Source of the DNA: Saccostrea cucullata
Lineage: Eukaryota
Assembly: GCF_032062105.1 (NCBI RefSeq)
Contig: NW_026929847.1
Coordinates: forward strand, 1 to 64,000
Reading direction: 5' to 3'
DNA: 64,000 bases
The notes beneath the pieces are model-generated. The model ran no database searches. It saw only the letters and a program-made list of their open reading frames with translations, and had not been told where the DNA came from. Each line of letters begins with the position of its first letter. Within the stretch, counting starts at the first letter, position 1. The translations under genes and the position numbers were made by a program. This document shows, piece by piece, positions 1 through 64,000 of the stretch.

Positions 1-37737: not shown

Positions 37738-40010
37738 CGGTGTAAAGACGAATAATGACCCCCATCGAATAATGACCGGGGGTCATTTTTCAACGACAAA
37801 AAATGACCCCCCACCAGTAGAAAAAAGATCATTTTTTATAGAAAAAGTCTTAGGGGTCATTATTTTATATGTTAGTCCTATAAAAAATTGACCCCATTGA
37901 AAAAATGACCCCCTTTAAAGTGATACAAATTTAAAACAGGTGAAAGGAAAAAATATGCTGTATATTATAAGTGTTCTTTCTTTGATTAATATTGACAAAT
38001 CGGTTTTAAGCAATTAATCTTCGTTTCTCTGAAAAAGGAACAAACCTAAAAGATCAAAGTTTGTACATGTAAATGGATCAAACGCACGCTGGAGATGAAA
38101 TTTATGAATATAATTTTTTTTCCTTTACTGACTCCATTGATACGTTGTTTCAGAAAAAAAAATATTTGTTGGGAAAAAGTAGAAATGTGAAGCAGACGAA
38201 TTAATATCGGTGCGTATACTTAAGTACATGTATTTTGCTCGAATTAATAAGGTTTCATTCGGAGGAGTTAGTAAAAATAGAAATGGATGACAGGACGCCC
38301 CAAACTGTATATTTTTTATATGTTCCATCCTATACATGCAGAGTAACAATTGAAAATAAGTAGAATAGTAGATTATTTTAAGCTTATTTTTAGTACCTCC
38401 TTATAGAAAAATAAAGGTAGGGTATTTTTTTGTTGCTTTTGTTGATATCAACTTCCTCCTAAATAAGCATGGGGTGGGGTGGGTATAACACCTAAAAATA
38501 TGCTCTGTAAAGCTATGGGCTAGTGTAAAATACACATTCTAATGGAAAAACTATACATTTGGAAATACCCTTTTGATTTAGCACACAGTATTCAATACAT
38601 TTTTTGATTATTGTTTTACCTCAACATTTTACACAGTTCTGAGTATATTTTTCAGAGAATTTGATATGAAAATCAGAACAAACATTTTCATTTTTGTAAC
38701 GCCTTTATACTGTGTCATAATATGAAAAATTAATTAAGAGCATTTCTTTTTATGTCCCCTTAATTTTCGGGGGTATATAGTTTTATCGTGTCCGTCGGTC
38801 TGTTTTCCGCAAAAACTTAACCTTGACTATAACTTTTCATTTATTGGAGGTATGATTTTCATATTTAATATGTGTATTCCTTGTTACAAGACCTTACTTT
38901 GGGTACCACCAAATTTGACCTTTTGATCTTTACCTTAGATTTTATCCTATTTTACACAAAAATGCCAAATTTTTACTTTGGCCATAACTTTTTAATGGTA
39001 GATACTAGTACTCTCATACTTCACATATGTAATTTTTCAGGGCATGACCTTTCATTGGATACTAAATCTTTGACCTTTTGACCTTGACCTTGGAGATTCC
39101 CGTACTTATGTTAAAAACTTTAACCTTGGTCATACCTTTTGAACGGTAAAGGCTTGGGTTTTCATACTTCACATATGTAATCCTTGTTACATTAAACATT
39201 TCTTAAGAAACCATCAATTTTGGCCCTTTGAGTTTGACCTACCTTTCAAAAACTTATCCTTAGCCATTACTTTTAAACAAGTGGTGCTAGGGGTTTCCTA
39301 TTTTGCAATTGTATTTCTTGTGAGAAGACCCTACTTTGGGTACCAATATATTTAAATTGCATTTAAGAAAAGTTTAATCTTCGTTATGTTGCCTTTCAGG
39401 GGCATAGCTGTTTCACAAACACATCTTTTTATATATAAGAGAATTTGCGGATAAGAGATGGATACCCCAAATTGTGACAGACGGACGGACATCCCGATCA
39501 CTATATAACCTTCCGCTTTTCAAGCGGAGGATATAATAATATATAATACTGCTGATTTTTTTTCTATCAGTACGATGATTTCCACTATCGATAAATGTTT
39601 ACCTAACCCTTTTGGTTTGACAAATCTTTTACTCTTTTAGATTCTGAATCATGGACCTTACAATATAGCTATAATTGTATAATGTTATGAGATCAATCAA
39701 CATATAATCAATTCATTCCCAATTAGCTCAGGTGAGATTTTGGCCAATATGCTTCTTAATTTAATTTTTTTGCCCCCTAAAAATTTCAGTTTCATCTACA
39801 GGGAGTCATTTTTCTACGGGGGTCATTTTTGTTCACGTGGGTTTTGCATATTTTTAGGGAAGTGACACTTTTTCTACGGGCAAAAGGGTCATTTTGCAAT
39901 GTCGAATAATGACCGGGGGTCATTTTTCGCCGTAGAATATTGACCGGGCGGATTTTTCGCTGTCGAAAAATGACTCCCGCAGTCATTATTCGATGGGGGT
40001 CTTTACACCG
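37738..40010. mobile_element. ~2.3-kb non-autonomous TIR element with aatgacccc subterminal repeats and nested Helentron-type fragments (~38745-39530)
   Basis: cggtgtaaagac ... gtctttacaccg, with multiple aaatgacccc/ggggtcattt copies at both ends. No clear TSD. Confidence 0.7.
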
Positions 40011-41049
40011 GTCTTCATATAAATTGTCCCAATTAATATAAAAGATAGATGTTTAAAAATTCACAATTTTAGAGAATATTGAATATATTACGTCTATCCA
40101 AAATTTTGTATTAGCATCGGTCGCATGTTATCAAGTTTTAAAAATTGTCTACGTCTTTTTCGAACAACCCTCGTAAGTTTCAGCTTTCCGTGCCCAGTGG
40201 TTCTTAAGAGAGACAGGATGCTTTCATCAGGTGAGATATTGTGCAGAAAAGATTAACGTTATACATGTAGTGCATCATAGTTGATACATTAATTCATATC
40301 CTTCATATTTAAGATAAGCTGCAGAACAGTAGCTTCATCAGTTCATATTTATTAGTCTATGTTTATAACGCTACAGATCCCATAATGCAAAAAGTGTGCA
40401 ATTTTCGGCGCAAGATGTTTTACGCACTATTGGGGAGAATATTTCCAATTTCAAGCATTGGTCAATCAACCAGTTTTCACTCTTTAAAGCTGAACAGGAA
40501 TCGTTAGAGGAATGTATGCACCATTTTTGTTTGGATTTTAACTGGAGACCCCTATTTATAAGGTTTGACTAAGACACTGTTAATTATAATCAGTCAACAA
40601 TGAAGTAGACATAGTATGCTATACAGTACGCGTTAGCGACAAAAAACCCAGCATGACACCACCCTCAAATACAGGTAAACATACATTTATTAAGTAATAC
40701 TTATTGAATCAATGGCCATCTCTGCATAGCAGGGATTCTAGCCGTAAGTTCTTTTACATACCTGTATCTACTTCATGTATGCAAAGTCCATAATTTGTTA
40801 CTCTCGGTTAAGAATCTTAATAGAAACCTTGCACTTCTGTTCAAATTTTATGAACTAAGTATTGATGGGCTCTATTGGTCTATTTTGATCAATTCCATTA
40901 CAAAATAATTTACATAATCATAGTTCATTGTACCAACAACAAAATCAACTTTGTTCTATTAAGGTTATTACAGTTCATGGAATTAAGTTCACCATTAATA
41001 ACTAAAATGATTGTGATATGAAGTTAATGCAGTCCGAGTTTAAGGTGTT

Positions 41050-41415
41050 CAAATAAAATGTCTTTTTTGAACCCTATAGATTTACAGGGTCATAATTTGA
41101 ACAAACTTACTTCTACACTACCTGAGGATGCATTCACATAAGTTTTATTTTTCCTGTCCGAGTGTGATTCTTGAGAAGATTTTTGTAAGATACCTAATTT
41201 TCACTAATTCTTATTTATTTCCCCTTGAAAGAGAGTGTTGCCCTTCATTTAAACATACTTGAATCTCCTTTACCCAGGAATGTTTCATGGTAAGTTCGGT
41301 TGAAATTGGCCCAATGGATCTAGAGAAGAAGTCGAAAATATGAAAAGTTAAGACAGACAGACAGACGAACAAAATCTAATCAGAAAAGCTCGCATGAGCT
41401 TTCAGCTCAGGTGAT
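41050..41415 (-). mobile_element. Helentron-associated element, reverse orientation relative to 16885..18030
   Basis: (agac)n and atcagaaaagctcgcatgagctttcagctcaggtga. Confidence 0.7.
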
Positions 41416-43124
41416 CTTATAAAGCTAAAATATTGCACAAAAGAAGATTGACGTTATATATAGTGCATTATAGTAACTGTTAATACATTAATTCATATCC
41501 CTCATATATACGATATATATAAGCTGCAGAATAGCATTGTGATTTTATAAACATGTATATTAGTCTTTGACCATAATGCTACAGATCCCGTAATACAAAA
41601 CGTGTGCAATTTAAGGTACAAGATGTTTTGTGCTCTATTGGGGAGAATTTCTACAATTTCCAGCATTGGTCAATCAACCATTTTTCACTTTTTAAAGCTG
41701 GATAGGAATCGTAAAAGGAATGTGTGCATCATTTTTGTACGAATTTTCGCTAAATCTTAAAACCCGTATTTAAAGGGTTTGACTTATATAAACGGAGTAT
41801 GCTATACAGTACTCGGTAGCGACAAAAATAACTGATATCCGCATAATTCTCTTAAATCATTATCAAAATACCTTAAGTTTTATAGGACAATGTTCTATAA
41901 GGAAATTTGTTTATCAATTTTATGATTTTAAGTGTATGATTCTATCATAGGTAATTCTAAATTAATAAATCGAACTTTCATTGATACTATTTCGTTAAAA
42001 TGTTCAAATTGACTTCTTACAAATAAATATTTTTTTAGGTACTTTGCACATTTCAATACTTGTCTTGATTTTGTGAAATTGCAGCTTTGAAAAATGACAA
42101 AACAGCCTAACGAAATCATGTGAACGGATGTGATATTAAAGTATAGTTTATCTTTCAACATACTAGTAGTAAATTGTAAAAAATTTTTTACATTTGTGGT
42201 TTGAAACTTTGAAATTTTGTGTTGGAAGTTAACTTTCATGATGCTAGTTTCCACTCTGAAAATGCCATCTTCATAACATGGAAGGCAGTCGAACATATGA
42301 GAAATACTTCTATCATCTTGCGCCTTGTTGTCATCTTAATGTACAGACAGTACAGAAATTACTCTAACTGCACTGTTTCTGTATGAAGGCAAGGTAAAAG
42401 TAAGCTTTAAAATGAATGAATACAAAAACGGTTGCATTTAAAGAGAAACTATCAAAATAAACATTTGGAAACTCTCACAGTATATATGTGTGAAGTATGT
42501 TAAAAGTAAAGGAATATGATAAAAATTAAGTTATAAATCAAATTAGAGATATATTTTGTTGTCACTTTCCACAATTTTGCATTACAACAATGTGATTTTA
42601 ATTTGTGCGAAAATTCATGTGAATTTAAAAAAGCGTTGAGCTGTATAGTTCCCTGCTGATACTTCGTCTAATACAGGAAAGTAAGATATCAAAGAAAACC
42701 TATAATTCAAGTTGGACTGGTCATTGCAGTATTCAAACAAAAACAGATAGACGTAACTGTAATTAAATGTAAACAGAGGTAATGACAAAATTTTATTTAA
42801 TTCCAGTACCACTCACGGTACCGAAGTAACCAGATTTCGTTTCATGGCACCGATGCAGTTAGACAATTCCACGATACTAGTGTGAAGAAAATGATTGTAT
42901 GACAAAACCTTATACCTCTTGAATAAAGAATATGGAGATAACAAACAGTATTCAATATCAAAGTCTATAAAACAATACAAATTATGAGCAGAGCAAACAT
43001 GGACCTCCAAAACATCAGAGTTTAGATCAGGTGCCATTGAGGGGTGAGCATCTCCTGACTGGTCACACCCGCTGTGGCTCTTTGTCATCATCGGGAAATA
43101 ACGGGAGAATCCGTCGTCAATCCA

Positions 43125-46100
43125 CACTACTGAATTAAATATCCCCTTAGATTCCAAAAAATCCCCTGTTGTCCCCCTGTCAGTCCCTGACATTTTCCTG
43201 TCTCTCCCTGACTTTCTTCTATGATCCCCTGTCGTTGTCCCTGCTCTCCCTGTCCAGTCCCTGTCGTCCCCTGTCGTTGTCCCTGCCTTTCCTGTCTACT
43301 CCCTGTCGTCCCCTGACATTCTCTGATCTCCCTGTCCAGTCCCTGTCGTCCCCTGTCGTTGGCCCTGCCTTACCTGTCTACTCCCTGTCGTCCCCTGACA
43401 TTTATTTTGGCCAAGAAAAGGAGTTTAAAAAACATTTCTGTTGCATTTAAGAGTGAAGAATGATATAGTCTTGAAAACTTTAAGTATATTTTTTTCTATA
43501 ATATAGACTTAGTAAAAAGTTAACACATTTTTAAATGACTGAACTTAATCCCCTGTAATTTAGTTTCTAAACTTGTATAAATGTGATTTTTTTTGGTTCG
43601 GTAGCATTTCGGGTGAAGGACGGCAGAGAATTGCATCGATTCTAAAGAAGAAATAAATTAACAATTTATTTCATCTTGTGATGGTAGACGGCATATACAT
43701 TGTACTTTATGAACCTTTTATCTATATTCAAAAACTTTTTCATTTTTTATTTGATCTATTTTGAAACATCTTTGAGCGTAATAACTGTCTTTGTAAAAGA
43801 ACTAGATTTAAACAATTCGGAATACATTATCAAATCCATGCATGGGATATTTTGTTTTCCCAAAGAATTAAATGAATAAAAAATGAATTGAAAGGAATGA
43901 TATATAAATGCATTAATAAAATAAATTTTTATTTAATAAATAAAAATTATTAAATAAAGTAAAAACTAGTATATTCATTCATTTTCTTATGTGAATAAAT
44001 CTACAAATCGACTGAATTAAGAATGAATGAATTAATGAATAAATAAATGAATAAATGAATGAATGAATGAATGAATGAATAAATAAATAAATAAATAAAT
44101 AAATGAAAAAATAAATAAATAATGAGAATTATATAAAGTTATTCATTTATTTGTTTATTTTTTAATTTATCACTCATTTATATCCCCAAAATGTGTTTTA
44201 TATGTTTTGATTTAATTATTTGCTGAAATATGCTACAAAGTATTTAATTGGCATATTTAAACGACTTTTTATTACTTTAAGTCCATGATGGGTATCAAAA
44301 TGATCTTCTCATTATGCACAATATTAATCTGTCACTTTTGATACTTTGTTTTGATTAAAAAATCGGTTTTCAAAACCCTAACACGGTTCTAAAACAACAT
44401 CAAAGCCATTGATGTTTACCAGTAATTAACTCGGGGTACACAGTCACGACACCTATTATCTTTTTCACTGACCGCTCTACCCTGTTTATGTTGTGGCAGG
44501 ACGACCGTGTGTAGTTTGCAGCTGTTTGAAATAACATTTTCTCTTTGTAAGAGAACTTAATTTTTTTTTCAATCAAAACAAAATAAAAGTATCAAAGAAG
44601 CTATTGACGGGTAAAGATTGTGCATAATGAGACGATTATTTTGATATCCATCATGGAAGTAAAATAATTAAAAGCAGATTTAATATGCTTCAAAAATACT
44701 TTGACACATATTTTTTCGTAAATAGTTTTACATAAAATACCAAAAAAATCCCATTTTCGGGTATTTGATTATTTAATTTGTTTGTATCGTCAATTTTAAA
44801 GATAAAAAAAGATTGTTTTTATAATAAAAAAAATACATGCAGTTAATAAGTTTATTTTTTCTTTTTTTGTTTACTAACTATTTAAAATCAATTATTGTAT
44901 TGATTTTAAAAAACTGAATTATTCCAAAATGCACCAATACCCCCTGCTCTCTCTCCCTTTTTTTCTTCTCTTTTTTTTTATCCAAATGGTACAGCGTCAA
45001 ACCAGTATTTAACGAATCTGTTTACAGATTGCAGCGAAATAAATTCATAGTAAATAAATAAAATACAATAAATGAATAACAAAAAAATTATTAATAAAAT
45101 ATCAATCTTTTATTTTTGAAATTGAAAAAAACAACAGATTAATGAATCATTTATATCTGCAAGAAATTGTGTTTCTTTAGTTTTATTTTATATACGCACT
45201 TGCATCCGTAGATGTGCTACAAGGTATTTTATTAGCGTATTAAAACGCTTTTTTTTTATTATTTTAAGTATATGATGGATATCAAAATAATCGTCTCATT
45301 ATGCACAATATTAATCTGTCAATTTGATTTTTGATACATTGATTTGATTGAAAAAAAAATCGGTTTTCAAAACCGTAACACGATTCTGAAAGAACATCAA
45401 AGCCATTGACGTTTACCAGTAATTAACTCGGGGTACACAGTACACAGTTATGACACCTATTGTCTTTCTCGCTGACCGCTATACCTTGTTTATGTTGTGT
45501 TCAGAGTGACCGTGTACAGTTTGCAACTGTTTGAAATAACATTTTCTCTTTTTATAAGAACTGATTTTTTTTCTATCAAAACAAAATAAAAGTATCAAAG
45601 AAACTATTAACGGGTAAATATTGTGCATAATGAGACAATTATTTTGATATCCATCATGGAAGTAAAATAAATAAAAGCAGTTTAAATATGCTTAAAAAAT
45701 ACTTTGATACATATTTATCGTAAATCAGTTTACATAGAATATGCCAAACAAATCCCATTTTCGGGTATATGATTATTTAGTTTGCTTGTATCGTCAATTT
45801 TGAAAATAAAAACATTGTTTTTATAATGATTAAATACATGCAGTTAATTAGTTTGTTTATTTTTTTTTAATTTACTTACTATTTAAAATCAATTATTGTA
45901 TTGATTTTAAAAACTAAAATATTCCAAAATGCGCCAGTACCCCTGCTGTCTTTACTTCTTTTTTTTTTTTACAAAAGGTAGAGAGTCACTCCATTATTAA
46001 ATGAATAAAACATGAATAAAACAAAACTAAGGAAACACAATTTCTTGTAGATATAAATGATTGACTAATTTGTTGCATTTTCAATTTCAAAAATAAATAA

Positions 46101-47194
46101 ATTGATATTTTATTTATATTTATTTCATTATTTTTTTAAATATTTTTTTCTTATTTATTTACTATGTATTTATTTCGCTGTAATCTGTTTTATTCATTAA
46201 ATACTGGTTTGACTTTTACCATTTGTAAGAAAAAAGTCAGCAGGGGGTATTGGCGCATTTTAGAATATTTTAGTGTTTAAAACCAATACATAATTGATTT
46301 AAATAGTAAGTAAATTAAAAAAAACTTATTAACTGCATGTATTAAATCATCATTAAAACAATGTTTTTATTTTTTAAATTGACGGGCAAGAGAACTAAAT
46401 AATCATATACCCGAACATTTGATTTGTTTGGCATATTCTATGTAAACTGATTTACGATAAATATGTGTCAAAGTATTTTTGAAGCATATTAAATCTGCTT
46501 TTAATTATTTTACTCCCATGATGGATATCAAAATAATCGTCTCATTATGCACAATCTTTACCCGTCAATAGGTTCTTTGATACTTTTATTTTGTTTTGAT
46601 GAAAAAAAAATTAAGTTCTCTTACAAAGAGAAAATGTTATTTCAGATAGTTGCAAACTGTACACGGTCACTCTGAACACAACATAAACAAGGTATAGCGG
46701 TCAGCGAGAAAGACAATAGGTGTCATAACTGTGTACTGTGTACCCCGAGTTAATTACTGGTAAACATCAATGGCTTTGATGTTCTTTCAGAATCGTGTTA
46801 CGGTTTTGAAAACCGATTTTTTTTTTCAATCAAATCAATGTATCAAAAATCAAATTGACAGATTAATATTGTGCATAATGAGACGATTATTTTGATATCC
46901 ATCATGTACTTAAAATAATAAAAAAGCGTTTTAATACGCTAATAAAATACTTTGTAGCACATCTACGGATGCAAGTGTTTATATGAAATAAAACTAAAGA
47001 AATACAATTTCTTGCAGATATAAATGATTCATTAATCTGTTGTATTTTTAATTTCAAACATAAATAGATTGATATTTTATTAATAATGTTTTTTATTATT
47101 ATTCATTTATTTTATTTTATTTATTTACTATGAATTTATTTTGCTGCAATCTGTTTTATTCGTTAAATACTGGTTTGACTTTGTACCATTTGTC

Positions 47195-47225
<31 letters not shown>

Positions 47226-49126
47226 AAGAAAAAAGAAAAAAAAGTAAGAGACAGCAGGGGGTATTGGTGCATTTTGGAATAATTCAATTTTTAAAATCGA
47301 TAGAATGAATGATTTTAAATAGTTAGTAAACTAAAAAAAATAAATAAATAAATAAACCTTATTAACTGCATGTATTTATTTATTATAAAAACAATCTTTT
47401 TTTATTTTTAAAATTGACGGTACAAACAAACTTAATAATCAAATACCCGAAAATGGGATTTTTGGGGCTTATTTTATGTTAAACTATTTACGAAAAAATA
47501 TGTGTCAAAGTATTTTTGAAGCATATTAAATCTGCTTTTAATTATTTTACTTCCATGATGGATATCAAAATAATCGTCTCATTATGCACAATCCTTACCC
47601 GTCAATAGCTTCTTTGATACTTTTATTTTGTTTTGATTGAAAAAAAAAAATTAAGTTCTCATACAAAGGGAAAATGTTTTTTCAAACAGCTGCAAACTAC
47701 ACACGGTCGTCCTGCCACAACATAAACAAGGTAGAGCGGTCAATGAAAAAGATAATAGGTGTCGTGACTGTGTACCTCGAGTTAATTACTGGTAAACATC
47801 AATGGCTTTGATGTTGTTTTAGAACCGTGTTAGGGTTTTGAAAACCGATTTTTTAATCAAAACAAAGTATCAAAAGTCTAATTGACAGATTAGTATTGTG
47901 CATAACGAGACGATCATTTTGATACCCATCATGGACTTAAAGTAATAAAAAGTCGTTTAATTATGCCAATAAAATACTTTGTAGCATATTTCAGCAAATT
48001 ATTAAATTAAAACTAATAAAACACATTTTGGGGATATAAATGAGTGATAAATTAAAAAATAAACAAATAAATGAANNNNNNNNNNNNNNNNNNNNNNNNN
48101 NNNNNNNNNNNNNNNNNNNNNNNNNNNNNNNNNNNNNNNNNNNNNNNNNNNNNNNNNNNNNNNNNNNNNNNNNNNNNNNNNNNNNNNNNNNNNNNNNNNN
48201 NNNNNNNNNNNNNNNNNNNNNNNNNNNNNNNNNNNNNNNNNNTTGTAGATTTATTCTCATAAGAAAATGAATGAATATACTAGTTTTTACTTTATTTAAT
48301 AATTTTTATTAATTAAATAAAAATTTATTTTATTAATGCATTTATATATCATTCCTTTCAATGAATTTTTTATTCATTTAATTCTTTGGGAAAACAAAAT
48401 ATCCCATGCATGGATGTGATAATGTATTCCGAATTGTTTAAATCTAGTTCCTTTACAAAGACAGTTATTACGCTCAAAGATGTTTCAAAGTAGATCAAAT
48501 AAAAAATGAAAGAGTTTATAAGTATACATATAAAAGGTTCATAAAGTACAATGCATATGCCGTCTACCATCACAAGATGAAATAAATTGTTGATTTATTT
48601 CTTCTTTAGAATCGATGCAATTCTCTGCCGTCCTTCACCCGAAATGCTACCGAACCAAAAAAAATCACATTGATACAAGTAAGAGAAACTAAATTACAGG
48701 GGATTAAGTTAAGGCATTTAAAAATGTGTTCATTTTTTACTAAGTCTATATTTTAGAAAAAATATACTTAAATTTTTGAAGACTATATCATTCTTCACTC
48801 TTAAATGCAACAGAAATGTTTTTTAAACTCTTTTTCTTGGCCAAAATAAATGTCAGGGGACGACAGGAAGTAGACAGGGAAGGCAGGGCCAACGACAGGG
48901 GACGACAGGGACTGGACAGGGAGATCAGAGAATGTCAGGGGACGACAGGGAGTAGACAGAGAAGGCAGGGACAACGACGGGGGACGACAGGGACTGGACA
49001 GGGAGAGCAGGGACAACGACAGGGGATCATAGGAGAAAGTCAGGGAGAGACAGGAAAATGTCAGGGACTGACAGGGGGACAACAGGGAATTTTTTGGAAT
49101 CTAAGGGGATATCTAATTCAGTAGTG
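43125..49126. mobile_element. ~6-kb non-coding foldback element with CACTA termini and 3-bp TSD (CCA), inserted in a Penelope-like fragment
   Basis: cca|CACTACTGAATT ... AATTCAGTAGTG|cca. Arms are reverse-complementary up to a short spacer near 46010-46190. Subterminal tccctg/gtc repeats at 43165-43400 and 48850-49085. Confidence 0.9.
48076..48242. other. Assembly gap
   Basis: N run. It mirrors the (GAAT)/(AAAT) microsatellite at ~44020-44125 in the other arm. Confidence 0.99.
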
Positions 49127-50990
49127 CCAGTGTCTGAGTAAAGAACTAACAATTTGTATGAAAAAACGTCAGTCAGTATTTGACTCAATGATAAATTGTT
49201 TTTGCTGACGAGGTCATTGTATCAACCATAAAACTTACAAATTATGACTTTAAACGAGACTGCTTTTTTTCATCAACTTGTTTAATCAATAATTTATCTT
49301 GTTTTAGAAATTGTTCATACGTAGAGCAGGTTCTTGCGTATCGAATCAACTGAGATAAATAAACTCTGTATGCAGCTTATGAAGGTATATTGCTGCATAG
49401 GTAAGGAAATTGACGATAGAAAAGTTAAGGATTTTAGATTACCATTAACGTCACACACAATACTTTGCGATTTATACCAAGTTATGCCAATACAAAACGG
49501 TTTACAAAAAATATAAATTAGAACCTGGAAATTAACACTAAAATGGACGTAAAATGAAGGAAACAAAAAGGGCAACTTAAAAGAGACCATGCATTTCCAA
49601 AAAGTTTGAATGAGACAAAATTTAATCCACCTCTCATCCTAATAAAGTCATCTCTGAAGGCGATAAACTGGGTAGATGTGAACTACCGTTATCTTTTGGA
49701 TTGCAGATAATTCAAATCAAGCTAGTTCATTGCCTTATGAGACGACTTCAAAGGGTTGAGAGGTGATTAAAATATATAGATTGGTTTAATAATATGTTTA
49801 AAATGAATGAATGAAAAATTGATTCAATGTTTTTCTTTTGTTTCACGTTCTTTTTCTGAATTACCCCATAGGAATTCGTGGTCTGCGCAAAACCCCAATG
49901 GTATGTTTTCAGTACGGTCCGATGAATCGTTACCTATGAGATGAGTTGCTCTAAAATGCGATGGTCTGACATATCAAAGTCCGATGGTGTGAAGAAACGT
50001 TTATGACGTCTCAACAATCCGACATCAATCCTTGACATTGTTCTTCTAAATTCAAAAGTCATCATTTCTGAAATCGTCCTCGCACTCAGTTTTATTGATT
50101 TTGCTTATTGCTGGCACCTTCCAGATATATTAGGTTTAATTCTCGTACACCACTCGACCCATAGGCGTCGTAAGCAAACTGAAAGTGGGAGAGGGGTAAT
50201 TGAAAGTTGTTAAAAAGGTAGACCCTAATTTTCAATGCCTATGTTATGTATACATATATTTGTAAAAAAGTTTTTTCAACCCCCAATCCCCCCGGTTCCG
50301 ACCCCTGAGCGACCGATTAGTGTTAGTTCTTCCTTCACACCAACCAGAGGGTTAGTCCCTGCACACTATTCGAGTAAGTAGCGTTAGTCTCGCATCCATC
50401 CAAGATATCTAGTTTATAGTTGTTACACACTTTTCGAAAGATAAGTGTTATTTTCGAAACCATCCGAGAGATTAGGGTTAGTTTTAACATTAAGATTTTT
50501 TTTACGAATTTGGCAGGTCGAGGCATTGTAGTGTGGCGCAGTAGCACTATGACGTCATAAATGTTAATTGTTTGCACCCTCAGGCTCATAACATTGGGGT
50601 TTGGCAAGACCATTGTACTTTGGCATGACCATCAGACTTTGGAGACCCATCGCACTTTGGAGTCCTACATATATATAACGCTACTGTGATGCAACTAATT
50701 TTGTATTCTCTTTACCATATTTACCAAGTGAAATATTCTTGTAAAAATGAAAATGATCCTATCCTGAAGAGAAACTTTAGATACATACTGATAGGTTTCT
50801 GTTTCATATTAACTTTTATACACACTATCCTTGAGTAATGAAGTTAAATATTTAAAATGACAAATTTTAATTGCAAGCATGCACAAAAATATCAATTTGA
50901 TTACTTAAATATATCATTAATGTTTGTAGTTCCAACGGCAGATGAGGTGATTTCCAGCGACGCAATATTTGTAGTCTGTTTCAAATGGGA

Positions 50991-52706
50991 TCACTTCTGA
51001 TACTTTATTTTCTTCACCTGTCTATTTCTATTTTGAGCAATAAACAAATTGTCATTTGAATCTATACACAGTCCAAAGGGTTCACTCAGTCCACAGTCTA
51101 TGTAACGGAGGAACTGTCCATCCTGGTCTATGATGTGGATACAGTCATTGTGATAATCAGCGGTAAGGATGTGACTCTGACTGTCTGTGGTGATTCCATG
51201 TGGACAGAATGGTTTGTTCCTTGGAGCAGGAGTATGTCCAGTGTAACTGAATCGCAGTTTCCCAGCCTGATTGACCACCACTACTCCTTTAACTCCCTGA
51301 TCAGACACGCAGATATTTAGGTTCCTGTTCTCAGTTATGTGTCTAGTAAAACAGCCAGTTGAATAGAGAGGATTCCCTTTATCATCAAATTGAATGGTTT
51401 GCTTCTCTGTGGAGCCAGAGTAACAGACAACTTTTGTTTGTTTGTCATCATCAGTGCTCATGATAAGCAGGAGGTCACCAGAAGAGGTACTACAGACAGT
51501 GCGAGGTCTCCAGTTCTGTAGTCTGATCACCTCCTCTATCTTCTCATTCTTCACAATGTTCACAGTTCCATCTTTGTTATCAGTATAAACTAGATTTCCA
51601 CTTTTTGTCACTGCTATGTCCCCTGCCAAAATCCCTGACTTGGTTCTGATTGACTTTAGTAGTGATCCCTGATTGATACTGTAGAGTTTCATGGTGTTCT
51701 CATTTCCATGTGTCCAGATTTCTTCGTCACTCAGACAGGCCACATTGCATAGGTAATCTTTAAATCGAGTATATATTGTGGTGACAATCTCTGGTTGATC
51801 AAGCAGCTGTTTGACAGGAGGAGAGGATCCAGCTTCTGTTAACTTCTCTTGTAAAGGAGATAAGGTAGCTCCGAACAATCCCTGTGCTGTTTTTATATTG
51901 TCACCTTGGGTATTAGGTGATATTGTTGTTGCGACTATTTTTCCAAAAATATGCTCCTGTACGGAGAATGGTAAAAATTGTGGCATGGTAGTGTTTAATT
52001 TAGGGGGAAGTATCCTGTATTTGTTAAAGTCTAATTGGAAGTTTAACAATTTGAAAATATCTGTAGAATCTATCAACTTTTGCATAGAAATAATATCTTC
52101 ATTTAATTTAGAGGTGCACGTATGTACATTTGACAAATGTGATTTAAGAATTTCATTATGTTTGTGTTTCATCTCTTCAACTTCAGCTCTCAGTTTCTTG
52201 ACAAGTTTGTCAATTTCTCTGTGCCAGTCCTCTCCATGTTTTGTTATGGCTATTAAGAGTTCCTCATGTTGCACATTTAGTTGGCTCATTGTGTTTTGTA
52301 CATCAGAGGCAATGTCCAGGTACGCTTGATGGATGGATCCCTCCAATTCATTAATTTCTGTTTGGATTTCTGCTTTCTTTTTGGCAAGAATGCGATTTAT
52401 TAAGTGGACATTATGTTCTTTGTGTTTTCTGGAGGCAATACAAGCGGAGCAAACCGGAATATCGCATTCCTTGCAGTGCAACTCACAGCTGTAATCTGAG
52501 TGAAGTTCACATCGAGGGTAGAGGAGAGTAGATTCCCTGTCCTGAAATTTGACGACTTTGTGATCTTTATATTCACCTGTTGAGATGTGTTCTCCCACAC
52601 AGACCTTACACAGGTTGACAAGGCATATATCGCAGTGCATCTGTACCTTAGCGGTCTCACACATGTCACATCGCATCACATCCTTGCCAATGGTAAGGGG
52701 GTCCAT
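50991..52706 (-). CDS. Intact RING-less TRIM-like protein, 571 aa (B-box1, B-box2, coiled coil, NHL-type beta-propeller; TRIM2/3/71-like)
   Basis: CDMC..HCDIC..LCKVCVGEH and CELH..HCKECDIPVCSAC..HKEH, followed by a helical region and [16 protein letters not shown] / PFGLCIDSNDNLFIA repeats. Start context accATGG. Confidence 0.92.
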   Translation of the reverse strand: MDPLTIGKDVMRCDMCETAKVQMHCDICLVNLCKVCVGEHISTGEYKDHKVVKFQDRESTLLYPRCELHSDYSCELHCKECDIPVCSACIASRKHKEHNVHLINRILAKKKAEIQTEINELEGSIHQAYLDIASDVQNTMSQLNVQHEELLIAITKHGEDWHREIDKLVKKLRAEVEEMKHKHNEILKSHLSNVHTCTSKLNEDIISMQKLIDSTDIFKLLNFQLDFNKYRILPPKLNTTMPQFLPFSVQEHIFGKIVATTISPNTQGDNIKTAQGLFGATLSPLQEKLTEAGSSPPVKQLLDQPEIVTTIYTRFKDYLCNVACLSDEEIWTHGNENTMKLYSINQGSLLKSIRTKSGILAGDIAVTKSGNLVYTDNKDGTVNIVKNEKIEEVIRLQNWRPRTVCSTSSGDLLLIMSTDDDKQTKVVCYSGSTEKQTIQFDDKGNPLYSTGCFTRHITENRNLNICVSDQGVKGVVVVNQAGKLRFSYTGHTPAPRNKPFCPHGITTDSQSHILTADYHNDCIHIIDQDGQFLRYIDCGLSEPFGLCIDSNDNLFIAQNRNRQVKKIKYQK

Positions 52707-53227
52707 GGTTTGGAATTTTTACACTAAAGTGAATACAGTACACCAGGTTACAGTTGATATCTAGTTTTTAAAAAAAGTTGTACTTTTGCATTACAGACTT
52801 CACTGTTGCATTGCTGATAGGAAATCAGACCAAAGACACTTATATCAGTGATTGTGACTTTAAAAAATATTAGTTTATGTTTAATTTGAGATCTATAAAT
52901 AAGAAATCTTTGTAAATGTGCTCTAAAAATATTTAATTAAAAAGTTGAAGAACTCATTGGGTATGAATGATACATTGTACGTTTCCCAACACCTTTGTGC
53001 CTGATAAGTTTGTAATTTAACAATAAAATCTTATTTAGTATCTTAATAGTGAAACGAGTGGAGGGGGTGTCATATTAATTCAGTAAGATGTAACGGGTGA
53101 CATTTTTTGGGGAGGCATATCGACTGTTTAACAAAAAAATTATAGTTACTGTTTGTGTAAATTTTTGGAAAAAATAGATATGACGAAAAAATGTATAAAA
53201 TATCAATTTTGTGAAATAGTACAGTCA

Positions 53228-53365
53228 TTTACCTTTTTAGTAATGGCTACCGCGTGTCCTTGTTATACTCTGATCACGTATCAAACTGGTTTTCTACCTG
53301 GTGTTTATACATCAACAACTGGAAGCTAAGGACATTTAAATATTCTGCAGACTGTGTGTCCTATA
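53228..53365 (-). promoter_or_regulatory. Putative non-coding first exon/promoter block of the TRIM-like gene (intron ~52724..53232)
   Basis: Minus-strand donor AG|GTAAA at 53232 and acceptor ctttag 17 nt before the ATG. Similar blocks lie at ~7090, 16181, 24418 and 36495. Confidence 0.55.
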
Positions 53366-54729
53366 CTGTCACCCCCTGTTTCATCGCATTACAAAATACC
53401 GGTAGAGTGTTCAATAGCTTGCTGAATAGCTAAATAAGGAACTGTAAATTCACATATTTTCGTGGGGTCAAATTTTCGTGGTAATAGTAAAAACCCTTGG
53501 TTCGCGGAGATTTGAATTCGTGGATGTAGAATTGTTGAGAAGGTGTGCATGTAACATATTATATTTCGTGGTAGACTTGAATTCGTGTCTCTTTATACCA
53601 CGAAAATAACGAAAATTTAACCCCACAAAAATTTGTGATTTTGTAGTATTCAATTTGGTTTGATTTAAACATAATTTATTGAAACATAATCAATATGATT
53701 GGACACAAGTTATGCCAACTCAGAATGCCCTCTTCAACACACAAAAAAAAAAAAACATTTATATACACGTGATAAACAACAAACAAATCTACAAGACAAA
53801 AAAGAAGAAACGTGAGCAGAGAGTAAGAAAGGAAGGGAGTAAGAGTGGAAGGAAAGATGAAAGAAGGAAGGTGATGTAAATGATGCAGAATGATAAAGCT
53901 GGTTGTTCAAAAAATCTTTTAGAATTTTTAATATACATTGTACTTAGGTACAGCTTTAACAACATTGATAATATTTTGTTGACCCAAGTTTGGGTCCCCC
54001 ATAGGGATTTTGACAATTTCTATTTCTCTATATATACTCCTTATTTTTCATATTATGAAATAATTCTGTTCTTATTTCAGTATAATTTTTACAATAGAGG
54101 AAGAAATGCTCAGTGTTTTTATTGATATATCCATAAGAACACTGGGCACTGTCTGAAAGTCTAAACTTATACAGATCTGACTTTAGAAGGCTTACATAAT
54201 ATCTCATTCTGGTTAAATTTGAATTTGTTACTTTTGGGGGGATTCACCTTTAAGGCCGGTATACACGATGAGATTTGTAGTATAATGCAAGTATTTTAAT
54301 ACTTTTGTATTATTATATTTTCTTGTACACACGCTAATACATATCTTATAAGATTGTAAATAAACTATTATTCCCACGTGTTTTCTCCTGCCAGATTTCT
54401 CTCTCTGTCAGAATAATAAAAACGATAATAATAAGCTCTGCTTCTAGCATCTTTTTTTTGTGGTAGGTACAGCTTGAAATATTTCACAAGTCCTCTTCCT
54501 CTTCCTATAAAACCACGAGTTTTTCGATATCTTTACTCGAAAAGTCGGCCATTATCATTTACCGTGTGCTTTATTTAGTAATGATATAAATAGGATGATC
54601 CCCAATGTGAGTACATTTAATTGGTTGACTGTGAAAGGTGAGTTAAGACTTGTATTAGGAAAAAGAGCATTGCTCTATTCTTAATACAGTTTTATAAGAT
54701 TCGAAAAATCTTATGATACACTGTATTAA

Positions 54730-57700
54730 GGGGGATGTACAAGCCATATTGGATCTAGTCTAGTGTGAAATAAGAAATACCAAGAATGCGCTTAATACTC
54801 TACTAAACTAGCCCAAAGTTACTCAAAGTGCTAATGCACTAATTACATACTGTTAGAGACCAAAATTAGTAAATAATTATGTTTATTTTGTTTTAATTAG
54901 GAGGAAATTAATCATGTTAGAACTGCGCAGCTACAGCATTCACGAGATGAAAAATGCTTTGAAAATGGTGTTAGTTTGATTCATTGATAATATGGCTACA
55001 ACCATTTGTTTCGCTTTTTTCTTGTCATTATCCATAATTCTTGAAAATTTGATTTTTCATATGGGTGTCTTCTTGAGGCCATGTGTTTATTTCGTCCGCC
55101 ATTCCTCTGTCACACAGAGTTCGAATAACATTGATTTTAGAATAAATGCGACCCTAATAACATCAAGACAAGAAATTACTAAGTTATAATCATTAGGTAA
55201 TATTACTTACTACTTTTATTTGTTGCATCGCTTCGTCTGATTAATGAAAAAACGCGATTTTAACCCCACTCCAGCAAATCGGGAAAAACTGTTCTGTTTA
55301 TAGCTCGAGTTTCCTCGTTAATATTATTACACTGAGCACGTGGTAGGCATGTGCATATATCTGCTTTGGATAGATGCGTTTATTACCATGATTATATTTA
55401 ATTTTTCATGGAACAAGTCTTGATAATTTTTTGGTTTCTTTAAAACTAAAGAAAAAAGATAAAAAATGTCCTAAACATATGTGACATTTTGTGTTTACGT
55501 CGGGTCTTTTTTCTGTGGCGATAGAAGTTATTTTGAAATGGGGCACTGCAAGGAGGATGCTTAGCATTTAATTTGAAAATGTTAAACAATATGCGGTGCA
55601 TGAAAAACAAAGTGTAATTACATGTCTACATTCGAAAAGTTGGTACATATGTCTATTTTGTTTAGCAGTTAGACAGAAAAAATAGGCAGTTATAGGATTT
55701 CCTTCAGGCACCTCACATAAATAGCTTGATTGTTTGCAATGACCCACACATTGTATGGAGTAATGTTTGGACATAAAAACGTATCATGTCTCATTATGTT
55801 GATAACGTTGTAAGCTCTCGCTCATTGAACATACGAAGCTTGATAAAATATATTGAGTTGTTTCTTTGAAATTTAGAAGCAAGCACAATGTTTGTAAAGA
55901 AAGGTCCATTGCATATGATATGTCTATCATCGCAAAAATGAGAGGCTACCCCCCCCCCCCCTCGAAAATCCTTGTGTTCTTTTTTCAAAATAGTGCCAAA
56001 GATTCAAAAATTTTGCATTACTAAGAGTGTGATGGAACATATACTAGCCTTATAAGACCATTTGTTATAAAAATATTTGGTTGCCCTCTCTCCCGATCTA
56101 CTGCCTAGAAATGGCCCGACTCAATTTTATTTTACATCCAATTACACGATTTTTTTTCTTCCGTCAATAAATATGTCTAAATTTTTAAAGAAAAAATTTC
56201 TCACCTATAAAAACGGACCCAATAACTTTTTCCAGAGTTGGGAGGACCACCAAACGTCATTTTAAAGATGGTATAAAATATTTAATTATGTTGATTTTTT
56301 TCTTTACTCTGTAAAATTGTAATTTTGACAAAATGGGCAAATAGAAAAAAAAAGTTTTTATTCATTAAATCTCCTAACCCACTCTGAATGATTTTATTCC
56401 TTTTCAAACGTTGCTCCGCTGTAATAAAAATTGTAAATGTTTATTTGACAGAGTAATGGGGGGGGGGGGGGGGTGATCAAAAAGTAAACGATATCTTAGG
56501 TATTTGATAGTTATATTATTGTTGAAATATTCAAGTATTTTTCAAAGTTCAAATTGGAGATCTTTGGTAGCATATTGCTTAATTAAAAACACACCCCTTT
56601 TCAAACTTGCTTTCACCAGGCAACATAACAAGTATCATATTCAACCATCTGCCTTCCTTCACTAAAACGATCAATCCAATCATTGATTGAATTATTAGGA
56701 AGTCTTAATAAACTGTGAACAAATTCTTATACGCTACTTCAAAGGCATTTTTAAGATATACCATAAATATTTTAGTCGTTTGTTGAACGAGTTCCAATGA
56801 GACAACCATTTTTCGTCACAAGTACCTGCATAATGACGTCATTTTCACATTGTGAGCAAAACTTTATTCAGCATATGCTATTTATAGAACTTGTGTTTGC
56901 CCCAAATTTGTTTCTAATCTAAATTGTGGTTTTGTAGATAAAGAGATAGTTCGAGAACTTTTTGATCACCCCTCGTACTAGTAGGTAATAACACAAGGTC
57001 ATTCATATCGATTTTATGTGTTTAATTTCTTTGTGTTTCATTGGTGATAATTAAACTTTTGATAGATATTATATTAAATTATCTGTGGTAAACTTACAAA
57101 ATCTTAATTTTTAACTTTGATGGTGCTCATTTTTCTTTACCTGGAATCAAAGAGTTTATATCAATACGTACACTATTTAACAACTGTTCGATAATAATAC
57201 TCAATAAATTACTTCAAGCCACACTATAACACATTTCCTCTTTTAAAGGTGTTCATATTATTTGAAACATTTTGCAACTCTAATTCTCTTCTACGTTTAA
57301 AGATTGTTATGTCCCTCCATATTAAGAAGAGGTCTGGAAAACAAAATTCTGTGCTAAAAATAGACCACGTGCTGCTATCAATGAACTACTTTCATGGTTC
57401 TTTACACTCTTTTTGAAGACAACGATACCTTGTTTTGAACTTGAAATTATCATTTAAAAGTGCAAAATTTAGGCATTTTCTCAACAAATGGTTGTAGAGA
57501 GAACATTAATGCACAGTTTGCGTATTTTTTTGGATTTTTTAAGGCTCTGCTGAATTTTGTAGATGCGCAGTTCTAAGGAGCATATCAAAAGCATTTTTCT
57601 GCAAAAGTATAGATTATATATGCACAACATGCATTCAGTTATGCATATTTATTGTATCTTTATCATAAAGACTTAAAATTTGATCAAAATATAATGTACT

Positions 57701-57764
57701 TTAGCCATTTGAAGAAATGTTTACATTTTGTTCTCACTGCACTAAAGGTGGCCGTACATCCCCC
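54730..57764. mobile_element. ~3-kb Kolobok-like non-autonomous element
   Basis: ttaa|gggggatgtac ... gtacatccccc|ttaa, with subterminal agaactgcgca / tgcgcagttct. Confidence 0.75.
56458..56977. mobile_element. Tc1/mariner-like MITE
   Basis: ggggtgatcaaaaagt ... actttttgatcacccctcg|ta. The left end has expanded into poly-G. Confidence 0.65.
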
Positions 57765-58537
57765 TTAAGAGTGTATACACAGTAAGATTTTGTATTATAA
57801 TACAAATCTTATAATATAAATGTTACCGTGTATACCGGCCTTTGGAGAATCTTTATTTAATGCATTTACAATATCAAGGTTTCTAATCTCAGTAGTCAAT
57901 GCATAAAAGGAGCAAAGTCATGAGGAGAAGAATATATTGGATATTAAGAATATTTCTCTTGATCAAATCATGTACTTGGAAGAGGAAAAACAGTACTCTT
58001 CTTCTTAGGTTTTTTTAAATAAAAAATCTTTTTCTCCGTATGATTATCTTCTGACATACAGAGTAATAATTTCCATTCACCGCACGATATGTCATTAGAT
58101 CATTACCCATGATCTAAGACGCCAAATCTAAAAAAGTAAAGACAGCTAATTCTCATGCAGCGACAGCAGACGGCAGACAGGAATGTCGACTTCATTCATA
58201 AAGCGTAACGGTTGCGTAACCAAAGCCTAAAATGAGGCTATAGTGCATTGATAAATTGAAAGAATTGAGGGATAGTAAGAACTATGATTCATAATTACAA
58301 CATTTACCAAAGAGAGAGATTTTAAGCAGGTCTTGTCGCAATCACGTGACCTCTACCCTAATTTGGTCTAACAGGTATGACATTTGATTTGAATCTAGGT
58401 CATGAGGTTACACAGAGGCATTATTAGATTTTACAGGTTAATGTGAGTTGCTTTCAATGATGTATGAAGCCACATGTTTGTGCTATAATTCTGTAAATAA
58501 ATGCAAATCAAAATTTTTCTTAAATTGCAAATATCTT

Positions 58538-58819
58538 TATCTCACCTGAGCTGAAAGCTCAAGTGAACTTTTCTGATCACCCAATGTTCATCTTCCGTCA
58601 TTCTGTAAACTTTTCACATTTCTTCTTCTCAAGAACCAATAATTTTAATTAAACTTGGTACAAAACATTCTTGAAATTACCAAGACAGGTTGGGGTCATT
58701 GAAAAAATCTTCCTCTCGAGAAAAACTTTACCAGAAAATCTTAAATGGAAGCATCCTCAGGTAGTGTAGATTCTCAATTGTTGAACTCATGCCCCCCTGG
58801 CGTGGAGCGGTCCACAATA
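58538..58819 (+). mobile_element. Degenerate Helentron-associated element running into an assembly gap (58820..58966)
   Basis: Head ctcacctgagctgaaagctcaagtgaacttttctgatcac. Confidence 0.7.
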
Positions 58820-60264
58820 NNNNNNNNNNNNNNNNNNNNNNNNNNNNNNNNNNNNNNNNNNNNNNNNNNNNNNNNNNNNNNNNNNNNNNNNNNNNNNNNN
58901 NNNNNNNNNNNNNNNNNNNNNNNNNNNNNNNNNNNNNNNNNNNNNNNNNNNNNNNNNNNNNNNNNNTAAACACGGAAGTAATGTTGTTGACTGCAATTTG
59001 TGAACAAGAAATAAAATTGAATTCCAAAGTGTATCAAAAATTTGAAATTTGATGCTTACATTTTTAATAGGTATATGATATTATTTATTATTTAGTATGT
59101 AAATTTATTCATAATTTTGTTAAAGTATTTAACTTGTTGATATATATACACGGGGCATTGGACATGCACATTTGAGCACTGTGGAACACAGGAACAGCGA
59201 TTAATTAAAACGATGTCCATGCATGACAAAATTAATGCTGCTGCATATTTGTTTTCTAAGCAATTCACAAATGCTTAAATTTGAATTAATGATAAGAAGT
59301 CTTAATATTAAAATATATATTCCATATACATGTACATTTCTTTCAGAGAGAGAGAAAAAGAAAGAAAAAAAGGAGCGAGTGAGACATCTTTGCACATATA
59401 GTAATTAGTATTAAGTATTAAGTTCTTATAAGCGCTACTTTTATATCATAATTTAAAATGTATAGCCATTTTAATTTTAATCCATAGTAAATCTTACTGA
59501 TGTACCCCGATAGCCAGCCTTCGGTGAACTGTCGATTTTGAAGCGTGTAAAAAAGGGAGGGAGGTAAGTAGACAAGCCAAAAACATCTCCGAATTAAAAG
59601 ACCGGTTAAAGTTCAAGGTAAAAATTAAGTCCCTCTTTGATTAAATAAAAATACTGGGAAACCGTCTACATCAACAGTGTTTTTTTAATATAAATTAACA
59701 GTAAGAGAACATGCTAAGGGAAAAAAGGGGAAAAAAATACGGAGGATGGGGATGCCACGAAAATTTTGCTAAAAAAAAAAATTGTTTCAAAAACACATTT
59801 AAAATGATCAAATAAATACATTATACAGGAATTGTATGATAAAAATTACTATTGTTTTCTAAAAAATTTCCAATGAAATGGTTGAATGAAATCCTACTCG
59901 AACCTGTATTGCAATATGTTAAGAAATTAAATACAGCTAGTGTAGACTTTTCCCAAAAGCATTATACCGTATGTTGGTGGAATTAACAATATTGCATCGA
60001 CAGTGATATTATGAATGAGGATAATTATAAATCAAAAGAAAAAACTATATAGATTACAGTAAGCGAAAAGAAAACGAATTTCTGGCTAATGTCAGATATA
60101 TGGATATGTATTAAGAATACATAACTATAGATAGAGCAAAAAGTATAAGTGACAAGTGGTTATGGGTGTAATTTCCATCACTTCCATTATTAAGTTATGA
60201 AAATGTGCGTGAAATATATTTCACTGACTATTGAATTCGTGATTTGAAATAAATATAGTCACGT

Positions 60265-61783
60265 TCTGTCCTATATCAATTCTTCCAACATTGTCCAAAT
60301 TATTTGAAAAACACATAGCCAATCAACTACGGGATTTTACTACTACCTTTGATCTTATTTATAAATCACAATCTGGTTTTCGAGAGTTTCATTCCTGTCA
60401 AACAGCATTAACAAAACTAACAGACAATTGGTTACAAGCGATGGATCAAGGAAATCTTGTAGGGTTAACTTTTCTAGACTTTAGTAAAGCATTCGATTTA
60501 GTCAATCACGATATTCTGATAAATAAACTTAAGTTGTATCACTTTGACCAAATGTCAATTAAATGGTTTTATTCCTATTTAAGCTCCAGAACACAATGTG
60601 TAAAATTAGGTACTTATTCCTCTAAATTCATGCCCGTCACAGCAGGTGTGCCACAAGGTTCTATTTTAGGACCACTTTTATTTTTACTGTACATAAATGA
60701 TCTTCCTCTACATGTAAATAATACAGATATTGATTTGTTTGCTGATGATGCAACTTTACATACATATCATAATAATGTGCATTCTATTGAAAATGCCCTA
60801 AATGTTGATTTGTGTGAGATTGAAGACTGGTGTTCTGGAAATCAAATGGTGTTGAATATTGAGAAGACAAAATGTATGCTTATGGGAACTCAGCATAGAA
60901 AATCTAAGTTAACATCTTCAAAATTAGATTTGTGTGTATCAGACAAAGTTCTCAAAAATGTTGAGTACATATTGACCATTCATTGCGCTATATTAGTCAT
61001 ATTGATTCTGTTTGCAAGTCCTTGACGTATAAACTATTTACATTACGTAAAATTAAAAATTTTCTCCCATTACACACGCGGAAACTTTTTTATAATGCAT
61101 ACATTCTGCCATCTTTAAATTATTGCTTAACTATATGGGGCAATGCTCCAGGTGCTGGCATAGAAAGAGTTTTTAAATTACAAAAAAGAGCAGCAAGAAT
61201 TATATTAGATGCGGCACCAGATGCTCCATCACAACCATTATTTGTGAAACTTGGTTGGCTGACCATATATGAATTAATAGATTTTCATAAATACATACTG
61301 CTTTATAAAACACTTCATGATATGACACCTGATTATCTGAGAGACTCGTTCGAATTTATTTCCTCCAATAATTATATTTTACGTTCTGAATCCAATTATG
61401 ACCTTAGTCTACCAAAGTATCGAACAAATCTGTTTAAAAATTCTTTTCAATATTCAGGCGTTCATTTATGGAACAAATTACCTCTTCATGTACGTTTTCC
61501 CCCAACTGTACAATCTTTTCGTAAAAATGTAGAAAAATTTATCATCAATGGACGCAACATTTCCTAATGAGTAACTTGTTTCTATGTTTCGATAATACAT
61601 TGTATATTTTTTTTTCCAAATGTAATTCACGTATGTAATACACTTGTAAATTTTCTGATTATTGTACTGTTGTATACGTAATTGTACATCTATGTATAGA
61701 GGGCCCCGAGGAAGACTAGTGCATTGCACTAATCGGGTTACCCTCTTTAAATAAAGTATTATTATTATTATTTTTATTATTAT
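60265..61783 (+). mobile_element. 5'-truncated CR1/L2-group LINE (reverse transcriptase domain and 3' end)
   Basis: Motifs QSGFR, FLDFSKAFDLV, GVPQGSILGPLLFLLYINDL and LFADD. Deletion/frameshift near 60970; C-terminal ORF 60983..61567. 3' stem-loop tagtgcattgcacta, AATAAA and (TAT)n tail. Confidence 0.9.
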
Positions 61784-62819
61784 TCTGCGTTAAAATCTTC
61801 AAATCTGATACATGTATCAAAATACCGCGCATATCTCTATCGACATTAATTTCTTTAAGTTTCGTTAAAATCGAGATAAGACTTTACTAGTATATCATAA
61901 TCCTACATGTAACATGACTCTACGGAAAGGAATTAATAAACAAACACAAATATTTCTACTTTTAAAGAAAGTATTGGCCATTACAGTCCACACAAGAAGC
62001 AACAGGGGGAACTACATTGAAAGTCCCCCCCCCCCCTCCACACACACAGATGCACACTTTTTGTTGCGGCATAGTCAAATTCGTGCACTACAAAAGAATT
62101 AGGCAGTCTGTTATGTTTGATTAAAAAAAATTGATACTGAAAGAAGATTGAACCTCCCCCCCCCCCCCCCCCCCGGATTCGAGTTTCAAAACCCCCCTCT
62201 CCCTTTTTTTGGTTGAGTAGTTTTTTTTTAATTAGATATTTTTTTTACTGGCTACCCCCCCCCCCTTTTTTTCAAATGAGTGTGTGGGGACAGGAGAAGA
62301 TACGAGTCAAATGTGTGGGGTTTTATAATATGTTTGGTATGTTTTGAAGTAATAACTAGGAAAACAATGGTTTGCATAAATATTTCAAGCGAATAAGAGT
62401 CAAATTAGAGCGGTATATTATTACTTAATTAAAAGTCTCATCGCCTCATACAAAAAGCATGAACGTGTGCTGGACGTAATATTTCATTAGTGGATGAGAC
62501 AATCGCATCGAAATGAGAAAAAAACCTATAAGGTGTCAAGTTAATTAGCCATTGCTACGAAGGAAAAAATGAATAGATGACCTTTCATGGACGCGTGGAA
62601 GATTTTGTTTTGCTTGTCAAGGAATATTTGGTGGTTGAAAGTGCTCACAACTGAAAAAAAATATCGCTGCCCCCCCCCCCCCCCTGCAAGCACACAACTA
62701 ATATGGCTTCCTACGGGCCTGTCGTTCTTGCGTAAAAATATAATAGTATTTATTCAGTTTCAGTTTCAAATAGATTTCGTCAAAATTTTAATGGAACTGT
62801 AATTTCGCACAGAAAAGTC

Positions 62820-62910
62820 TAGCTGCAGATCTGTAGCGTTATGATTTTACATACCATTACCATAGTCAAAGACAAATATGTAAAACCATAACCCTACAGA
62901 TCTGCAGCTA
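62820..62910. mobile_element. ~90-bp hairpin MITE-like element
   Basis: tagctgcagatctgtagcgttatg ... cataaccctacagatctgcagcta. Confidence 0.65.
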
Positions 62911-63134
62911 AGAAAAGTCAAGCAAGGCGTTTAGTGAACATATATAAGAAAGAGAAAAGAACAGTACAATTCACCATCTCGTTTGATTATATCATACAAT
63001 ATACATAAATCAAGAACTAAGAAGTTAAAAGACGGTTTCAATTTGAGGTATAAATTCAAAGAAAGTTTCAACTTAAGGTACGGTATATAAACAATTCATA
63101 AGAGAATCTATGGAACGCCGTCACTGCCTTATAG

Positions 63135-63960
63135 CAGAACACAACAATTGCATCGTGTCATCCTTCCATTACATTATGTCAACACATTATGACGTTTACT
63201 CACACAGCTATTGCATTGTGTCAACCTTAATGTCAACTCTTTATGATATTTACTCAACGTACTATTGTACTGTGTCAACCTTTCATTACATTATGTCAAC
63301 TCTTTATTATATAAACCCACAATACTATTGCATTATGTCAACATTCCATTACATTATGTCAACTCTTTATGACATTAACCCACAATACTATTGCATTATG
63401 TCAACCTTCCATTTTATTATGTCAACTCTTTATGACATTAGTCCACACTACTATTGCATTGTGTCAATCTTTCATTACATTATGTCAACTCTTTATGACA
63501 TTAACCCACAATACTATTGCATTATGTCAACCTTCCATTATATTATGTCAACTCTTTATGACATTAGTCCACACTACTACTGCATTGTGTCAATCTTTCA
63601 TTACATTATGTCAACTCTTTATGACACTTACACACACTACTTTTGCATTATGTCAACTTTCCATTACATTATGTTTAGTCTTTATGGCATTAACTCGCAC
63701 TTTAATTACATTGCGCCAATTTTCCATGGCATTATATCAGCTCTTTATGACATTAAGTCAAAACAATTTTACGTGGTGTAAAGATGTTTTTATATTTTTT
63801 CAACTCATTATTACATTATGTGCACTCTCTACTATTTAGTCTAAGTAGTTCATTACATGATGTGAATTTATCTTTAATTCAATATCAAGTCGATATAACA
63901 CGATGTCAGAATTTCATTACATGATCGGAACAAATTGTCACATGTGGCCAATTCTTTAGT
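63135..63960. repeat. 63-bp minisatellite built from three 21-bp subunits
   Basis: aactctttat recurs at 63361, 63424 and 63487 (period 63). The array degenerates towards both edges. Confidence 0.85.
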
Positions 63961-64000
63961 ACATGGTGTCATCAATATGCTAAAGGACGACGGGAATCTA

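Follow-up and report, generated by a model that had tools for sequence, protein, structure and literature searches.

The window that we analysed, the first 64,000 nucleotides (positions 1–64,000, forward strand) of contig NW_026929847.1 in the Saccostrea cucullata assembly GCF_032062105.1, contains an element of ~6 kb (43125–49126) that starts with CACTA, closes with TAGTG and interrupts a dispersed host repeat (Table 1). At least three paralogs of this repeat, 76–82% identical, lie in the window. When the element and one CCA were deleted in silico, the flanks gave a gap-free alignment through the insertion point with two of the three paralogs tested (34700–35150 and the reverse strand of 8100–8560); the third spans the downstream part only. 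Both unsplit paralogs read TCA at the CCA site, and the target-site duplication (TSD) is therefore 3 bp, a length read at one insertion only. The original prediction, of an element with CACTA..TAGTG ends and a CCA TSD that cleanly splits a repeat found unsplit near 34921, is thus borne out by both paralogs. The host repeat, labelled Penelope-like in the original prediction, gave no Rfam matches over the stretch 34400–35400 at an E-value of 5; a Penelope assignment would call for a linked RT/GIY-YIG frame or a hammerhead motif. Outside the element lies a TRIM71-like frame, alone among those listed for the window in being full-length and uninterrupted; its end is 1,865 bp from the element, as the predicted distance of ~1.9 kb had implied.

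Table 1. Coordinates of the element, its parts and its surroundings within the 64,000-nt window.
Feature	Position	Strand	Remarks
Host repeat, left part, interrupted by element	42935..43121	+	
Left TSD copy, CCA	43122..43124	+	Gap-free empty-site alignment to 2 unsplit paralogs
Left terminus, CACTACTGAATTA...	43125..43163	+	First 26 bp: 1 mismatch to right terminus
Subterminal repeats, 58% GC	43164..43402	+	19 copies of CCTG(A/T/C)C, single orientation
AT-rich outer arm, 24% GC	43403..44012	+	Similarity to modules not convincing
TGAA/TAAA microsatellite	44013..44125	+	Expanded form of module 1's AT-rich start
Module L1	44045..45137	+	Old palindrome 44045–44906, 62% overall, plus linker
Module L2, inner end truncated	45138..46012	+	Its palindrome 45037–45877, 64%
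Central junction, 11-bp tandem duplication (ATGAATAAAAC twice)	46001..46022	+	At natural 10–11-bp inverted repeat
173-bp loop (module 2 tail plus start of third module)	46013..46185	-	Occurs once; 87–89% to L1/R1 tails
Module R2, mirror of L2	46186..47036	-	92–94%; includes near-identical patch and module-1-type tract
Module R1, mirror of L1	47037..48075	-	94–95%
167-N run at mirror position of microsatellite	48076..48242	.	Left counterpart 135 bp
Right outer arm, subterminal repeats and terminus ...TAATTCAGTAGTG	48243..49126	-	96% to 43125–44006
Right TSD copy, CCA	49127..49129	+	
Host repeat, right part, interrupted by element	49130..49318	+	
Neighbour outside element: B-box/NHL TRIM71-like frame, 575 aa	50991..52718	-	

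The element is a palindrome whose left arm measures 2,888 bp (43125–46012) and whose right arm measures 2,941 bp (46186–49126, including 167 N), in agreement with the ~2.9 kb predicted. Alignment of the arms with each other shows 127 substitutions and 30 indels (~4.6% divergence, ~95% identity). Substitutions number 33/881 in the outer arm (3 indel events), 47/990 in module 1 (14 indel events) and 47/838 in module 2 (13 indel events), and the gradient from outer arm to module 2 is not significant (Fisher 0.085). Scattered substitutions had been put forward as an argument against a read fold-back; together with the unmirrored flank they rule out such an artefact. The right flank carries on the host repeat and the left flank has no inverted copy there, and thus the copied tract ended, or was trimmed, precisely at the element end. 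The 167-N run, most likely a scaffold gap, stands in place of the mirrored microsatellite, so that the right arm is linked to its outer 884 bp across the gap and the right microsatellite is one that we infer; the microsatellite expected in each arm is present on the left and hidden on the right.

The real ends and insertion might nevertheless enclose an interior assembled chimerically from several copies of the family, or from two haplotypes, with no single molecule carrying the palindrome. Read mixing can yield near-identical and converted patches, and the runs of N, 167 and 147 bases long, indicate scaffolding, with the right outer arm lying beyond a gap. However, 43125–48075, which includes the centre and both right modules, is free of gaps, and the size of the gap is near the symmetry expectation (167 versus 135). 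In addition, the flanks and TSD join correctly, the differences between the arms are mostly substitutions and give a coherent module tree, and the centre is built as a biological junction would be. We therefore regard a chimeric interior as very unlikely.

Each arm holds the two ~1-kb modules that had been predicted, each with its own inverted repeat, and the left inner module proved to be truncated. In the left arm, 44078–45017 aligns with 45038–46006 at 80%. Module L1 has a near-invariant core at 44284–44325 and 44614–44655, and a 15-bp core motif occurs in all eight module arms, where 0.29 matches would be expected over all 64 kb. Conservation among the module arms reaches 0.94 in the best 20-column bin, that of the core, versus 0.42–0.67 in the outer parts; the spacer inside the module is not significantly palindromic in L2 (p 0.11). 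Identity falls into three layers, of 62–65% for the module palindrome, 85% for the tandem duplication and 95% for the whole-arm inversion. L1 pairs with R1 and L2 with R2 at 72 of the 75 two-against-two sites, and the tandem duplication therefore predates the arm inversion. The element was built in the order module palindrome, tandem duplication, whole-arm inversion. A reading of the module linker as a decayed copy of the terminus was rejected (p 0.6, 0.07 and 0.33).

The palindromic module of ~850 bp may itself have begun as an independent MITE-like element that a CACTA end captured before it was amplified. This would be compatible with the origin that we favour below, and implies two origins of the nested symmetry rather than repeated fold-back of one lineage. 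The long module arms with their near-invariant core resemble what a protein-binding site in a TIR might look like, and the TIRs of Galileo are described as having grown by secondary TE insertions incorporated in both TIRs (PMC4168063). Capture is nonetheless rather unlikely in our view: the module edges are not sharp and bear no TSD, similarity fades outward until it merges into the microsatellite, and no free module copies were found elsewhere in the 64-kb window.

The AT-rich outer arm was considered as a further, decayed module, which was not convincing (p 0.03, 0.71, 0.15 and 0.06 in four tests, the best alignment being of low complexity). The GC-rich subterminal repeats of ~10 bp that had been noted are confirmed, with a best period, as counted, of 10.4 bp and higher-order units of 21, 42 and 82 bp. 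From its sequence, this array is likely to be a putative binding site for a transposase or a TnpA-like protein. The absence of coding capacity also held: the element has 40 stop-to-stop frames of at least 45 aa, the longest of 114 aa, and a Pfam profile scan of 16 of these 40 found sub-threshold matches only and none at the cut-off. A TnpD-type DDE transposase, which a CMC element should encode itself or obtain from a partner with matching ends, is thus absent from the frames scanned. Rfam had no matches in 42500–50000 at E 0.1, and none across the window at the gathering score.

Taken together, the ends, the 3-bp TSD on unsplit paralogs, the subterminal repeats, the substitution-rich arms and the unmirrored flank support a real non-autonomous insertion of the EnSpm/CACTA type with foldback architecture, as proposed originally. 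The element has CAC(TA)..(TA)GTG termini, a 3-bp TSD and subterminal repeats whose period lies in the range of 10–20-bp units, all features expected of EnSpm/CACTA (CMC) elements, and CAC..GTG ends with a 3-bp TSD are the classification criteria given for EnSpm in PMC12730594. Under the Repbase rule, assignment to a classified family calls for an equal TSD length and agreement over the first 11 bases (PMC4455052). We file the element as a CACTA variant because its subterminal units have one orientation per end, where those of plant CACTA elements are described as typically direct and inverted (PMC8195511), and because its TIR is the whole arm. It likewise shows what PMC4079207 gives as the definition of a foldback element, namely long modular TIRs, internal tandem repeats, a short middle and no coding. 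CMC elements are reported from all mollusc genomes analysed in PMC10294476; two motifs and the term 'CMC' had no matches in 12 of the 33 supplementary files of that study. Three other assignments were rejected: Mutator-type foldback elements (Tetris, FB, FARE) should have an 8–10-bp TSD rather than 3 bp, Chapaev3 a TWA TSD between A and T (PMC4079192) rather than CCA, and Helentron/HINE elements should lack a TSD and have a 3' hairpin with short subterminal inverted repeats, where the oyster element has a TSD and long TIRs.

Among known relatives, lettuce LsC1 and Ipomoea Tpn1 (PMC8195511) and zebrafish EnSpm-N49/N49B (PMC13189230) are described as non-autonomous EnSpm/CACTA elements which, like ours, have CACTA..TAGTG or CAC..GTG ends, ~10-bp subterminal repeats, a length of several kb and no transposase; LsC1 shares the 3-bp TSD as well, whereas that given for EnSpm-N49/N49B is 2 bp. 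Their reported TIRs are of 15–28 bp with an unmirrored interior, in contrast to the oyster TIR, which is the whole 2.9-kb arm, and they also differ from its single orientation of subterminal repeats per end. Tetris of Drosophila virilis, with FB, TU, TFB1 and FARE as cited alongside it (PMC4079207), is similar in lacking coding capacity and in having a short middle between long modular TIRs, each with an outer domain, internal tandem repeats and an inner domain. However, Tetris is assigned there to Mutator, with TSDs of 8–10 bp, TIRs of up to 1,735 bp and repeats of ~220 bp; the oyster element has a 3-bp TSD, CACTA ends, 2.9-kb arms, palindromic repeats of ~1 kb and arm sequence in its middle. 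Galileo, of the P superfamily, is described as having TIRs that grow by tandem repeats and mirror-copied interior, the longest pair being ~95% identical, much as the oyster arms are, with conversion proposed; its 7–8-bp TSD, P-type transposase and TIRs of up to 1.26 kb set it apart, and the same accounts treat long TIRs as a convergent trait of several superfamilies (PMC3573991, PMC4168063). The oyster Helentron-associated HINE/Pearl elements also come from bivalves, are non-autonomous and carry a microsatellite beside internal tandem repeats, but are reported with no TSD, subterminal inverted repeats of 11–12 bp, a 3' hairpin and no whole-length palindrome (PMC7492417). The foldback design is described mainly from transposon groups other than CACTA, and our literature search, whose coverage excluded Repbase Reports and subscription journals, found no CACTA/EnSpm foldback elements. 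Repbase includes non-autonomous families with long TIRs from oyster and fish.

At the centre, the predicted spacer of ~0.2 kb is present as 173 bp between the arms, but it is not unique sequence, being module sequence like the module tails. One arm extends 173 bp beyond the other and is joined to it at a microhomology, and both sides of the junction bear TGAATAAAAC. Fold-back inversions in yeast are described with natural inverted repeats of 3–15 bp at their centre (PMC10622511). The oyster junction holds the shared motif twice rather than once, and thus a second step is needed, either slippage or templated insertion. The predicted capacity to form cruciforms is doubtful because of the 173-bp loop and the 50 differences in 439 aligned bases beside the centre.

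We consider it probable that the element is a non-autonomous EnSpm/CACTA-type transposon which was already palindromic when an externally made transposase cut and pasted it. The parent would have had one end together with three or more ~1-kb modules. A template switch between the halves of the natural 10–11-bp inverted repeat, 173 bp apart, could then have produced a mirror copy of module 2, module 1 and the end, leaving two copies of the same end. The apparently helix-phased subterminal repeats at both ends may bind the transposase or a TnpA-like protein. Movement of the palindrome as a unit is no more than likely, because TIR extension in place, a route documented for Galileo (PMC3573991), would leave an identical structure. 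One extended-TIR form is reported to be common to 22 copies of a Galileo subfamily (PMC3573991), and such forms can therefore spread; the 64-kb window holds a single full-length copy of the oyster element, with no second copy, second TSD or autonomous partner found, whereas a foldback family should show dispersed copies of one build with differing TSDs. Exact-pattern scans with the terminus or the module core had no matches in metagenome_contigs, viral_contigs or genome_contigs, collections that are not eukaryotic and whose blanks are therefore uninformative.

Alternatively, a CACTA-type element with differing left and right interiors may have inserted first, and break repair templated by one end or arm, whether of the same copy, the sister chromatid or another copy, may have made the palindrome in place. 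The same route to a TIR1-F1-F1-TIR2 structure is described for Galileo, in which 38 of 170 copies have extended TIRs, although the longest TIR reported there is 1.26 kb (PMC3573991). The longer arm, joined at microhomology, is what an over-long repair tract would give, and uneven arm identity fits a template mosaic, yet a single 2.9-kb tract must erase all of the original interior while keeping the end and TSD exact. The 64-kb window, in which no other palindromic copies were seen, is consistent with repair in place; against this, a form that had spread would be likelier to be sampled than a one-off. On balance, we think repair in place rather unlikely.

Identity between the arms is patchy. 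L2 and R2 differ at 2 of 277 positions in one patch versus the 50 of 439 beside the centre (0 of 5,000 permutations), and R2 is of module-1 type at 10/10 sites in 45545–45695 compared with 13/85 outside (Fisher 1e-7, to be read with this interval having been picked after viewing the data). If the element moved as a finished palindrome, its arms and modules may later have swapped sequence in patches; the patchy identity could also be assembly mosaicism.

Five of the 24 listed sequencing runs (two organisms, two studies) hold 0.23–0.26 of the sampled words, versus a flank that makes up 8% of the stretch, and related sequence thus exists outside the assembly; four of the five are from one sample, which may be the assembly source. 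Rows with shares of 0.12 or less (X6–X10, X14–X24) were left out, and none of the 24 runs reaches half of the sampled words. No RNA run is listed as containing these words, which does not bear on expression. We tentatively suggest that Saccostrea oysters carry a mobile family of multi-kb CACTA elements that consist wholly of TIR, arose through repeated mirror copying and move with two copies of the same end. Its design, put forward with equal caution, would consist of tandem palindromic ~1-kb modules that share a conserved 39-bp core, with the whole stack mirrored once more. Among CACTA elements such a family would be the equivalent of foldback elements, its arms exceeding the lengths given for Tetris (1.7 kb) and Galileo (1.26 kb), and EnSpm/CACTA would join the superfamilies that have converged on this architecture, known from Mutator and P (Galileo). 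It would also mean that an animal CMC element can do with one end type and its subterminal array, used at both ends. With three dated layers and a readable junction, the element is a clear case in which to examine whether long TIRs originate by template switch at a short inverted repeat or by TIR-templated repair.

Foldback elements are described as causing inversions and seeding satellites (PMC4079207), and an all-TIR CACTA family, if real, would supply bivalve genomes with hairpins, inversions and satellite monomers wherever it moved; foldback CACTA elements are hard to assemble and annotate. Such effects of foldback elements could matter in immune-gene clusters with fast turnover, such as the local TRIM array. 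An effect of the element on the TRIM gene is unsupported, as is the formation of long dsRNA, which would need transcription of the element. Between the TRIM stop codon and the element there is a single AATAAA, 965 bp before the element.

The element, a CACTA-ended palindromic insertion in an older dispersed repeat, is real and unusually regular, combining foldback architecture with CACTA ends and three readable layers of duplication. It spans 6,002 bp, opening with CACTA at 43125 and closing with TAGTG at 49126, and has CCA on either side. Its host, a dispersed repeat that may be Penelope-like, is 76–82% identical to its paralogs and gave no Rfam match. When the element and one CCA were deleted, the flanks fitted two of three tested paralogous stretches gap-free across the site (the third extends over the downstream side alone), bearing out the ends and target-site duplication (TSD) claimed in the original prediction. 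Because both gap-free paralogs carry TCA at the CCA position, the duplication length is fixed at 3 bp. No second copy of the terminus was found within the 64-kb window.

The expected whole-element inverted repeat with ~2.9-kb arms was recovered, with arm-versus-arm substitutions at 33/881 positions in the outer arm, 47/990 in module 1 and 47/838 in module 2 (57 transitions and 70 transversions, plus 30 indel events). A read fold-back artefact, against which these scattered substitutions had been cited, would predict a mirrored left flank and near-identical, indel-rich arms; neither holds. GC-rich subterminal repeats of ~10 bp, also foreseen, occupy 239 bp at each end, the left comprising 19 copies of CCTG(A/T/C)C in a single orientation, with the best period at 10.4 bp (coherence 0.91, for which no null was computed). 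A microsatellite had been placed in each arm: the left one is present, but a run of 167 Ns (48076–48242) lies where the mirror of its 135 bp is expected. Absence of coding capacity was likewise upheld, in that the longest of 40 frames of at least 45 aa is 114 aa, and none of the 16 scanned reached the Pfam cut-off. Rfam found nothing in the element.

Classed from its ends, TSD and subterminal repeats, the element appears to behave like a non-autonomous EnSpm/CACTA element. PMC12730594, in its available text, assigns elements to EnSpm by CAC..GTG ends combined with a 3-bp TSD, features shared by non-autonomous EnSpm/CACTA elements and ours; subterminal repeats are typical of CACTA elements (excerpts of PMC8195511), and the Repbase end-match rule for family classification comes from PMC4455052 (excerpt). 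CMC elements, the group containing EnSpm/CACTA, occur in every mollusc genome analysed in PMC10294476, which, in the sections available, gives two curated autonomous consensus sequences. Zebrafish EnSpm-N49, by contrast, is described with a 2-bp TSD and 15-bp TIRs (PMC13189230, excerpt). Chapaev3, with a TWA TSD (PMC4079192, excerpt), Mutator-type foldbacks, with 8–10-bp TSDs, and HINEs, without a TSD in the available part of PMC7492417, were rejected. The build is a foldback element's, with long modular TIRs like those of Tetris; foldback structure may arise independently across lineages, mostly Mutator (both PMC4079207, excerpts), and long TIRs are a convergent trait (PMC3573991, excerpt). 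No CACTA foldback is described in the available portions of PMC3485254, PMC9659126, PMC6431247 and PMC4168063, and no CACTA/EnSpm foldback was found in the open literature, a scope outside which lie Repbase, Dfam, subscription journals and most PMC10294476 supplements.

Every module is itself an old palindrome of ~850 bp with 62–65% identity, as predicted. In L2, the second left-arm module, the palindrome outscores 300/300 local shuffles in its core region as well as in its outer parts, but not in the inner halves of the spacer (p 0.11). A 39-bp core is near-invariant, opposite-arm identity peaking at 0.94 versus 0.42–0.67 farther out; a 15-mer from it occurs in 8/8 module arms, the four remaining matches, with two mismatches each, lying inside TRIM paralogs. 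As single-stranded DNA, module 1 has a predicted fold of -133.7 kcal/mol (z -10.1; 0/20 shuffles), and hairpin formation by the element in that state is plausible. Modules 1 and 2 are 85% identical and mirror partners 92–94%, and 72 of 75 two-against-two sites pair L1 with R1 and L2 with R2. Together with the module palindromes, these values put the palindrome first, followed by tandem duplication and then arm inversion.

The ~0.2-kb spacer proposed between the arms was right in size (173 bp) but is no mere spacer, being 87–89% identical to module tails; read on the minus strand, it carries the last part of module 2 and then the first part of a third. The parent element must, we infer, have had at least three modules. 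L2 ends at TGAATAAAACA (46002–46012), the inverted part opens at 46013 with the identical motif, and at the native module boundary the opposite strand has a word almost identical to it. On sequence grounds, the junction looks as a template switch would leave it, with a short natural inverted repeat as the switch point; such repeats of 3–15 bp centre yeast fold-back inversions (PMC10622511, excerpt). The 11-bp tandem duplication there needs one further step. Cruciform formation, suggested originally, is unlikely, as extrusion is disfavoured by the 173-bp loop and the 11% divergence beside it; long dsRNA, the other product suggested, is speculative.

L2 and R2 differ at 2/277 sites in one patch and at 50/439 beside the centre (0/5000 permutations); at 45545–45695, a window picked post hoc, R2 is of module-1 type at 10/10 sites versus 13/85 elsewhere. 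This patchiness fits gene conversion or, alternatively, an assembly mosaic.

The unmirrored flank implies either that a palindrome was pasted in or that repair preserved the element end. We think it probable that a non-autonomous EnSpm/CACTA-type element turned palindromic within its lineage and would then have been pasted here by a transposase acting in trans. Palindrome formation in place through TIR-templated repair, a route proposed for Galileo (PMC3573991, excerpt), is the main rival, though an unlikely one, and a chimeric interior, rated below both, is very doubtful. Whether the palindrome arose in the lineage or in place, the module may have begun as a captured MITE.

Exact-pattern scans, in non-eukaryotic collections only, gave no match to the element. 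Parts of 42700–48075 occur in 10 of 24 listed sequencing runs, none containing half. The highest shares, 0.23–0.26 of 502 sampled words, came from five runs, four from one sample of one organism and one from a second organism in a separate study. Since flank makes up 8% of the stretch, the shared words lie mostly inside the element. At least one of these runs is not the source of the sequence, and the shares fit ~5% diverged relatives or part of the element.

Features of the element and its surroundings
Feature	Position	Description
Left arm	43125-46012	
Right arm	46186-49126	
Linker palindromes	44881-44910, 45881-45910	One extra per module linker region; 12-bp perfect arms, 6-base loop
TRIM71-like frame	50991-52718 (minus)	575 aa, B-box/NHL
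Broken TRIM71-like paralogs (4)	4335-6270, 12840-14880, 21735-23665, 32300-34737	72-83% DNA identity to intact frame
Second element	16249-19005	Bounded by ~80-bp inverted repeats (90%); no clear TSD found
Its internal inverted repeats	18095-19003	
Its GTCC microsatellite	16911-16979	
Its 166-bp unit	17150-17867	4.3 copies
36-bp minisatellite	24845-31075	~152 copies and a second block of 10; ~80% matches
Second N run	58820-58966	147 bases; adjoins fragments related to 166-bp repeat
LINE-type element	60243-61567	Reverse-transcriptase frames with frameshifts (RVT_1, E 1e-28)
63-bp tandem array	63139-63866	8.4 copies, 83% matches; open cysteine/histidine-rich frame

The intact TRIM71-like neighbour and its broken paralogs form a birth-and-death cluster. 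The best 120 listed relatives of the intact frame are oyster proteins, including one from S. cucullata with 98% identity across 57% of the query; between its stop codon and the element there is a single AATAAA, 965 bp ahead of the latter. The second element also carries 21-bp AAACTATAGTT-type repeats, and its microsatellite and 166-bp unit look like a nested oyster HINE/Pearl element. One frame of the 36-bp minisatellite translates into acidic DSDDDLPAGVGE repeats, interrupted by stops and frameshifts.
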